A DNA stretch of 64,000 bases, taken from the NCBI GenBank assembly GCA_038212275.1, contig JBBQUR010000006.1:1-64000 (forward strand), read 5' to 3'. Below are positions 1-64,000 of this stretch, in pieces (within the stretch, counting starts at the first letter, position 1; each line of letters opens with the position of its first letter). The notes under the pieces are model-generated. The model ran no database searches and was not told the origin of the DNA. It saw only the letters and a program-made list of their open reading frames with translations. Source of the stretch: Planctomycetota bacterium. GTDB taxonomy: Bacteria; Planctomycetota; B15-G4. A program made the translations under genes and the position numbers.

Positions 1-341
1 CGCCCCCGGGCTCGAAACCGGGCGCCGGGGGGGGGGGGGGGTTGGGGGGGTTTGCCGGGCGGGCGGGGGGCCGCCCCGCCAACCTCTCCGCGCCCGCCCC
101 CCCCCGGGCCGCCGCGCCGCACAACCCCCCCCCCCCCCCCACCCCCCGCCCCAAGCGACTCACCCTCGACCTCGCCCCCAGCGCGGTCAGCACCCCCGGC
201 GCGCCGCGAAACAAAGCCGTCCCACCCCGACCCTTCGCCGCAAGTCCCCCGTCCCCGTCCGCCGATAGGTCCGAGTCGTGGTGCGCCGGCCCGGGCGATG
301 GATGTCCCGTCGGCGGCGCGCCGTCCGCCGGGATCGATCGC

Positions 342-1898
342 ATGTCGAGCACGTTGCGCGTCTGTCTCGCCGCCGTGGCCATGGCCTTCTCGGCCTTCGT
401 GGTCACGGCCGGCGCGAGCCTGGAGGACATCGGCGGGCACGCCGTGCTCTTCCTGCTGGTGCTCTTCCTCAACGGCTGGCTCATCGCGGTGGCGGAGCGC
501 GCGGTCATGCCGCGCGGCGGGCTGCGCCTCACGCGCTTTCCGCTGGGGCCGCGGCTGCTCACCACCAAGCCTTCGCTGGCGATGCAATTCATCGTGTTCA
601 TCGCGCTGCTCGGGATCGCCACGCAGAGCTGGGCCATCCTCGGCTGGGCGACCCTCATCGTCGCGACGGTCACGATTCACGCCTTGCGCCGCGCGGCGTG
701 GTATGTCGTGCCGGCCGCGCTGCTGGTGAACACGCTGGCCACGATGAAGGAATTCCACACGCTGGGCGACCTCGTGAAGGACGCCAGCGGCTGGATCGTC
801 GCGCTCGTGACCTTCGCGTTGCAGGCGCTCATGGTCTGCGGGCCGCTGCTGCGCACCGACGTGGCCGTGCCGCTGTCGTGGCGCGCGCGCTTCGTCGTGC
901 TGCTGGCCGGACTGCCCGCGTGGGGCGGCGCCTTCTGGGTCTTCAGCCGCACGCCGGTGGCCGGCATGAAGCTCGACCTCGAGGCGATCATGATCGTGCT
1001 GCTGCTCGGCGGCATCGCGCAGTCCGTGGTCGTGGGGCTGCTGGCCAAGCTCATCGCGCTGGACGAGCGCAGCAGTCCGACGAAGCCCGTGCCCTCCGCA
1101 CATGGTGTCGGCCTGGCGCTGCTGCCGATGCTGGTGCCGCTCTTTGCGTGCCTCGCGCTCTACTTCACTCCGGTGCCGGAGGCGGTGTTCGGCGGCGTGT
1201 CGCCCGATGCCTGGAAGGGCCTCATGGTCCTGCTCCTCATCGTGCCGGCCGTGCCCGCCGTGGTGCTCGTGGCCGCGGGACTCGACCGGCTCGATGGCCG
1301 CAATTCCGGCTTCGTCGGAAGCACCGCGGCCGTGGCGACGCTGGGAGTGTGGTTCGTGCTCGGGCCCTACCTGCTGGGTGCGCTCTACGCGCCGGAAGGT
1401 CCCGCGGCGCTGGCGCGCGCCACCTTCGACATGCGCGGCATCTCGCCGCTCGTGGCAGGTCGCGTGAGCGCCGGAGCGCTCTTCACCGGCCAGCACTTCG
1501 GCGGCAACGTCACGCTGGGCGGCATGCAGGTCGCGGACATGTCGCGGGCGGTGACGCTCATGCTGCTGGGCGCGGCGGCTCTCTCGGCGCGCTACATGCG
1601 CCACGCGCGTCCGGTCCAGAAGCCAGCGGGCTGGATGGGACACATCGCCCTCTTCGCGCTCATGGGCGCCGGGTGCTGGCACTTCATGCCGCGCATCGGT
1701 CCGGCCGGCGCGCCGCTCGCCGCGGCCTGCGCCTGCACGGTCCTGCTCGCGCTGGACATCCTGCACTCCGAGATCCGCATCAAGGTGCGCGGCGACGAGC
1801 CCGTGCCGGTGGACAACGTCGGCGCCCTGGCGCCGGAACCCTCGGCGCCGCTGCTGGCCGCCGACGACGAAGCGCGCGACATCCGTCTCATCACCTGA
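342..1898 (+). CDS. Polytopic integral membrane protein, unknown function
   Basis: Part of ORF 42..1898; coding-like codon usage begins at ATG 342 (MSSTLRVCLAAV); roughly a dozen or more hydrophobic segments. Confidence 0.75.
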   Translation: MSSTLRVCLAAVAMAFSAFVVTAGASLEDIGGHAVLFLLVLFLNGWLIAVAERAVMPRGGLRLTRFPLGPRLLTTKPSLAMQFIVFIALLGIATQSWAILGWATLIVATVTIHALRRAAWYVVPAALLVNTLATMKEFHTLGDLVKDASGWIVALVTFALQALMVCGPLLRTDVAVPLSWRARFVVLLAGLPAWGGAFWVFSRTPVAGMKLDLEAIMIVLLLGGIAQSVVVGLLAKLIALDERSSPTKPVPSAHGVGLALLPMLVPLFACLALYFTPVPEAVFGGVSPDAWKGLMVLLLIVPAVPAVVLVAAGLDRLDGRNSGFVGSTAAVATLGVWFVLGPYLLGALYAPEGPAALARATFDMRGISPLVAGRVSAGALFTGQHFGGNVTLGGMQVADMSRAVTLMLLGAAALSARYMRHARPVQKPAGWMGHIALFALMGAGCWHFMPRIGPAGAPLAAACACTVLLALDILHSEIRIKVRGDEPVPVDNVGALAPEPSAPLLAADDEARDIRLIT

Positions 1899-1914
1899 GC
1901 CGGCGGGCGCGCCC

Positions 1915-2694
1915 TCAGTCGCGGCGGTAGGTGCCCAGCAGGCAGGTCTCGGGATAGTGCAGGCCCACGGCGGCGAGCGCGCGCCAGGTCGTGAGCTCCA
2001 CGCGATTGAGCAGCTTGAAGCGCTGCAGCGTGCGGCAGTCGTCCAGGTAGTGGAAGGAGGTTTCACGCAGGCCGTGCGCGCCGAGCAGCTGCGCGAGGCG
2101 CCGGCGCGTGTTCATCCGGAAGTAGGTGGGGAAGGTGTCCTTCTCGTCCGTCTTCCAGAGCAGTTTCTTGAGCGGATGGTGCAGGCCGAAGGGGACGCAC
2201 TTGGCGATCAGCGACACCGGTGCCCAGAGATTGACGGTGTAGATGAGCACCGTGCCGCCCGGCTTGACCATCGTGCCGAGCGCGGCCGCGGCGGCCTCCG
2301 CCGTCGGGATGTGCTCGGCCACCATGCGCAGCGTGACGAGGTCGAAGGGCTGCTCGGGCCGGAAGTCCGTGAGCAGGGCGCGCACCTTGCGGTGCACGAA
2401 GGGATTTTCTTCCAGGGTCTCGTCCGGGTCCACGCCGACGAGCAGGCCCGCGCGGTCGGCCAGCTCGCGCGCGAGCCGCTTGTTGCTGGGGAAGAGCTCG
2501 TGCCCGCAGCCGATGTCGGCCCAGCTGCTGCCGGGTGTCACCAGCTGCGCGACGGTGGCCTCGTAAAGGTCGTCGGGCGTGCGGTAGCCGAGGCGCTGTC
2601 GCAGCAGCGGCCCCCAGCCGGTGGGCGGATCGCCGTACTTGAGGGCCAGCACATGCGCGATGCCCGCCTCGGGCAGGTCGGTCTGAGCGGACAT
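1915..2694 (-). CDS. Class I SAM-dependent methyltransferase
   Basis: WADIGCG motif I, FDLVTLRMVAEHI, VKPGG; RBS-like AAGGGAG upstream. Confidence 0.85.
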   Translation of the reverse strand: MSAQTDLPEAGIAHVLALKYGDPPTGWGPLLRQRLGYRTPDDLYEATVAQLVTPGSSWADIGCGHELFPSNKRLARELADRAGLLVGVDPDETLEENPFVHRKVRALLTDFRPEQPFDLVTLRMVAEHIPTAEAAAAALGTMVKPGGTVLIYTVNLWAPVSLIAKCVPFGLHHPLKKLLWKTDEKDTFPTYFRMNTRRRLAQLLGAHGLRETSFHYLDDCRTLQRFKLLNRVELTTWRALAAVGLHYPETCLLGTYRRD

Positions 2695-2801
2695 CTGTCT
2701 CCCTTGCGGCGTCGAGGCCGCGGCATCGGGGCCGCGGCGGCGGGGGCAGCGGGTGCAGCGGCGGCGGACCGTCGCCCGGCCGTGCTGCCGGGCCGGCGCG
2801 A

Positions 2802-2893
2802 ATGATACCGATGGGACGGCGCAGGCGAGAGCACAAGCCGCCGGAAGCGTGACGCCACGGCAGCGCTTTTCAGGCGGGTCGCCGCGCTATCAT
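2802..2893. promoter_or_regulatory. Divergent -10 hexamers (TATCAT) for the methyltransferase and the peroxiredoxin
   Basis: TATCAT on minus strand at 2802-2807 and on plus strand at 2888-2893 in a GC-rich intergenic region. Confidence 0.4.
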
Positions 2894-2943
2894 CGCGCGC
2901 CCATTCCGCACGCCTGCCGCACCTGCGGCACGAGGAGCTTCCC

Positions 2944-3603
2944 ATGACCGACACCGTCAACGTCCCGCACACCGCGCCGCTTCGCATCGGCGATCGCGCG
3001 CCCGACTTCAAGGCCGACACCACGCACGGCCCGCTGGAGTTCTCCAAGTTCGCGGACGGTCACTGGGTCGTGCTCTTCTCGCACCCGGCCGACTTCACGC
3101 CCGTCTGCACGACCGAGTTCGTGGGCTTCGCGAGCAAAGCCGACGAGTTCGACAAGCGCGGCGTCAAGCTCATCGGCAACAGCATCGACAGCGTCTTCTC
3201 GCACATCGCCTGGGTGCGCGACATCGAGCGCAGCCACAAGGTGTCCATCCGCTTCCCGGTCATCGCGGACCTCGACCAGCGCGTGGCGCGCCTCTACGGC
3301 ATGGTGCACGAGCCCACCTCGGTCACCGCGACGGTGCGCTGCGTCTTCGTCATCGACCCGAAGATGACCGTGCGCGCGATGATCTACTACCCGATGAGCG
3401 CGGGCCGCAACATCGACGAGGTGCTGCGCCTCATCGACGCGCTGCAGACCGGCGACGAAAAGGGAGTGGCCACGCCCGCCAACTGGAAGAAGGGCGACGA
3501 CTGCATCGTGCCCCCGCCGAAGACGCAGGCCGACGCCGAGAAACGCATGGCCGACAAGTCCATGAAGGTCACGGACTGGTACTTCAGCAAGAAGCCGGTC
3601 TGA
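2944..3603 (+). CDS. Peroxiredoxin, Prx6 (1-Cys-type) subfamily
   Basis: FSHPADFTPVCTTEF active site, YYPMSAGRNIDEVLR, ATPANWKKG; RBS GAGGAG. Confidence 0.95.
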   Translation: MTDTVNVPHTAPLRIGDRAPDFKADTTHGPLEFSKFADGHWVVLFSHPADFTPVCTTEFVGFASKADEFDKRGVKLIGNSIDSVFSHIAWVRDIERSHKVSIRFPVIADLDQRVARLYGMVHEPTSVTATVRCVFVIDPKMTVRAMIYYPMSAGRNIDEVLRLIDALQTGDEKGVATPANWKKGDDCIVPPPKTQADAEKRMADKSMKVTDWYFSKKPV

Positions 3604-3612
3604 GCGGGGCCC

Positions 3613-6600
3613 TCAGCGCGCCGGCAGTTCGCGGATGCGGATGTTGCGGTAGGCCACCGTGTCGCCGTGGTCCTGCAGGACGATGACTCCCGCGGCGCGC
3701 GTGCCGTGGTCGGGCATCGAGGCGAACTTGCTCGCGGCGATGAGCGCCTCCCATTCCGGGCTGTGCAGGTCGTAGGACACCTGTTTCTCGCCGTTGAGCC
3801 AGTGCTCCACGTGGTTGCCCTGCACGAGGATGCGCGCGTGATTCCAGTGGCCGACGGGGCGCGTGCTGTCGCGCGGCGGTGCGTAGAGCGCGTAGCACGC
3901 ACCGGCCGAGGTCAGCGGATTCATGCCGTCCGCGTGGCGCGTGTTGTCCAGCACCTGCATCTCCGGGCCGGTCTCCCAGGGAGAGGCGTGGTCCTCGGTG
4001 ACGCGGTACAGGATGCCGCTGTTGCCGCCGGGCGAGATGCGCCAGTCCAGGCGCAGGTCGAAGTTCGCGAACACCTCGTCGGTGGCGAGGTCGCCGCCGG
4101 AGCCGGTGTGCACGATCGCGCCGTCGAGCACGGCCCAGCCGTCAGGGTGCGTGCCTGCGCCAGCGGCGGACGGGTCCTCCCAGTCCTGGCCCATGAGGTG
4201 CTTCTCGTACTGCTCGTGCATGGCGGCCGACTCTTCGGCCCACTTGGCCGCCACCGCGGCGGCCGCGGAGCCGGGGGCGGCGGGATCTCCGGCCTGCGCG
4301 TCGGACGCGGCAGCATCGGGGGCGGCAGGCGCGGCACCAGCCGGCGCGGCGGCGACGGGCGCCTTGCCGAACGTGTGCCATCCGTGGAAGGTCGTTCCGT
4401 TGAAGAGCAGCTTCCAACCCGCCTGGGCTTCGCCGGGCGTCAGCGTGTTCGGCGAGGACACGAGCGGTGACTCGTCGATGCGACCCCTGCGCTCGCCGGG
4501 GATGCGGTTCACGGTGATCCAGGCCTCGGTGCTCCACAGCCGCGCGCTGGCGTCGGGGCGCGCGCCGGCCGGCGTGTGGTCGTTGCGGTCGGCGCGCAGC
4601 GCGTCATCCACGCGCAGGTGCAGCACGTGGCCCGGCAGCATGCCCTGCAACTGCAGGAAGACGCGGCGCCTGTCCTCCGACACGTTGGAAGAGATCACGG
4701 GCAGTTCGGTGAGGTCGAGCTTGTCGCCGCCGTAATCCGGGCTGGGCTCGTAGCGCCACTGCTGGATGAACCAGGCGTCCTTGTCCCAGCCGTCGCCGAC
4801 GGCGAGCGGCTGCGTGAACTCGACCTCCAGGCCGTTGGTCATCGCGCGCACCGCGAGCATCTCGAAGACGCTGCGCCCGTTGCGCCGCAGCCGCTGCAGG
4901 CCGAAGCGCTCCTTGCCTTCCTGGCCCCAGTTGCCGGTGGACCCGATGCCGCCGACGTAGAGCGCGCCGTCCGGGCCCCAGCACAGCCGGTTGACGCCGG
5001 CCTCGAGCCCCTGCGTGAAACGGAAGACGCAACCTTGCTCCACGCCGTCGACGACCTCGACGAAGACGCGCTGCAGGCCGCCGTAGGTGACGTCGCCGAG
5101 CAGCAGCTGGCCCTGGTAGGGCGCGTCGCGCATCGCGACCGGCTGGCTGGGCGAGTTGCCGATCTCGCCTTGCGGCAACCACACGACGGGCGGCGTGACC
5201 TCGGGCCACTCGACGGGATGCGCCGGATCGGGACCGGGCCGCACACCTGCCGGCTTCTGGATGGGGTTGGTCGGCGCGCCGGAGACGGAGACCGAGACGC
5301 CATCGCCCGCGAAGGGCGGCACCGCGTAGCTGCCGTAGAAAGCGCCGCGCTGCGCGCGCAGCAGCTTGCTGCTCGGGAGCCAGTCGCCCTGATTGTCGAT
5401 CATGTAGATCGGCGGCAGCTTGCCGGTGCCGGGCAGCGGCGTCGCGCCGGGTGCACGCTCGGGCGCGGGCCCGAGGCCGATGCCGTTCGGCGCGCGCAGG
5501 CCGCGCGCGATGATCTCGTGGTGGCCCTCGGTGATGCGCACGAGGCTGCCGCGCTCGGCCGCCTGTTCTTTGGAGCTGCGTCCGCCGGGGTCGATCGCGA
5601 TGGCGAGGTTGGCCCAGAAGGCGCCGTCGGCGTACACGAGCCCGAAGGCGAACTCGTGGAAATTGCCGCTCACGCTCCAGTCGTTGCAGACGCAGCGGTA
5701 TTCGTCGGCGATGCCGTCGTTGTCGTGGTCGAGGATCTCCGTCAGCTCCTGCTTCTGCAGCACGAAGATGCGGCCGTCCACGACGCACAGGCCCAGCGGT
5801 TCCGCGAGGCCGGCGGCGAGGCGGTGCGCGGTGATCTTCGACGGGTCGTTGCCCTGCACGCCGGAGAGCAGCCACACGGCGCCGTCCTTGTCCCAGGTGC
5901 AGAGCACGAGCCGGCCGTCGGGCAGGAAGTCCATGCCGCCGACCTTCGGCTGAAAGCCGTCGGGCCGGATGGTCATGAGGTCGTAGCCGGGGTGCACGGC
6001 GTCCAGCGGCATGGCGTCGCCGGGGCGTCCGCGCGCGAGCGGGTGGATGGCCGCCTTGATGCCGGGCGACGTGACGCGCACCTCGCCGGCCTGGCACGAC
6101 AGCGCGGACGTCGGCACGAGCGTGAACTCCGTCGCGCCCGGCGGCATCCATTCCAGCGTGAGCTGCTCGTCGCCGCCTTCCTCGAAGTGCCGCACGAGCA
6201 GCGCGTGCTCGCCGGCCGACAACTCCATCGTGCCGTCCACCGGCGACGCGCTGTGCAGGCCGTCGGCGTCGACGACCACGTGCCAGTCGAGCGAGAGCGT
6301 CGAGCCGTCGTCGCTCGTGAGCCGGAACGCGTAAGGCCCCGCGTCCGCGACGGTCAGGAAGCCCTCGGCCGTGGTGACGAAGGTGTCTGCGATCGGTCCG
6401 AAGTCGCCGCGCTCCCCGCGCAGGTCGAGCACCGGCGACACGAAGGACACGTTGGGCGTCTGCCCGGGCACGAGCAGCAGCAGCCGGTCCATCGGCCCGT
6501 CGACGTCGTACACGCGCACCGAGAGGCCCGGTTCGTGCGCGGGGGGCGACTCCTGCGCGAACGCTGCGGGCAGCATGGCGGACATGCCGAGCGCGGTGAG

Positions 6601-6693
6601 AACGACGAGCGGGGTGCGGCGGGCGTCACGCGACGCGTCGTGCGTCGCGGCGTGCGGGAGCAGGCCCCGACGGTCGCGTCCTCGTGTGGTCAT
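3613..6693 (-). CDS. Secreted multidomain protein: PA14 + sugar-dehydrogenase-like beta-propeller + C-terminal DUF1080 (3-keto-disaccharide hydrolase/lyase-like)
   Basis: Signal peptide (AMLPAAFAQ); PA14 FRLTSDDGS; propeller motifs GLAEPLGL, FHEFAFGL, GLRAPNGIG; DUF1080 GWKLLFNG, GGNSGILYR, EMQVLD, LQDHGDTVAYRNIRI; ATG 6693 overlaps upstream stop. Confidence 0.88.
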   Translation of the reverse strand: MTTRGRDRRGLLPHAATHDASRDARRTPLVVLTALGMSAMLPAAFAQESPPAHEPGLSVRVYDVDGPMDRLLLLVPGQTPNVSFVSPVLDLRGERGDFGPIADTFVTTAEGFLTVADAGPYAFRLTSDDGSTLSLDWHVVVDADGLHSASPVDGTMELSAGEHALLVRHFEEGGDEQLTLEWMPPGATEFTLVPTSALSCQAGEVRVTSPGIKAAIHPLARGRPGDAMPLDAVHPGYDLMTIRPDGFQPKVGGMDFLPDGRLVLCTWDKDGAVWLLSGVQGNDPSKITAHRLAAGLAEPLGLCVVDGRIFVLQKQELTEILDHDNDGIADEYRCVCNDWSVSGNFHEFAFGLVYADGAFWANLAIAIDPGGRSSKEQAAERGSLVRITEGHHEIIARGLRAPNGIGLGPAPERAPGATPLPGTGKLPPIYMIDNQGDWLPSSKLLRAQRGAFYGSYAVPPFAGDGVSVSVSGAPTNPIQKPAGVRPGPDPAHPVEWPEVTPPVVWLPQGEIGNSPSQPVAMRDAPYQGQLLLGDVTYGGLQRVFVEVVDGVEQGCVFRFTQGLEAGVNRLCWGPDGALYVGGIGSTGNWGQEGKERFGLQRLRRNGRSVFEMLAVRAMTNGLEVEFTQPLAVGDGWDKDAWFIQQWRYEPSPDYGGDKLDLTELPVISSNVSEDRRRVFLQLQGMLPGHVLHLRVDDALRADRNDHTPAGARPDASARLWSTEAWITVNRIPGERRGRIDESPLVSSPNTLTPGEAQAGWKLLFNGTTFHGWHTFGKAPVAAAPAGAAPAAPDAAASDAQAGDPAAPGSAAAAVAAKWAEESAAMHEQYEKHLMGQDWEDPSAAGAGTHPDGWAVLDGAIVHTGSGGDLATDEVFANFDLRLDWRISPGGNSGILYRVTEDHASPWETGPEMQVLDNTRHADGMNPLTSAGACYALYAPPRDSTRPVGHWNHARILVQGNHVEHWLNGEKQVSYDLHSPEWEALIAASKFASMPDHGTRAAGVIVLQDHGDTVAYRNIRIRELPAR

Positions 6694-7685
6694 GGCGCTC
6701 CCGGCTGCTCGAAGGATTTCGTGAGCAGGGTCCGGCCTTGCGAGAGTTGCATCGTGAATCCGAGGCCCGCATTGGATTCCATGAAATCGACGCCCTGCAC
6801 CTTGCTGCCGGCGCAGTCCGCCCGCAGGTGCAACCACGCGTCGGCTGTGCATGTGTCCTGCTGAAGCAGCAGCGTGCTGTCGGGCGGAGCGAAGACCTCG
6901 AAGAGTCGCAGCAGGGCCGGCTTGCCCTTGGCGTCGCGCGTGACTTCAGGAGTTTCCAGCACGCAGGCGTACGGCGGTGCGTCCGGAGCGAGACTCGCGC
7001 CGTCCGGCCGACGGAGGTTCCACTGAAGCGTCACGTGGCCTTCCTTCAGCGTGTAGCCGGAGAACTGCACGCGGGCCGGCTCGCCCGGCGCCAGCAGCCA
7101 CGTCGATCCCGCCAACGGATCGTTCAGCTCCTCGCCGCGTGACGTGGGCTGCGGACCGTGAACGGTGGTGTAGACCGGGCCGTCAAAGTTCACGTCACCG
7201 AGCCAGGCCTTTGCGAGCGTGCCGCTCTGCGTGTCGTAGGCGAGACAGAGCTCGTCACCCAGCTCGATGACGAGCATGCGCGGACGCTGGTCGAGCACGC
7301 AGCGCAGCACCCACGGATCGCCGGGCCGTGCAGCCGCTGGAGGCAGGTCCGGCAGCTCGCCTTGTTCGAAGGCCCCGAGCATTGTCGATGTACCGTGGAG
7401 CGTGGAGTAGTCGGTGCCGGCGAAGGCGCCGCGGAACGCGACGTCCCCATGGCCATCCGCCGCGAAGGACTGGCAGCCGGGCAGCAGGGCCGCGACGACC
7501 AGCAGCGGACGCAGCTGTCGGGCCGCGCGACGCACCTGTCGGGCCGCGCAACGCACCGCAGCATGTGTCGTGACGCCCGTCGCGGCATGCGCCAGGGCAC
7601 GCGTCTGGAGATGCGTCGTGACACAGGTCGTGGCACCGAGCGCCGCGCTGTCCGTGAGCGCTGATCCGCAGGCGGGGTGGATCAC
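6690..7685 (-). CDS. Putative lipoprotein partner of the PA14/DUF1080 protein (start uncertain)
   Basis: 3' part of ORF 6690..9089; GTG 7685 overlaps MFS stop; lipobox LLPGC; conserved-looking block DPWVLRCVLDQRPRML...VNFDGPVYTTVHGPQPTSRG. Confidence 0.7.
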   Translation of the reverse strand: MIHPACGSALTDSAALGATTCVTTHLQTRALAHAATGVTTHAAVRCAARQVRRAARQLRPLLVVAALLPGCQSFAADGHGDVAFRGAFAGTDYSTLHGTSTMLGAFEQGELPDLPPAAARPGDPWVLRCVLDQRPRMLVIELGDELCLAYDTQSGTLAKAWLGDVNFDGPVYTTVHGPQPTSRGEELNDPLAGSTWLLAPGEPARVQFSGYTLKEGHVTLQWNLRRPDGASLAPDAPPYACVLETPEVTRDAKGKPALLRLFEVFAPPDSTLLLQQDTCTADAWLHLRADCAGSKVQGVDFMESNAGLGFTMQLSQGRTLLTKSFEQPGAP

Positions 7686-9064
7686 GTGCGGGCTCCCTGC
7701 GGCGCGGCCACTGCCGCCGGCGGCGCGGCCGCCTCGTCGCGGAAGGTCGCGACCACGATGAGGAAGGCCACGGCGGCAAAGGCCGCGAGCGACATCCACA
7801 TCGGGGAGTAGTCGAGCGCGCCGGACGGCGTCGTGAACATCTCGGCCAGCTTGCCGGAGAGCATGCCGCCCAGCACCGGGCCGCCGCCCAGCATGATGAT
7901 GCCGAAGACGGTCTGCGCGGAGTGCCGGATGTCGGGCGGCGCGATGCGGTCCACGTAGATGTAGGAGGCTGCGAAGAAGCAGGCGTAGCCCACACCGTGC
8001 AGCACGAGGCTGCCGACGAGCACTTCGGTGGGCAGCGTCGTCTGGCTCCAGATGAGGTAGCGCAGCACGTAGGACAGCGCGCCGATGGCGAGCACCGCGC
8101 GGAAACCCAGCTTCGCGAGCATCCAGCCGAGGATGCCGATGACGGCGATCTCGGAAAACTGCCCGATGGTCATCGCCGGCCCCACGTCGCTGTCGCGCAG
8201 CCCGAGCGTCACGAGGTACGGGCCGGCCTGCATGAAGTAGATCTGGTGGATCATCGAGATGACCAGGCCCGCGAAGAGCAGCATCGCGAAGGACGGCCGG
8301 CGCAGCAGGCCGAAGGCGCGCGCGAAGGCCAGGCTCTGCACGCCGTCCTTTTTCGGCGGCGTGTCCGGCAGCGTGAGGCAGTAAGCCGCGTAGATGAGGG
8401 ACAGGATGCCCGAGAAGCGCAGCGCGTCCGCGAGGTGCGCGGTGGCGTCCTTGACCTCCGGCCCGTTGAGGAAGGGCGGCATCCACTGCGCGTGCAGCGA
8501 GGTCTGCAGCCAGATCATCGGGAAGGCCCAGCTCGCCGCGATCCAGCCGATGCTGCCCCAGACGCGCACCTTCGGAAAGTCGCGCGTGCGGTCGGCGACG
8601 TGTGCGAAGGCTACGGAGTTGGAGAGCGCGAGCGTCGGCATGTAGAGCACGCCGTAGGCGATGGAGAGCCAGAGCCACGCGTCGTAGCCGGTCTGCGAGG
8701 CCGTGATCCACTTGAGGATGCCGCCCAGCAGCAGCAGCACCGCGAGGAACTTCTGCGCGGAGAAGTAGCGGTCCGCGAACTGCCCCGCGATGAAGGGCGC
8801 CGAGATGGCGCCGATGGAGCCCGCAAGCCCGATCAGCATGCTCATCTGCGCCACGCTGAAGCCAAGGCCACCCTCGCCGACCGTCGCGGTCATGTAACGT
8901 GCGGCCAGCGGCAGCCACGCGCCCCAGACCGCGTACTGCAGGAACATCATCACGGCGAGGCGCGGCACGGCGCCCGGCGTGCCGCCTGCGTGCGACGCCG
9001 CGGCGCGTCCGGCGGCTGTCTCGGCGGCGCGGGAGCGTGCGGAGGACGCAGCACCGCTGGTCAT
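7682..9064 (-). CDS. MFS transporter, nucleoside:H+ symporter (NupG/XapB/YegT-like) family
   Basis: [58 protein letters not shown] 9064 overlaps upstream stop. Confidence 0.9.
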
Positions 9065-10170
9065 GCGCGCTTCTCCGCGAAGGCGGCATCGAAGGCGCGC
9101 GCGCTCGGCGCGAAATCGAGGCGCTTCACGAAGGCGCAGCTCTCGGCGGCGCCGGCCTCGCGGTCCATCATCGGGTCCTCCCATTCCACCGTGAGCGGCC
9201 CGCGATAGTCGGCGTGATTCAGGGCGCGCACGATGCCCTCGAAGTCCACGCAGCCGCGGCCCAGCGAGCGGAAGTCCCAGCTGCGGCCGGCCTCGCCGAA
9301 GCCGAGGTGCCCGCCGAAGACGCCGGCCTCGCCGCGCTCCGTCCACCACACGTCCTTCATGTGCACGTTGCAGATGCGGCTGCCGAACTCGCGCAGGAAT
9401 GCGAGGTAGTCCACGCGCTGGTAGCCGAGGTGCGACGGGTCGAAGTTGAAGCCGAAGTTCGGGTGCTGCGACACCGCGGCCAGCGTGCGCCGCGTGGAGG
9501 CGATGTCGAAGGCGATCTCGGTGGGGTGCACCTCGAGCGCGAAGTGCACGCGCTGCTTTTCGAAGTGCTCCAATATCGGCAGCCAGCGCCTGCCGAAGTC
9601 CGCGTAGCCCTTGTCGATGGCGCCGGGGCCCGCGGGCGGGAAGCCGTACATCAGGTGCCAGATCGGGCTGCCGGTGAATCCGTTCACGACCGTGCGTCCC
9701 GTGGCGGACAGGCGCGCCTTCACCGCGGCCGGCGCGGCATCGAAGAAGCGCCGCGCCGCGCTGGCGGTGTCCATGATCTCGCGCGACGCGCGACGACGCA
9801 CGCCTTCCGGATCGCCGTCGCCCCAGATCTCAGCGGGGAGGATCGCGCGGTGGCGCTCGTCGATGAGGTCGCAGGTCGCCTGCCCGATGAGGTGGCTGCT
9901 GATCGCGTAGCACGACAGGCCGTGATCGGAGAGCAGCTCCCAGCGCTCCTTGCAGTCGTTCCGGTCATCGAGCGCGCCGTGCACGTCGAAGTGATCGCCC
10001 CACACCGCGAGTTCGAGGCCGTCGTAGCCGAAGCGCGCAGCCTTGGCGCAGAGGTCGCTCAGCGGCAGGTCGGCCCACTGGCCGGTGAACAGACAGACGG
10101 GGCGGTTCCCGTGCGGGCTCGTGCTCATGGCGGCGGCATCCAGCGGGGTCAACGGCGCGGGCGGAGTCAC
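9061..10170 (-). CDS. Sugar phosphate isomerase/epimerase (AP endonuclease 2 TIM barrel); alternative start ATG 10128
   Basis: [55 protein letters not shown]. Confidence 0.92.
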
Positions 10171-10237
10171 TGCGGGGCGGGCAGCAGCTTAACGAACCGC
10201 GTGATCCGTGGAAGCAGGCGCTCGCGCGCGCCGCGGC

Positions 10238-11080
10238 TCAGCGCAGCGCGAAGCCTGCGACGGCGGCGAGGAGCATCACGGCGCCGAGCACCACGTTGCG
10301 CCGCGAGCCGGAGGGCGGGCGCGCGATGAAGGTCGGCTTGCTCCAGCGCTCGACCGAGAGCGTGCCGCCCGGCGCGCAGGCGATGACGAGCTTGCCGTCC
10401 TCGCCGCGCATCACGTGACCCTTCACGAGCACGTTGTCTCCCGGGTCGAGGCGCGTCTCCTCCAGGAAGATCGCGCGGCGCACGCCTGGTGCGAGGAAGG
10501 GGTCCACGCCCAGCTTGCGCAGGTGCTCGCCGACGGCGCGCGGCGTCTGGTCGTAGCTGCGCAGGTCCTCGTCCAGCTGCTTCGGGAGGCGCACGTCGAT
10601 GCCTTCGCTGCGCACCCAGATGCTGCCGGTGACGTCCTTCAGCCAGAAGTCGCAGAGTTTGCTGCGCTCTTCGAGCACGCGCTTCTCGCCGCTGGCCTCG
10701 TCGAGCAGGCGGATCGCGTAGGAGAAGTAGCTGCACTTGGTGGAGGTGAGCGGCGAGAGCAGACCCTGCTTGGGAGGCACGACGCGTCCGACGACTTCCA
10801 CCGGCCCCTCGCGCAGTTGCTCGATGGCGAAGAGCGGCCCGTTGGCCGGCGGCCGCGCCGACGCGAGGCCGGCCAGCCCCGAGCGCAGCAGCAGCAGCCC
10901 GACGAGCGCGAGCAGCGCCCACGGCGCCCACGCCTGGCCCGCGATCCAGAGCGCAAGCAGCGCCAGCATGGCGAACAGCGCGACCATGCGCAGTCCGCCG
11001 CGCGCGCCGCTGCGGCCGGCCTCCGCGTCGGCCGCAGCCACGTCACCGTGGTCCTCGGCAGTGCCGATCGTCCAGGCCAC
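10238..11080 (-). CDS. Membrane protein with GIDE-like domain
   Basis: N-terminal TM pair, GPVEVVGRV...LLSPLTSTKC...FWLKDVTGSIWV...EETRLDPGDNVLVKG, C-terminal TM. Confidence 0.65.
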   Translation of the reverse strand: MAWTIGTAEDHGDVAAADAEAGRSGARGGLRMVALFAMLALLALWIAGQAWAPWALLALVGLLLLRSGLAGLASARPPANGPLFAIEQLREGPVEVVGRVVPPKQGLLSPLTSTKCSYFSYAIRLLDEASGEKRVLEERSKLCDFWLKDVTGSIWVRSEGIDVRLPKQLDEDLRSYDQTPRAVGEHLRKLGVDPFLAPGVRRAIFLEETRLDPGDNVLVKGHVMRGEDGKLVIACAPGGTLSVERWSKPTFIARPPSGSRRNVVLGAVMLLAAVAGFALR

Positions 11081-11083
11081 GCG

Positions 11084-12658
11084 TCAGCGGGTCTCGGCGG
11101 CGGTGTCGGCGAGCCGCTTGTGCGGGAAGGCGATGGGCTTGTTCTTGAAGCTCTCCCACACGCGCATGAACACCTTGCCGACCATGCCGGAGACCGCGCC
11201 CGGATCGTTCGCGAAGGCGCGGATGAGCTTGCCCGGGTTCTTCAGGTTGGCGCGCAGCTGGTATTTCAGCAGCTCGGTGTTGGCCAGCTTCTGCACCTGC
11301 TCGGCGGTCCAGTCGGGCGTCGAGATGACGCCGCGGCTGTAGGTCGCGTCCTCGAAGCGGAAGTCCGGAGGCAGGTAGCCGTTGCGCAGCGAGATGTCGT
11401 AGAGCCGCGTGCCGGGCAGCGGCTGCGCGATGAAGAAGCAGGCGCTGTTGAGGTCCAGCTCGCGGGCGTAGCGGAAGGTCTCGCGGATGTCGTCGAGCGT
11501 CTCGCCCGGGAAGCCGATGATGAAGAAGGCGTTCGTGTCGAAGCCCAGGCGCTTGATCTCGGCGGCGAGTTCGCGGGCTTTGTCGAGTTGCAGGGGCTTG
11601 TGAATGATGTTGTCCACGACCTGCTGGTTGCCGCTCTCGATCGCGAGCGTGAGCTGGTAGCAGCCGGCCTCCTTGGCCAGGCGCAGCAGCGGGATGTCCA
11701 GCGCCCACAGCGCGATGCCGTTGGGCGTGTTCCAGACGACCTTCTTGTGCAGGCCGCGCGCGATCATGCCCTCGAAGATCTCGCGGGCGCGCTTCTTGTT
11801 CTGCGTGAGGTTGTCGTCCTCGAACTGGATCTCCTCGATCCCGTAGGTGTTCACGAGGAATTCCATCTCGTCGAGCAGGCTCTCGGGCGAGCGGAAGCGG
11901 TAGTCGTGCCCCCAGAACTCCACCGACGAGCAGAAGATGCACTTGGCCGCGCAGCCGCGCGAGCTGTACATGACCGCCACCTTGCGGTGCGTCTCGGCGA
12001 TGCCGTGGAAGGTGCCGCCCTGGTAGAGCTCCAGGTTCAACATGTCGCGCGCCGGGTAGGGCAGCGAGTCGAGGTCCGGGATGTAGCCGACTTTCTCGTT
12101 CACGTGGATGCTGCCGTCCGGGTCGCGGAAGGCCAGGCCGTTCACGTCGCGCAGGTCGCCCTGCGTGTTGAGCGCGGCGAGCAGCTCGCGCAGCGCGTAC
12201 TCGCCCTCGCCCTTGACGATGAAGTCCAGGCTGTCGGCCTGCTCCATGCACTGGCGCGCGAGGAAGCTCGGGTGGCAGCCGCCGACCGCCGTGCGGATGC
12301 CCGGGTCGACCTCCTTGATGATGTCGCAGACCTCGCGGATCACCGGCCACACGGAGCTGAACAGGCAGGTCATGCCGACGAAGTCGGGCTTCCAGTCCTC
12401 GATGAGCTTGCGGATGACCTCGTAGCTGACGCCGTTGCGGCGGAAGCCGCGCGGCAGCTCGACCACGTTGTTGAAGTCCTCGCCCGTCGCGTCGAAGAGC
12501 CGCACCTCATAGTCATCGCGAATGACCGCGGCCAGGTGGCTGATGCCCAGCGGCGGCATGAGGCGCGGGAGCAGCTCCTTGCCCAGCCGCGTGGGCGGGA
12601 ACATGAGCAGCACGCGCTTGACGGGGCGCGCGGCGAGGGTGGGCGGTGAGACGGGCAT
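11084..12658 (-). CDS. B12-binding-domain radical SAM protein
   Basis: PPLGISHLAAV, VGGCHPS, GEGE; SRGCAAKCIFC (CxxxCxxC); FIIGFPGET; ATG 12658 with GGAG RBS. Confidence 0.93.
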   Translation of the reverse strand: MPVSPPTLAARPVKRVLLMFPPTRLGKELLPRLMPPLGISHLAAVIRDDYEVRLFDATGEDFNNVVELPRGFRRNGVSYEVIRKLIEDWKPDFVGMTCLFSSVWPVIREVCDIIKEVDPGIRTAVGGCHPSFLARQCMEQADSLDFIVKGEGEYALRELLAALNTQGDLRDVNGLAFRDPDGSIHVNEKVGYIPDLDSLPYPARDMLNLELYQGGTFHGIAETHRKVAVMYSSRGCAAKCIFCSSVEFWGHDYRFRSPESLLDEMEFLVNTYGIEEIQFEDDNLTQNKKRAREIFEGMIARGLHKKVVWNTPNGIALWALDIPLLRLAKEAGCYQLTLAIESGNQQVVDNIIHKPLQLDKARELAAEIKRLGFDTNAFFIIGFPGETLDDIRETFRYARELDLNSACFFIAQPLPGTRLYDISLRNGYLPPDFRFEDATYSRGVISTPDWTAEQVQKLANTELLKYQLRANLKNPGKLIRAFANDPGAVSGMVGKVFMRVWESFKNKPIAFPHKRLADTAAETR

Positions 12659-12807
12659 CGGAGCACTCCGTTCGGACGGTGCACAGAGCTGCAGAGTGAG
12701 GGCGTGGTGAGGGGCGAAGCATATCACGCCCCTCGCCGTCCGATCGGCCGGCGAGGGCTTCAACCTGATGTCCGGACACGCTCGTCGCGGGTGCGCGGTG
12801 CGCCGTC

Positions 12808-14175
12808 CTAGCCGATCTCGCTCAGCGGGACGGCGGCGCCATGGTGCACCGAGAGCAGGGCGGCCTGCAGCACGCGTTGCACCTCCCAGCCGTCGGCAAA
12901 GCCGGGCAGCGGCACCGGGACGGCCTTCGCGGCGGCGCCGCCGGCCACGGCGCTGCAGATGTCCGCGGCCATGTTGGTGAAGCCGTGCTCGTAGCCGAGC
13001 ACGTGCGCCTCGGGCCACCAGTGCGAGACCCAGGGGTGCTCGGCTGCCGTGACCATGATGCGCCGCCAGCCCGCGGTCCGGCGCGGCTCGGTCGCATCGA
13101 AGAAGTGCAGGACGTTCATGTCCTCGAAGTCGAAGCGCAGCGCGCCCCGGTCGCCGTTCAGCTCGATGGAGTTGTCGTTGAGGTGCCCCGTCGCCACGCG
13201 GCTGGCCTCGAAGCTGGCGACGGCGCCGCGCGCCATGCCCGCCAGGAAGAGCACGCAGTCGTCCACGGTGGAGCGGTCCTTGCCGGCTGCGGGGCGGCGG
13301 CGAGCCGGCCGTGCAGCGGCCTCGACGCGGCCCCGTCGCGCGGACGTGGGGCTGCCCTGCGAGGCGGACGAAAGCGTCGCCGCGCTGTCGGCCATGCGCC
13401 TGCGCTGCTCGATGAAGGTGCGCGCCGTGGCGCCGTGGATCACCGCGAATTCGTCGCCGGTGAGGAAGCGCGCCAGGTCGATGAGGTGCGCGTTGAGGTC
13501 TCCGTGGGCGCCGGAGCCGGCGCGCGCGGCGTCGAAGCGCCACGAGAGCGGCGTGTCCTTGCCGCCCCAGCTCTGCAGGTAGCGGGCGCGCACGTGGTGC
13601 AGCTTGCCGATGCGCCCTTCCGCGACGAGCTGATGCGCCAGCGCGACGGCCGGGCAGCGCCGGTAGTTGAACCACACGAAGCTCTGCACGCCACGCCGCG
13701 CGGCCTCCTCCGCGGCGTCGCGCATGACCCGCGCCTGGGCCAGCGTGCCGGCCAGCGGCTTCTCGCAGGCCACGTGCTTGCCGGCCTGCAGCATCGCGAC
13801 CGCGATCTCGGCGTGGCTGTCGTTGGGTGTGCCGATGTCCACGAGCTGCACGGCAGGGTCCGCGGCCAGGTCCTGCCAGCGGACGGTCCAGTGCGCCCAG
13901 CCCCAGCGCTCCGCGAAGGCCGCCAGCGTCTGCTTGTTGCGGCCCGCGATGGTGTGCAGCACCGGCCGTCGCGGCGGCTCGAAGAAGCGCCCGACCTGTC
14001 CCCAGGCATTGCTGTGCGCGCGGCCCATGAAGCCCTGCCCGACGAGCGCGACGTTCAGAGGTGCGGAGCCAGCCGCGGGGCCAGCCGCGGAACCGGCGCG
14101 GCGGGCCGCGCGGGCGGGGCGAGTGACGCCGGCGGAACGAGATGTGCCTGCTGGGCGACGGCGGGCTGCGACCAT
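12808..14175 (-). CDS. Gfo/Idh/MocA family NAD(P)-dependent oxidoreductase
   Basis: VGQGFMGRAHS, IGTPNDSH, GKHVACEKPLA, GAHGDLNAHLIDLARFL, LGYEHGF. Confidence 0.93.
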   Translation of the reverse strand: MVAARRRPAGTSRSAGVTRPARAARRAGSAAGPAAGSAPLNVALVGQGFMGRAHSNAWGQVGRFFEPPRRPVLHTIAGRNKQTLAAFAERWGWAHWTVRWQDLAADPAVQLVDIGTPNDSHAEIAVAMLQAGKHVACEKPLAGTLAQARVMRDAAEEAARRGVQSFVWFNYRRCPAVALAHQLVAEGRIGKLHHVRARYLQSWGGKDTPLSWRFDAARAGSGAHGDLNAHLIDLARFLTGDEFAVIHGATARTFIEQRRRMADSAATLSSASQGSPTSARRGRVEAAARPARRRPAAGKDRSTVDDCVLFLAGMARGAVASFEASRVATGHLNDNSIELNGDRGALRFDFEDMNVLHFFDATEPRRTAGWRRIMVTAAEHPWVSHWWPEAHVLGYEHGFTNMAADICSAVAGGAAAKAVPVPLPGFADGWEVQRVLQAALLSVHHGAAVPLSEIG

Positions 14176-14240
14176 GGCGTGCTCCGAAAGTGCTCTGTGG
14201 CTGCTTCGATGATCGGACCGGCGCGCTAGGATGCCACGCC

Positions 14241-15056
14241 ATGAGTGTTCCGCGATTCATCTTCCGCTCGCTGGGCCTCGCCGTCGCCTCACTGCTCTGC
14301 GGCTGCGGCGATGCCGGTGCCGTGCCGGCCGCGCAGCCGCCGCTCGCCGTGCCCCACGCGCCAGCCGCGCTGCGCGTGCTCGTGCTCTCGGGCGGCGGCT
14401 ATCACGCCTTCGGCGCCAATCTCGACACGCTGCTCGCGGCGCTGCAGGCGCGTGGCCAGTTCCGCTTCACGCGGCTGCGCCTCGGACCCGATGCTCCGGG
14501 TGCGGCCTTCGGGGCCAGCGAGTCCGACAAGATCGCGCGCGCCGTGTTCGGCAGCGATGCGCTGGGCAGGGACTTCGACGTCGTGCTGGCCTACACGCAG
14601 GGCGAGCTGAATCTCACGGGCGACGAAAAAGCTCGCTTGCTACGCTTCGTGCGCGACGGCGGCGGCTTCGTCGGCCTGCACTGCGCGGTGGACAGCCACC
14701 CGGGCTGGGACGACTACATCGCGATGTGCGCCGGACACTTCGCGAGCCATCCGCCCTTCGGCCCCATCCACGTGCGCATCGACGAACCGGGCCACCCGGT
14801 CACGGCCGGCCTGCCCGCCGAGTGGGACCTCACCGACGAGTTCTATCACCTCGAGAACTGGGAGCAGGGCGAACAGACCGTGCTCATGTCCGGTGTCAGT
14901 CCCGCAGGCGGCGAGCGCCGCCCCGTGAGCTGGTGCCGCCCCTTCGACAAGGGCCGCGTGGCAGTGACCATCCTGGGTCACGGCCCCGAGGTGCACGGCG
15001 ACAGTCGCTACCAGCAGTTCGTCGCGCAGGCGCTGCTCTGGGCCGGCGGCCGCTGA
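14241..15056 (+). CDS. ThuA-like (trehalose utilisation) domain lipoprotein
   Basis: Lipobox LLCGC; VLVLSGGGYH, GGGFVGLH, HPVTAGLP, DEFY, GRVAVTILGH. Confidence 0.85.
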   Translation: MSVPRFIFRSLGLAVASLLCGCGDAGAVPAAQPPLAVPHAPAALRVLVLSGGGYHAFGANLDTLLAALQARGQFRFTRLRLGPDAPGAAFGASESDKIARAVFGSDALGRDFDVVLAYTQGELNLTGDEKARLLRFVRDGGGFVGLHCAVDSHPGWDDYIAMCAGHFASHPPFGPIHVRIDEPGHPVTAGLPAEWDLTDEFYHLENWEQGEQTVLMSGVSPAGGERRPVSWCRPFDKGRVAVTILGHGPEVHGDSRYQQFVAQALLWAGGR

Positions 15057-15064
15057 CGCGCGCC

Positions 15065-16777
15065 TCAGTGCGACGGCGGCGCCGGTCTGTCGTCGTCGTT
15101 GGCCAGCAGCCACGCCGTGTTGAAGACCAGCCGCGCGGTGCGCGCGATCTTGTCGAGGTCCAGCTTGTCCAGCGTGTCGCGCCAGGTGTGGTAGTCGGGG
15201 TTGGCCGTGATCGGCAGGTTCTCGAAGAAGAAGAGCGTCGGGATGCCCAGCTTGTGAAATGTGTAGTGATCGCTGCGCGGGAACAGCTCCTGACCTTCGC
15301 GCAGCACGAGCTTCTTCAGCTTCGTGGGCTGCAGTTTCTGGGCGCGGCCGAGCAGCTTTTCCAGCGTCGGGTTCTCCATGAGGCCGAGCACGCAGACCGT
15401 GTCGGCCGGGCCGCGCCCGATCATGTCCATGTTCAGCATCGCGACGACCGAGGCCTTCGGCACGGGCAGCTTGTCGCAGAAGGCCTGGCTGCCGAGCAGG
15501 CCGTCTTCCTCGGCGGCGAAGGCGCACACCATCACGGAGCGGCGCGGCGGCGCCAGCGCGAGCGCCGTCGCCACCTCGAGCAGCGCCGACGTGCCCGAGG
15601 CGTTGTCGTCCGCGCCGAAGCCGACGCGCCCGCGCGGGTCCACGCCGAGATGGTCGTAGTGCGCGCCCAGAACGACGTACTCGCCGGCCAGCGCGGCGTC
15701 GCTGCCGGGCAGCAGCGCGACGACATTGTCGAGACTCACCTCGCGCAACTCGCTGCGCGCGGCCATGCTCACGACGTGGCCGCTCGCGAGCGGCTTGGTG
15801 GGCGGCTTGCCGGAAGCGTCGATCTTCGCAGCCAGTTGCAGCACGTCCTGGCCCATGATGGCCAGCGCCACGGCGGGCGTGATCTCGAGCACCGGAAAGT
15901 CCACGGGCGCCGGCAGGTCGCTGTGCGGCGCCTCGCCGACCCACGAGGCCCACGTGTGACGGAAGGCGAGTTCGGCAGGCGCGGGATCCTGGTCGTTCGC
16001 GGGGCGGCGCACGACGAGCACGCCGGCGATCTTCGCCTCAGCGAGGTGCTTGCACTTCTCGTACACGTCGGCGGCGAGAGAGACCTCCGGCCCCTGAAAG
16101 AGGCGCTTGTGCCGCGGCTCCGCCTCGATGATGACGGCGATCTTCCCGCGCAGGTCGCCGCGGATGTCGTCGTACTTGTCCTCGTGCGAGTCGATGCCGA
16201 AGCCGACGAAGCAAGCCTCGCCGACGGCGCGCCCGCCGGTCTGCCACACCGGAACGAAGTCCTTGCCGTACGTGAAGGTCTGTTCGACAGGCGCCGCGGC
16301 CGTGCCGGCGGTGCCGGATGCGCCGGCTTCGGGCGCGCGCGGCTCGCCCGCCATCGTCATCGAGAGCGCGCAGTCGTCGGGCACCGGCGCAGGGAGCGTG
16401 CGCGTGAAGGGGATCAGAAAGCTGCCGTCCTTTCCGGCGCCTTGCAGTCCCGCGGCCTTGAGCCGATCCACGATGGCCGCCGCGGCGCGCGTGAGTCCCA
16501 GGCTCGGCGAGTCGCGGCCCTCGAGCGGGCCCGAGGTGAGCAGCTTGAGGTCCGCGAGCAGGTCGGCTTCGGTGATCGAGGCGAACGCCGCCTTGGGATC
16601 CAGCGCGACGGCCCCGTCGCCCGGCGCTGCGCGGGGCGCAGCGAACGGCGCCGCAGCCTGCAGCGTCGGGCAAGGGTCGAGAGCCAGCACGAAGGCGAGT
16701 GCGAGGGCCAGCGGCAGCGCGCAGTGCGCCGCTCGTCGTGACGTCGTGACAGCGGACGGGCCGGGCGTGTCGGGCAT
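15065..16777 (-). CDS. Secreted M28 family aminopeptidase with PA domain
   Basis: VVLGAHYDHLG, GADDNASG, AAEEDGLLGS, LNMDMIGR, RSDHYTF, DYHTWRD; signal peptide. Confidence 0.92.
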   Translation of the reverse strand: MPDTPGPSAVTTSRRAAHCALPLALALAFVLALDPCPTLQAAAPFAAPRAAPGDGAVALDPKAAFASITEADLLADLKLLTSGPLEGRDSPSLGLTRAAAAIVDRLKAAGLQGAGKDGSFLIPFTRTLPAPVPDDCALSMTMAGEPRAPEAGASGTAGTAAAPVEQTFTYGKDFVPVWQTGGRAVGEACFVGFGIDSHEDKYDDIRGDLRGKIAVIIEAEPRHKRLFQGPEVSLAADVYEKCKHLAEAKIAGVLVVRRPANDQDPAPAELAFRHTWASWVGEAPHSDLPAPVDFPVLEITPAVALAIMGQDVLQLAAKIDASGKPPTKPLASGHVVSMAARSELREVSLDNVVALLPGSDAALAGEYVVLGAHYDHLGVDPRGRVGFGADDNASGTSALLEVATALALAPPRRSVMVCAFAAEEDGLLGSQAFCDKLPVPKASVVAMLNMDMIGRGPADTVCVLGLMENPTLEKLLGRAQKLQPTKLKKLVLREGQELFPRSDHYTFHKLGIPTLFFFENLPITANPDYHTWRDTLDKLDLDKIARTARLVFNTAWLLANDDDRPAPPSH

Positions 16778-16899
16778 GCGCTCGATTGTGCGCGAGCTTC
16801 GTCGGCGCGGAAAGGGTCGTCGCGGCGGCGCCCGCGCTTTCCTTAGAGTCTGCGCGGGCCACGGCACGTCTCTCCGCTCATCTCCCGGAATCCAGAACA

Positions 16900-17658
16900 G
16901 TGGCCGGACCTGCTTCCTCGCGCACGAAGCTGCTCCTGCTCGCCGTGCTGTTCGCCGCGGTGCTCGCCGCCATCCGCTGGCTGCCGATCCGGGCGGGCGT
17001 GGACTGGGTCGCGGGACTCGGCGCGTGGGGGCCCGTGGCGCTTGGTGCGCTGTACGCGGCGGCCTGCGTGCTGGCGGTGCCGGCGTCGGTGATGACACTG
17101 GCGGCGGGCGCGCTCTTCGGCGTGCCGATCGGCGTGCTGACGGTGTCGCTCGCCTCCACGCTGGGGGCGACGCTCGCCTTTCTCACGGGGCGCTACGTCG
17201 CGCGCGACTGGGTTTCGGTGATGGTCGCCGGCAAGCCGCGCTTCGCCGCCGTGGACGCGGCCGTCGCGAAGGAGGGCTTCCGCATCGTGCTGCTCACGCG
17301 CCTCTCGCCGCTCTTCCCGTTCACCTTGCTCAACTTCGGCTACGGACTGACGCGCGTGAGTCTGCGCGACTACGTGCTGGCCTCGTGGATCGGCATGATT
17401 CCCGGCACGATCATGTACGTCTACCTCGGCTACGCCTTCGGTGCGGCGGCCGGCGCTTCGGAGCACGAGACGACGCCCGCCGAATGGGCGCTGCGCGGGC
17501 TCGGACTCGTCGCGACGATCGCGGTGACGCTGTCCATCACCCGCTTCGCGAGGCGCGCGTTGGCGCAGGCCGCTCCGGAGACGGTGGCGACGGTTGCTGC
17601 CCCGCCGGTTGCGGACCTCCCGGCCGCAGGCGGCAAGTCGCGGCAAGGTGCGCCATGA
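16900..17658 (+). CDS. TVP38/TMEM64 (VTT/DedA superfamily) membrane protein; start uncertain
   Basis: VPASVMTLAAGALFG, GATLAFLTGRY, LLTRLSPLFPFTLLNFGYG. Confidence 0.9.
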   Translation: MAGPASSRTKLLLLAVLFAAVLAAIRWLPIRAGVDWVAGLGAWGPVALGALYAAACVLAVPASVMTLAAGALFGVPIGVLTVSLASTLGATLAFLTGRYVARDWVSVMVAGKPRFAAVDAAVAKEGFRIVLLTRLSPLFPFTLLNFGYGLTRVSLRDYVLASWIGMIPGTIMYVYLGYAFGAAAGASEHETTPAEWALRGLGLVATIAVTLSITRFARRALAQAAPETVATVAAPPVADLPAAGGKSRQGAP

Positions 17659-17701
17659 GAGGTGCGCCACGCGAGCTGCGCGATGAGAGGTGTGCGATGA
17701 G
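17646..17701. repeat. Degenerate 14-bp tandem repeat x4 (AGGTGCGCCATGAG-like)
   Basis: Units start at 17646, 17660, 17674, 17688. Confidence 0.7.
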
Positions 17702-17725
17702 CAGCGCACCGCGAGGCAGGTCGTC

Positions 17726-19405
17726 GTGAGCGGCACGCCGGTCGAACTGCCGCCGATGGACGAGCACAACCGACGGCTGATCGCCGCCGTGCATCCCGGC
17801 GACTGGATCAACCCCGTGCCGGCGGACCGCTACAACCTCGTCGTCGTCGGTGCGGGCACGGCGGGCCTGGTGTGCGCGGCCGGTGCGGCCGGCCTTGGCG
17901 CCCGGGTCGCGCTCATCGAGCGCCACCTCATGGGCGGCGATTGCCTCAACGTGGGTTGCGTGCCGAGCAAGGCGCTGCTGGCGGCGGCGCACGCGGTGGC
18001 CGACGTGCGCCGCGCGTCCCGCTTCGGCGTGCGCGTCGACGGCGACGTGAGCGTGGACTTCCCCGCGGTCATGGAGCGCCTGCGCCGCCTGCGCGCCGAC
18101 ATCGCACCCAACGACAGCGCCGCGCGCTTCCGCGACCTCGGCGTGGACGTCTTTCTCGGCGACGGGCGCTTCTCGGGGCCCGATCGCGTGGAGGTGCTCC
18201 CGGGCGGGCGCGGGGCTACCGGCATCGAGCTGCGTTTTGCGCGCGCCGTCATCGCGACAGGCGCGCGCGCGGCGCTGCCACCGATTCCCGGGCTCGCGGA
18301 ATCGGGTGCGCTCACGAACGAGACCGTCTTCTCGCTCATGGAGCTGCCGGCGCGCCTTGCGGTGCTGGGCGGCGGGCCGATCGGCTGCGAGCTGGCGCAG
18401 GCCTTCGCGCGCTTCGGCAGCAAGGTCACGATCCTCGAGACCGGAGCGCAGCTGCTGGGCCGCGAGGATCCCGACGCGGCGGCGCTCGTGGCCGCCGCGC
18501 TGCAGCGCGACGGCGTGACGCTGCAGCTTCACTGTCGCACCGAGCGCGTGGAGCGCCGCGGCGCGGAGCTCGTCCTGACGCTGGGTCCGGCTCCCGCAGT
18601 GCGCGACGGCGCGCCGGGCGCGTCAGCCGCGTCACCCGCGTCACACGCGTCACCCGCGTCACCCGCGTCACCCGCGTCGCACGCGTCACTCGCGTCACAC
18701 GCGTCACACGCACGCTTGGTCGGTGCGCCGCCGCCGCGCGAGCTGGTCGTGGATGCGCTGCTCGTGGGCGTGGGGCGCGCGCCGAACGTCGAGGGCCTCG
18801 GTCTGGAGGCAGCGGGCGTTGCCTTTGACCCGCGCGCCGGCGTCACCGTCGACGATCACCTGCGCACGAGCAACCCGCACATCTTCGCGGCCGGCGACAT
18901 CTGCTCGAAGTTCAAGTTCACGCACGCCGCGGACTTCATGGCGCGCATCGTCATCCAGAATGCGCTGTTCATGGGCCGCAAGCGGGCGTCGGCGCTCACC
19001 ATTCCGTGGTGCACCTACACCGATCCGGAGGTCGCGCACGTCGGGCTCACGCAGGCCGACGCGGCGGCCGCCGGCCTGGCCGTGACCACTTTCACGCAAC
19101 CGATGCGCGAGAACGACCGCGCGCTGCTCGACGGGGACGAGGCGGGCTTCGTGCGCGTGCACGTCGCGGCCGGCGGCGACCGCATCGTGGGGGCGACGAT
19201 CGTCGCGCGGCACGCGGGCGAGATGCTCGCCGAGCTCACGCTGGCGATGACCGCGGGAATCGGCCTCAGCCGCCTTGCGTCCACGATACACAGCTATCCC
19301 ACGCAGGCCGACGCGATCCGCCGCACGGGCGATCTCTACAACCGCACGCGCCTCACGCCCTTCGTGAAGCGCCTCTTCGAGCGCTGGCTGGCCCTCCGGC
19401 GCTGA
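17726..19405 (+). CDS. Class I pyridine nucleotide-disulfide oxidoreductase (MerA/LPD-like; not a bona fide MerA)
   Basis: VVGAGTAG, GGDCLNVGCVPSK redox disulfide, LGGGPIGCE, AAGD, TYTDPEVAHVG, IHSYPT; no C-terminal Cys pair. Confidence 0.9.
   Translation: MSGTPVELPPMDEHNRRLIAAVHPGDWINPVPADRYNLVVVGAGTAGLVCAAGAAGLGARVALIERHLMGGDCLNVGCVPSKALLAAAHAVADVRRASRFGVRVDGDVSVDFPAVMERLRRLRADIAPNDSAARFRDLGVDVFLGDGRFSGPDRVEVLPGGRGATGIELRFARAVIATGARAALPPIPGLAESGALTNETVFSLMELPARLAVLGGGPIGCELAQAFARFGSKVTILETGAQLLGREDPDAAALVAAALQRDGVTLQLHCRTERVERRGAELVLTLGPAPAVRDGAPGASAASPASHASPASPASPASHASLASHASHARLVGAPPPRELVVDALLVGVGRAPNVEGLGLEAAGVAFDPRAGVTVDDHLRTSNPHIFAAGDICSKFKFTHAADFMARIVIQNALFMGRKRASALTIPWCTYTDPEVAHVGLTQADAAAAGLAVTTFTQPMRENDRALLDGDEAGFVRVHVAAGGDRIVGATIVARHAGEMLAELTLAMTAGIGLSRLASTIHSYPTQADAIRRTGDLYNRTRLTPFVKRLFERWLALRR
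18620..18709 (+). repeat. In-frame 9-bp tandem repeat x10 (GCGTCACMC, encoding ASP/ASH)
   Basis: Directly visible inside the oxidoreductase gene. Confidence 0.9.
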
Positions 19406-19446
19406 TCTCCGCCACATGGCGCGATGTGGCGCCCCGTGGCCCTGCT

Positions 19447-19500
19447 CGCCCTCAGTGCGCCCTCAGTGCGCCCTCCTCGCGCCCTCATTGCGCCCCTTGG
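19447..19500. repeat. Intergenic 11-bp tandem repeat, about 5 units (CGCCCTCAGTG-like)
   Basis: Units start at 19447, 19458, 19469, 19480, 19491. Confidence 0.75.
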
Positions 19501-19609
19501 CGGCGTGTCCGGCCGAGAGTCCCCTCAAGACACCCTCCGCCGCCGCCGATCAGTGCGGACCTTTCGTATCCGCGCCGTCCGGCGCCCCAACGCGGAGCCT
19601 CGTTGACTC

Positions 19610-20170
19610 ATGGACCCGAAGTCTTTCCTGAATACGGCGTTGTCCCGCCTCCACCCGGAACCCTACTCCTGCCAGCTCGATCCGGTGGGTTCGCCCTTCG
19701 ATCTCATCCTGTGGCGGCGGCGCGCGAGGTTCGCTGACGACGTGCTGGGCGTGATCGAGTTCCATCCGGAGGCGGAGCCGCGGGCGCAGATCGAGGCCGC
19801 GCGGCAGGACATCGTGAGCCGTCTCGGCGCGGCGTGCTTCACGCGCGAGGTCGTGCTGCACCTGCTGGTTCACGGACGCGAGCCGGCGTGGCGCACGGCG
19901 CAGACCGCGATGGCCGCGGACCGGCTGGGTTTCCGTGGCGTGATGATCCAGTCGGTGCACTTCGTGGATCCCGACACCCTGCGCGTCGCGCACAGCATCA
20001 GTGCCTGGGGCCCGGTGAAGTACGCGTTGCGTGGCCACGTGCTGGTCGAGCAGATCGAAGGCCTGCTGCAGCCGCGACAGAGCGCGGAGCTCGAGGCGTT
20101 TCCGGAAGCCGGCGACGCCGCCGGCTCGACCGATGCGGCCGGCACGGCAGGCACGACGACCCACGGGTAG
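19610..20170 (+). CDS. Hypothetical protein
   Basis: 186-aa ORF with high GC3 and globular composition, filling the gap before hisS. Confidence 0.7.
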   Translation: MDPKSFLNTALSRLHPEPYSCQLDPVGSPFDLILWRRRARFADDVLGVIEFHPEAEPRAQIEAARQDIVSRLGAACFTREVVLHLLVHGREPAWRTAQTAMAADRLGFRGVMIQSVHFVDPDTLRVAHSISAWGPVKYALRGHVLVEQIEGLLQPRQSAELEAFPEAGDAAGSTDAAGTAGTTTHG

Positions 20171-20252
20171 ACGCTGCCCGCGGGCACTTGGCTAGGATGT
20201 CGCGCTTGTCGCCGCCGCGAATCCCGCGGCGCGCGGAGTCGGAGCGCGGTTC

Positions 20253-21707
20253 ATGGCCAGGGACGTCCACACCTCTCCCGTGCGCGGCATGCGCGACCTG
20301 CTGCCGCAGGAGTGCGAGCTGCGCGACTGGGCCGTCGGGGTCATCCTCGACACCTACCGGGGCTTCGGCTTCCAGCGCGTGGAGACGCCGGCGCTGGAGC
20401 ACCTGCCGCTGCTCACCGGCGGCGACGGCGGCGAGAACGAGAAGCTCATCTTCAAGGTGCTCAAGCGCGGCGACGAGCTGCGCGGCGCCCTCACGGCGCT
20501 CGGCGCCGCCGCGCCCGATGAACGCGCGGAAAACGCCCTCGTCGACGCCGGTCTGCGCTTCGACCTCACCGTGCCGCTGGCGCGCTTCTTCGCGGAGCAC
20601 AACGCGGAGCTGCCGTCGCCCTTCAAGGCCATCCAGATCGGGCCGGTGTGGCGCGCCGAGCGGCCGCAGAAGGGGCGCTTCCGGCAGTTCACCCAGTGCG
20701 ACATCGACGTGCTGGGCGAGGCGGGCGCCTCCGCCGAGATCGACCTCATCCTCGCGACGACCGAAGCGCTTTCCGCGCTGGGCCTCCCGGGCTTCACGGT
20801 GCGCGTGAACGACCGGCGGCTGCTGCAGGACTATGCGCGTCGATTCGGGATGTCCGAGGAGCGCCAGGGCGCCTTCTTCATCACGCTTGACAAGCTGGAC
20901 AAGATCAGCCCGGAGGCCGCGGCCGCCGAGCTGGTCGCGCTGGGTCTCCCGGCGGATGCCGCGCGCGAGGCCGTGACGGGACTGCTCGCGCAGCGCGATG
21001 GCGGCTCGCTCGCGAACTTCGCGCAGGACTCGGGCAGCGCGCGCACGCTGGAGGCGATTCTCGCGGCGCTGGCGCCGGCCCTGGCGGGGCGCGCACAGCT
21101 CGTCTTCGACCCGACGCTCGTACGCGGCATGGGTTACTACACGGGGCCGATCTTCGAGATCGGCGTCGAAGGGCTGCCGTACTCGATCGCGGGCGGCGGG
21201 CGCTACGACCGCATGATCGGCAAGCTGCTCGGGCGTGAGGTGCCTGCCTGCGGTTTCTCCATCGGCTTCGAGCGCGTCATCGGGCTGCTGCTCGAACGCG
21301 GCGTCAAGGTGCCGCGCAAAGGCAGGTTGCTCGCCCTGCTGCACGAGGTTCCCGGCGAACCCGACGCATCCGGCTCGCCCGACGCGGTGGGCGTTGCGGA
21401 TGCTGCGGATGCTGCGGGTGCTGCCGCCACCGCGGGTGCCGCGGGCGACAAGGGCGCGGCGACGCTCGCGCAGGTCGTTGCTGCCGCCGCGGCGCTGCGC
21501 ACGGAAGGCCATGCCGTCTCGCTGCAGCTCAAGCGCAAGAAGCTGGGCAAGCAGCTCGACGACCTGCAGAAGCTCGGCTTCGACGGGGCGGCCACGCTGC
21601 CCGCCGACGGCGGCCCGCCGCAGGTGAAATGGTTCGCCGAGCGCGGCGCCGACTCGCGCGAGGCGCGAGGCGGGGACGGCCGCGCGAAGCCGGAGCGCAC
21701 GCCGTGA
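20253..21707 (+). CDS. hisS: Histidine--tRNA ligase
   Basis: PVRGMRD, LRFDLTVPLARF, WRAERPQKGRFRQFTQCDIDVLG, LVRGMGYYTG, GGGRYD, GFSIGFERV. Confidence 0.97.
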   Translation: MARDVHTSPVRGMRDLLPQECELRDWAVGVILDTYRGFGFQRVETPALEHLPLLTGGDGGENEKLIFKVLKRGDELRGALTALGAAAPDERAENALVDAGLRFDLTVPLARFFAEHNAELPSPFKAIQIGPVWRAERPQKGRFRQFTQCDIDVLGEAGASAEIDLILATTEALSALGLPGFTVRVNDRRLLQDYARRFGMSEERQGAFFITLDKLDKISPEAAAAELVALGLPADAAREAVTGLLAQRDGGSLANFAQDSGSARTLEAILAALAPALAGRAQLVFDPTLVRGMGYYTGPIFEIGVEGLPYSIAGGGRYDRMIGKLLGREVPACGFSIGFERVIGLLLERGVKVPRKGRLLALLHEVPGEPDASGSPDAVGVADAADAAGAAATAGAAGDKGAATLAQVVAAAAALRTEGHAVSLQLKRKKLGKQLDDLQKLGFDGAATLPADGGPPQVKWFAERGADSREARGGDGRAKPERTP

Positions 21708-22693
21708 GTCCGCGCAAGTCATCCGGCGCGGCGGGGGCATCAGGCAAAGGCTCGCTGAAGGCCAGACCCTTCCCGCGCCGCGAGGACACGCCCCAGGTTC
21801 CGGACCCGACGCGTGCGGCGGCACTGCTCGCGGAGCGGCAGGCGGGCCGAGACGCCGCGGCGGCCGCCGCGGCGAAGCTGCACCCGCAGCGCGATCTGCT
21901 CGCGCGCGGCTTCACGCTGGCCAGCCTCAACTGCTGCGGCATCCGTTCGGCGGAGCGGCGCGGCCTGCCCGCGTGGTTGCAGCGCACCAGGCCCGACATC
22001 GTCTGCCTGCAGGAAGTGCGCGCCTGGCCCGACCAGGTGGAGGCCGACCTGCGCTGCCCGCCCGGCTACAACACGCGCTGGCTTCCGGCGGGGCGCAAGG
22101 GCTATTCCGGCGTCGCGACGTACAGCCGCGCGAGCGCCGATCGCTATGCGGAAGGCAGCGGCCTGTGGTGGGGCGACGAGGAGGCACGCGTCCTGCGCGC
22201 CGATTTCGGCGAGCTCTCCGTCGTGAACCTCTACTCGCCATCCGGCAGTTCCAGCGCGGACCGGCAGATCCTGAAGTTCAGCTACCTGGATCACCTCGCC
22301 GAGTTCGCCGCCGGCCTGCTCGCCGAGAAGCGGCCCGTCGTGCTGTGCGGGGACTTCAACATCGCGCACACGGCGCTGGACATCCGCAATGCGACGAGCA
22401 ACGCGAAGAACTCCGGCTTCCTCGCCGCGGAGCGCGCGTGGTTCTCGGCGCTCCTCGAACTCGGCTGGGTGGACGTGCTCCGGGCGCTGCATCCCGGCGA
22501 GCCGAACCTGTACTCGTGGTGGAGCAACCGCGGCCAGGCGCGCGCCAACGACGTCGGCTGGCGCATCGACTACGTGCTGGCGAGCCCGACCCTTGCGCCT
22601 CTCGCCACAGAGTCGTGGATCGAGAAGGACGCCGAGCTCTCCGACCATGCCCCGGTGTGGGTGCGCTTCGGGCCACGGCACGCCACCGCCTGA
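21704..22693 (+). CDS. xth: Exodeoxyribonuclease III with basic N-terminal extension
   Basis: LNCCGIRS, DIVCLQEV, KGYSGVA, CGDFNIAH, YSWWSNRGQAR, GWRIDY, SDHAPV; GTG overlaps hisS stop. Confidence 0.93.
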   Translation: MSPRKSSGAAGASGKGSLKARPFPRREDTPQVPDPTRAAALLAERQAGRDAAAAAAAKLHPQRDLLARGFTLASLNCCGIRSAERRGLPAWLQRTRPDIVCLQEVRAWPDQVEADLRCPPGYNTRWLPAGRKGYSGVATYSRASADRYAEGSGLWWGDEEARVLRADFGELSVVNLYSPSGSSSADRQILKFSYLDHLAEFAAGLLAEKRPVVLCGDFNIAHTALDIRNATSNAKNSGFLAAERAWFSALLELGWVDVLRALHPGEPNLYSWWSNRGQARANDVGWRIDYVLASPTLAPLATESWIEKDAELSDHAPVWVRFGPRHATA

Positions 22694-22698
22694 GCCGG

Positions 22699-22740
22699 AA
22701 AAGAATCCGCCCGGGGCCACTTTCGTGATCCCGGGCGGAT
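22699..22740 (-). terminator. Intrinsic terminator oriented for a minus-strand transcript
   Basis: 11-bp stem ATCCGCCCGGG/CCCGGGCGGAT, GAAA tetraloop and TCTTTT tail when read on the minus strand. Confidence 0.7.
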
Positions 22741-23277
22741 CTGCACGTCGGCAACCCTCAGCTCAGGGTTGCGGAAAAGCCCCTGTTCCTTCGGCCAGCA
22801 CCCAGCGTCCCTTGTCCGTCTGGTGTCTCTCCTCGATTCCCCCGAATCGTTCTGGCCGTCCTTGCTGTCGATCCATCGCACCGGCATCCGGCGTGTCCTG
22901 ACGGCTGCATCGGGCCGGCGTCAGGCCGCTCTCGCATGGCAAACGTCCGCCGGCAACACGTGACGCCGCAACCGCTGCGGAGGAGTCCGCGGTGGAGCGA
23001 GCGGGCGTGTGGCCGAAGACGTGCATCGTGACCCCCTGTGATCCTGAACTGCCGGTGCCTGGAGGACAGCGGGTGAATCCCGGACTCCGTCCATGCACCT
23101 GTTGCTACAAGCGGGAAAGGGGCGACAAGGTGCAGCATTTCTTCCGCATGAATTTTCAGCGAGCAGCTCGCGTGGCACCCACCGCTACAATCCCGCGCGC
23201 GGACTCAGGGGTCGCGCGCGCGGTTCGTCGCGAAGCAGACTCGACATTCCGCATCCAAGGCCCCGCCCGAGACAGCC

Positions 23278-25053
23278 ATGCGCGCTTCCCGCCTGCTCAA
23301 CAAGACCCTCTTCGACGACCCGGCCGATGCCGAGCTGCGCAGTCACAAGCTGCTGGCGCGCGGCGGCTACATCCGCAAGGTGGGCGCCGGCCTGTACAGC
23401 TACGCGCCGCTCATGTGGCGCACGCTGCGCAAGATCTCCGGCATCGTGCGCGAGGAGATGGACCGCGCCGGCGGCCAGGAAGTGCTGCTGCCCATCCTCC
23501 AGCCGATGGAGCTGTGGGAGGAGTCCGGCCGCGCGGACCAGTATCTGAAGGCCGGCATCCTCTTTCACCTGGCGGACCGGAAGGATGCGCGGCTGTGCCT
23601 CGCGCCGACCGCCGAGGAGCTCATCACCGACCTGCTGCGCGGCACCGTGGACAGCTACAAGCAGCTGCCCGTCACGGCCTATCAGATCGCCAACAAATAC
23701 CGCGACGAGTTCCGGCCGCGCTTCGGCCTCATGCGCGGCCGCGAATTCATCATGAAGGACGCCTACAGCTTCGACGCCGACGAGGTCGGCCTCGACGCCA
23801 GCTACAAGGCGATGCGCGACGCCTACGTGCGCGTCTTCAACCGCTGCGGCCTGAAGTACGTCATCGTCGAGGCCGACAGCGGCGCCATCGGCGGCTCGCG
23901 CAGCGAGGAATTCATGGTCACCGCAGACGCGGGCGAGGACGGCCTGCTCACCTGCCCGCACTGCGGCTACGGCGCGAACGTCGAGCGCGCCGAGTCCGTG
24001 CTGGCGCCGGGCGAGCCGGGCGGCGAGCCGCTGCCGATGCGCGACGAGAGCACGCCGGGCATCACGACCGTCGCCGCGCTGGCGGACTTCTTCAAGCTGG
24101 CGCCGAGCCGCATGATCAAGACCGTGCTCTTCCAGGCGACCTACAAGAGCAAGGTGCAGGCGCTCGCGGTGCTCATCCGCGGCGACCTCGACTGCAACGC
24201 GGTCAAGGTGCAGAACGCGGCCGGCGCCATCGCGCTGGAGATCGCGTCCGAGGAACTGGTGCGCCGCGTGACCGGCGCCGCGCCCGGCTACGCGGGGCCG
24301 GTGGGTCTCACGGACTGCCGCATCCTGGCGGACACCTCCGTGAAGGGCATGACCAACTTCCTGTGCGGCGCGAACAAGACTGATCGCCACCTGCTCGACG
24401 TGAACTTCGAGCGCGACGTGCCGATGCCGAAGTTCGCGGAGCTGCGCGAGGCCAGGGTCGGCGAGTCCTGCGCGCGCTGCACGACGGGCAGGCTCGTCGG
24501 CCTGCGCGGCATCGAGGTCGGCCACGTCTTCAAGCTGGGCACCAAGTACAGCGAGGCGATGAAGGCGCTCTTCACGGACCGCGACGGCAAGCGCCGCCCC
24601 TTCGTGATGGGCTGCTACGGCATCGGCGTGTCGCGCATCGCGGCCGCCGCCGTCGAACAGAACCACGACGACAAGGGCATCGTGTGGCCCGTCGCGATCG
24701 CGCCCTACGAAGTCGCCGTCGTCCCGATGCAGATGGACATGCCCCACGTCGTGCAGGCCGCGGAAAAACTCTACGTGGAGCTCGGCAAGCTCGGCGTCGA
24801 AGCCCTGCTCGACGACCGCGAGATGCGCCCGGGCGGCAAGCTCAAGGACACGGAACTCATCGGCTTCCCGTACCGCATCCTCTGCGGCCGCTCGCTCGCC
24901 GACGGCCAGGTGGAGTGCGAACGCCGCGCCACCGGCGAGAAGCAGCTCGTCGCCCTGGCGGACGCCGCGCAGTGGGTGGCGGATGCGGTGGCGGCCGACA
25001 GGCGGGGGGACGCCAGGCGCCCGGTGTCGGCCGCTGCCTCTGCGCCGACATGA
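23278..25053 (+). CDS. proS: Proline--tRNA ligase (bacterial type with editing insertion domain)
   Basis: SHKLLARGGYI, LAPTAEE, KYRDEFRPRFGLMRGREFIMKDAYSF, GIEVGHVFKLGTKYS, MGCYGIGVSR. Confidence 0.98.
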   Translation: MRASRLLNKTLFDDPADAELRSHKLLARGGYIRKVGAGLYSYAPLMWRTLRKISGIVREEMDRAGGQEVLLPILQPMELWEESGRADQYLKAGILFHLADRKDARLCLAPTAEELITDLLRGTVDSYKQLPVTAYQIANKYRDEFRPRFGLMRGREFIMKDAYSFDADEVGLDASYKAMRDAYVRVFNRCGLKYVIVEADSGAIGGSRSEEFMVTADAGEDGLLTCPHCGYGANVERAESVLAPGEPGGEPLPMRDESTPGITTVAALADFFKLAPSRMIKTVLFQATYKSKVQALAVLIRGDLDCNAVKVQNAAGAIALEIASEELVRRVTGAAPGYAGPVGLTDCRILADTSVKGMTNFLCGANKTDRHLLDVNFERDVPMPKFAELREARVGESCARCTTGRLVGLRGIEVGHVFKLGTKYSEAMKALFTDRDGKRRPFVMGCYGIGVSRIAAAAVEQNHDDKGIVWPVAIAPYEVAVVPMQMDMPHVVQAAEKLYVELGKLGVEALLDDREMRPGGKLKDTELIGFPYRILCGRSLADGQVECERRATGEKQLVALADAAQWVADAVAADRRGDARRPVSAAASAPT

Positions 25054-25277
25054 ACGCGGCCGCGACATGAAGCCCGGAAGGATCCTCCCGAGCCTCCTGA
25101 TCGGCTGACTCTGCGTCCTCGAGGAATTGGGCCGCTCCCGGCACCGGTGAGCTGAAGGACGTCATCGTCCGCAGCCCCTGAAATCGCGGCCTTGCCTCAA
25201 CTTCCCGCCCGCGGCAGCCGATAGGCAGGCCTTGGTGCCGGGTCTGCGGGGCATGCCGACAGATCGAGGAGGTCGAG

Positions 25278-25970
25278 ATGTCGTACACGCTCAAGCCGGC
25301 GGACGAGACCGCGCGCGAGAACGCCGCCGCCGCCTACGTGACGCAGCCGATCTCGGTGCAGCGGGTCGGCATCGGCGTGGGCATCGGCGCGGTGATCCTC
25401 TTCTCGCTGGCGGGCCTTCCGTCGTGGTCGCGTCATCGGCCACCGCGGCCACCGCTCCGGGCGACGGACGGGCTGTATCACGGATCGTCGCCGGCGGGTG
25501 CTGCCTGGATCGGTGACGTCGAGCGCACCTACGCCGACCTGATGGACGTGGTGGACCCGGTCACGCACCAGCGGCCCGCTTACCCGAGCACAGCGGAACT
25601 CTTCGCGAGGCTGCTCCCGCTCCCGCACTGGCAGCACGCCGCGCTGTTCGAATCCGACGTGAGCGTCGAGGAACTCCAGGCCGTCGAGCTCGGTGACCGC
25701 CGGCAGTGCGAGACCCTGGTCCATCGTGACACCCGCAGGATGCCGAGCGACGTCTCCATGTCTGTCCACTGGCAGCTCGCGCTGATGGACGACGCCGGCC
25801 GGATCCTCGCCCGAGTCTTCATCGTGGTCCCGACCCTCGACTCCAGTCGCTGCGGCGACGGCGACGAGGCGGCCTTCGCCACCTGCCCCGAGCTCGAGAA
25901 GCGCTTCCCCGACTGGCCGCGCGTGGCCGTGTTCAATCGCCCGCCCGCCGAGGCACAATCGGAAGGGTGA
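25278..25970 (+). CDS. Hypothetical protein with one N-terminal TM segment
   Basis: Strong RBS GAGGAGG; stop overlaps GTG of the next GT4. Confidence 0.7.
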   Translation: MSYTLKPADETARENAAAAYVTQPISVQRVGIGVGIGAVILFSLAGLPSWSRHRPPRPPLRATDGLYHGSSPAGAAWIGDVERTYADLMDVVDPVTHQRPAYPSTAELFARLLPLPHWQHAALFESDVSVEELQAVELGDRRQCETLVHRDTRRMPSDVSMSVHWQLALMDDAGRILARVFIVVPTLDSSRCGDGDEAAFATCPELEKRFPDWPRVAVFNRPPAEAQSEG

Positions 25971-27400
25971 GGGTCCTCCAGCTCATCCACGACTATCTGC
26001 CGCTGCACGCGGCGGGCAGCGAGATCTACACCGCCAACCTCTGCGCGGCACTGCGCGCCGCGGGACACGAGGTGGCCGTGTTCACGTGCGAGGAGGACCG
26101 CGGCGCGGCGCAGTGGTCGCTGCGTGAGCGCGTGCACGACGGCGTGCCCGTCTTCGAGGGCATCTACAACCGCATCTACCACGACCTCTCCGAGCAGTGG
26201 GACGATCCGAAGATGGCCGCGGTGCTGGACGGCGTGCTCGCGCGCTGGAAGCCCGACCTGCTCCACGTGCAGGGCCTGCAGTTCGTCGGCGGCGTGTCGG
26301 CGCTGCGCGCGGCGGCGGCGCGCGGCATTCCCATCGTCATGACGCTGCACGAGTACTGGCTGCTCTGCCCGCGCGCCGGCCTGATGTTCGATGTCGCCGG
26401 CCGCGCCTGCGAGACCGCGACGCCGGCCGACTGCGCGCGCTGCGTGGACATCTACCCGATCGACCGTGCACGCTGGGACGGCGACAGCTTCCCTGAGCTG
26501 GGCGACCGGCGCTGGTTCGCGCGCGCGCTCGTGCAGCGCGAGGCCGACATGCGCGAGGCCTCGACGCTCATCGGGCGCTTCATCGCGCCGTCTCGCTTCC
26601 TGGCCGAGCGCTTCGCGGCGGCGGGCTTTCCGCGCGACCGCCTCGTGCATGCGGACTACGGCTTTCCGGCGCCGCCCGCGGACATGGCCACCGAACGCGC
26701 GGCGCGGCAGGCGCGGCGCGCGCGGGGCGAGCCGCTGCGCGCCGGCTACGTCGGCACGCTGTCGGACTACAAGGGCGTCGAGACCTTTGCGCGCGCGGTC
26801 GAGCGCCTCGCGGTCGGCGGACTCGGTGCGGGCGGCCCGGGTGGGGGCGGCGTGGGTGCGGGCGGCATGGTTGGGGGCGGCCGGCGCGCGCACGGCGGAC
26901 ACGGCGGGCAGCGCGCGTTGACCGGCTACGGCGAGCACGCCGCGCCGGTCCTGCGCGCCAGCATCCACGGCCACCTCGACTGGTTTCCGGACGTGACGGC
27001 GCGCCTGCGCGCCATCGCCGCGCGCTGCGGCGACGCGCTCGTCCTCGCCGGCCCCTTCGCGCAGCAGCAGCGCGACGCGATCTTCGCCGAGCTGGACCTG
27101 CTCGTCGTTCCGTCGCTGTGGTGGGAGAACAGCCCGCTCACGATTCACGAGGCCTGGCAGCGCGGCCTGCCGGTGCTGGCCTCCTCGCGCGGAGGCATGG
27201 CGGAGCTGCTCTCGCACGGCGGCGGCGCGACCTTCGCTCCCGGCGATGACGCCGCGCTGGCCGAGCTGCTGCGCCGCGCCGCGAGCGATCCAGCCCTGCC
27301 CGCGCGCTGGACCGCGAGCATTCCGCCCGTGCGCGCGCTGAGCGAGGACGTCGCGTTGCTCGAGCGGCTCGCGCGCGAACTGGGCGTCACGCCGGCCTGA
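25967..27400 (+). CDS. Glycosyltransferase family 4 (Cys-insert type)
   Basis: RVLQLIHDYLP, TLHEYWLLCPR, KGV, VVPSLWWENSPLTIHEA. Confidence 0.9.
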   Translation: MRVLQLIHDYLPLHAAGSEIYTANLCAALRAAGHEVAVFTCEEDRGAAQWSLRERVHDGVPVFEGIYNRIYHDLSEQWDDPKMAAVLDGVLARWKPDLLHVQGLQFVGGVSALRAAAARGIPIVMTLHEYWLLCPRAGLMFDVAGRACETATPADCARCVDIYPIDRARWDGDSFPELGDRRWFARALVQREADMREASTLIGRFIAPSRFLAERFAAAGFPRDRLVHADYGFPAPPADMATERAARQARRARGEPLRAGYVGTLSDYKGVETFARAVERLAVGGLGAGGPGGGGVGAGGMVGGGRRAHGGHGGQRALTGYGEHAAPVLRASIHGHLDWFPDVTARLRAIAARCGDALVLAGPFAQQQRDAIFAELDLLVVPSLWWENSPLTIHEAWQRGLPVLASSRGGMAELLSHGGGATFAPGDDAALAELLRRAASDPALPARWTASIPPVRALSEDVALLERLARELGVTPA

Positions 27401-27498
27401 GCGCGACCGCGGCGCACGACGCCGAGGTCCGCCGGCGCCTGCGGCAGTCCCGGCTTCCGGGGGCTGGTCCCGAAGAGCTTCCGGCTAGAATCCCGTCG

Positions 27499-29559
27499 AT
27501 GCACACCCAGACTTCGGCGCCGTCCGCTTCGTCCGCCTCCGTTCCTTCCGCCACGACGCTGACGCCGCTGCTGGCGGCCGGCCCCGAGGCGTTGGCCGAG
27601 GCAGCGACGGCCGCGCTGGCGAGCGCCGCGGCCGCGCGCGACCGCTTCGTCGCACTGCCGGCAGCCACACCCTTCCTCGCGGCCGTCGATGCCTTCGACG
27701 CCCTGGGGCACGACCTCAACACGGTCACCGGCGCAGCGGGGCTCTTCTTTCAAGTGCATCCGGAGCACGCGGTGCGCGAGCGGGCGGCCTCCGTGGAGCA
27801 GGACATCTCGCGCTACGCGACGGAGCTCTCGCTGGACCGCGCCGTCTACGAGCGCCTCGCGGCTCTGGATCTCGACAGCGCGGAGGCGAAGGCCCAGCCC
27901 GTCGCGCGGCGTCTCGTGGAGAAGGCGCTGCGCGACTTCCGCCGCGCGGGCGTGGACCGCGACGAGGCCACGCGCGCCCGCGTCGTCGAGCTGCGCGAGG
28001 AACTCGTGCTCATCGGCCAGGAGTTCTCGCGCCACATCGCCGGCGACGTGCGCACGATCACGCTGCCGGAGGGGCGCGCTGGGCTGGCCGGCCTGCCCGA
28101 GGACTGGATCGCGTCGCACCCGCCCGCCGCGGACGGCTCGGTGACCGTCACCACCAACCCGACCGACTTCCTGCCGTTCATGAAGTACGCGCAGAGCAGC
28201 GCGCACCGCAAGGCGCTGTACCTCGCCTTCCACAGCCGCGGCGCGCCGGCCAACCTCGACGTGCTGTCGCGCATGCTGGCGCGCCGGCACGAGCTGGCCA
28301 CCATCCTCGGCTACGCCTCGTGGGCCGCGTATGCCACCGAGGACAAGATGATCCGGACGCCCGAGCGCGCCGCGCAGTTCATCGCGCGCGTCACCGAGCT
28401 GACCGGCGCGCGCCTGCAGCGCGAACTGGACGAGCTGCTTGCCGTGCAGCGGCAGCGCGATCCGGGCGCGCGGCTCATCCACGACTACGACCGCATGCAG
28501 CTCATGGAGAGCGTGCGCCGCGACCGACTGCGCTACGACAGCCGCGACGCGCGCCCGTACTTCCCGTACGCAGCGGTCCAGCGCGGTGTGCTCGAGACGA
28601 CCAGCCGGCTGTACGGCGTCACGCTGCACAAGCTGGACCTCGCCTGCTGGCACCCGGACATCGAGGCCTGGGACGTGCGCGAGAACGGCACGCTGCTCGC
28701 GCGCTTCTATCTCGACATGCACCCGCGCACGGACAAGTACAAGCACGCGGCGATGTTCGACCTCGTCAACGGCATGCTGCCCGCCGCCGACGCGGCCACG
28801 GCGGGCGCGGCGGGCGGCACGCGCGGCGCCGGAGACGGCGCGGCCACGCGCCTGCCCGAGGCCTGTCTCGTGTGCAACTTTCCCCAGACGACGGACAGCG
28901 ATCCGGGACTCATGGAGCCGGGCGAGGTCACCACCTTCTTTCACGAGTTCGGGCACCTCATGCACCACTTGCTGGCGGGGCGGCAGCGCTGGCTGGCGGT
29001 CTCGGGCATCTCCACCGAGTGGGATTTCGTGGAGGTGCCCAGCCAGCTCTACGAGGAATGGGCGCGCGACGTCGCCGTGCTGCAGTCCTTCGCCAGGCAC
29101 CACGCGACCGGCGAGCCGATTCCGTCGGCGCTCGTCGAGCGGATGCGGCAGGCCGCCGAGTACGGCAAGGGCATCAACACGCGCATCCAGATGTTCTACG
29201 CGGGGCTTTCGCTGGAGTATTACAGCCGCGACCCGGCGGGACTCGATACGACGGACGTGATCCGCCAGCAGAAGCCCCGCTACGTGCCCTTCCCGCATGA
29301 AGAGGGCACCACGCTGCAGACCGGCTTCGGCCATCTCGAGGGCTACACCGCGCTCTACTACACCTACATGTGGTCGCTGGTGCTGGCCAAGGATCTCCTC
29401 AGCGGCTTCGGCGCGGACCTGATGGACACGACCGTGGCGCGCCGCTACCGGCATTGCGTGCTGGAGCCCGGCGGCAGCAAGGACGCGGAGCTGCTCGTGT
29501 CGGACTTCCTCGGCCGGCCCTTCGACTTCCGCGCCTTCGAGGCGTGGCTGGCGGCCTGA
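27499..29559 (+). CDS. M3 family metallo-oligopeptidase (thimet oligopeptidase-like)
   Basis: FYLDMHPR, FFHEFGHLMH zinc motif, DFVEVPSQLYEEW, YYTYMWS. Confidence 0.95.
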   Translation: MHTQTSAPSASSASVPSATTLTPLLAAGPEALAEAATAALASAAAARDRFVALPAATPFLAAVDAFDALGHDLNTVTGAAGLFFQVHPEHAVRERAASVEQDISRYATELSLDRAVYERLAALDLDSAEAKAQPVARRLVEKALRDFRRAGVDRDEATRARVVELREELVLIGQEFSRHIAGDVRTITLPEGRAGLAGLPEDWIASHPPAADGSVTVTTNPTDFLPFMKYAQSSAHRKALYLAFHSRGAPANLDVLSRMLARRHELATILGYASWAAYATEDKMIRTPERAAQFIARVTELTGARLQRELDELLAVQRQRDPGARLIHDYDRMQLMESVRRDRLRYDSRDARPYFPYAAVQRGVLETTSRLYGVTLHKLDLACWHPDIEAWDVRENGTLLARFYLDMHPRTDKYKHAAMFDLVNGMLPAADAATAGAAGGTRGAGDGAATRLPEACLVCNFPQTTDSDPGLMEPGEVTTFFHEFGHLMHHLLAGRQRWLAVSGISTEWDFVEVPSQLYEEWARDVAVLQSFARHHATGEPIPSALVERMRQAAEYGKGINTRIQMFYAGLSLEYYSRDPAGLDTTDVIRQQKPRYVPFPHEEGTTLQTGFGHLEGYTALYYTYMWSLVLAKDLLSGFGADLMDTTVARRYRHCVLEPGGSKDAELLVSDFLGRPFDFRAFEAWLAA

Positions 29560-29590
29560 GGCCGGCACCGGGACACCAGGGCCCACCGCG

Positions 29591-30907
29591 ATGCGCATCC
29601 TCTTCGTCACCGCGAGCTATCCGCCCGAATCCGTCGGGGGCGTCGAGCTGCACGTGCAGGGCCTGGCGCGCGCCATGACCGTCGCGGGCCACGAGTGCCG
29701 CGTCTTCGCGCGCACCGGCCGGCCCGGGCTGCCGCACCTGCAGATCGCGCGCGAAACGGTCGAGGGCATTCCCGTCGCGCGGCTCGCGAACACCTTCGAG
29801 GACGCGACGAGCCTGGAGGCGATGGTGCGCCACGAAGGCATCGCCGACGCGTTCGCCGCGGAGCTGGCGCGCGTGAAGCCGGATGTCGTGCACATCCACC
29901 ACCTCACCTGCCTGTCGACGCTCATCGTGGACCGCTGCCGCGCCGCGGGCGTGCCGACGATCATGACGCTGCACGACTTCTGGATGGGTTGCCCGCGCGG
30001 CCAGCGCATCACGGCGGGCCTCGACGTCTGCCCGAGCATCAAGCTCGCCCGCTGCCTGCCCTGCCTGCGCGAGCTCTGGCCGCACCTGCTGGGGCGCGGC
30101 GGTTCGCCGGACCTGCCCGCGGAGGAGCGCGACGCGCGCGACCTCGCGCTGCTCGAGAATTATCACGCTTCGATGCGCGCGACGCTTGCTTCGCTGGACC
30201 TGCTGTGCACGCCCTCGGCCTTCATGGCGCGGCTCTACCAGGACTACGGCGTGAGTGCCGGGAAGCTGCGCGTGGTCGAGAACGGGTTGCCGACGTCGGC
30301 GTGGGCCGGTGCGCCCGAACGGCGGGCGGCCGCGGCGCGCACGGGCGGCCCGCTGCGCATCGGCTTCATCGGCAGCGTCATGCCGAGCAAGGGCGTGCAT
30401 CTGCTCATCGAGGCCTTCCGGCGCCTCGGCGACCCGACCGGCCTGCGCCTCGACATCTGGGGCGAGGTCCTGCCCTTCCACAACGACCGCACCTACGGCG
30501 AACGCCTGGCCGCGCTGCGGGAGGGTTTCGAGTCGGTCATCACGCTGCACGGCCGCTACGCCAACGAGAGCCTGCCGGCCATCCTCGCCGGCATGGACGT
30601 GCTGGTCGTGCCCTCGCTCTGGTACGAGGCCTTCGGACTCACCATCCGCGAGGCGCACCTGGCGGGCGTGCCGGTGGTCACGGCCAATCACGGCGCCATG
30701 GCCGAGGCCGTCCAGGACGGGCGCACGGGCCTGCTTTTCCAGGCGGGCGACGCCGCCTCGCTGGCCGCCGTGCTGCGTCGCGTGGCGGACGACCCCGCGC
30801 TGCGCGAGCGCCTTGCCGGTCGCCCGGAATGGGTGCGCGACGAACGGGATGCTGCCCGGCAGCTCCTGTCCCTCTATGATCAGCTCGCGGCCGGAGATCG
30901 CGCGTGA
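29591..30907 (+). CDS. Glycosyltransferase family 4 (Cys-insert type)
   Basis: YPPESVGGVE, TLHDFWMGCPR, SKGVH, VVPSLWYEAFGLTIREA. Confidence 0.92.
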   Translation: MRILFVTASYPPESVGGVELHVQGLARAMTVAGHECRVFARTGRPGLPHLQIARETVEGIPVARLANTFEDATSLEAMVRHEGIADAFAAELARVKPDVVHIHHLTCLSTLIVDRCRAAGVPTIMTLHDFWMGCPRGQRITAGLDVCPSIKLARCLPCLRELWPHLLGRGGSPDLPAEERDARDLALLENYHASMRATLASLDLLCTPSAFMARLYQDYGVSAGKLRVVENGLPTSAWAGAPERRAAAARTGGPLRIGFIGSVMPSKGVHLLIEAFRRLGDPTGLRLDIWGEVLPFHNDRTYGERLAALREGFESVITLHGRYANESLPAILAGMDVLVVPSLWYEAFGLTIREAHLAGVPVVTANHGAMAEAVQDGRTGLLFQAGDAASLAAVLRRVADDPALRERLAGRPEWVRDERDAARQLLSLYDQLAAGDRA

Positions 30908-32310
30908 AGGTTGCCTTCGTCGTCCACCAGTACCCGCCGAGGTTCAACACCGGCACGGAGATCTACGCGCACCGGCTGGCGCTCGTCCTGCGCAAGACAG
31001 GCGTGGACGTGCGCGTGTTCACCCACGAACCCAACGTGGCCGACGACATCGCGCTGCGCGTCGTCGACGATCCGGCCGACGACGTGCCCGTCACGCGCCT
31101 CACGGCCTTCGCGGGGCTGTCGCCGAACCACGCGCTGCGCGACTACTACGACGTCTTCCTCGGCAAGGTCTTCGGCGAGTGGCTGGACAAGGTGCGCCCG
31201 GACGCGGTGCACGTCTTCCACCTCATCGGCCTCGGCCTCTCCATCGTGGAGGAGTGCCACGCGCGCGGCATCCCGGTCTTCGTGCAGCTCATGGACTTCT
31301 GGTTCCTGTGCCCGACGGTGCAGCTGCTGCGCCGCAACGGCACGCTGTGCGAAGGGCCGGACACGCCGGTGTGCATCGAGTGCCTCGCGCCCGACAACTA
31401 CGGCTACCAGGGACTGCGCATGTTCAGCCAGCGCGACGGCTTCGTGGAGGTCACCGCGCCCGACCCGTCGCTCACGGACGTGAGCCACGCGGACCTCGGG
31501 TTGCGGCGCGCGGCGCTGCACGGCCGGCCGGCCTTCATCCGACGCGTGCTGAGCAAGGCCACGGCGCTCATCACGCCGAGCCACTTCCTCAAGGGCATGT
31601 TCCTGCGCAACGGCTACGACGAGCGCTCCATGATCCACGTGCCGTACGGCGTCGATCCGCCCGCCGCCGCGGTGCGCTCGGTGCCGGTCAACGGCCCGGG
31701 CACCGTGACCTTCGGCTTCTTCGGCAGCGTCAATCCGCAGAAGGGGTTGGAGGTGCTCGTGTCGGCCTTCCGCGAGTACCGCTGCGACCGCTTCAAGCTC
31801 GTCGTGCGCGGCAACATGCAGCACTTCCCGAAGTATGCGCGACGCGTCCGCGCCTTCGCCGACCTCGACCCGCGCATCACCTTCCGCGGGCCCTACGGCC
31901 ACGGCGAGCTGGCCGCGGCGCTTTCCAGCATCGACGTTCTCGTCGTGCCGTCGGTGTGGTACGAGAACACGCCCTTCGTGGTGCTGGAGGCCTTCTGCGC
32001 GGGACGCCCCGTGATCGCCTCCGACCTCGGCGGCTTGTCCGAGCTGGTCGAGGACGGCCACAACGGCCGCACCTTCCGAGCCGGCGATCCCGGAGCCCTC
32101 ATGAACGTGCTGCGCGACTTCGACGAGGACCCGGGCCTGCTCAAGCGCCTGCAGGGCGGCATCGGCCGCGTGCGGACGCTGGCGGAGAACGCTCAGGATT
32201 TCACGGCGATCTGGGAGCGCGCGCTCGGGCTGCCGGCGGGCTCGTCCGCCGGACCGGCCATCGTCGCGGCCGGCGCCCGGGTCGCGCCCGGCACGGGTGG
32301 CCGCCCATGA
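30904..32310 (+). CDS. Glycosyltransferase family 4 (Cys-insert type)
   Basis: HQYPPRFNTGTEIY, DFWFLCP, QKGLE, VVPSVWYENTPFVVLEA. Confidence 0.92.
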   Translation: MKVAFVVHQYPPRFNTGTEIYAHRLALVLRKTGVDVRVFTHEPNVADDIALRVVDDPADDVPVTRLTAFAGLSPNHALRDYYDVFLGKVFGEWLDKVRPDAVHVFHLIGLGLSIVEECHARGIPVFVQLMDFWFLCPTVQLLRRNGTLCEGPDTPVCIECLAPDNYGYQGLRMFSQRDGFVEVTAPDPSLTDVSHADLGLRRAALHGRPAFIRRVLSKATALITPSHFLKGMFLRNGYDERSMIHVPYGVDPPAAAVRSVPVNGPGTVTFGFFGSVNPQKGLEVLVSAFREYRCDRFKLVVRGNMQHFPKYARRVRAFADLDPRITFRGPYGHGELAAALSSIDVLVVPSVWYENTPFVVLEAFCAGRPVIASDLGGLSELVEDGHNGRTFRAGDPGALMNVLRDFDEDPGLLKRLQGGIGRVRTLAENAQDFTAIWERALGLPAGSSAGPAIVAAGARVAPGTGGRP

Positions 32311-33008
32311 GCGGCAGCGGCGCCGACCAGCACGCCGGCAACCGGCCGGCCCCGCGCGACGACGGGCGGCCTGACAGCCCGCGGCAGCACGCTCCGGCTC
32401 GCGATGCGGAGGAGGTGCGCCGTCACGAAAGCCACCTGGTCAGCCAGATCTATCACCTCATCGAGGCCAATCAGAAGCTCGAGGAACAGGTGGATCGGCT
32501 CTCCAGGGTGACCGAGATCGCGGCGCTCTTCCGCGAGCGCCGCATCACGCCCGACACCTTCGAACTGCAGCCGCCTTCCATCATCTCGACGGCGCCGGCG
32601 CAGCAGGCCTGGACGCGCATCGAGGTGCTGCTCGATGAGATGCCCGCGGGCGCCGCGCTGACGCAGATGCGCGACCTGCTCGGCCTGATCCGTTCCGCGG
32701 ATCGCCAGGTGGATGCCGACTGGCTGGCCGACGTGCGCCGCCGGCTCATCGCTGCCGAGCAGGCCATCGCCTTCCTCAACGAGCAGACGCGCGAGATGGA
32801 CATGCTGCGCCGCGAGAAGGACGCCATCGTGGACGGCGCCGCGCGCCTCGAGCAGAACATCGACGACCTCTGGAAGGCACTGAACGAGAAGACGACGCAC
32901 ATCCAGCGGCTCGAGTCGCAGCTGCAGCGCATCTGGGACAGCAAGCCGTATCGCGTCTTCTCCGCCGTGCGGCGTGGCTTCAAGCCGAAGCCGGAGGACA
33001 AGTCATAG
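32307..33008 (+). CDS. Coiled-coil protein of the glycan cluster
   Basis: 3' part of ORF 30255..33008; ATG overlaps upstream stop; heptad-rich E/Q/L/R helices ending in RIWDSKPYRVFSAVRR. Confidence 0.75.
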   Translation: MSGSGADQHAGNRPAPRDDGRPDSPRQHAPARDAEEVRRHESHLVSQIYHLIEANQKLEEQVDRLSRVTEIAALFRERRITPDTFELQPPSIISTAPAQQAWTRIEVLLDEMPAGAALTQMRDLLGLIRSADRQVDADWLADVRRRLIAAEQAIAFLNEQTREMDMLRREKDAIVDGAARLEQNIDDLWKALNEKTTHIQRLESQLQRIWDSKPYRVFSAVRRGFKPKPEDKS

Positions 33009-33019
33009 GCGCGGGAGTC

Positions 33020-33994
33020 GTGGTGCCGACCTTGAACGGCGGCGCGCGTTTCCGGAGCTGCCTTGCGGCTCTCGCCGCGCAGGTCCCCGCGCCGGACGCC
33101 GTCGTGGTCATCGACAGCGGCTCGACGGACGGCACGCCGGACGTGGCGCGCCGCGCCGGCGCGCGCGTGCTGGAGATCCCGCCCGCGGAGTTCGATCACG
33201 GCGAGACGCGCAACCGCGGCGCCGCCGCGCTGCCCGACGTGGACGTGCTCGTCTTCCTGGTGCAGGATGCCGTGCCCGTGGGCGTGCACTGCCTGGCGGC
33301 GCTCGCGCAGTCCGTGTCGCAACCCGGCGTGGCCGCGGCGACGGCGCGGCAGGTGCCGCCTCCCGAGGCGGGGCCCCTGACCGCCTGCAGCGTGAGCGCC
33401 GGCTCCTTCGGCGGCGCCGAGCCGCGCAGCGTGGGCCCGCTCGCCGCCGGGGCGCGGGATGCGCTGAGCCCCGAGGAGTGGCGCGCGCTGCTGCTGCTGG
33501 ACGACGTCTGCTGCGCGCTGCGCGCCCCTTTGTTCCGCGCGGTCGGCGGTTACCGCCGCACGAGCCACGGCGAGGATGCGCTGATGGCCTTCGACCTGCT
33601 TCACGCCGGCTGGTCGCTGGCCTTCCAGCCCGACGCCGTCGTGGAGCACGGCCATGTGTACGACGCGACCAGCGTCGTGCCGCGCTATCGCGACGACGCC
33701 AGCTTCTTCCGCGAGGCCTTCGGTTACCGCGTGCGCCCCGATCTCATCTCCGTGCTCAAGGGCTACAACGCCGAGCTCTCGCGCGATCGTCGCACGCTCA
33801 CCGGGCGGCCGGAACTTCTCGGCGGCCGGTCGCTGACCATGGTGCTGGCCGAGGCGCGCACGCTGCGCTGGGCGCAGGTCATGGCGCAGCGGCAGGGCAG
33901 CCGCGGCCCGGTGGGCACGCTGCCCGTGCCGCGGCCACTGCCGTCGCCGCGGACGTCGGGATCGAAATCGAGATCGGGCAGGGGCCGTCGATGA
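33020..33994 (+). CDS. Glycosyltransferase family 2 (rhamnosyltransferase-like)
   Basis: VPTLNG, VIDSGSTDGT, FDHGETRNRG, FLVQDA, HGED. Confidence 0.88.
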   Translation: MVPTLNGGARFRSCLAALAAQVPAPDAVVVIDSGSTDGTPDVARRAGARVLEIPPAEFDHGETRNRGAAALPDVDVLVFLVQDAVPVGVHCLAALAQSVSQPGVAAATARQVPPPEAGPLTACSVSAGSFGGAEPRSVGPLAAGARDALSPEEWRALLLLDDVCCALRAPLFRAVGGYRRTSHGEDALMAFDLLHAGWSLAFQPDAVVEHGHVYDATSVVPRYRDDASFFREAFGYRVRPDLISVLKGYNAELSRDRRTLTGRPELLGGRSLTMVLAEARTLRWAQVMAQRQGSRGPVGTLPVPRPLPSPRTSGSKSRSGRGRR

Positions 33995-36441
33995 GCGCCG
34001 GAGCGGACGACCGCACAACCTCGGGCCGCGTGACCTCGGTCTCGATCGTGATCCCGGCGAAGAACGGGCGCCCGACCATCGGGCCCTGCCTCGACGCGGT
34101 GCTGGCCCAGGAACTGGACATCCCCTTCGACGTGCTGGTCATCGACAGCGGCTCGACCGACGGCTCGCTGGACGACATCCGCGCGCGGCCGGCGGTGAAG
34201 CTGCACCGCATCGCGCCCTCGGGCTTCGATCACGGCGACACGCGCAATCTCGGCGCGGGCATGACCACCGGGCAGGCCATCGTCTTCCTCGTGCAGGATG
34301 CCGAGCCGGTGGGGCGGCACTGGCTCGCGAAGCTCGTGCGCAACCTCGACGACCCGCGCGTGGCAGGCGCCTTCTCGCGCATCCTGCCGCGCCCGCACGC
34401 CGGCCCGCTGGTGAAGAAGGGTTGCGAGGGCGACCTGTGCTTCGGCACGCAGCGCATCGAGACCACGATGGAGTCGCCCGAAGCCTGGGCGGCGCTGGAC
34501 CCGCACATGCTGCGCCTGCGCTGCAACTTCAACGACGTGTCGTCGGTGCTGCGCCGCTCCGTATGGGAGCGCCTGCCCTTTGAACGCGGCATGTTCGGCG
34601 AGGACATCAAGTTCACGCGCGCGGCTCTCGAGGCGGGCTGGACCATCGTCTTCGATCCCGAGAGCGAGGTGCTGCACAGTCACGAGTACGACGCGGCCAC
34701 CGTTGCGGCGCGCACCTTCGTGGATGCGGAACTCAACCAGTTCTTCCTCGGCCGCACCTGCATCGAGAAGCTCTCGCACGTCTTCGTGATGACGGGCCGC
34801 TTCTGGAAGAGCGACCGGCAGTACCTGAGCGCACAGCGCCTGCCGCTGTCGCAGCGCCTCAAGTGGGGCGCATTCTCGCCGTACTATCACTTCAAGGAAT
34901 TCTGGGGCTTCTGGCGCGGCGGCCGGGCTGTGCTCGACGCGCCCGGCGGCCCGAAGCCGGGGGCCCGACCGCCTGCCGCGGTGCCGCTCGCGGAGCGCCC
35001 GCTGAAGATCCTCACCGTGGTGCACGGCTTCCCGCCCGATTCATGGGCCGGCACCGAGGTCCTGTCGCTCACGCTCGGTCGCGGGCTGCGCGAGCGCGGC
35101 CACGACGTGGCGTTCTTCGTGCGCTCCCACGGCGCGCCGGGCGAGGCGGACCGCTCGCTGCACCGCAGCGAGTTCGACGGCTTCCGCGTGCACCGTTTCG
35201 TGAATCACCTCGCGTTTTCCGGCGTGGATGAGACCTATCGCTTCGCGCCGGCCGAGGCGGCCTTCGACACGGTGCTCGCCGAGGAGCGTCCGGACGTCGT
35301 GCACTGCCAGCACCTCATCCATCTCTCCACCGGCATCATCGACCGTTGCCGCGTGGCCGGGGTGCCGGTGGTGGTGTCGCTGTCGGACTACTGGGCGCGC
35401 TGCTCGCGCGTGCAGCTCATCCGCCCCGACCGCAGCAACTGCATGTCGGCGCCGCCCGGCCTCGGCTGCGCGGCCTGCGTGAAGGACAAGCCGGCGCTCA
35501 TCGGGCCGCTGGCCACGCTGGACAACCTGCTCGGCGGCCTGCCGCTGGCCTGGGCGCGCAAGGTTCCGCAGACGGTCCCGGCGCATGCGCCGGGCTGGGC
35601 CAAGAGCCGCGAGGACGCCGCGTCGCTGGTGCGTCGCGAGCACTGGATGCGCGAGGTGCTGCTGCGCGCCGACAGCGTGGTCGTCGCGTCCCGCAGCGTG
35701 AAGCGCGCGATGACGGGCCTCGGACTGCCGCCCGGAAAGATCGTGCTCTGCGAGTACGGCAGCGACCGGAGCTGGTGCCCGGACGGGCCGCCCGCGCGCG
35801 TGCCGCGCGCTCCCGGCGCACCGCTGCGCGTGGGCTTCCTGGGCAGCCTCGTCTGGTACAAAGGTCTGCATGTGGCGGCGCAGGCCGTGGCCGCCATGCC
35901 TCCCGGCAGCGTCCATCTTCACGTCCACGGCGACCATGTCGGGGGCAGCGATCCGGGCGTGGCCGCGCAGTTCCGCGCGGTGGCCGACGAGGCGCGGGCC
36001 ATTGCCGGGGAGCGCATCAGCTTCCACGGTCGCTATCCTCACGACGCCCTGGCAGCCATCCACGCGGAGCTGGACGTGATCGTCGTACCTTCGGTCTGGC
36101 AGGAAGCCTACGGGCTCACCGTGCGCGAGACCTTCCTTTCTCGCACGCCGGTCGTCGGCAGCGACATTGCCGGCATCGCGGAGGGCATCGAGCACGACCG
36201 CACCGGCCTGCTGTTCCGCACCGGCGATGCGGAGTCGCTGCGCGCGGCCCTGCAGCGCTTCCTGGACGAACCGGAGCTGGGCGCGCGGCTGACGGCCAAC
36301 GCACCGCACGTCCGCACCGGCGCCGAGGAAGCGCGCGAGATGGAATGGCGCTACCGCCAGGTGATCTCCGCGCGCGGCGGCCTGCGGTCCGCTGCGGTGC
36401 AGGTCGGCGCGACCGGACCTTCCGGCGGAGCCGCTGCATGA
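33991..36441 (+). CDS. Bifunctional GT2 + GT4 glycosyltransferase fusion
   Basis: N-terminal SIVIPAKNG, IDSGSTDGS, FLVQDA, FGED; C-terminal VHGFPPDSWAGTE, DYWARCSR, VVPSVWQEAYGL. Confidence 0.92.
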   Translation: MSAGADDRTTSGRVTSVSIVIPAKNGRPTIGPCLDAVLAQELDIPFDVLVIDSGSTDGSLDDIRARPAVKLHRIAPSGFDHGDTRNLGAGMTTGQAIVFLVQDAEPVGRHWLAKLVRNLDDPRVAGAFSRILPRPHAGPLVKKGCEGDLCFGTQRIETTMESPEAWAALDPHMLRLRCNFNDVSSVLRRSVWERLPFERGMFGEDIKFTRAALEAGWTIVFDPESEVLHSHEYDAATVAARTFVDAELNQFFLGRTCIEKLSHVFVMTGRFWKSDRQYLSAQRLPLSQRLKWGAFSPYYHFKEFWGFWRGGRAVLDAPGGPKPGARPPAAVPLAERPLKILTVVHGFPPDSWAGTEVLSLTLGRGLRERGHDVAFFVRSHGAPGEADRSLHRSEFDGFRVHRFVNHLAFSGVDETYRFAPAEAAFDTVLAEERPDVVHCQHLIHLSTGIIDRCRVAGVPVVVSLSDYWARCSRVQLIRPDRSNCMSAPPGLGCAACVKDKPALIGPLATLDNLLGGLPLAWARKVPQTVPAHAPGWAKSREDAASLVRREHWMREVLLRADSVVVASRSVKRAMTGLGLPPGKIVLCEYGSDRSWCPDGPPARVPRAPGAPLRVGFLGSLVWYKGLHVAAQAVAAMPPGSVHLHVHGDHVGGSDPGVAAQFRAVADEARAIAGERISFHGRYPHDALAAIHAELDVIVVPSVWQEAYGLTVRETFLSRTPVVGSDIAGIAEGIEHDRTGLLFRTGDAESLRAALQRFLDEPELGARLTANAPHVRTGAEEAREMEWRYRQVISARGGLRSAAVQVGATGPSGGAAA

Positions 36442-37619
36442 GCCTCCCGTCGGTCTCCATCGTGCTGGTGAACCTCAACGGTCAGCACCACTTCGAGAAG
36501 CTCTTCGAGAGCCTGCGCGCCGTGGACTACCCGCGCGAGCTGCTCGAGGTCGTCATGGTGGACAACGCCTCCGTGGACGGCTCGGTGCAGTGGCTGGACA
36601 AGCACGCGCCGGATGCGCGCACCATCGTGTGCCGCCAGAACCACGGCTTCGCGGGCGGCGTCAACGTGGGCGTCGAGGCCTGCCAGGGCGAGGTGCTCGT
36701 CTTCCTCAACACGGACATGCGCGTCGAGCCCAACTGGCTGCGCGAGCTGGTCGCGCCGATCATCACGCGCGAGGCCGACTGCACCTCCAGCCTCACGCTC
36801 TCGTGGAACGGCCAGGTCGTGAACTTCGGCGGCTCGGCCATGAACTTCCACGGCATCGGCTGGCAGGTCGGGATGAACGATCCCGACATAGATCGCTACA
36901 GGAAGCCCGGCGACACGCTCTTCGCATGCGGCGGCAGCATGGCCATCCGGCGCGAGGTCTACGAGGACGCCGGACGCTTCGACGAGGACTTCTTCGCCTA
37001 CTACGAGGACGTCGATCTCGGCTTCCGGCTCTGGGTGCTGGGCTACCGCGTGATGTATGTGCCGACCTCGGTGGCCTATCACCATCACATGTCCACCAGC
37101 CGACGCATCGACGTGCACAAGATCCGCCTGCTGCAGATGCGCAACCCGCTGTGGCTCATCTACAAGAACTACGAGGAGCACGTGCTGCAGCGCGTGCTGC
37201 CCGCGGCGCTGCTCGTGCACCAGAAGCGCATGGCCTACGTGCTGCACCTGGACGACCGGGGCTATCGCATCGATGCCCGCGATGCCCGCGGGCGCGGCAA
37301 GCTGCACGAGGTCTTTCTCAAGATGCGTGCCAGCAAGCGCTCGGTGGGCATCCCGCCCCCGGCCAAGGCCGACATGCTGGCCATCAACGACTTCTCGAGG
37401 CTGCTCGACGCGATGTCCGCCAAGCGGCAGTCCATCCAGTCGCGCAGGAAGCGCCCCGACTGCGAGATCCTTCCCATGTTCCGCATCCCCTTCTGGGCCG
37501 TGGAGCAGGCGCCGGAGTTCGCCAACATGATCCGCGCGCTCATGGAGAGCTTCAGGCTGCACGAGATCTTCGGCACGCGCGAGGTCGTCATCGACCCGCG
37601 CCTCGCCAGCGAGCGCTAG
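36438..37619 (+). CDS. Glycosyltransferase family 2 (WbbL-like)
   Basis: VSIVLVNLNG, VDNASVDGS, NHGFAGGVN, FLNTD, FDEDFFAYYEDVDLGFR. Confidence 0.92.
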   Translation: MSLPSVSIVLVNLNGQHHFEKLFESLRAVDYPRELLEVVMVDNASVDGSVQWLDKHAPDARTIVCRQNHGFAGGVNVGVEACQGEVLVFLNTDMRVEPNWLRELVAPIITREADCTSSLTLSWNGQVVNFGGSAMNFHGIGWQVGMNDPDIDRYRKPGDTLFACGGSMAIRREVYEDAGRFDEDFFAYYEDVDLGFRLWVLGYRVMYVPTSVAYHHHMSTSRRIDVHKIRLLQMRNPLWLIYKNYEEHVLQRVLPAALLVHQKRMAYVLHLDDRGYRIDARDARGRGKLHEVFLKMRASKRSVGIPPPAKADMLAINDFSRLLDAMSAKRQSIQSRRKRPDCEILPMFRIPFWAVEQAPEFANMIRALMESFRLHEIFGTREVVIDPRLASER

Positions 37620-37896
37620 GCGCGCCGACTTGCTGTCAGGCGCGCCGGCCGGGGGCTCCTTCCGCGGCGCTCTCGGCCAGGGGCGGCGAAGTCGCGCCGC
37701 ATGAGGCCGCCCGGCCGCGCACGCCAACGCATGCGATGCCGTGCGGAGAGAGGGGCCCCGCGACGCACCCGTCCGGCGCGCCCTGCACGTGCGGGCCGGG
37801 TGGAACGATGGAGAGTCGTGATGAACGCCGGCTCGATGAAGCGGGGCGAAGGCGCGGCGCGTGCGATGCAGCGTCGGACCAAGGCGCCTTCATTCC

Positions 37897-37926
37897 TTGA
37901 AAAGCTTGCAGCGCGGCCACCATAAT
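37897..37926 (+). promoter_or_regulatory. Sigma70-like promoter TTGAAA-N18-CATAAT
   Basis: Hexamers 25 nt upstream of the ATG at 37952, in a locally AT-richer patch. Confidence 0.55.
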
Positions 37927-37951
37927 CACCGGCCACTCTCCGGGGTCCCTG

Positions 37952-38656
37952 ATGAAGCTTTCGGTTGTCGTGCCCGTCTACAACGAGCGGGACACCGTAC
38001 GCACGATCCTCGCCCGGATCCTCGCCACGCCGCACGACAAGGAGGTCATCCTCGTCGACGACGGCAGCAAGGACGGCACGCGGGACGTGCTCAAGGAGAT
38101 CGAGGCCGAGAACAATCCGCTGGTGCGCGTGATCTACCACGCGGTCAACCAGGGCAAGGGCGCCGCGCTGCGCACCGGTTTCGCCGCGGTGAAGGGCGAC
38201 ATCGTCCTCATCCAGGACGCGGACCTCGAGTACACGCCCGACGACTATCCCGCGCTCATCAAGCCCATTCAGGACGGCCTGGCCGACGTCGTGTTCGGCA
38301 GCCGCTTCCTCGGAGGGGGGGCGCACCGCTGCCACCTCTACTGGCACTACGTCGTGAACAAGGGGCTGACCACGTTCAGCAACATGCTCACCAACCTGAA
38401 CCTCACGGACATGGAGACCTGCTACAAGGTCTTCCGACGCGAGGTGGCGGACCGCCTGAACATCCAGAGCAACCGCTTCGGCATCGAGCCCGAGGTCACC
38501 GCGAAGGTGGCGCGCATGACCTTCAACGGCGCCAAGTGCCGGGTGTATGAAGTGCCGATCAGCTACTTCGGCCGGGACTTCGCGGAAGGCAAGAAGATCG
38601 GTGTGAAGGACGGCTTCGAGGCCATCTGGTGCATCGTCAAGTTCAACCTGTTCTGA
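37952..38656 (+). CDS. GT2 polyprenol-phosphate glycosyltransferase (DPM1-like)
   Basis: [54 protein letters not shown]. Confidence 0.93.
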
Positions 38657-38691
38657 GCGGCGAGACGCCAGCCGCATCAGACACGTCGCCC

Positions 38692-40137
38692 GTGACGCCT
38701 CGCGAGCGGCTGCTGCTCGCGGCGCTGCTCGCAGGCCTGGCCGTGGTGCTCCTGTTCCAGCTGGGGGCGGGCGGCCTGCAGAGCTCCGCGGAGCAGCGGG
38801 TCTGGGACGTCATGCGCGGCATGGACGCCAGCGGAGACTGGCTCGTGCCGCGCCAGGGCGATGCGGTGCGCCTCAACAAGCCGCCGCTTTACTACTGGGC
38901 CGCCACCGCCTGCGCGGCGCTCGCCGGCGAGGCGACGCTGACAGCCCTGCGCCTGCCCGCCGCGCTCGCGACGCTGCTGCTCGTGTGGGTCACGTGGCGC
39001 TGGGCGCGCTTTCTCGGCGGCCCGAGGCTCGGGCTGCTCTCCGCCGCGGCGCTGGCCTGCATGGAACTCTTCGGGACGCAGGGCCGCACCGGCGTGGCCG
39101 AGATGTTCCTCGCGCTCTTCAGCACGCTGGGGCTGTTCACCTTCGACCGCCTCTCCCGTCCGCCGGAGCCCGGGGGCGAGGCGCGCCACCGGCGCCTGCT
39201 GCCGCTCTTCGCACTGTGGACCGCGCTGGCCATCCTGAGCAAGGCCACCGTGGCGCTCATGCTCCTCGGCGTGCCGGCGCTGCTGCTGCTGCTGGCCGAG
39301 CGGCGCTGGCGCGAGGCGCTGGCCGGCCGCGTCCTGCGCTGGGTGACGTTGTCGGTGCTGGCCGGCTTCGCGTGGTACGTGGTGGTCATCACGGTGGTGC
39401 CGGGCGCCTTCGACATGCTGAAGGCCACGGTCCTGCTGCCGATGGGCGTGCGCCTGCCCGGCGTCGAGAAGTCCGCCGCGCACACGCGGGCCGTGCACTT
39501 CTTCATCGTGTCCCTGCTCATGTCGGCTTTCCCTGTCTCGGTGCTCGTGCCGACGATGCTGGCGCGCGCCTGGCGCAGCCGGCTGTGGTCGGGGCAGCGC
39601 GTGCGCTTCGCGGGGCTGGCCTTCGTCTCGCTCTTCGTGTGCTTCTCGCTCATTCCGCAGAAGCAGAAGCACTACATGCTGCCGCTGCTCCCGCTGCTCG
39701 CCATCCTCTGCGCCGAAAGCCTCCTGTCGCTGCAGGTGCGCGCCCCGGCGACGCTGCGCCGGCTGCTCGTCGCGCTGGCCGTGCTGGCCGCGCTCATTGC
39801 GGTGCCTGCGCTTTTCGTCCTGCACCTGCTGTACGTGGAGGCCATGACCCTGCCGATGGTCGCCGGCGCGGCGGTAGGCTTCGTGGCGGCCGTCCTCCTC
39901 GGCTATTTGCTGAAGGAGGCCATCCAGGGAGCTCTGGGCCGCTTCGCCTTCGTCGCCACGGTGGGCGGGCTGCTCGTGTTGCTCTGTTACCACGGCAGCC
40001 TCGAAATCTGGCAGCGGCAGTTCGAGAGCGGCGAGGCGCAGCTGCGGCCGGATTACGATGCCGGCCGATGGCGCGCCGTCTTCGACGAGTGGCCGGCCCT
40101 GGAGCACGCCCTGCGCGCAGCTCCCTCCGATGGTTGA
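38692..40137 (+). CDS. ArnT/PMT-like (GT83/GT39) GT-C membrane glycosyltransferase
   Basis: GDWLVPR...LNKPPLYYW, LRLPAALA, ILSK, KQKHYMLPLLP; many TM segments. Confidence 0.88.
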   Translation: MTPRERLLLAALLAGLAVVLLFQLGAGGLQSSAEQRVWDVMRGMDASGDWLVPRQGDAVRLNKPPLYYWAATACAALAGEATLTALRLPAALATLLLVWVTWRWARFLGGPRLGLLSAAALACMELFGTQGRTGVAEMFLALFSTLGLFTFDRLSRPPEPGGEARHRRLLPLFALWTALAILSKATVALMLLGVPALLLLLAERRWREALAGRVLRWVTLSVLAGFAWYVVVITVVPGAFDMLKATVLLPMGVRLPGVEKSAAHTRAVHFFIVSLLMSAFPVSVLVPTMLARAWRSRLWSGQRVRFAGLAFVSLFVCFSLIPQKQKHYMLPLLPLLAILCAESLLSLQVRAPATLRRLLVALAVLAALIAVPALFVLHLLYVEAMTLPMVAGAAVGFVAAVLLGYLLKEAIQGALGRFAFVATVGGLLVLLCYHGSLEIWQRQFESGEAQLRPDYDAGRWRAVFDEWPALEHALRAAPSDG

Positions 40138-40927
40138 GAAGCAGGTCACCCTGAGCCCGCCGCGAAAGTCCGCGACGCCGTCCCCGGACGCCACGAGCGA
40201 GGGCGTCGCGCCGGCTGCACGCCCCTCGATCGTGAAGCCCATCCTGCTGCTGCTCGTGATCACCGGCAGCCTGCTCGCCTTCTACCTTTCGCCGCTGCAC
40301 CAGCTGCTCATGCCCGAGGGTCTGGAAGACCTGCGCGACTTCTTCAACGGCTTCGGCGCGTGGACGCCGCTGGTCTTCGCCGCCGCCTGCGCGATCGGCG
40401 TCGGCTTCGGTCTCCCGCGCCTCGCCTTCGCGGCGCTGGGGGGGCTGCTCTTCGGTGCGCTGATCGGCAGCATCGTCGCGCAGTTCGGCACGCTGCTCGG
40501 ATGCGTGCTCGCCTTCGGCTGGGCGCGCTGGCTGGGGCGCGACTTCGTGGAACGCCGCGACAGTCGTCGCCTGCGGCAGCTGCTCGACAAGATCCGGCTG
40601 CGCCCGATCGCCACCAACGTGCTGCTGCGCGTCTGCCCGGTGGGCAATGCCTTCGCGACGAACCTGCTCTTCGGCGTGAGCCCGATGAGCTTGAAGGACT
40701 TCGTGATCGGCACCTTCCTCGGGACGCTGCCCGAGACCGTCGTCCTCGCGCTCTTCGGCGCGAGCATGTACCACGGCTCGGCGCTGCGGGCGATCGCCGG
40801 CGCGGTGCTCATGGTGGCGCTGATCGTCGGCTACTACGTGGCGTCGCGGCGCTCGAAGATGGCGGCCGAACTGGAACGCGACCTGGCCGAGCCGCCCGGT
40901 GACGAATCGACAGGGCCTCGCGCCTGA
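40130..40927 (+). CDS. TVP38/TMEM64 (VTT/DedA superfamily) membrane protein
   Basis: LPRLAFAALGGLLFG, AFGWARWLGRD, LLRVCPVG, DFVIGTFLGTLP. Confidence 0.88.
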   Translation: MVEKQVTLSPPRKSATPSPDATSEGVAPAARPSIVKPILLLLVITGSLLAFYLSPLHQLLMPEGLEDLRDFFNGFGAWTPLVFAAACAIGVGFGLPRLAFAALGGLLFGALIGSIVAQFGTLLGCVLAFGWARWLGRDFVERRDSRRLRQLLDKIRLRPIATNVLLRVCPVGNAFATNLLFGVSPMSLKDFVIGTFLGTLPETVVLALFGASMYHGSALRAIAGAVLMVALIVGYYVASRRSKMAAELERDLAEPPGDESTGPRA

Positions 40928-40928
40928 C

Positions 40929-43460
40929 TCAGGTCGGTCGGGTGCGCCGCTCGCGCCAGGCGAGCGCCAGGCACGCGGCCAGCAGCACGAGCGCCGTCGC
41001 GCCGGCGGCCCGTCCCAGCTCCCAGCCGCGCGAACGGTAGACGAAGGCCACGACGTGCCGACCGGCGGGCACGTCCACGGCGCGGAAGGCGAGATTGGCC
41101 GGCTGCATCACGGCCGGCTGTCCGTCGATGCTCGCGCTCCATCCGGGCATCCATGAGTCGCACAGCACGAGCGTCGCGGGCGTCGGGCTGTCCACGAGGA
41201 TCTCCACGTGTTCGGGGTCGTCGCGCGTGAAGGCCACGCTGCCACGCTGCGGCCCTTCGCGCGGCACGCCGGCGCGCAGCGGGCCGGCGCTGCCCGTCTC
41301 GACCACCGCGACCCGATGCGGGTCGAAGTCCGGTGCCGCCAGGGCCTGTCGCGCCGCGGCCTCGTCCGCGACCGGCAGCACGCTGGCCGCGAGGAAGGCG
41401 CGCGGCATCGCGCTGTCGTTGCGATAGAGCCAGGCATCGCCGACGCGCCCGAGTTCGGTCAGCCCCGGCCGCATGAGCGGCACGCTGGAGAGCACGCGCG
41501 TCACGGCGAGCGCATCGAGCAGCGGCGAGTCGAGCGCGCGCGCATCGGACAGCGCCGCGGTGCCGACGCCGGACGACGTGCCCGGCTGCAGCAGCTCGTG
41601 CAGCGCCTCCACGCGGCGCGGGCCCAGCGTGATGTAGCCGGACACGTCGCGCACGCCGAAGGGCAGCGCGGTGTCGGGCGGCAGCGGGTAGGCGAGCACG
41701 GACGGGTCGCCCGGATGGAAGCGTTGCAGGCGGCCTCCGTCGTCGTCGAGCAGGCGCGCCAGGCCGGGAGGCGGCGCGTCGAAGCCCGCAGCCGGCAGCG
41801 TGGTGCGTGCGGCGGCGGCCGTGCCGGCCAGGTCCACGGCGGCGGCCGTGAAGAGCACCGCGGCGCCCCACGTCGGGCGACGGCGGGCCAGCAGCAGCGC
41901 GCCCGCGCAGAGCACGGCGAACACCGCAAAGCGCAGCAGCGCGTGCTGCAGAAGCGTGAGGTCCAGCGCCAGGTCGCCGGCGTGCGCGGCGATCTCGGAC
42001 TCGCTGACAGCCAGCTTGCCGGCGAGCGCCGGGGTCACCAGGGAGGCCCAGCGGCCGGCGTCGAGCGCGAGCGAAATCCCCGCGGCCACGACCGCCAAGG
42101 TGGCCGTGCCGGCGGCGGTGACCAGCAGCCAGCCCGGCGGGCCTTCGCGCAGCAGCCGCCACAGGCCGAGTCCCGCGAGCAGCGCGCCGCCGACCCCGAA
42201 GAGCAGCAGCGCGCGCCGCGGGTCGCCTGTGGAGAGGCCGGGTAGGTGCAGCAGCGCGGGGAGCACCGGCGTGTCGATCGCGCAGAGTGCGCCGCCGAAC
42301 AGCATCGCCGCACCAAGCGCCCGGCCGCGAGCCGGCGTGGCCAGCCCAAGCAGTGCGAGCAGGAGACCTGCAAAGCCGATGCTGCTGGCCGTCTCCACGG
42401 AGTTGCTGCCGGGCTTGCGCAGCAGCAGCGAGACCACGCCCTCGGCGCGGAGCTGCGGCGCCTCGTGACGCGCCAGATCCTCGGAGCGCCCGAACAGGTC
42501 GGGCACGACGGCCGCGAGCAGGCTGGCGGGGCTCATGGCCAGCCCGGCGGCGTCCGCCGGCGTCGGCGCGCGTCGCACGCCGTCGATGAGCACCTCGTTG
42601 CGCGCGCACTCGGGACTCGCGGCCAGTTCTGCCGACGGCAGGAATTGCGGTGCGCCCAGCGCGAGCCCGAGCGCCAGCCCGGCGCAGGCCCACGCCGCGC
42701 GGTGCAGCGTGCGGCGGCGCACGCCCGGTGCGCCCGCCATCACGGCGCGCACGCTGCTGACCCCGATGAGTCCCCCGCAGGCGTAGAGCAGGAAGAGGCT
42801 CGCCTGCGGGAAGCCCGCAAGCAGCGAGCATCCGGTCGCCACCGCGGTGAGGGCCAGCGCACCCCAGCGCTGGCCGGACAGAAGGCGCTGGCAGCCGAGC
42901 AGCGCGGCTGGAATCCAGATCGACGCGCCCTGGATCTGGAACCACTGCGTGCGCATCGCCAGGAAGCCGCACGAGGCGAAGCACATGCCGCCGAAACTCG
43001 CGGACCAGGCAGGGACGCCGTACTCGCGCAGCAGCGCGTAGAGGAACAGGCCCGCCAGCGCGGTCTGCACGAAGGCGATCCAGCCGTAGGCCTGCAGCGG
43101 CGGCATGACCAGCGTGAGCAGCGTCACGGGCGACAGCACGCCGTGGACCGCCTGCGCGAGCAGCGGCGCGCCGCAGAGATTGTCGGGATTCCAGAGCGGC
43201 GCCTCGCCGGCGGACAGCCGCGCCAGCGCCAGCCGGAGCTGCGGGTGGAACATGAGCGTCTTGTCGGCCTCGAGCGGCCGGCCGGCCGCGCTCACCTCGG
43301 CGAGCAGGGCGGGGTCGGCCTCGGCGCGCCAGGGCGAGAGCTGGGCCGTGTGGACCGCGACGAGTGCGCGCTCCCCGGTGAGCACCGGCAGAAAGAGCAG
43401 CAGCGGCAGCAGCACGAGCAACGCTGCCGGCAGCATCCGGAGCGGGCCGGTGGGAGCCAT
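40929..43460 (-). CDS. YfhO-family (GT-C fold) membrane protein
   Basis: APLWNPDNLCGAPLLA, LLAGFPQ, PQFLPSAEL, DVSGY, YRNDSAMPRAF, SWMPGWSASIDG, ANLAFRAVDVPAGRHVVAFVY. Confidence 0.88.
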   Translation of the reverse strand: MAPTGPLRMLPAALLVLLPLLLFLPVLTGERALVAVHTAQLSPWRAEADPALLAEVSAAGRPLEADKTLMFHPQLRLALARLSAGEAPLWNPDNLCGAPLLAQAVHGVLSPVTLLTLVMPPLQAYGWIAFVQTALAGLFLYALLREYGVPAWSASFGGMCFASCGFLAMRTQWFQIQGASIWIPAALLGCQRLLSGQRWGALALTAVATGCSLLAGFPQASLFLLYACGGLIGVSSVRAVMAGAPGVRRRTLHRAAWACAGLALGLALGAPQFLPSAELAASPECARNEVLIDGVRRAPTPADAAGLAMSPASLLAAVVPDLFGRSEDLARHEAPQLRAEGVVSLLLRKPGSNSVETASSIGFAGLLLALLGLATPARGRALGAAMLFGGALCAIDTPVLPALLHLPGLSTGDPRRALLLFGVGGALLAGLGLWRLLREGPPGWLLVTAAGTATLAVVAAGISLALDAGRWASLVTPALAGKLAVSESEIAAHAGDLALDLTLLQHALLRFAVFAVLCAGALLLARRRPTWGAAVLFTAAAVDLAGTAAAARTTLPAAGFDAPPPGLARLLDDDGGRLQRFHPGDPSVLAYPLPPDTALPFGVRDVSGYITLGPRRVEALHELLQPGTSSGVGTAALSDARALDSPLLDALAVTRVLSSVPLMRPGLTELGRVGDAWLYRNDSAMPRAFLAASVLPVADEAAARQALAAPDFDPHRVAVVETGSAGPLRAGVPREGPQRGSVAFTRDDPEHVEILVDSPTPATLVLCDSWMPGWSASIDGQPAVMQPANLAFRAVDVPAGRHVVAFVYRSRGWELGRAAGATALVLLAACLALAWRERRTRPT

Positions 43461-43742
43461 CGACGCAGTGTGCGTCCTGCGGAGGCGCGGTCCAAGCCTG
43501 CAGACGGGCTCGTCCGGCTGCGCGAGGCGCCTGCCGGTCGCGAGTTGCGCCCCGCGGCCTGGGCCTTCGTCTTCGGGCCCGCGCGGCGCCCCGATGAGGG
43601 GCCGGTCCGGGAGGTGCCGGCACTTTCCACTCCATGCGCGGCGCGGCACCGGCCGATAGCGGGCCACGCGGTCCCCGATGGCCCGTCCCGGACCGCAGCC
43701 TGCAACCGCACCCTCGAACGCTCACTCCCGGAAGCTCCCGCG

Positions 43743-44264
43743 ATGAACAACACCAGGATCGCCATCATCGTGCTGCGCGGCGTGCTCGGCGGGCTGCTGC
43801 TGCTCATCGTGGCGCGGGCCGTCCTGTTCACGTCTTACAAGGTCTCCGGCTCGTCGATGCGCGAGACACTCGCGGACGGAGACCACATCCTGGTGTGCGA
43901 GCTGCCGATCCTCAGCCGGCCGATCCACCTTGGCGACACGGTGGTGCTGGACGTGGACGATGAGACGCTGGTCAAGCGCGTCATGGCCGGCCCCGGCGAC
44001 TCGATCGCGATGAAGGGCGGCACGGTCCTGCGCAACGGCAAGCCGGTGGTGGAGTCCATCCCGCCGGAGCTCAACGCGCACGACACCTTTCCCACGTACT
44101 TCCTGCGCACCAACGAATACTTCGTGATGGGCGATCATCGCAACGTGTCCATCGACAGCCGGGCCTTCGGGCCGGTGCACGGCGAACAGGTGCGCGGCAA
44201 GGTCATGCTGCGCATGAACGGCATCTCGGTGAGCAGCGTGGCCGCGCTGGAACGCGCCCGCTGA
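43743..44264 (+). CDS. lepB: Signal peptidase I
   Basis: N-terminal TM, VSGSSM (catalytic Ser), LVKRV (Lys), YFVMGDHRNVSIDSRAFGPV. Confidence 0.92.
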   Translation: MNNTRIAIIVLRGVLGGLLLLIVARAVLFTSYKVSGSSMRETLADGDHILVCELPILSRPIHLGDTVVLDVDDETLVKRVMAGPGDSIAMKGGTVLRNGKPVVESIPPELNAHDTFPTYFLRTNEYFVMGDHRNVSIDSRAFGPVHGEQVRGKVMLRMNGISVSSVAALERAR

Positions 44265-44285
44265 TCGCGGCAGCCTGTCGCGGCT

Positions 44286-44334
44286 TGCCGGCGTGCATGC
44301 CGGCGTGCATGAGGGCGCGCACGAGGGCGCGGCA
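44286..44334. repeat. Intergenic 12-bp tandem repeat x4 (TGCCGGCGTGCA / TGAGGGCGCGCA)
   Basis: Directly visible. Confidence 0.65.
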
Positions 44335-44385
44335 CGCCGTCCGCGCGCCCTTGTGGGAGCCGGCAGGCCGCCACACAATGCGCCC

Positions 44386-45066
44386 ATGGGTCCCGTGCTC
44401 ACCACGTTGCGCCGCACGCTGCTCGTGCCGGCCAGCGTGGCGGTGACCGCGCTGGCCGCGGCGCTGGCCTGGCTGGGCAGCTACCTGGCCGCCGCGCAGC
44501 TTGGCGCCGACGAAGGCTTCCTTGCCGAGGTGCGCGCGGGCTCGCTGCTCTTCGGCGGCGCGCTGGTGCTCTCGCTGGCCGAGCCGCTGACCGTGCTGCG
44601 CGAGGCGCGCGGCGGGCTGCTGGCGCTCCGCGCGGCGCGCGGTGGCGGCTTCGCGCTGGGCCGGCGCTGGCTCGGGCTGCTGCTGGCCACGCTGCCGACG
44701 GTGCTGATCTGTGCCTGGGCCGCGGGTGGGGAACCCGCGTCGCCGCTCGGGCTGCTGCTCGACCTCGGCGTCCTGTGCGCCGGCGGCCTGGCGCTGGGCG
44801 CCTTTCTCGAGCGCGCGCTGCTCGTGCCGGCACTGTGGTGCCTGCTCGTGCTCGGTCAGCTCCGCCCGTGGTTCGGCGACTCTCCGGCCGCCTGGCTGCT
44901 GCCGCACATGGGGGACCTGTCCGGCGCCGGGGCGACGGGTGCCGCGTCCGGCAGCGCCGGTCCCGCAGTCTCGGCTGCGACGGCGGCCGCCGCGCTGCTC
45001 TGGTGCGCCGGCATGCTGCTCCTCGCCGACTGGCGCCTCTCGCGCGTCGTCGGCCAGGGCGGCTGA
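44386..45066 (+). CDS. Hypothetical membrane protein (ABC-permease-like topology)
   Basis: About 6 hydrophobic segments, high GC3. Confidence 0.65.
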   Translation: MGPVLTTLRRTLLVPASVAVTALAAALAWLGSYLAAAQLGADEGFLAEVRAGSLLFGGALVLSLAEPLTVLREARGGLLALRAARGGGFALGRRWLGLLLATLPTVLICAWAAGGEPASPLGLLLDLGVLCAGGLALGAFLERALLVPALWCLLVLGQLRPWFGDSPAAWLLPHMGDLSGAGATGAASGSAGPAVSAATAAAALLWCAGMLLLADWRLSRVVGQGG

Positions 45067-45117
45067 GCGTCGCGCCGACGCCCGCGGCCGGGCCGACGCC
45101 TGCGGCCGGGCCGGCGG

Positions 45118-45972
45118 CTAGAGCAGCAGGCGCACCGAGATCAGGTCCGCGGCGACCACGAGCACGATGAGCAGACCCGTGAACGTGCCGCGCGACTTGA
45201 GGTGCAGCAGCAGCACGCACATGGACACGAAGGCGGCCAGCGCGGCGCGGTCGAGCACCGCGCGCAACCAGGTGGCGTTGGCGGCGATCACCTCCGGGCG
45301 GGCCAGCGCCTCGACGCGCCACGAGCCCGGCGTGGGGCCGGCCGCGTCGATGCGCTCGAGCAGCGGCCGGACGACGCGCGCGTCGGTCACGGCGCCGGCC
45401 TGCAGCGACGCCGCGATGAGCACGCCCGCCAGCAGCACCGCGGCAGCTCCGAGGACCATCGCGGCGCCCTCGCCGCTCCCGTCCGCCGCGCGGCGACCGA
45501 GCCTGAGCAGGCCGGCGCCGGCAAGCGCCGCGATCGCCACGCGGAAGCTCTCCGCTTTCAGGCCGAGGGGAGCCCCGGGACCCGCGACCCAGTCCCAGGC
45601 GGTGAACACGCACGCGAGGCCGAAGGCCAGGCGCCCGGCGATGGCGAGCATGCCTCGGGCGGAAAAGATCCCGTAGATGGCGAGCAGCAGCGCGAGAAAG
45701 CCCGTCGCGAGGCCGCGCCGCTCGTGCCGGCGTCCCTCGCTCGCTTCGCTGAGCGCGGCCCGTGGCAGGTGAAACTCGTTGCCCGGACGCGAGTCCGCCA
45801 GCCACGTCACGTCCGGCTGCCCCTCGGCGTGGAAAACCCCGGGCGCGATGAGCGCGGCGGCCGCGCCTGGCCACGGGCGCAGGGGCGGCCAGCGCTCGTC
45901 GATCTGCCGGTCCAGCACGAGCAGCACGAGCACGAGACTCGCCGCCAGCACCCGCTGCGCGCCGAGGCTCAT
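45118..45972 (-). CDS. Hypothetical membrane protein
   Basis: 3' part of ORF 45118..46842; ATG overlaps upstream stop; multiple TM segments. Confidence 0.65.
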   Translation of the reverse strand: MSLGAQRVLAASLVLVLLVLDRQIDERWPPLRPWPGAAAALIAPGVFHAEGQPDVTWLADSRPGNEFHLPRAALSEASEGRRHERRGLATGFLALLLAIYGIFSARGMLAIAGRLAFGLACVFTAWDWVAGPGAPLGLKAESFRVAIAALAGAGLLRLGRRAADGSGEGAAMVLGAAAVLLAGVLIAASLQAGAVTDARVVRPLLERIDAAGPTPGSWRVEALARPEVIAANATWLRAVLDRAALAAFVSMCVLLLHLKSRGTFTGLLIVLVVAADLISVRLLL

Positions 45973-46892
45973 GCGCCGGCGTCTCCATGGCCCGGCGGCC
46001 GGCGCGCCACGACGAAGAGCGAGTGGCCGAAGGGCGAACTCACGTGCCGCAGCACGTGGCGCTCGCCGCCGAAGATCGCGGCGGCCAGCGCGTTGAACGG
46101 CCCGGGCATCGGCACGTCGAGGTTGTTGCTCGTGCCGGCGGGGATGCGCAGCAGTCGCTCGCGCGCCTTGATGACCAGCACCGTCGGCACGATGACGAGG
46201 CCGAGCACGCAGTTCACGTAGGTGGCCTTGCGCACGTCGAAGCCGGCGGCGCGCAGCTTGGCCACCAGGTCGCCGCGCGTGTAGCGGCGGAAGTGGTGCG
46301 CGACGCGGTCGTTGTTCGCGTAGAGCCACTGGTAGGCGGGCACGGAGATCGCGAGGTGTCCGCCCGGCTTCAGGCTGGCCAGCATCTCCGCCAGCACCGC
46401 GCGGTCGTCGGGCGTGTGCTCGAGCACGTCCCACAGGCACAGCAGGTCCTGGCTGCCGGCGGGGACGGGCAGGTGGTCCGACGCGGCGACGAGCGTCTGC
46501 GGGAAGCCGTGCTCGCGGCACCACGCAATGGAGGGTTCGTCGAGCTCCAGGCCCGTGACGCGGCCGAACGCCGCCAGCGGCGCGAGGAATCCGCCGACGC
46601 CGCAGCCCACGTCGAGCACCGAGAGCGGCGAGAGCGGCGAGTGCGGCGAGTGCGCGGGTCGCATGCGGCCGGTCGCGCCGGTCGCGCCGGTCGCACCGGT
46701 CGCACCGGTCGCACCGGATGCACCAGCTGCATCGGTTGCGCCGGATGCAGGGGCGGCAGGGGCAGCCGGCAGCGTGATGCCGTCGCGCTCCATCACGGTG
46801 CGCAGCAACGAGAGGTAGAGCGTGCGCCGGCCGCGGAACCACCAGTGGCGGTCGGCCAGTTCCGCGAAGAGCTTGAAGCCGACGCGTTCCAG
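45969..46892 (-). CDS. Class I SAM-dependent methyltransferase (probable CTG start)
   Basis: HWWFRGRR, VLDVGCGVG, WDVLEH, LKPGG, VPAYQWLY, HFRRY. Confidence 0.85.
   Translation of the reverse strand: MERVGFKLFAELADRHWWFRGRRTLYLSLLRTVMERDGITLPAAPAAPASGATDAAGASGATGATGATGATGATGRMRPAHSPHSPLSPLSVLDVGCGVGGFLAPLAAFGRVTGLELDEPSIAWCREHGFPQTLVAASDHLPVPAGSQDLLCLWDVLEHTPDDRAVLAEMLASLKPGGHLAISVPAYQWLYANNDRVAHHFRRYTRGDLVAKLRAAGFDVRKATYVNCVLGLVIVPTVLVIKARERLLRIPAGTSNNLDVPMPGPFNALAAAIFGGERHVLRHVSSPFGHSLFVVARRPPGHGDAGA
46621..46749 (-). repeat. In-frame 9-bp tandem repeats (GAT-GAT... and HSP/LSP peptide repeats)
   Basis: CCGGTCGCR-like x9 at 46669-46749; GAGAGCGGC-like x4 at 46621-46655. Confidence 0.85.
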
Positions 46893-46894
46893 GG

Positions 46895-48007
46895 TCAGCG
46901 CTTCCTGGCCACCGCGACCATCTCGTCCCGGAAGTTCAGGTAGATGGACGCGTTGCCCAGCAGGCGCAGCGGCGAGGCGAGGGTCGTGAGCACCGGATGG
47001 ATGCGCCCGACGCGCTCCACGAGAAACTGCATCGAGACGTACTTGCCGCCGAGGCGCGGCGTGTTCTCCACGAGCGCGAAGCCGCAGTCGCCCAGCAGGC
47101 GCGACAGCGAGGCCGGGTCGAAATGGTAGAGGTGCTCCTCGTGCTTGTAGTGCTGCCAGCGGTGACCGAGCAGGCGGGCGAAACGCGATGCGACGTTCTG
47201 CGTCTCCAGCACCAGCACGCCGTCGTCCGCGAGCAGCGCGGCGGCGCGGCGCAGGTGCGGGCGCGGGTCCTCGAGGTGCTCGATGACGTCCCACAGCGTG
47301 ATGACGTCGAAGGAGCGCTCGGGCAGGTCCAGGCCCAGGAGGTCGCCGCGGCGGATGTCCGGCAGGCGCAGCGACTCCTGCGCGTGCGTGACCATGGGCG
47401 CGGAGATCTCGACGCCGGTGGTCTTCCAGCCCTGCTCCGCCATGACGGAGAGAAAGAAGCCCGCGGCGCAGCCCACGTCGAGCACGCGGCCGGGCACCGG
47501 CTTGTAGCGGCGGATGATCCGGCTGCGCAGGCGGTAGGTGCGCTGGTAGAGCGGCCCCTCGTGGAGGTACTGCGTGTAGCCGAACTCCTTGGCGCGGTCC
47601 GAGGCCCAGTACTCCTCCTGGTACATCTCGTGCAGGCGTTCGGGCGGCAGGCGGGGATTCACGTAGACGAGCCCGCAGCGCCGGCACTCGACGACGCGGA
47701 AGGGGCCGTCGCGGAAGCGCAGTTGTTCGTCCGCCTCGCCGCAGAAGAGGCAGGGCACGTCGCGCATGGCGGGCGATGCACCCGTCGGCGTGCCGCGTGG
47801 CGGAACGGGGCTGCTGCCGGACGGCGGCGTCGGGGCTGCCGGTGCTGCCGGTGCTGCCGGTGATGTCGGTGATGTCGGTGATGTCGGCGATGTCGGGGAT
47901 GTCGGGGTTGTCGGGGTTGCCGGGGTTGCCGGCGTCGCCGCGCGGCCCTGCGCCTCATCGCGTGGGCCGCCCGCATCCGGGATGGCGGCTCCACTGCGCG
48001 CGCTCAC
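46895..48007 (-). CDS. Class I SAM-dependent methyltransferase with N-terminal Zn-ribbon (alternative start ATG 47767)
   Basis: CLFCG...CRRCGLVYVNP, VLDVGCAAGFF, FDVITLWDVIEHLEDP, EHLYHF; GTG 48007 overlaps upstream stop. Confidence 0.88.
   Translation of the reverse strand: MSARSGAAIPDAGGPRDEAQGRAATPATPATPTTPTSPTSPTSPTSPTSPAAPAAPAAPTPPSGSSPVPPRGTPTGASPAMRDVPCLFCGEADEQLRFRDGPFRVVECRRCGLVYVNPRLPPERLHEMYQEEYWASDRAKEFGYTQYLHEGPLYQRTYRLRSRIIRRYKPVPGRVLDVGCAAGFFLSVMAEQGWKTTGVEISAPMVTHAQESLRLPDIRRGDLLGLDLPERSFDVITLWDVIEHLEDPRPHLRRAAALLADDGVLVLETQNVASRFARLLGHRWQHYKHEEHLYHFDPASLSRLLGDCGFALVENTPRLGGKYVSMQFLVERVGRIHPVLTTLASPLRLLGNASIYLNFRDEMVAVARKR
47829..47936 (-). repeat. 9-bp tandem repeat x12 (TPA/TPT/SPT/APA if translated)
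   Basis: GYCGGKGMT-like units directly visible on the plus strand. Confidence 0.88.
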
Positions 48008-49419
48008 CCGAAGTACTCGTCCCCGGCCGCGACCTCCGAGTGATCGATGCCGCTCTTCTCCAGCGTGCGGCGCGCGACGGCGTGCCCCATGGCGATCGAG
48101 TGGTCCATGTTGCCGTAGCGGAACAGGCCCTGCCGTCCGGTGGACATCATGTTCTGGAAGCCGCGCAGCCAGGTCATGAGCGTGTCCACGTGGCCGCGGT
48201 AGGTGAGGTCGTAGATCGGGTAGGCGTAGTCGATGCGCCGCACGAAACCGCCGTTGAGCACTTCCTCGGGCTTGAGCAGCCCGAGCGTCACGAGGTTGGC
48301 CGTGGCCAGCTTGATGAGGTCCTCGTCCTTCATCGTCCAGTACTTGTCGCCGTTGGTGGACGTGATCTCCGCGCAGACCATCGTCTTGCCTTCGGGCGCG
48401 CACTGCCGGCTGAAGTTCGTGAACTCGCTGATCCTGTGGATCGCGATGTGCTCCTCGGGGATGTAGATCCAGTGGTCCGGCGTGAGCTGCGGCCGGTCCA
48501 GCTTGAGGTACACGCAGACGATGCCCTTGTGCTTGAGGTCCGTGATGGCGTCGCGCACCGGCTGCGGGACACGTGCCCCGAGCATGGGCACGAGCAGCGT
48601 GAGCGGAATCGTGCTGAGGTACAGGTCGGACTTCGCGACGTGCTCGACGCCGTCCTTGACGTAGACGATGCCCGTGACCTGGTCGCCCTGCGACTGAAGG
48701 CGCACGACCTCGGCGCCCGTGACGACCTTGCCGCCGTCGCGCAGGATGAGGCGCTGGTAGCCGAGCGCCAGCTCGCCGATGCCGCCGGTCTTGGGGTAGA
48801 CGAAGAGCGAGACCAGCGTGCGCGGCACGTTGCGCGGCCGGAACAACGTCTTCTTCACGGCGTCCCACAGCGAGAGCAGGGAGATGCGCTGGCTGGCCCA
48901 GTCCGCGCTGATCTGCGTGCAGGGGATGCCCCAGGCCTTGCGCGTGTAGGTTCCGAAGAACAAGTCGTAGAGCGTGCGCCCGAAGCGCTTGATGACCCAG
49001 TTCTCGAAGTTGTTGTCCGGGATCGGGCGCACCGCATTGCGCAGCCGCACGGCGAGGTAGTCCCAGAAGGACTTGAAGAGCAGCCACGGCGGCAGGCTCC
49101 GCACGACGTTGCCCGCCTTGAGCGGGTAGTCGAAGAACTTGCGCTTCATGTAGATGCGCGAGAGCCGTGCACGGTCGTGGTGGTTGCCGTCGAGCACCAT
49201 GCGGAAGTGGTCGTTCAGCTCCTTGAGCGAGCTGTAGAGCCGGTGCGGCCCGAGGTCGAAGGTGTAGCCCTCTTCCGTGAACGAGGAGGCCAGGCCGCCG
49301 ACCTTGGGATCGCGCTCGAGGACCGTCACGTCCCAGCCTGCTTCCGCGAACTTCTGGGCGGCCGAGAGGCCGGCCAGGCCGCCTCCGAGCACCGTCATGC
49401 TGCGGGCTGTGCTGGTCAT
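48004..49419 (-). CDS. FAD-dependent oxidoreductase (amine oxidase/HemY/UGM-like, glycan-cluster type)
   Basis: VLGGGLAGLSAA, VLER...VGGLA, FDLGPHR, YPKTGGIG, AYPIY, GRQGLFRYGNMDHSI. Confidence 0.9.
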   Translation of the reverse strand: MTSTARSMTVLGGGLAGLSAAQKFAEAGWDVTVLERDPKVGGLASSFTEEGYTFDLGPHRLYSSLKELNDHFRMVLDGNHHDRARLSRIYMKRKFFDYPLKAGNVVRSLPPWLLFKSFWDYLAVRLRNAVRPIPDNNFENWVIKRFGRTLYDLFFGTYTRKAWGIPCTQISADWASQRISLLSLWDAVKKTLFRPRNVPRTLVSLFVYPKTGGIGELALGYQRLILRDGGKVVTGAEVVRLQSQGDQVTGIVYVKDGVEHVAKSDLYLSTIPLTLLVPMLGARVPQPVRDAITDLKHKGIVCVYLKLDRPQLTPDHWIYIPEEHIAIHRISEFTNFSRQCAPEGKTMVCAEITSTNGDKYWTMKDEDLIKLATANLVTLGLLKPEEVLNGGFVRRIDYAYPIYDLTYRGHVDTLMTWLRGFQNMMSTGRQGLFRYGNMDHSIAMGHAVARRTLEKSGIDHSEVAAGDEYFG

Positions 49420-49546
49420 GGGCGGGCTGGCGTCTCGGCGGGATGTGCGGGATGTGCGGGATGGCGGCCGGACCGGCCGGTGCGCGGAGGGGGACTTCGC
49501 ATCATGGCAAGTCCTCGCTGTCGGTGCATCTGGCGTGCAGGGGCCG

Positions 49547-50254
49547 TCATCGGCCGAGCCGGCGACGAATCGACAGCAATTCCATGAAGGATCGGACCAC
49601 GTCCCGGGCGAGGCGCACGCGGGAGTCATCGACGTCGCGCCAGGTGACCGGGATCTCGCGGATGACCAGGTGCGCGCGGGTGGCTCGGGCCAGAATCTCC
49701 ACGTCGAAGCTCCAGCCCGGCGTCCGGGTCGCCTCGAACAGGCTCCGGGCGTGCACGCCGCGGAACAGCTTGAAGCCGCAGGTGTAGTCCGAGATGGACT
49801 GGCCGGTCATGAGATTGGCGAGCCGGGTGAAGCCGAGACCCAGCCAGGTGCGCAGCGCCGACTGGCCGCGCTGGATGTCCGCCTGCCGGCTCTTGCGATT
49901 GCCGATGACCACGTCCGCGCCGTCGCGCAGGGCCGCCAGGAAGGGCCGCAGCGTCTCGGGCGGGGTGGACATGTCGGCGTCGCAGAAGAGCACTTCGTCG
50001 CCTCGAGTGTCCACGATGCCGGTGCGCAGCGCGGCGCCCTTGCCCTGGTTCACCGCATGCGACAGGCCGCGGACTCCGGGCGTGGCGGCGGCGAGCCGCG
50101 CGATCTCCGCGCCGGTGCCGTCGGAGCTGCCATCGTCCACGAGGACGATCTCCCAGTCGCGCGAAGCGAGCTCATCGAGGAGGGGGCGCAGCGCCGCGAC
50201 GTGCGCTTGCAGGCAAGCAGCCTCGTTGTAGACCGGGATGACGACACTTATCAT
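49547..50254 (-). CDS. GT2 polyprenol-phosphate glucosyltransferase-like (ALG5-like)
   Basis: [55 protein letters not shown]. Confidence 0.9.
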   Translation of the reverse strand: MISVVIPVYNEAACLQAHVAALRPLLDELASRDWEIVLVDDGSSDGTGAEIARLAAATPGVRGLSHAVNQGKGAALRTGIVDTRGDEVLFCDADMSTPPETLRPFLAALRDGADVVIGNRKSRQADIQRGQSALRTWLGLGFTRLANLMTGQSISDYTCGFKLFRGVHARSLFEATRTPGWSFDVEILARATRAHLVIREIPVTWRDVDDSRVRLARDVVRSFMELLSIRRRLGR

Positions 50255-50320
50255 GTCGCGGTTTGCTGTTCCGGGTTGCGCGGCGCGAGCGAGCGGGCGT
50301 CGGATCGTAGCGGGGGTCTG

Positions 50321-53026
50321 TTGGGCCTTTCAACCGGACGATGGAGCGCCGCGGGCGCTTTGCTGATCTTCGTGCTGCTGGCGGCAGGGCTGCTGCACGA
50401 AGGCATGCCGCCAGGCATGGTCATGCTTTCGAGCGAAGCGGTGCAGCACGCGCTGCCATGGTCCGCCGTGATGGAGCCGCTGCCGCCGCACAACGCCTTC
50501 CTGGGCGATCAGACCCGCATCGCCTACCCGTACCTGCTGGAGGCAGCCGAGGTCTACCGCGGGGCTGCCGACGCGCTGTGGACGTCCCGCGGCGGTGGCG
50601 GGCTGCCGTTTCTCGGCAACATGACGTCGTCGCTGTTCCACCCGCTCACGCTGCTGGTGGCGGTGCTGCCGGTGGAGCGCGTCCCGCTGCTGGCGGGCTT
50701 CCTCGTGCTCGTGCTGTCGGCGCAGTTCACCTACCTGTTCCTGCGGCGCCTGCGGCTGAGGTTCGCGCCGGCGCTCTTCGGCGGGCTGGCCTTCGGCATC
50801 GGCGGTCATCAGGTCGTGTGGTTGCAGTACGCGTTGTCGCACACGCTGCTGGCGCTGCCCTTCTGCTTCTGGGCGGTCGAGCGGCTGGTCGAGGACCGCA
50901 GCCGCGGGCGCGTCGCCGTGCTGGCCATCGGCTTTTCCCTGCTGGTCTTCGGCGGTCATCCGGAGACGGCCTTCGTGGCCTCAGCCGTGACCAGTTTGTG
51001 GGCGCTCTGGCGGCTCTGGGATGCGCACGGGCGCTTCCTGGTCGTCGGGGCCGTGCTGCTTGGCGCGGCGCTGTCCGCGGTGCAGTGGTTGCCCTTCCTC
51101 GAATACGCGCTCGACAGTCACGGCATGACGCTGCGCCTGCGCGAGGCCGAGCGCAGCGTGAGCGGCGTCACGTGGGGGGCTGCCGCCGTCTTCGGACTTT
51201 TTCTGCTGGCGGCGCTGGCTCTCCTCCGGGCCAGTGCCGAGAAGGGCGTCTTCAAGCGCTTCGCGGCGCTCATCAGCGGCATCGTGGTGCTCGTCATGGC
51301 CCGGCGCATGGGCATGGCCGTCTCGGCGTCCACGACCTTCCTGCCCGAGCTCTATGGCACGCCGGTCGGCGGCGGCAGCTACACCGGAGCGCAGGACTTC
51401 CCGGGGCTCGCGTCCGGCTTCGTCGGCGTGCTGCCGGCATTGCTGCTCGCGGTGGGCGCGCTGGCCGGGATGGGCGGCGGCTTCGTCCGCTTCTTCGCGA
51501 TCGCCGGCCTCGCGCTCTGGGGCACGGCCTTCCACATGCCGGCGGTCGAGATGGCCGTGCGCATGCTGCCCGGCATGGAGCAGATGGAGCCGACGCGCTT
51601 CCTCGGCACGGTCGGCTTCCTCGTCGCATGCGGCGGCGCGATGGTGCTCGACATTCTCTGCGACCGGGCCCAGAAGGCCGGCGTGCTTGCGGGCGCGCGG
51701 CGCATCGCGATCACGCTGGCGTGCGTGCTGGTCGGCGCCTGGCTGGTGCTGTCCATGCGCGACGGTTCGGCCGGCGGACGCACGGTGATCGCCGGCCTCC
51801 TCGAGCCCTCGCCCGACGCGGTCTGCGACGGCAGCGCGCCCGTGCCGATCCGCGTGCCGCTCACGCAGCCCGTGGACGACCTCTCCATCGTGGTGGATGG
51901 CAGGGTGCTGCGCTCGGGGCCGGCGGCCGTGCCGCCCGAAGGCCTTCCCGTGCAGGTCATGTATCTCAGCCAGCGTGGCGAGGAGGGCGTGCACTGGTTG
52001 CGCGTCGAGGCGACGACGGGCGGCGTGCGCTCGGTGCTGGCCGACCAGCCGCTGGTCATCTGGCGCAAGCGCGCGCTGCTCCCGCGCGATGCCTTCGCCG
52101 CCGCGGCCTCGGTCCTGCTGCTGCTGCTGCTGACCACGCGGCACAGGCCGTGGTTCGCCTGGGCGGCGGCGGTCGTCGTCGGTGCGGACGTGTTCTCCTT
52201 CGGCTACGGCTACAACGCCGCCACGCCGGTGGAGCGTCTCTATCCGCCGACGCGCACGGTGGACTTCCTGAGGCAGCAGGAGCAGCCGTTCCGCATCTTC
52301 ACCGAGGGCAACATCCTCCCGCCCGACACGCAGTTTGCCGCGGGCCTCGAGCACCTCCTCAGCTACGACAATCTCGGCTACCACCGCACCTATCAGTGGC
52401 TGCTCGAGCTGATGAACATGGACGCGTACGCGACGTACTCGTTCTCGCGTGCCAATGCCTACTACGCCAAGCCGGGCTTCGACGTGCTCGACGTGCGCTA
52501 CATCGTCACCGCCCCCGACACGGACCTGTTCGACATCGAGGGCCTGCGCCTGGTGCACGAGAGCGAGACCCGCGTCTGGGAGAACACCGACAATCTGGGG
52601 CGCGTCTTCGTCGTCGGTGCGGCACTCAACCTGAAGAGCGATCCGCTCGCGGAACTCTCGCGCGCCGACGCGCGCACGACGGCCTTCCTCGAGACGACCC
52701 TCGACACGCGTCTCGGCGGACGCGGCACGGCGCACATCACGAGCCGGCACGGAGGACGCATCGCGGTGGCGGCGGACATCGACGGCGATGCGCTGCTCGT
52801 GCTCGTGGAGAATCGCGGCCCCGGCTGGCTCTGCTCCGTCGACGGCGGCGAGCCGGCGCCCACCCTCGCCTGCGACGTCGCGTGGCAGGCCGTGCCGCTC
52901 GGCACGGGGCATCACGACCTCGTCTTCTGGCTGGACTCGCCGGCCTACCGCTGGGGCAGGAACCTGTCGCTGGCGGCCGCCGTGCTGCTGCTGGGCATGC
53001 TGCTCGTGCCCCGCAGATTCTCCTGA
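50321..53026 (+). CDS. YfhO-family (GT-C fold) membrane protein with inserted beta-rich soluble domain; start uncertain
   Basis: ALWTSRGGGGLPFLGN..SLFHPL, GGHPET, VQWLPFLEY, LYPPT, LDVRYIV, PGWLCSVDG, AVPLGTGHH. Confidence 0.85.
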   Translation: MGLSTGRWSAAGALLIFVLLAAGLLHEGMPPGMVMLSSEAVQHALPWSAVMEPLPPHNAFLGDQTRIAYPYLLEAAEVYRGAADALWTSRGGGGLPFLGNMTSSLFHPLTLLVAVLPVERVPLLAGFLVLVLSAQFTYLFLRRLRLRFAPALFGGLAFGIGGHQVVWLQYALSHTLLALPFCFWAVERLVEDRSRGRVAVLAIGFSLLVFGGHPETAFVASAVTSLWALWRLWDAHGRFLVVGAVLLGAALSAVQWLPFLEYALDSHGMTLRLREAERSVSGVTWGAAAVFGLFLLAALALLRASAEKGVFKRFAALISGIVVLVMARRMGMAVSASTTFLPELYGTPVGGGSYTGAQDFPGLASGFVGVLPALLLAVGALAGMGGGFVRFFAIAGLALWGTAFHMPAVEMAVRMLPGMEQMEPTRFLGTVGFLVACGGAMVLDILCDRAQKAGVLAGARRIAITLACVLVGAWLVLSMRDGSAGGRTVIAGLLEPSPDAVCDGSAPVPIRVPLTQPVDDLSIVVDGRVLRSGPAAVPPEGLPVQVMYLSQRGEEGVHWLRVEATTGGVRSVLADQPLVIWRKRALLPRDAFAAAASVLLLLLLTTRHRPWFAWAAAVVVGADVFSFGYGYNAATPVERLYPPTRTVDFLRQQEQPFRIFTEGNILPPDTQFAAGLEHLLSYDNLGYHRTYQWLLELMNMDAYATYSFSRANAYYAKPGFDVLDVRYIVTAPDTDLFDIEGLRLVHESETRVWENTDNLGRVFVVGAALNLKSDPLAELSRADARTTAFLETTLDTRLGGRGTAHITSRHGGRIAVAADIDGDALLVLVENRGPGWLCSVDGGEPAPTLACDVAWQAVPLGTGHHDLVFWLDSPAYRWGRNLSLAAAVLLLGMLLVPRRFS

Positions 53027-53233
53027 GCGACCGCGGGGTCGGACGGGGGCCGTTCCGGCATGCCGCTGCCGGGGCTCCGGCCCGGTCGCTTGCTCTCAAG
53101 GCGCGGCGCCGGCGCTCTCGATAGGCCTTCCCGGATCCATGCCCTCCGGCACGGCACCGCGTGCGCACGTCGGCCGCGTCCTCCCGGCGGGCTCCGCAAC
53201 ACCCCGACGAGGCCTCGACAGCGGGGCGACTCC

Positions 53234-55318
53234 ATGAGCCAGCGCAGCGACGACCGCCTCTCCACACCGCGCGAACTCTTCGGCGGCAGTCCAGGCGACC
53301 CGCCTGCCGGCGGCTACATCCAGCTCGCGCGACAGCTCGATCAGCGCCGCCAATGGGCCGAGCTGAACTGGGCCGGGAGCCTCGACCAGTACCTCGACCT
53401 CGTCCGCGCCGATCCGCGCCTGGCGCGCAACGCCTACCAGCGGCTGCACGACATGATCGTGTCCTGGGGCGTCGACGCCGCGCCGTCCGGAAGCGAGGGG
53501 CCGGCGCACTATCGCTTCTTCAGGGACCCCGTCGCCGACGGGCGTGATGCGATCTTCGGGCTCGAGCAGCCGCTGGCCGACCTCGTCGCGCACCTGCGGG
53601 CTGCCGCGCACGGCCTCGGCGCCGAGCGGCGCGTGCTGCTGCTGCACGGGCCCGTGGGTTCGTCCAAGAGCACGATCGCGCGGCTGCTCAAGCGCGGCCT
53701 CGATCTCGTCTCGCGGCAGCCCGAGGGTGCCGTCTACAGCTACCGCTGGCACGTGGACGGCGAGGTCCACGACTGCCCGATGCACGAGGACCCGCTGCAC
53801 CTGCTGCCGGCCCCGGTGCGCGAGTCCGTGTTCAAGGACCTCAACGCGCGCTTCGGCGGCGACTACCGGCTGGCGCCCACCGGCAAGCTGTGCCCGGTGT
53901 GCCGCTTCTACTACGAGAAGCTGCTCAAGGACTCCGGCGGCGACTTCGGGGCGGTGGAGCGCGCGGTGGAATGCTTCCGCTTCGTGTTCAGCGAGCAGGA
54001 TCGCGTCGGCATCGGCACCTTCCAGCCGAAGGACGAGAAGAACCAGGACAGCACGGAGCTGACCGGCGACATCAACTACCGGCTCATCGCGCTCTACGGC
54101 AGCGACAGCGATCCGCGTGCGTTCAATTTCGACGGCGAATTCCACGTCGCCAACCGCGGGCTGATCGAATTCGTCGAGATCCTCAAGCTCGATGTGGCCT
54201 TCCTCTACGACCTGCTCGGCGCGAGCCAGGAACACACGGTGAAGCCCAAGAAGTTCGCGCAGACGGACATCGACGAGGTGATCCTCGGGCACACCAACAG
54301 CCCGGAGTTCCGCCGGCTGCAGAACAACGAGCTGATGGAGGCCTTCCGCGACCGCACGACGCGCATCGACATCCCGTACAACACGCGCCTCGCCGACGAG
54401 GTCCGCATCTACGCGAAGACCTTCGGGACAGGCGCTTGCGCGGGCCGACACCTCGCGCCGCATGCGCTGGAGGCCGCCGCGATGTGGGCCGTGCTCACGC
54501 GCCTCGCGGAGCCGAAGAACCACGCCGTCACGCTCGTGCAGAAAATGCACCTCTACGACGGCCGGGCCGTGTCGGGTTTCACGCCCGCGTCCGTGTCCGA
54601 GCTGCGTGGCGAGGCGCCGGCCGAGGGCATGACCGGCGTGTCTCCGCGCTACATCCAGGACCGCATCGCGGCCGCGCTCGTCGCGGAGCGGGCCCCGCCG
54701 TGCCTCACGGGCTTCGACGTGCTCGCATCGCTGGAGCGCGGCCTCGCCAACCACCCGCTCATCGACAGCGACGAGGTGCGTCGGCGCTACGCGGACCTGA
54801 TCGGCGTCGTGCGCGACGAGCTGGAGAACACGCTCAAGGACGAGGTGCGGGCGGCCGTCGCCGCGGACACCGAGGCCGTGCAGCGGCTGTGCTGCAACTA
54901 CGTCGATTCGGTCAGCCTCTCCGTGGATGGGGGAGCTTCCGCCGACGAGCGGCTCATGCGCTCCGTCGAGGAGAAGATCGGCGTCACCGAGGCGCGCAAA
55001 GGCGACTTCCGGCGCGAGATCGTGAACTACATCGATGCGCTCTCCGCGCGCGGCGAGAGCTTCACCTACCTGTCCAATCCGCGCCTGCGGCACGCGCTCG
55101 AGCTCAAGCTCTTCGAGGGCTGCCGCGACTCGTTCAAGCTCACCGCCGGCAGCAGCAGCGTCATCGACCGGGACGCCGCCGAGAAAGTGGACGTCATGGC
55201 GGCGCGGCTGGTGCGCGATCGCGGCTACTGCGAGCGCTGCGCGGCGCGCGCGCTGGACCACGTCGCCTCGGTGTTCGCCCGCGGCGAGCCGCGGCCGCCG
55301 GCCGACGACACGCCGTGA
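53234..55318 (+). CDS. prkA: PrkA/YeaG family AAA+ 'serine protein kinase'
   Basis: RNAYQRLHDMI, LLLHGPVGSSKST P-loop, CPMHEDPL, FQPKDEKNQDSTELTG, ANRGLIEFVE, GVSPRYIQD. Confidence 0.95.
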   Translation: MSQRSDDRLSTPRELFGGSPGDPPAGGYIQLARQLDQRRQWAELNWAGSLDQYLDLVRADPRLARNAYQRLHDMIVSWGVDAAPSGSEGPAHYRFFRDPVADGRDAIFGLEQPLADLVAHLRAAAHGLGAERRVLLLHGPVGSSKSTIARLLKRGLDLVSRQPEGAVYSYRWHVDGEVHDCPMHEDPLHLLPAPVRESVFKDLNARFGGDYRLAPTGKLCPVCRFYYEKLLKDSGGDFGAVERAVECFRFVFSEQDRVGIGTFQPKDEKNQDSTELTGDINYRLIALYGSDSDPRAFNFDGEFHVANRGLIEFVEILKLDVAFLYDLLGASQEHTVKPKKFAQTDIDEVILGHTNSPEFRRLQNNELMEAFRDRTTRIDIPYNTRLADEVRIYAKTFGTGACAGRHLAPHALEAAAMWAVLTRLAEPKNHAVTLVQKMHLYDGRAVSGFTPASVSELRGEAPAEGMTGVSPRYIQDRIAAALVAERAPPCLTGFDVLASLERGLANHPLIDSDEVRRRYADLIGVVRDELENTLKDEVRAAVAADTEAVQRLCCNYVDSVSLSVDGGASADERLMRSVEEKIGVTEARKGDFRREIVNYIDALSARGESFTYLSNPRLRHALELKLFEGCRDSFKLTAGSSSVIDRDAAEKVDVMAARLVRDRGYCERCAARALDHVASVFARGEPRPPADDTP

Positions 55319-56436
55319 CCGGCCCGGACGGCGGCGCCGGAGGACGCATCGAGCGCGATCGCTCGCGCTTCCAGGACATCGTCCGCGGCGCGATCAAGCG
55401 CGACCTGAAGCGCTACGTCACGGGCAGCGAGCTCATCGGCCGCAAGGGTCGTCATCTCGTCTCGATCCCGGTGCCGCGCATCGAGCTGCCGCGCTTCCGC
55501 TTCGGCAGGAACGGCCGCGGCAAAGGGAACGGCGAAGGCGAGGGGGACGGCGAGGGCCAGCCGGGCGAGGGCAGCGCCGCGGGAGCCGCCGGCGGCCAGC
55601 CGGGCGCGCACCTGCTCGAAGTCGAGCTGTCGCTGGAGGAGCTTGCAGCGATCCTCGGCGAGGAACTGGAGCTGCCGAACATCGAGCCGCGCGGCCGGGC
55701 GCGCATCTCGTCACCGAGCCGGCGCTTCTCGGCGCTGAGGCGCACCGGGCCGCGCTCGCTGCGCCACATGCGGCGCACGTATCGCGAGGCGCTCAAGCGA
55801 CAGATCGTCACCGGCAGCTTCGACCCTGCCGATCCGTGCATCGTGCCCCACGCGGACGACCTGCGTTTCCGTTCGTGGAAGGAGACGTCGCGGCCGGATC
55901 ACGCCGCGATGATCCTGTACATGATGGACGTGTCCGGCTCGATGGGGCGCGAGCAGAAGGAGATCGTCCGGCTGGTGTCCTTCTGGATCGACACGTGGTT
56001 GCGCAGCCAGTACCGGAGCCTGCAGACGCGCTACGTCGTGCACGACGCCGTGGCCAGGGAAGTGGACCAGCAGACCTTCTACCGGCTGCGGGAATCGGGA
56101 GGCACGAAGATCAGCTCGGCTTACTCGCTGGCCGCCGACCTCGTCGAGCAGGAGTTCCCGGCGAGCGAGTGGAACCTCTATCTCTTCCATTTCTCCGACG
56201 GCGACAACTGGTCGGGGCGCGACACGGAGAAGTGCATGTCGCTGCTGCGCGAACGCCTGCTGCCCTCGTGCAATCTCTTCTGCTACGGCCAGGTGAAGAG
56301 CGCCTACGGCTCCGGGCAATTCAAGAAGGACGTGGACGGCGCACTGTCCGGCGAGGAGGGAGTCATCACCGCGGAGATCCTGGATCGCTCGGGGATCCTG
56401 CCCGCCATCAAGTCCTTCCTCGGCAAGGGCCGCTGA
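55315..56436 (+). CDS. YeaH/YhbH (DUF444) vWA-domain protein
   Basis: IERDRSRFQDIVRG, ELELPNIEPR, MMDVSGSMG (MIDAS-like), ESGGTKISSAY, FHFSDGDNW; GTG overlaps prkA stop. Confidence 0.93.
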   Translation: MTGPDGGAGGRIERDRSRFQDIVRGAIKRDLKRYVTGSELIGRKGRHLVSIPVPRIELPRFRFGRNGRGKGNGEGEGDGEGQPGEGSAAGAAGGQPGAHLLEVELSLEELAAILGEELELPNIEPRGRARISSPSRRFSALRRTGPRSLRHMRRTYREALKRQIVTGSFDPADPCIVPHADDLRFRSWKETSRPDHAAMILYMMDVSGSMGREQKEIVRLVSFWIDTWLRSQYRSLQTRYVVHDAVAREVDQQTFYRLRESGGTKISSAYSLAADLVEQEFPASEWNLYLFHFSDGDNWSGRDTEKCMSLLRERLLPSCNLFCYGQVKSAYGSGQFKKDVDGALSGEEGVITAEILDRSGILPAIKSFLGKGR

Positions 56437-56441
56437 GGCTC

Positions 56442-57740
56442 ATGTCCGCTCCCGGGGCAGACCTGCGTGCGCTGCAATCCGAGGTGGAGGCGCGTGCGCG
56501 CGAGCTCGGTCTGCACGTGCCCGAGATCGTGTACGAGGTGGTGGATCATCGAGAGCTGAACGAGATCGCGGCCTACGGCGGTTTTCCCGTGCGCTACCAG
56601 CACTGGCGCTTCGGCATGGACTACGACCGGCTCATCAAGGGCCATGCCTACGGCCTGCAGCGCATCTACGAACTGGTCGTGAACACGGGCCCGGTGGTCG
56701 CATACCTGCTCAGGCAGAACGCGCCGGTCGAGCAGAAGCTCGTGATGGCGCACGTGTGCGGCCATGCGGATTTCTTCCGGCGCAACGCGTGGTTCGCCCA
56801 CACCGACCTGCACATGCTGGACACGATGGCGAGCCATGGCTCGCGCGTGGCTGCGCTGGCGGACCGCTTCGGCCGCGACGAGGTGGAGAGCTTCATCGAC
56901 CGCGTGCTGTCCGTGGACAATCTCGTGGATGCTTCGTCGCTCGGGCGCTCGCGCGGTCGGCCGGGCAATGCGCCCAGCCTCGATCACGGCGCGTCGCCCG
57001 GCGACATCCTGGGCCACCTGCTGCTCCGCGCGCCGCTCACGGACTGGCAGCAGGAAGTGCTGGCGATGCTGCGCGACGAGGCCTGCTACTTCCTGCCGCA
57101 GATGCTCACCAAGATCATGAACGAGGGCTGGGCAAGCTTCTGGCACAGCCGGCTCATGACCGGCACGCTGCTCCGCGACGCCGAGGTCGTGGACTATGCG
57201 CTGCAGCACGCGGGCGCCATGGGCGGCACGGACGGCCCCATGAATCCCTACAAGCTGGGCCTCGAGCTCTACCGCCACCTGGAACGGTGCGGCGGCCGCG
57301 ACGAGACTGCGGGACTCGCCGCCGCGTTCGAGGCGCGCGCCGTGCACAACGACCTGACCTTCGTGGACGAAGTGCTCGATGAGGACTTCGCGCGGGTGCA
57401 CCGACTCGGTGACACGACGGCGGAGTTCGCCGCTGCCAAGGAGGCGCTGCTCGCGTCGCTCACGAACGCCGGGCAGCCGGTGCTGCGGCGACTGCCCGGC
57501 GATGGCCCCGAGCTCGAGCTGCAGCATGTCTGGAGCGGCTCCGAGCTGCAGCTCGAGCAAGCCGAGGACACGCTGCGCAACCTCGGCGCGCTCTGGGGTG
57601 GCACGGTGCGCCTGCACACGCGCGTCGAAAACCGGGAGCTGCTGCTGACGTGCGCCGCCTCGGTCGTGACGCGCGAGCACGGAGAGGTGCTTGGCGAGGG
57701 CGGCCGGCGGGCCGCGGCATCCGCACCGCGGGTGAGCTGA
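56442..57740 (+). CDS. spoVR: SpoVR/YcgB family protein
   Basis: AYGGFPVRYQHWRFGM, IYELVVN, KLVMAHVCGHADFF, TKIMNEGWASFWH, NPYKLG. Confidence 0.93.
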   Translation: MSAPGADLRALQSEVEARARELGLHVPEIVYEVVDHRELNEIAAYGGFPVRYQHWRFGMDYDRLIKGHAYGLQRIYELVVNTGPVVAYLLRQNAPVEQKLVMAHVCGHADFFRRNAWFAHTDLHMLDTMASHGSRVAALADRFGRDEVESFIDRVLSVDNLVDASSLGRSRGRPGNAPSLDHGASPGDILGHLLLRAPLTDWQQEVLAMLRDEACYFLPQMLTKIMNEGWASFWHSRLMTGTLLRDAEVVDYALQHAGAMGGTDGPMNPYKLGLELYRHLERCGGRDETAGLAAAFEARAVHNDLTFVDEVLDEDFARVHRLGDTTAEFAAAKEALLASLTNAGQPVLRRLPGDGPELELQHVWSGSELQLEQAEDTLRNLGALWGGTVRLHTRVENRELLLTCAASVVTREHGEVLGEGGRRAAASAPRVS

Positions 57741-57822
57741 GGGCCGCGCGCACGGCGGCGGGCCGACTGGACGGCTGTCGGTGCGCGCCGCTATACCGCG
57801 GCGCCCGCAGGAGGCCAGCCGA

Positions 57823-58503
57823 GTGTCTGAACTTGCCGTGATCTTCGACATGGACGGCGTCCTGGCGGATACCGAGCCGACGCACCTGGCCAGCACCCGT
57901 ACGCTCCTGGAACGCCACGGGGTGTCGCTCGATGCCGCCTTCTACGCGCGCTGCATGGGCATGGCGGAGCAGCCCTTTTTCGAGCTGCTCGTGCGGCATT
58001 TCGGACTGTCCGCGGACCCGGCGCTGCTGGCGCGCGAGCGGCTGGCGCTGTCCCTGGTGGCGCTGGCGGAGGCGCCGCTGCTGCCCACGGAGGGTGCGCT
58101 GGAATGCCTGCTGGCGCTGCGACTGGACGGGTTCCGCCTCGCGCTGGCCTCGTCGGCAAGCCGGGAGCAGGTGGCGCTCGTCGTGGAGAGGCTGGGCCTC
58201 GGCTCGTTGCTCGATGCGCAGGTCTGCGCCCAGGATGTCGCGCGCGCGAAGCCCGCGCCGGACATCTTCCTCGAGGCGGCGCGTCGGCTTGGCGTCTCTC
58301 CGGAGGACTGTCTCGTGGTGGAGGATGCCGTGCTGGGAGTCGCGGCCGCGCGAGCGGCAGGCATGAACGCGGTGGCCCTGCTTTCGTCAGGCGCCGAGGG
58401 CGCGGCACACCTTGCTGCCGGCGCATCGGCCTGCCTGCGGACACTGCACGAGCTCACTCCGGAGCGTGCGGCGGGATGGGCGAGCGATCGGATGCACCCG
58501 TAA
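57823..58503 (+). CDS. HAD-family phosphatase (beta-PGM/CbbY-like)
   Basis: VIFDMDGVLADTE, LASSA, KPAPDIFL, VVEDAVLG. Confidence 0.92.
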   Translation: MSELAVIFDMDGVLADTEPTHLASTRTLLERHGVSLDAAFYARCMGMAEQPFFELLVRHFGLSADPALLARERLALSLVALAEAPLLPTEGALECLLALRLDGFRLALASSASREQVALVVERLGLGSLLDAQVCAQDVARAKPAPDIFLEAARRLGVSPEDCLVVEDAVLGVAAARAAGMNAVALLSSGAEGAAHLAAGASACLRTLHELTPERAAGWASDRMHP

Positions 58504-58533
58504 AAACTGACGGGCGCCCCCGAAGGGGCGCCC
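58501..58533 (-). terminator. Intrinsic terminator downstream of the microprotein gene
   Basis: 9-bp stem GGGCGCCCC/GGGGCGCCC with TTCG loop on the minus strand, followed by GTCAGTTTTT. Confidence 0.75.
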
Positions 58534-58565
58534 ATCGGCAAGGACAGAAGAAATCGCGCGAGCGA

Positions 58566-58649
58566 CTACTTCTTGCGGCGCGCGGTCTTCTTCGTCGCCT
58601 TCTTGCGGCCAGCCTTCTTGGTGGCCTTCTTCTTTGCCTTCTTGGCCAT
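58566..58649 (-). CDS. 27-aa Lys/Ala/Arg-rich microprotein MAKKAKKKATKKAGRKKATKKTARRKK (histone H1-tail/protamine-like)
   Basis: RBS AAAGGGAG 8 nt before ATG; uniform AAG/GCC/GCG codons; TAG stop followed by a terminator. Confidence 0.8.
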   Translation of the reverse strand: MAKKAKKKATKKAGRKKATKKTARRKK

Positions 58650-58980
58650 GACAGATTCTCCCTTTGAACAAAGGTAACGGAAGCTCGGTTGCTCCGTTTC
58701 CGTTGTTATCGGTGATCCTGCGCCGGAATGAAGCGCAGACTCGCGCGACGTGCGCGACGGAGCGTTGCCTCGTCGCGTGCACGCGCGTTGCGAACAGCGT
58801 TGCCATCGCATCGCGCATCACGCACGGTGCGCGTGCGACGCGTTCGTGGTGATCACCCGGAAACGTCGCAACGACGCGGGCTTCCGGGAGGGAGCCTCCG
58901 CGCGCGTCGTGTCAAGCGGCGCTCTTCAGGCAGGGCGGGCCAAGGCGGCCGGATACCGCCTTGCGACCCCGATTCCGGGG

Positions 58981-58998
58981 CCAAAAAATATTTTTTGG
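58981..58998. promoter_or_regulatory. Perfect 18-bp AT-rich palindrome CCAAAAAATATTTTTTGG
   Basis: Lies between the divergent microprotein and tRNA-Arg units; strongly contrasts with the surrounding GC content. Confidence 0.6.
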
Positions 58999-59183
58999 AA
59001 TGGGCCTAAAGTGCCCCCTCCGGCCGTGCTCCGGAGGCCCTCCGGGAGGGGACGCGCACGGTCCACGACGCCTGGAGCAGGTGTGCGCGCAGGACGTTCG
59101 CACCGTGTCGATGCCGCCGCGGTTGACTTCGAGGCGGCGGGACGGAATCCTCTGCACCCTCACTCGCGAGTGCTGGCGAGCAT

Positions 59184-59260
<77 letters not shown>

Positions 59261-59355
59261 CTCCTGGCGACGCGCGGCCTGCCGTGTGCGCCCGCGCCGG
59301 ACAGCCGACCGCGCCGGACAGCCGACCAAGCCGGCAGGGGATGCCTCAACGCCGC

Positions 59356-59871
59356 ATGAATCCCGCGATCGTTCCGCCGCCGGCTTCCATGGTTCGGTAC
59401 GCCTTTGAACTGGCGCTGGCGCAGGCGCTGCTCGCCGAAGCGCACGACGAAGTTCCCGTCGGCGCGGCGATTCTCGGGCCTGACGGGGCCGTGCTCGCGC
59501 TCGGGAGGAACGAGATCGAGGCACGGCGCGACCCGACGGCTCACGCGGAGCGACTCGCGTTGACGGCGGCCTGCGCGGTGGTCGGCGCGCCGCGCTTGCC
59601 CGAAGGCAGCCTGCTGGTGGCCACGCTCGAGCCCTGCGCCATGTGCGCCGGGGCCATCGTCCTGGCGCGGGTCCGATTCCTGGCGTTCGGCGCGACCGAC
59701 CCCAAGGCGGGGGCCTGCGGGTCATTGCGCGACGTCGTGCGCGACACGCGCCTCAACCATCGGGTCGAGCTGCTCCCCTCGCAGCGGGCCGAGGAGTGCG
59801 GCGACCTGCTGACGCGCTTCTTCCGCGTTCGCAGATCCGCGCCGGCACGGGACTGTCCGGGGCCGGGCTGA
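59356..59871 (+). CDS. tadA: tRNA adenosine(34) deaminase; start uncertain (59341/59356/59389)
   Basis: EVPVGA, DPTAHAE, TLEPCAMCAGAI, DPKAGACGS, LNHR. Confidence 0.93.
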   Translation: MNPAIVPPPASMVRYAFELALAQALLAEAHDEVPVGAAILGPDGAVLALGRNEIEARRDPTAHAERLALTAACAVVGAPRLPEGSLLVATLEPCAMCAGAIVLARVRFLAFGATDPKAGACGSLRDVVRDTRLNHRVELLPSQRAEECGDLLTRFFRVRRSAPARDCPGPG

Positions 59872-59931
59872 TTCCCTAGAATCCCCGCCCGCCCTGCCCG
59901 GACGTGGGGGCAAGAGACAGGTGTGCCGCGC

Positions 59932-60021
59932 GGAGAGGTGACAGAGAGGCCGATTGTGCTTGCTTGGAAAGCAAGTGAACGGGCAACCGTTCCGGGGGTT
60001 CGAATCCCTCCCTCTCCGCCA
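59932..60021 (+). tRNA. tRNA-Ser (anticodon GGA)
   Basis: 90 nt, long variable arm, anticodon arm CTTGC-TTGGAAA-GCAAG, CCA end. Confidence 0.96.
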
Positions 60022-60083
60022 GACCTCCCGACCATTCCGCGGACGACCTGCCCGATCCTGCATGCGTTGACAACCCGACGTTC

Positions 60084-60174
<91 letters not shown>

Positions 60175-60241
60175 GACGCCAGCCTCGGGCGGTTTGCCCC
60201 GCATGGTGGCATCCGAGGGTCGGCGCCGCCGTGCGCGCAGT

Positions 60242-60328
60242 GGGGCCGGCAGCAAGTGGACCGCGTGAACTGGGTCAGGCCCTGACGGGAGCAGCCCTAA
60301 GCGATGGCGCCACGGTGTTGCCGGTCCC
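60242..60328 (+). ncRNA. ffs: Signal recognition particle RNA (core hairpin; ends approximate)
   Basis: Helix-8 motif GTCAGG-CCC-TGAC-GGG-AGCAGC; closing stem GGGGCCGGCAGCA/TGTTGCCGGTCCC; typical position upstream of dnaX. Confidence 0.88.
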
Positions 60329-60406
60329 TCTCCGCGCACGGTGCGCGACTCGAATCGCAGGCCGGATGCTCGACGGCCGGAGGCCGGCTCGCGTAGGCTC
60401 CTCTCC

Positions 60407-62215
60407 ATGGTCGGCTACACGGTTCTCGCCACGCGCTATCGGCCGCGCATCTTCGACGACGTGGTCGGGCAGGCAGACGCCGCGCACGTGCTGCGCGCCG
60501 CCATCGAGGGCGGCCGCTCTGCGCATGCCTACCTGTTCTCCGGACCGCGCGGCGTGGGCAAGACGTCCATGGCGCGCATCCTGGCCAAGGCCTGGAACTG
60601 CCTGGTCGCGGAGAGCGGCCTGCCGTGCGGCACGTGTGCGGTGTGCCGCGCCATCGACGAGTCGAGCGACTGCCTCGATGTGGTCGAAATCGACGGCGCC
60701 TCGCACAACCGCGTCGAGAACGTGCGCGACCTCATCGATGCCGTGCGCTTCCGGCCGGTGGAGGCCCGGTATCGCGTGTACATCGTGGACGAGGTGCACA
60801 TGCTCTCGACCTCGGCCTTCAACGCGCTGCTGAAGACGCTCGAGGAGCCGCCGGCGCACGCGAAGTTCATCCTCGCCACCACGGAACTCCTGAAGGTTCC
60901 CGAGACCATCCGCTCGCGCTGCCAGCTCATCGATTTCCGGCGCCTCGCGCTGGAGGACATGCGCGCGCGGCTCGCTGACATCTGCGTGCATGAAGGCGTG
61001 CCCGTGCCGGACGGCCTGCTCGACCGGGTCGCACGGCACGCGCGCGGCGGCCTGCGCGATGCGCTTTCGCTGCTCGACCAGCTCATCACCTACGGCGACG
61101 GCAAGCCGACGATCGCGGACTTCGAGCGGCTGACCGGCCGGCTCGCACCCGAGGCGCTGCACGAACTGCTCGGTGGCGCGCTCGCCGGCGACGGTGCCGC
61201 CGTCCTGAACGCCTGCCAGGACGCCTTTGCGCGGGGGGCGCGCGGCGCTGACCTCGTCGAGCAGCTCACCGAGATCCTTGAGGGCTTGCTGGTGACGGTG
61301 GCCGGCAGCGTGCCCGCGGATCGCACGGCCGAGGAGCGGCAGTCGCTCCAGCGTCTGGCCACGCAGTGCAACCTCGATCAGGTGGTGGCGATGCTGGACG
61401 TGCTGGTCGAGGCGAATCGCCGCTTGCGACAGCGCCACGACAGTCGGCTCGTGACCGAACTCGCCCTGCTCAACCTTGCGCGCGTGAAGCTGCTGACGCC
61501 GCTCGGCGATCTGCTCGCAAGCGGAGGTCTGCCCGCCGCGGCCGCTTCGGCGGGGTCCCGGCTCGCGCCTGCGGCTGCTGCCGCGCCGTCGTCGCCGCGA
61601 GGCGTTTCCCGCGCGCCGGCAACGCGTGCCGAGCCAGCCGTCACGTCGCCGGACTCGGTGGTGCCGGCGCACGCTCCCGCGTCCACGCCCCGTGCGCCAG
61701 GCCCGCGCGACCACGCAGAGCCAGGGCAGGGCACGGACTTCGCCGAGCGTTTCATCGAGGCCGTGTCGCGAGTCTCGCGTTCGCTGCGCCTGGAACTGCA
61801 GCGCTATCCCGCTATCCGCGTCGAGGGCGACGAATTGCTCATGGAGCGCCCTTCCGGCGGGGCGCCACTGCTCTTCGACCCGACGCAAGCCGATGTCGCC
61901 AGGCGCTTCACCGAGGCTGGCAACGCGTTGACGGGCCGGTCGCTCCGCCTGCGTGTCCTGCAGGCCGGCCCCGAGGCGAAGCGATCCGACGTCCCGGCCA
62001 AGGCCCCGCAGCCGATGAGCAGCAGTCTCGCGTCGGCAGGGTCGGCTGCGTCGGCTGCTTCGGCTGCGTCGGCTCCGACCGACGCCGATGCGCGCCGCGC
62101 CGCGCCGGAGGTCCGGCGTCCGCCCGCGGGGAACCGCCCCGACGCGGCACGGCCATCCGACGTCGAACAGCGCATCCTGAAGGACTGGCCGGGTTCGGAG
62201 CGGGTCGACTTTTAG
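60407..62215 (+). CDS. dnaX: DNA polymerase III subunit gamma/tau
   Basis: YTVLATRYRP, HAYLFSGPRGVGKTS, PCGTCAVC, EIDGASH, IVDEVHMLS, TIRSRCQ, GGLRDALSLLDQ. Confidence 0.97.
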   Translation: MVGYTVLATRYRPRIFDDVVGQADAAHVLRAAIEGGRSAHAYLFSGPRGVGKTSMARILAKAWNCLVAESGLPCGTCAVCRAIDESSDCLDVVEIDGASHNRVENVRDLIDAVRFRPVEARYRVYIVDEVHMLSTSAFNALLKTLEEPPAHAKFILATTELLKVPETIRSRCQLIDFRRLALEDMRARLADICVHEGVPVPDGLLDRVARHARGGLRDALSLLDQLITYGDGKPTIADFERLTGRLAPEALHELLGGALAGDGAAVLNACQDAFARGARGADLVEQLTEILEGLLVTVAGSVPADRTAEERQSLQRLATQCNLDQVVAMLDVLVEANRRLRQRHDSRLVTELALLNLARVKLLTPLGDLLASGGLPAAAASAGSRLAPAAAAAPSSPRGVSRAPATRAEPAVTSPDSVVPAHAPASTPRAPGPRDHAEPGQGTDFAERFIEAVSRVSRSLRLELQRYPAIRVEGDELLMERPSGGAPLLFDPTQADVARRFTEAGNALTGRSLRLRVLQAGPEAKRSDVPAKAPQPMSSSLASAGSAASAASAASAPTDADARRAAPEVRRPPAGNRPDAARPSDVEQRILKDWPGSERVDF

Positions 62216-62294
62216 CGCCTGCTGCGCGACCATGTCGTTCGCCCGGCATGTGCCCGCCCTGGTGCGGATGTGCGGCCGCGCTGGAGTGATGCCG

Positions 62295-62600
62295 ATGGAC
62301 ATGCGTCAAATGCTGGAGCAGGCCCAGAACCTGACGCGGGCGCTTGCCGAGCTGGATGCGCGCTTCAAGGCGCACGAGCTCGAGGCCGCTTCGCGAGACG
62401 GCCAGGTCGCGCTGCGCCTGAACGCCGCGTACGAGGTCATCGGCGTGCATGTGGCTCCCGAACTGCTTGCGAGCGGCGACAAGGCTGCGGCCGAGCGCGC
62501 CGTGGCCGAGGCGCTCCGCGGCGTGTTGGCGTCCATCCGCAAGTACCGTGAGGAGCAGCGGGCGGGCGTGACGGGCGGAATGCACCTGCCGGAGTTCTGA
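62295..62600 (+). CDS. ybaB: YbaB/EbfC nucleoid-associated protein
   Basis: MDMRQMLEQAQ N-terminus; size and position between dnaX and recR; GGAG RBS. Confidence 0.85.
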   Translation: MDMRQMLEQAQNLTRALAELDARFKAHELEAASRDGQVALRLNAAYEVIGVHVAPELLASGDKAAAERAVAEALRGVLASIRKYREEQRAGVTGGMHLPEF

Positions 62601-62625
62601 CGATCCTGAGTAGACTGGCCTCAGC

Positions 62626-63231
62626 ATGGCCCTGCCACCAACGCTGACACGCCTGATCGCCGCCTTCCGCACGCTTCCCGGAGTCGGGACGCGCACTGCG
62701 GAACGGCTCGCCTTTCATGTGCTGCGGGCCCCGGAGGCAGAGACCGACGAACTCGCCGCCGCGATCGTCGCGCTGCGGAGCAGCGTGGTCGCGTGTTCGA
62801 CGTGCCACACGGTGGCCGAAGCCGATCCATGCCCCATCTGCGCCGACGAGCGCCGCGACCGCGGGCGGCTGCTGGTCGTGGAGCAGCCACGCGACGTGCA
62901 GGCCTTCGAGGATGCAGGCTGGAAAGGCGTCTACCACGTCCTTCTGGGCCATCTCAACGCGCTCGAGGGCATCGATGCGGGCGACCTCACCATCGAGGGG
63001 CTGCTGCGGCGCGTGAAGGCGGGCGGTCTCGACGAGGTGATCATCGCCACGAACCCCGACTACGAAGGCGACACGACGGCACTGCACCTCAGGAAGCGAC
63101 TTGCGGGCACGGGGGTGACCGTGTCACGCATCGCGCGCGGCATCGCCTCGGGGAGCGCGATCGAGTACAGCAATGCCGCCATGCTGGCGGACGCGCTGAC
63201 AGGCCGCGCGCCGATGGAGGCCTCGGCGTGA
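62626..63231 (+). CDS. recR: Recombination mediator RecR
   Basis: LPGVGTRTAERLAF, CSTC..CPIC zinc finger, VVEQPRD, EVIIATNPDYEGDTTA Toprim. Confidence 0.97.
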   Translation: MALPPTLTRLIAAFRTLPGVGTRTAERLAFHVLRAPEAETDELAAAIVALRSSVVACSTCHTVAEADPCPICADERRDRGRLLVVEQPRDVQAFEDAGWKGVYHVLLGHLNALEGIDAGDLTIEGLLRRVKAGGLDEVIIATNPDYEGDTTALHLRKRLAGTGVTVSRIARGIASGSAIEYSNAAMLADALTGRAPMEASA

Positions 63232-64000
63232 AGCTGGGCATGTCGCAGTCGATCCGCACGTCGCTGCAGCTGCGGCTCTCGCCGCAGATGCTGCAGCGGA
63301 TCGAGGTCCTGCAGCTCTCGTCGCTGGATCTCCGGCAGCTCATCGAGCAGGAACTGCAGGAGAACGAGACGCTCGAGCAGCAGACGGATGATCCGACCGA
63401 GATGGCGGAGGCCGATGCGGTTGCCGAAACGGGCGACGGCGACGGCGACGGCGATGGCGATGTCGATGCGTACGACGGAGAGGACGAGTGGGAGGACCGC
63501 ACGCCCGGCGAGGGTCCCTCGCGCATGGACGTGATGGTGGCGACGACGGCGGCTCCCGAGACGCTCGCCGACAACCTGGGACGGCAGCTCGACATGCTCG
63601 ATCTCCCGGAGCGCCAGCTCACGATCGCCCGCGCCATCATGCTCGCGCTCAACGAGCGGGGCTGGTTGTCGCTTCCTCTGTCCGACGTCGGGGCGCCGGT
63701 GTCGCCGCCGGCGACGGCCGCCGAGCTCGAGCAGGCCTTGCACGTGGTCCAGCGCCTCGAGCCCGCGGGCATCGGGGCACGAGACCTCACGGAGTGCCTG
63801 CTGCTGCAGCTCTCGGCCGACAATCTCGAGTACGAGCTGCTCGTCTCGCTGGTCATTCATCACCTCGATGACATCGCGCACAACCGCATCCCGCGCATCG
63901 CACGCGAGTCCGGCGCCAGCGTGGATCGCGTGCTCGCCGCCATCGAGGTCATCAGCCACCTCGATCCGATCCCGGGCCGTCGCTTCTCGGGCGCGCGGGC
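63228..64000 (+). CDS. rpoN: RNA polymerase sigma-54 factor, 5' part (runs off the window; absent from the ORF track)
   Basis: Manual translation from GTG overlapping recR stop: LSPQMLQRIEVLQLSSLDLRQLIEQELQEN, acidic region II, VQRLEPAGIGARDLTECLLLQL. Confidence 0.93.
   Translation, partial: MKLGMSQSIRTSLQLRLSPQMLQRIEVLQLSSLDLRQLIEQELQENETLEQQTDDPTEMAEADAVAETGDGDGDGDGDVDAYDGEDEWEDRTPGEGPSRMDVMVATTAAPETLADNLGRQLDMLDLPERQLTIARAIMLALNERGWLSLPLSDVGAPVSPPATAAELEQALHVVQRLEPAGIGARDLTECLLLQLSADNLEYELLVSLVIHHLDDIAHNRIPRIARESGASVDRVLAAIEVISHLDPIPGRRFSGAR

Follow-up and report, generated by a model that had tools for sequence, protein, structure and literature searches.

By position and by the signals preserved around it in related genomes, a 27-aa open reading frame (ORF) in the window, the whole 64,000-nucleotide stretch of planctomycete DNA that was analysed, is a genuine conserved gene. 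The comparison of relatives indicates that it is the ortholog of an order-wide gene beside tRNA-Arg(ACG)-tadA and that its product is a small form of the histone-H1/Hc2-like repeat proteins found in relatives. The explanation that we favour as a whole, with moderate confidence, is a translated monocistronic gene for a polycation that would bind a polyanion, likely DNA, under the control of a sigma-28-family promoter.

Table 1. Features of the microprotein locus and its neighbours (positions in the window)
Feature	Position	Strand	Basis
HAD-family hydrolase gene, convergent neighbour	57781..58503	+	Pfam PF00702 and PF13419
Intrinsic terminator, 12-bp G+C stem, UUCG loop and U-run	58499..58536	-	Terminator scan and conservation
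Polycationic microprotein ORF, 27 aa, stop TAG counted	58566..58649	-	ORF reading and syntenic orthologs of 20-150 aa
Shine-Dalgarno sequence AAAGGGAG	58658..58665	-	GGAG core 8 nt from ATG
Imperfect palindrome CCTTTGTTCAAAGG, overlapping the Shine-Dalgarno sequence	58661..58674	-	Related palindromes at many orthologous loci
-10-like block CACCGATAA, sigma-28-type core CCGATA	58706..58714	-	CCGAT core invariant, 15/15 loci of the window's family
-35-like block CTTCAT of the conserved promoter-like pair	58728..58733	-	Invariant spacing, 15/15 loci of the window's family
tRNA-Arg(ACG) and tadA, divergent neighbours, synteny anchor	59184..59871	+	Gene and profile searches

The ORF, its signals and its relatives

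The ORF translates as MAKKAKKKATKKAGRKKATKKTARRKK, a peptide with 13 Lys and 3 Arg (16/27 basic residues), no acidic residue and a net charge of about +16, in which a few degenerate KKAxx units can be recognised. This K/A/R/T-type ORF had been pointed out in an earlier note made from the letters alone, and re-reading confirmed it. A six-frame scan of the window's own genome (G000; 4.65 Mb, 70% GC) returned only 12 stop-free segments in which some 20 consecutive residues include 6 or more K and 10 or more K+R, among which the ORF ranked first in lysines (11 of 20); it is far from a chance ORF. The note had also called its Shine-Dalgarno (SD) sequence unusually strong, which agrees with the absence of GGAG within 30 nt upstream of all four neighbouring gene starts sampled, these starts being longest-ORF guesses. 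Its claim of preferred codons stood for Lys (AAG, 13/13) and Arg (CGC, 3/3), which are the commonest Lys and Arg codons of five neighbouring genes (92% and 51%, respectively), but not for two Ala codons (GCA and GCT), which are minor. The terminator that it had assigned to the ORF was found as a stem of 12 pairs at 58536-58509 with the UUCG loop, followed by AGUUUUUA; the scan gave 4 terminator-like sites in the searched region versus 1.1 expected. Palindromes related to that overlapping the SD occur at orthologous loci, e.g. CCTTTTGCAAAAGG and CCTTGTACAAGG. As RNA hairpins they were weak and no more stable than shuffled sequences (z from -1.5 to +0.95), and an SD-sequestering hairpin or RNA thermometer was rejected on these grounds. 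An 81-aa in-frame extension of the ORF was likewise discarded as not conserved, given that in the G006 copy a stop codon interrupts the frame 12 codons before the ATG.

The surroundings were as described in the note: prkA (53060-55318) is followed by DUF444/yeaH, SpoVR and the HAD hydrolase gene, and on the other side lie tRNA-Arg(ACG) (59184-59260) and tadA (59284-59871). The HAD gene is on the plus strand and therefore converges on the microprotein gene. The association with the prkA-yeaH-spoVR stress operon that the note had drawn from this proximity was not upheld, the gene being convergent to the operon and having its own conserved promoter block and terminator; moreover, the corresponding block in sister families matches a flagellin-gene promoter core and nothing stress-related. 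The host, an uncultured bacterium, is a planctomycete, as the note had supposed.

We then compared the locus within the Planctomycetota order, calling the window's own family f1 and the other four families f2-f5. A syntenic K-rich ORF, divergent from tRNA-Arg(ACG)-tadA, was present in 14/15 f1 relatives; the remaining genome, G011, carried none at the locus and is only 58% complete. Outside f1, 10 of the 16 genomes examined presented a lysine-rich ORF at the same position (4/5 in f4, 5/6 in f2 and 1/1 in f3), while it was not found in the 4 f5 genomes examined. The tRNA-Arg(ACG)/tadA pair anchors orthologous loci in f1-f4, and synteny with the HAD gene was preserved in each of the 10 f1 relatives in which it was sought. 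Every locus whose sequence was inspected showed an ATG-GCN start, with a GGAG-type SD upstream of the microprotein ORF and a G+C hairpin beyond its stop codon. The conservation of the hairpin was formally tested in f1, where it was kept in 13/13 aligned loci with compensatory changes at 5/14 pairs; for the other families it was seen in the inspected loci. The note had named a lack of ORF and RBS conservation in relatives as grounds for refuting the gene; instead, the ORF, SD, start, terminator and synteny on both sides were all kept in relatives. An independent study's contig also carried the same ORF (1 mismatch, 0 gaps). The note had described the gene as stand-alone; it is instead one of the forms of a gene found throughout the order, with products of 20 to about 150 aa.

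Most orthologs measure 20-38 aa, and the overall range spans about 7-fold, since in some lineages 15-nt repeats enlarge the gene to 56-150-aa (KKATR)n proteins. Four short f1 copies (23, 23, 24 and 27 aa) grouped on the HAD tree (support 82/91), with HAD proteins only about 58-64% identical, and differed from one another by synonymous Ala/Thr/Arg changes, Lys/Arg swaps via CGN codons and in-frame indels only. On the TadA tree, a single long f2 form was nested among short forms. This suggests, though not firmly, that the short form is ancestral and the long forms derived. Contraction from a long ancestor was abandoned because short forms turned up in f2, f3 and f4. Sequence searches were blank: of the 5351 word candidates from a protein search with a 45-aa relative, none scored, and in the 42 genomes of the order a six-frame search at the protein level recovered the window's own copy as the sole match. 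These results are uninformative on distribution, because the HMMER composition correction probably removes such sequences. A pattern scan of metagenome contigs yielded 4 stretches, all of them chance matches with no K-rich ORF.

The promoter-like block and sigma-28-family factors

The pattern [TA][TA]CA[TC]-N15-CCGAT was found at fixed spacing in 15/15 f1 loci (the window's own genome and 14 relatives), and in the window the T of CCGAT falls 58 nt ahead of the ATG. The -35-like block stands 16 nt from CGA, the same spacing as that of CTCAAG in the flagellin genes of sister families, 18/20 of which share CTCAAG-N16-CGAA. Thus, relative to this flagellin core, the f1 block keeps the spacing and CCGAT but differs at the -35. 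Outside f1, 7/10 microprotein loci carried CTCAAG-N15-17-CCGA 75-86 nt upstream of the ATG, a pattern with a background expectation of 0.00125 per 200 nt in G000. When the full flagellin position weight matrix (PWM) was applied, f4 microprotein loci reached p of about 0.003 in 3/4 cases. Among the five f2/f3 loci scored, three were not significant (L166, L168 and L170) and L165 was borderline at 0.055. Across f1 loci, p fell below 0.05 in only 3/14, and the window's own promoter failed (p = 0.83, with the best match elsewhere).

Compared with the published sigma-28 -10 consensus GCCGATAA (PMC8325347, PMC12784957), the window's -10 agreed at 7/8 positions when counted by eye. The literature criterion, which allows up to 2 mismatches to a -35 TAAA and a -10 GCCGATAA (PMC8325347), was missed by the window's block, for which 3 mismatches were counted by eye (1 in the -10 ACCGATAA and 2 in the TTCA at the -35 position). 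A search of 57500-59800 gave no sigma-70-type promoter. A PWM of the f1 block scanned over G000 identified no second convincing site (next-best at most 24.0, versus 25-32 at true sites), and an f1-block regulon in this genome was rejected, none being visible. One of the next-best sites lay inside an HpcH/HpaI aldolase ORF; another, of weak score, preceded a di-haem cytochrome c peroxidase gene by about 150 nt.

Regarding the sigma factors, G000 encodes two FliA/WhiG genes (TIGR02479, 242.9 and 199.3 bits; cut-off 189.6) and gave no matches for flagellin, FlhA or rod. The two sigma genes lie at C1:165161-165826 and C7:76762-77424. At least two FliA/WhiG-family genes were present in each of the 42 genomes of the order. 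The sister families are flagellated, whereas flagellin was above cut-off in none of 16 f1 genomes. We infer the sigma-28 dependence of the microprotein gene from the motif. In excerpts of a study of Chlamydia, the sigma-28 ChIP-seq regulon consists of hctB plus tsp, so hctB, the gene for Hc2, is one of two targets (PMC12282069); among the orthologs studied here, those at 7/10 loci outside f1 carry a flagellin-class core of putative sigma-28 type. As an analogy, the putative parallel is notable because chlamydial Hc2 is sigma-28-dependent.

Resemblance to Hc2 and other basic proteins

The 27-aa peptide itself matched neither Pfam (E <= 0.01) nor NCBIfam. Among 7 relatives scanned against PF07382 (HC2), the long ortholog L013 passed with 47.5 bits, above the gathering score of 40, two remained below threshold (17.3 and 14.7 bits) and four had no match. 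The best ortholog scores against the NCBIfam models were 40.1 bits for NF038053 (hist_H1_lk_Burk; cut-off 80) and 22.2 bits for NF038052 (histone_lik_HC2; cut-off 135). In the ESM Atlas, the nearest cluster bearing any Pfam family has HC2 in 17% of its members. The note's comparison of the peptide to an H1 tail fits with long syntenic orthologs touching Pfam HC2.

Hc2 (HctB) and this gene share lysine-rich pentamers with Ala, Thr and Arg, lack acidic residues and a folded domain, differ in repeat number between strains or lineages and belong to hosts of the PVC group. Specifically, Hc2 length varies by lysine-rich pentamers, according to excerpts of PMC2848022, and the orthologs show the same trait, with (KKATR)n in varying number at one syntenic locus. 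On the other hand, Hc2 has 165-237 aa and the present peptide 27 aa (most relatives 20-38 aa), and the planctomycete is free-living with no known elementary-body stage. Common descent is not provable, because similarity among such low-complexity sequences is possibly convergent composition.

Other basic proteins offer looser comparisons. Fish protamines have about 30 aa, and they and the histone H1 C-terminal tail resemble the peptide in size, extreme positive charge and action by charge neutralisation; protamines are Arg-rich, whereas the peptide is Lys-rich, and this is an analogy with no evolutionary link. ScvA of Coxiella burnetii also has about 30 aa and is rich in Arg and Gln. Parts of PMC4766238 describe ScvA, together with Hq1, as small basic DNA-binding proteins of the small-cell variant, a resting form with a condensed nucleoid, and thus a precedent in bacteria, namely a basic DNA binder of very small size that is enriched in such a form; ScvA comes from a different phylum and is likened by description only, with no relationship implied. 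The AlgP and PhaF C-terminal domains and the NF038053 proteins are, similarly, low-complexity K/A-rich polycations with unstable repeat number, but those repeats form the tails of larger proteins, of roughly 150-350 aa, that also have a folded domain, absent from this peptide. Repeats of the AlgP/PhaF type bind DNA in vitro and associate with polyphosphate (polyP) or PHA granules, according to excerpts of PMC9239181.

Function, alternatives and meaning

In the explanation that we favour, the 27-residue peptide would be disordered, without its own fold, and would act by charge. It probably coats DNA or another polyanion; chromosomal DNA would be the most likely target, as for Hc2, H1 tails and protamines, and by neutralising it the peptide would help to compact or silence the nucleoid. 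The high expression and the condensation of DNA or RNA that the note had proposed are putative. Our charge arithmetic indicates that about 5 x 10^5 copies would be needed to neutralise 90% of the 4.65-Mb chromosome, so the peptide may modulate compaction rather than achieve it alone. The gene would be expressed as part of a developmental or dispersal-stage programme, not constitutively, and in the flagellin-less f1 one of the two sigma-28-family paralogs that remain would recognise its promoter. In some lineages, expansion of the 15-nt repeat would have produced proteins resembling chlamydial Hc2.

The nature of the polyanion is where the main alternatives diverge. The sequence holds nothing that would tell DNA from polyP as target, and the peptide could instead organise polyP or another non-DNA polyanion, in polyP granules or RNA condensates, by complex coacervation, without being a chromatin protein. 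Its composition is of the same kind as that of the KPAA-repeat tail of Pseudomonas AlgP; for this tail, complex coacervation is proposed in excerpts of PMC9239181, which also describe AlgP as associating with and spacing polyP granules and polyP as condensing with polycationic peptides. We consider this unlikely, as no ppk, ppx or granule genes are linked at the locus, AlgP has the folded N-terminal domain that the peptide lacks and the profile that the long orthologs match most closely is that of Hc2, which binds DNA. RNA is another candidate, with the peptide acting as an rRNA-bound mini ribosomal protein or as a hibernation-like silencer of translation in a resting or dispersal stage. Ribosomes are known to contain very small polybasic proteins, and the strong SD, separate promoter and separate terminator of the gene are as for an abundant small protein. 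However, the length variation among orthologs is hard to reconcile with a fixed ribosomal site, no ribosomal family was matched in Pfam or NCBIfam, no ribosomal genes are linked and a separate small basic ORF already exists elsewhere in the genome, which makes this reading quite improbable.

A protein function could also be denied altogether, the ORF then being a remnant of a long (KKATR)n gene, a collapsed repeat, a transcript acting as RNA or a Lys-codon leader. Standard gene callers skip the ORF, and family thresholds are reached by long forms only. Nevertheless, short forms of 20-38 aa predominate over four families, the one long f2 form is nested among them, and the promoter block, SD, ATG, frame and terminator are preserved across genera. 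Imperfect repeats in the window and the same length in two independent assemblies argue against assembly collapse, which was rejected on the independent contig with the same ORF. A Lys-codon attenuator or leader peptide was rejected because that strand has no downstream gene that it could regulate, and Rfam gave no match at the ORF or its leader. We regard this possibility as very remote.

A broader and more speculative version of the favoured explanation, which we put forward tentatively and hold to be rather doubtful, would combine two elements. The 20-38-aa microprotein would be the ancestral form of the Hc2-like bacterial 'histones' of the order, with the long (KKATR)n proteins as expansions, and it would belong to a sigma-28 developmental programme, with expression alongside flagellin in the swarmer or dispersal cells of those relatives that have flagella; where flagella were lost, it would have persisted together with two sigma-28 paralogs that are non-flagellar. 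If true, this would be the same sigma-28-to-histone-like wiring as in the nucleoid condensation of chlamydial elementary bodies, and it would point to an ancient module, shared across the PVC group, that compacts the chromosome at a specific stage.

Condensed nucleoids are a known feature of planctomycetes, as described in parts of PMC3177640, and a limited literature search turned up no paper that names an H1-like protein in this group. The locus offers a concrete, synthesisable candidate for a nucleoid-compacting peptide in these bacteria, and its natural length series of orthologs bears on the question of how the compaction of DNA or polyP depends on the length of the polycation. It also illustrates that an order-wide conserved gene can be wholly missed because it has under 30 codons and is of low complexity, and suggests that 'histone H1-like' repeat proteins can arise from a microprotein gene by expansion. 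If the sigma-28 link is true, planctomycete cell-cycle and dispersal biology would be tied to the best-studied chlamydial developmental switch.

A monocistronic gene for a lysine-rich microprotein

The small minus-strand ORF had been regarded in the earlier note as a stand-alone microprotein gene, and the conservation of its frame, Shine-Dalgarno sequence (SD), terminator and synteny among relatives of the window's own GTDB family (f1) bears this out. The unit is monocistronic and consists of a promoter block, a leader of ~50-60 nt, a strong SD, 27 codons and a terminator hairpin placed 29 nt after the stop codon. The encoded peptide contains 13 Lys and 3 Arg and no acidic residues. Its Lys codons are all AAG and its Arg codons all CGC, which are also the codons that predominate for these residues in five neighbouring genes, and two of its Ala codons are minor; the G+C content is 58%, compared with 70% genome-wide. 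When the complete 4.65-Mb assembly was scanned in all six frames, only 12 stop-free segments had a 20-aa window of comparable basicity, and among these the 27-aa ORF had the most lysines. Neither a whole-assembly scan nor a DNA search found a long paralog built of KKATR pentamers, (KKATR)n, in this genome. On the plus strand of its contig C30, a stop-free segment starting at ~16896 holds a small basic ORF ending ...MAKNNRKMKKANHGKRPASQKQRRKRLNKIRT, which we take to resemble the actinobacterial small ribosomal protein bL37.

The neighbourhood is as had been described, with prkA, DUF444/yeaH, SpoVR and a HAD hydrolase gene on one side and tRNA-Arg(ACG) and tadA on the other, all on the plus strand, as are two tRNA-Ser genes, the SRP RNA, dnaX and, further along, rpoN, the last three in an ordinary arrangement. 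Because the HAD gene is on the plus strand, it converges on the microprotein gene, and this opposite orientation leaves the proposed tie to the prkA stress operon without support. At 58661-58674 (minus strand) lies a near-palindrome in which a pyrimidine stretch, CCTTT or CCCTT, a few bases 5' of the SD pairs with the AAGG(G)AG of the SD; it is also present at the equivalent place in other loci (L007, L011, L013, L014, L017-L019, L022, L025, L166 and L167). It spans families with differing loop sequences, and as RNA hairpins these elements were weak and no more stable than shuffled sequence; the near-palindrome might serve as an operator or slightly dampen translation.

Features of the window and lysine-rich ORFs found at other loci (L, fetched DNA loci of other genomes)
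Feature	Position	Strand	Remarks
Microprotein ORF	58649-58566	-	reads MAKKAKKKATKKAGRKKATKKTARRKK then stop; 27 aa
Shine-Dalgarno AAAGGGAG	58665-58658	-	GGAG core to ATG, 8 nt
Terminator hairpin	58536-58509	-	12-pair G+C stem, UUCG loop, then AGUUUUUA
f1 promoter block halves	58733-58728 and 58714-58706	-	conserved in f1
SRP RNA	60239-60334	+	directly upstream of dnaX
dnaX	60341-62215	+	just after SRP RNA
rpoN (sigma-54)	62793-63998	+	runs past window end
Second f2 K-rich gene	L005 1438-1575; L008/L009 1492-1569; L016 1465-1593		
Second f2 K-rich gene	L010 1489-1566; L020 1478-1597	-	
Hyphomicrobiales K/A-rich ORF	L116 ~1600	+	
Hyphomicrobiales K/A-rich ORF	L147 ~400	-	
Hyphomicrobiales K/A-rich ORF	L081 ~1595	+	

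Conservation and length evolution

To survey family f1, 40 relatives were searched at the DNA level and the loci inspected, and four further loci were added through the tRNA/tadA anchor. The synteny check invited by the earlier note placed a K-rich ORF between the convergent HAD gene and the divergent tRNA-Arg(ACG)-tadA in 14 out of 15 f1 relatives, the single exception (G011, a genome 58% complete) carrying a transporter gene at that spot. The window's group comprised four short forms of 23, 23, 24 and 27 aa, and the other f1 orthologs measured 56, 79, 105, 117, 117, 119, 124, 135, 143, 148 and ~150 aa (the reading of the last being interrupted by masked bases), the long ones being made of KKATR pentamers that were perfect for the most part. 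The four short-form genomes lay on one side of a branch of the HAD tree (support 82/91). Despite the divergence of their HAD proteins (identity only ~58-64%), the short copies all begin ATG-GCN, end in RR(K)K and have the SD, reading frame and terminator intact. They differed by synonymous changes (GCC/GCG/GCT/GCA, ACC/ACG and CGC/CGT/CGG), by exchanges of Lys and Arg between codons that are not adjacent (AAG to CGG or CGC) and by in-frame indels, a pattern that marks selection on a basic peptide and not on an RNA. In addition, all 13 f1 loci that were aligned have the terminator hairpin, and 5 of 14 pairs show compensatory changes. Assembly collapse as the origin of the short length was ruled out, because a 236-nt contig from an independent study spans 58460-58695 with one mismatch and no gaps and a Logan contig from the probable source sample is identical to the window here.

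In the other four families of the order (f2-f5), loci were located by the tRNA-Arg/tadA anchor and scored for a K-rich ORF that diverges from it and is flanked by an SD and a hairpin. The ORF was present in 4/5 genomes examined in f4 (21, 25, 25 and 29 aa), 5/6 in f2 (20, 21, 34, 38 and 95 aa) and 1/1 in f3 (38 aa), and was absent by the anchor from all four genomes examined in f5. A TadA tree, poorly resolved within f1, had the f4 group as its deepest split (the midpoint root on the f4 branch being a drawing root only), and the sole long form outside f1 (95 aa) sat inside a short-form group. The idea that the 27-mer is a contraction of the long form was dropped in view of the short forms in other families and this nesting. 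On the simplest reading, the ancestral state was probably a peptide of ~20-40 aa, from which the long (KKATR)n proteins would have grown through the addition of 15-nt repeats. The window's 27-mer is the positional ortholog of the (KKATR)n form and its small size is the usual one; both points are new.

Scanned with an exact pattern, 185,579 species genomes yielded 97 stretches, 21 of them with the match followed by an ORF in which K+R make up at least 40%; 11 of these were the planctomycete-type gene, on contigs that in 9 cases are titled as Planctomycetota or Phycisphaerales MAGs. A locus of this type also stands on L056 (JBLIMM010000195.1), titled as a Pseudohongiellaceae (Gammaproteobacteria) MAG, whose promoter block and printed parts of a 143-aa ORF match L013; this contig may be mislabelled or mis-binned. 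Stand-alone K/A-rich ORFs of 19-23 aa, each with a strong SD, were seen on Hyphomicrobiales (Alphaproteobacteria) contigs, in L116 and L147 downstream of a GGCCGATAAGG -10-like site and with a clear hairpin and U-run terminator. They suggest that similar microproteins exist beyond Planctomycetota, with the ascertainment bias of a search pattern that forced the promoter and a MAKK start. Some f2 genomes carry, away from the syntenic locus, a second gene for a K-rich microprotein of 25-45 aa; one such product, MAVAKKAKKAPKKAAKKAAKKAKKK, is identical across three genomes of one genus. This gene also has an SD and a terminator, and its promoter-like upstream region, CTCGACA...GTCAT(T)CT, is unlike that of the syntenic gene. 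K-rich segments were also met on longer frames, namely an N-terminal (KKATR)5 on a ~530-aa frame in L012 (genome G012, minus strand, stop-free frame 1217-3079) and, in L006 (1-1584, genome G009), a KKA-type tail at the C terminus of a long ORF that by eye we presume to be topoisomerase I.

A promoter core shared with flagellin genes in flagellated relatives

All 15 f1 loci carried the block cTTCATyC-N13-C(A/G)CCGATa, with invariant spacing, ending 58-70 nt before the ATG. The -10 half in the window is identical at 7 of 8 positions to the sigma-28 consensus, reported as GCCGATAA (PMC8325347, PMC12784957). As a reference for sigma-28 promoters of this lineage, we took the DNA 5' of 20 flagellin genes in flagellated families; 18 of these sequences shared CTCAAG(CG)-N16-CGAA(TCA), the canonical architecture, with the same AG-to-CGA spacing as the microprotein block. 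The core CTCAAG-N15-17-CCGA was present 75-86 nt 5' of the microprotein ATG in 7 out of 10 non-f1 loci, against a background of 58 occurrences in 9.3 Mb of the window's genome (0.00125 per 200 nt). The full flagellin weight matrix (PWM) gave p ~0.003 in three of the four f4 loci (0.057 in the fourth) and 0.012, 0.029 and 0.055 in L167, L014 and L165 of f2, and was not significant in L166 and L168 (f2), L170 (f3) or 11 of 14 f1 loci; on the window's own promoter p was 0.83, with the best match away from the block. In flagellated relatives, these comparisons clearly point to a promoter core shared by the microprotein and flagellin genes, of which nothing but the spacing and the CCGAT -10 is left in f1, where the -35 is CTTCAT. 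Searched against the window's genome, a PWM of the f1 block found no second convincing site. The flagellin-core motif scan also met a 36-nt stretch beginning CGCTCAAGCGATG, of which this genome has four near-identical copies (C6 at ~201083, outside the window, C13, C31 and C32); it probably marks one end of an element that is repeated or mobile.

No flagellin above cut-off was found in the 16 f1 genomes, including the window's, in which FlhA and rod matches were also absent; in f5, one of five genomes had one. All 42 genomes of the order encoded at least two FliA/WhiG-family sigma factors above or near the TIGR02479 cut-off, and the flagellated families f2-f4 had a third copy, often no more than ~2-3 kb from a flagellin gene. 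It is reasonable, if unproven, that the gene once belonged to a sigma-28 programme and would in f1 now be read by a retained non-flagellar paralog. In Chlamydia, the ChIP-seq targets reported for sigma-28 are hctB (Hc2) and tsp (PMC12282069).

Histone-like relatives and proposed function

The 27-mer had no match in Pfam or NCBIfam. One long syntenic ortholog passed the Pfam model HC2, the chlamydial histone H1-like protein, with 47.5 bits (cut-off 40), two others fell below it, and the relatives scored far under the cut-offs of NCBIfam hist_H1_lk_Burk and histone_lik_HC2. The ESM Atlas contained unnamed clusters of 31-40-aa look-alikes, and of those clusters to which any Pfam family is assigned, the nearest had HC2 in 17% of its members. 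Hc2 is described as binding DNA and as ranging from 165 to 237 aa through differing numbers of lysine-rich pentamers (PMC2848022), like the (KKATR)n orthologs, in which length also changes by pentamer number. Coxiella ScvA and Hq1, as described in PMC4766238, offer a precedent for very small basic DNA-binding proteins of bacterial resting forms. No description of such a microprotein in Planctomycetota was found in the literature searched, which left most subscription journals outside.

The peptide is presumably disordered and would work through charge, with ~16 phosphates neutralised per copy. If it behaves like Hc2, H1 tails and protamines, its target would be DNA and its effect compaction or silencing restricted to a particular life stage; in flagellated planctomycetes, the mother cell is reported to be sessile and its daughter a swarmer (PMC10923784). 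Charge arithmetic gives ~5 x 10^5 copies to neutralise 90% of the chromosome and, therefore, the peptide may act together with other factors. Two live alternatives concern the polyanion, which could be polyP, as reported for AlgP (PMC9239181), or RNA and ribosomes, and the sequence alone does not separate either of them from DNA. The condensation of nucleic acid proposed in the earlier note stands as a fair hypothesis, that of a predicted nucleic-acid-condensing peptide of a planctomycete. Altogether, the gene would represent an Hc2/H1-like polycation that shrank to the size of a microprotein or, more probably, began at that size, and its promoter would have a sigma-28-type history.
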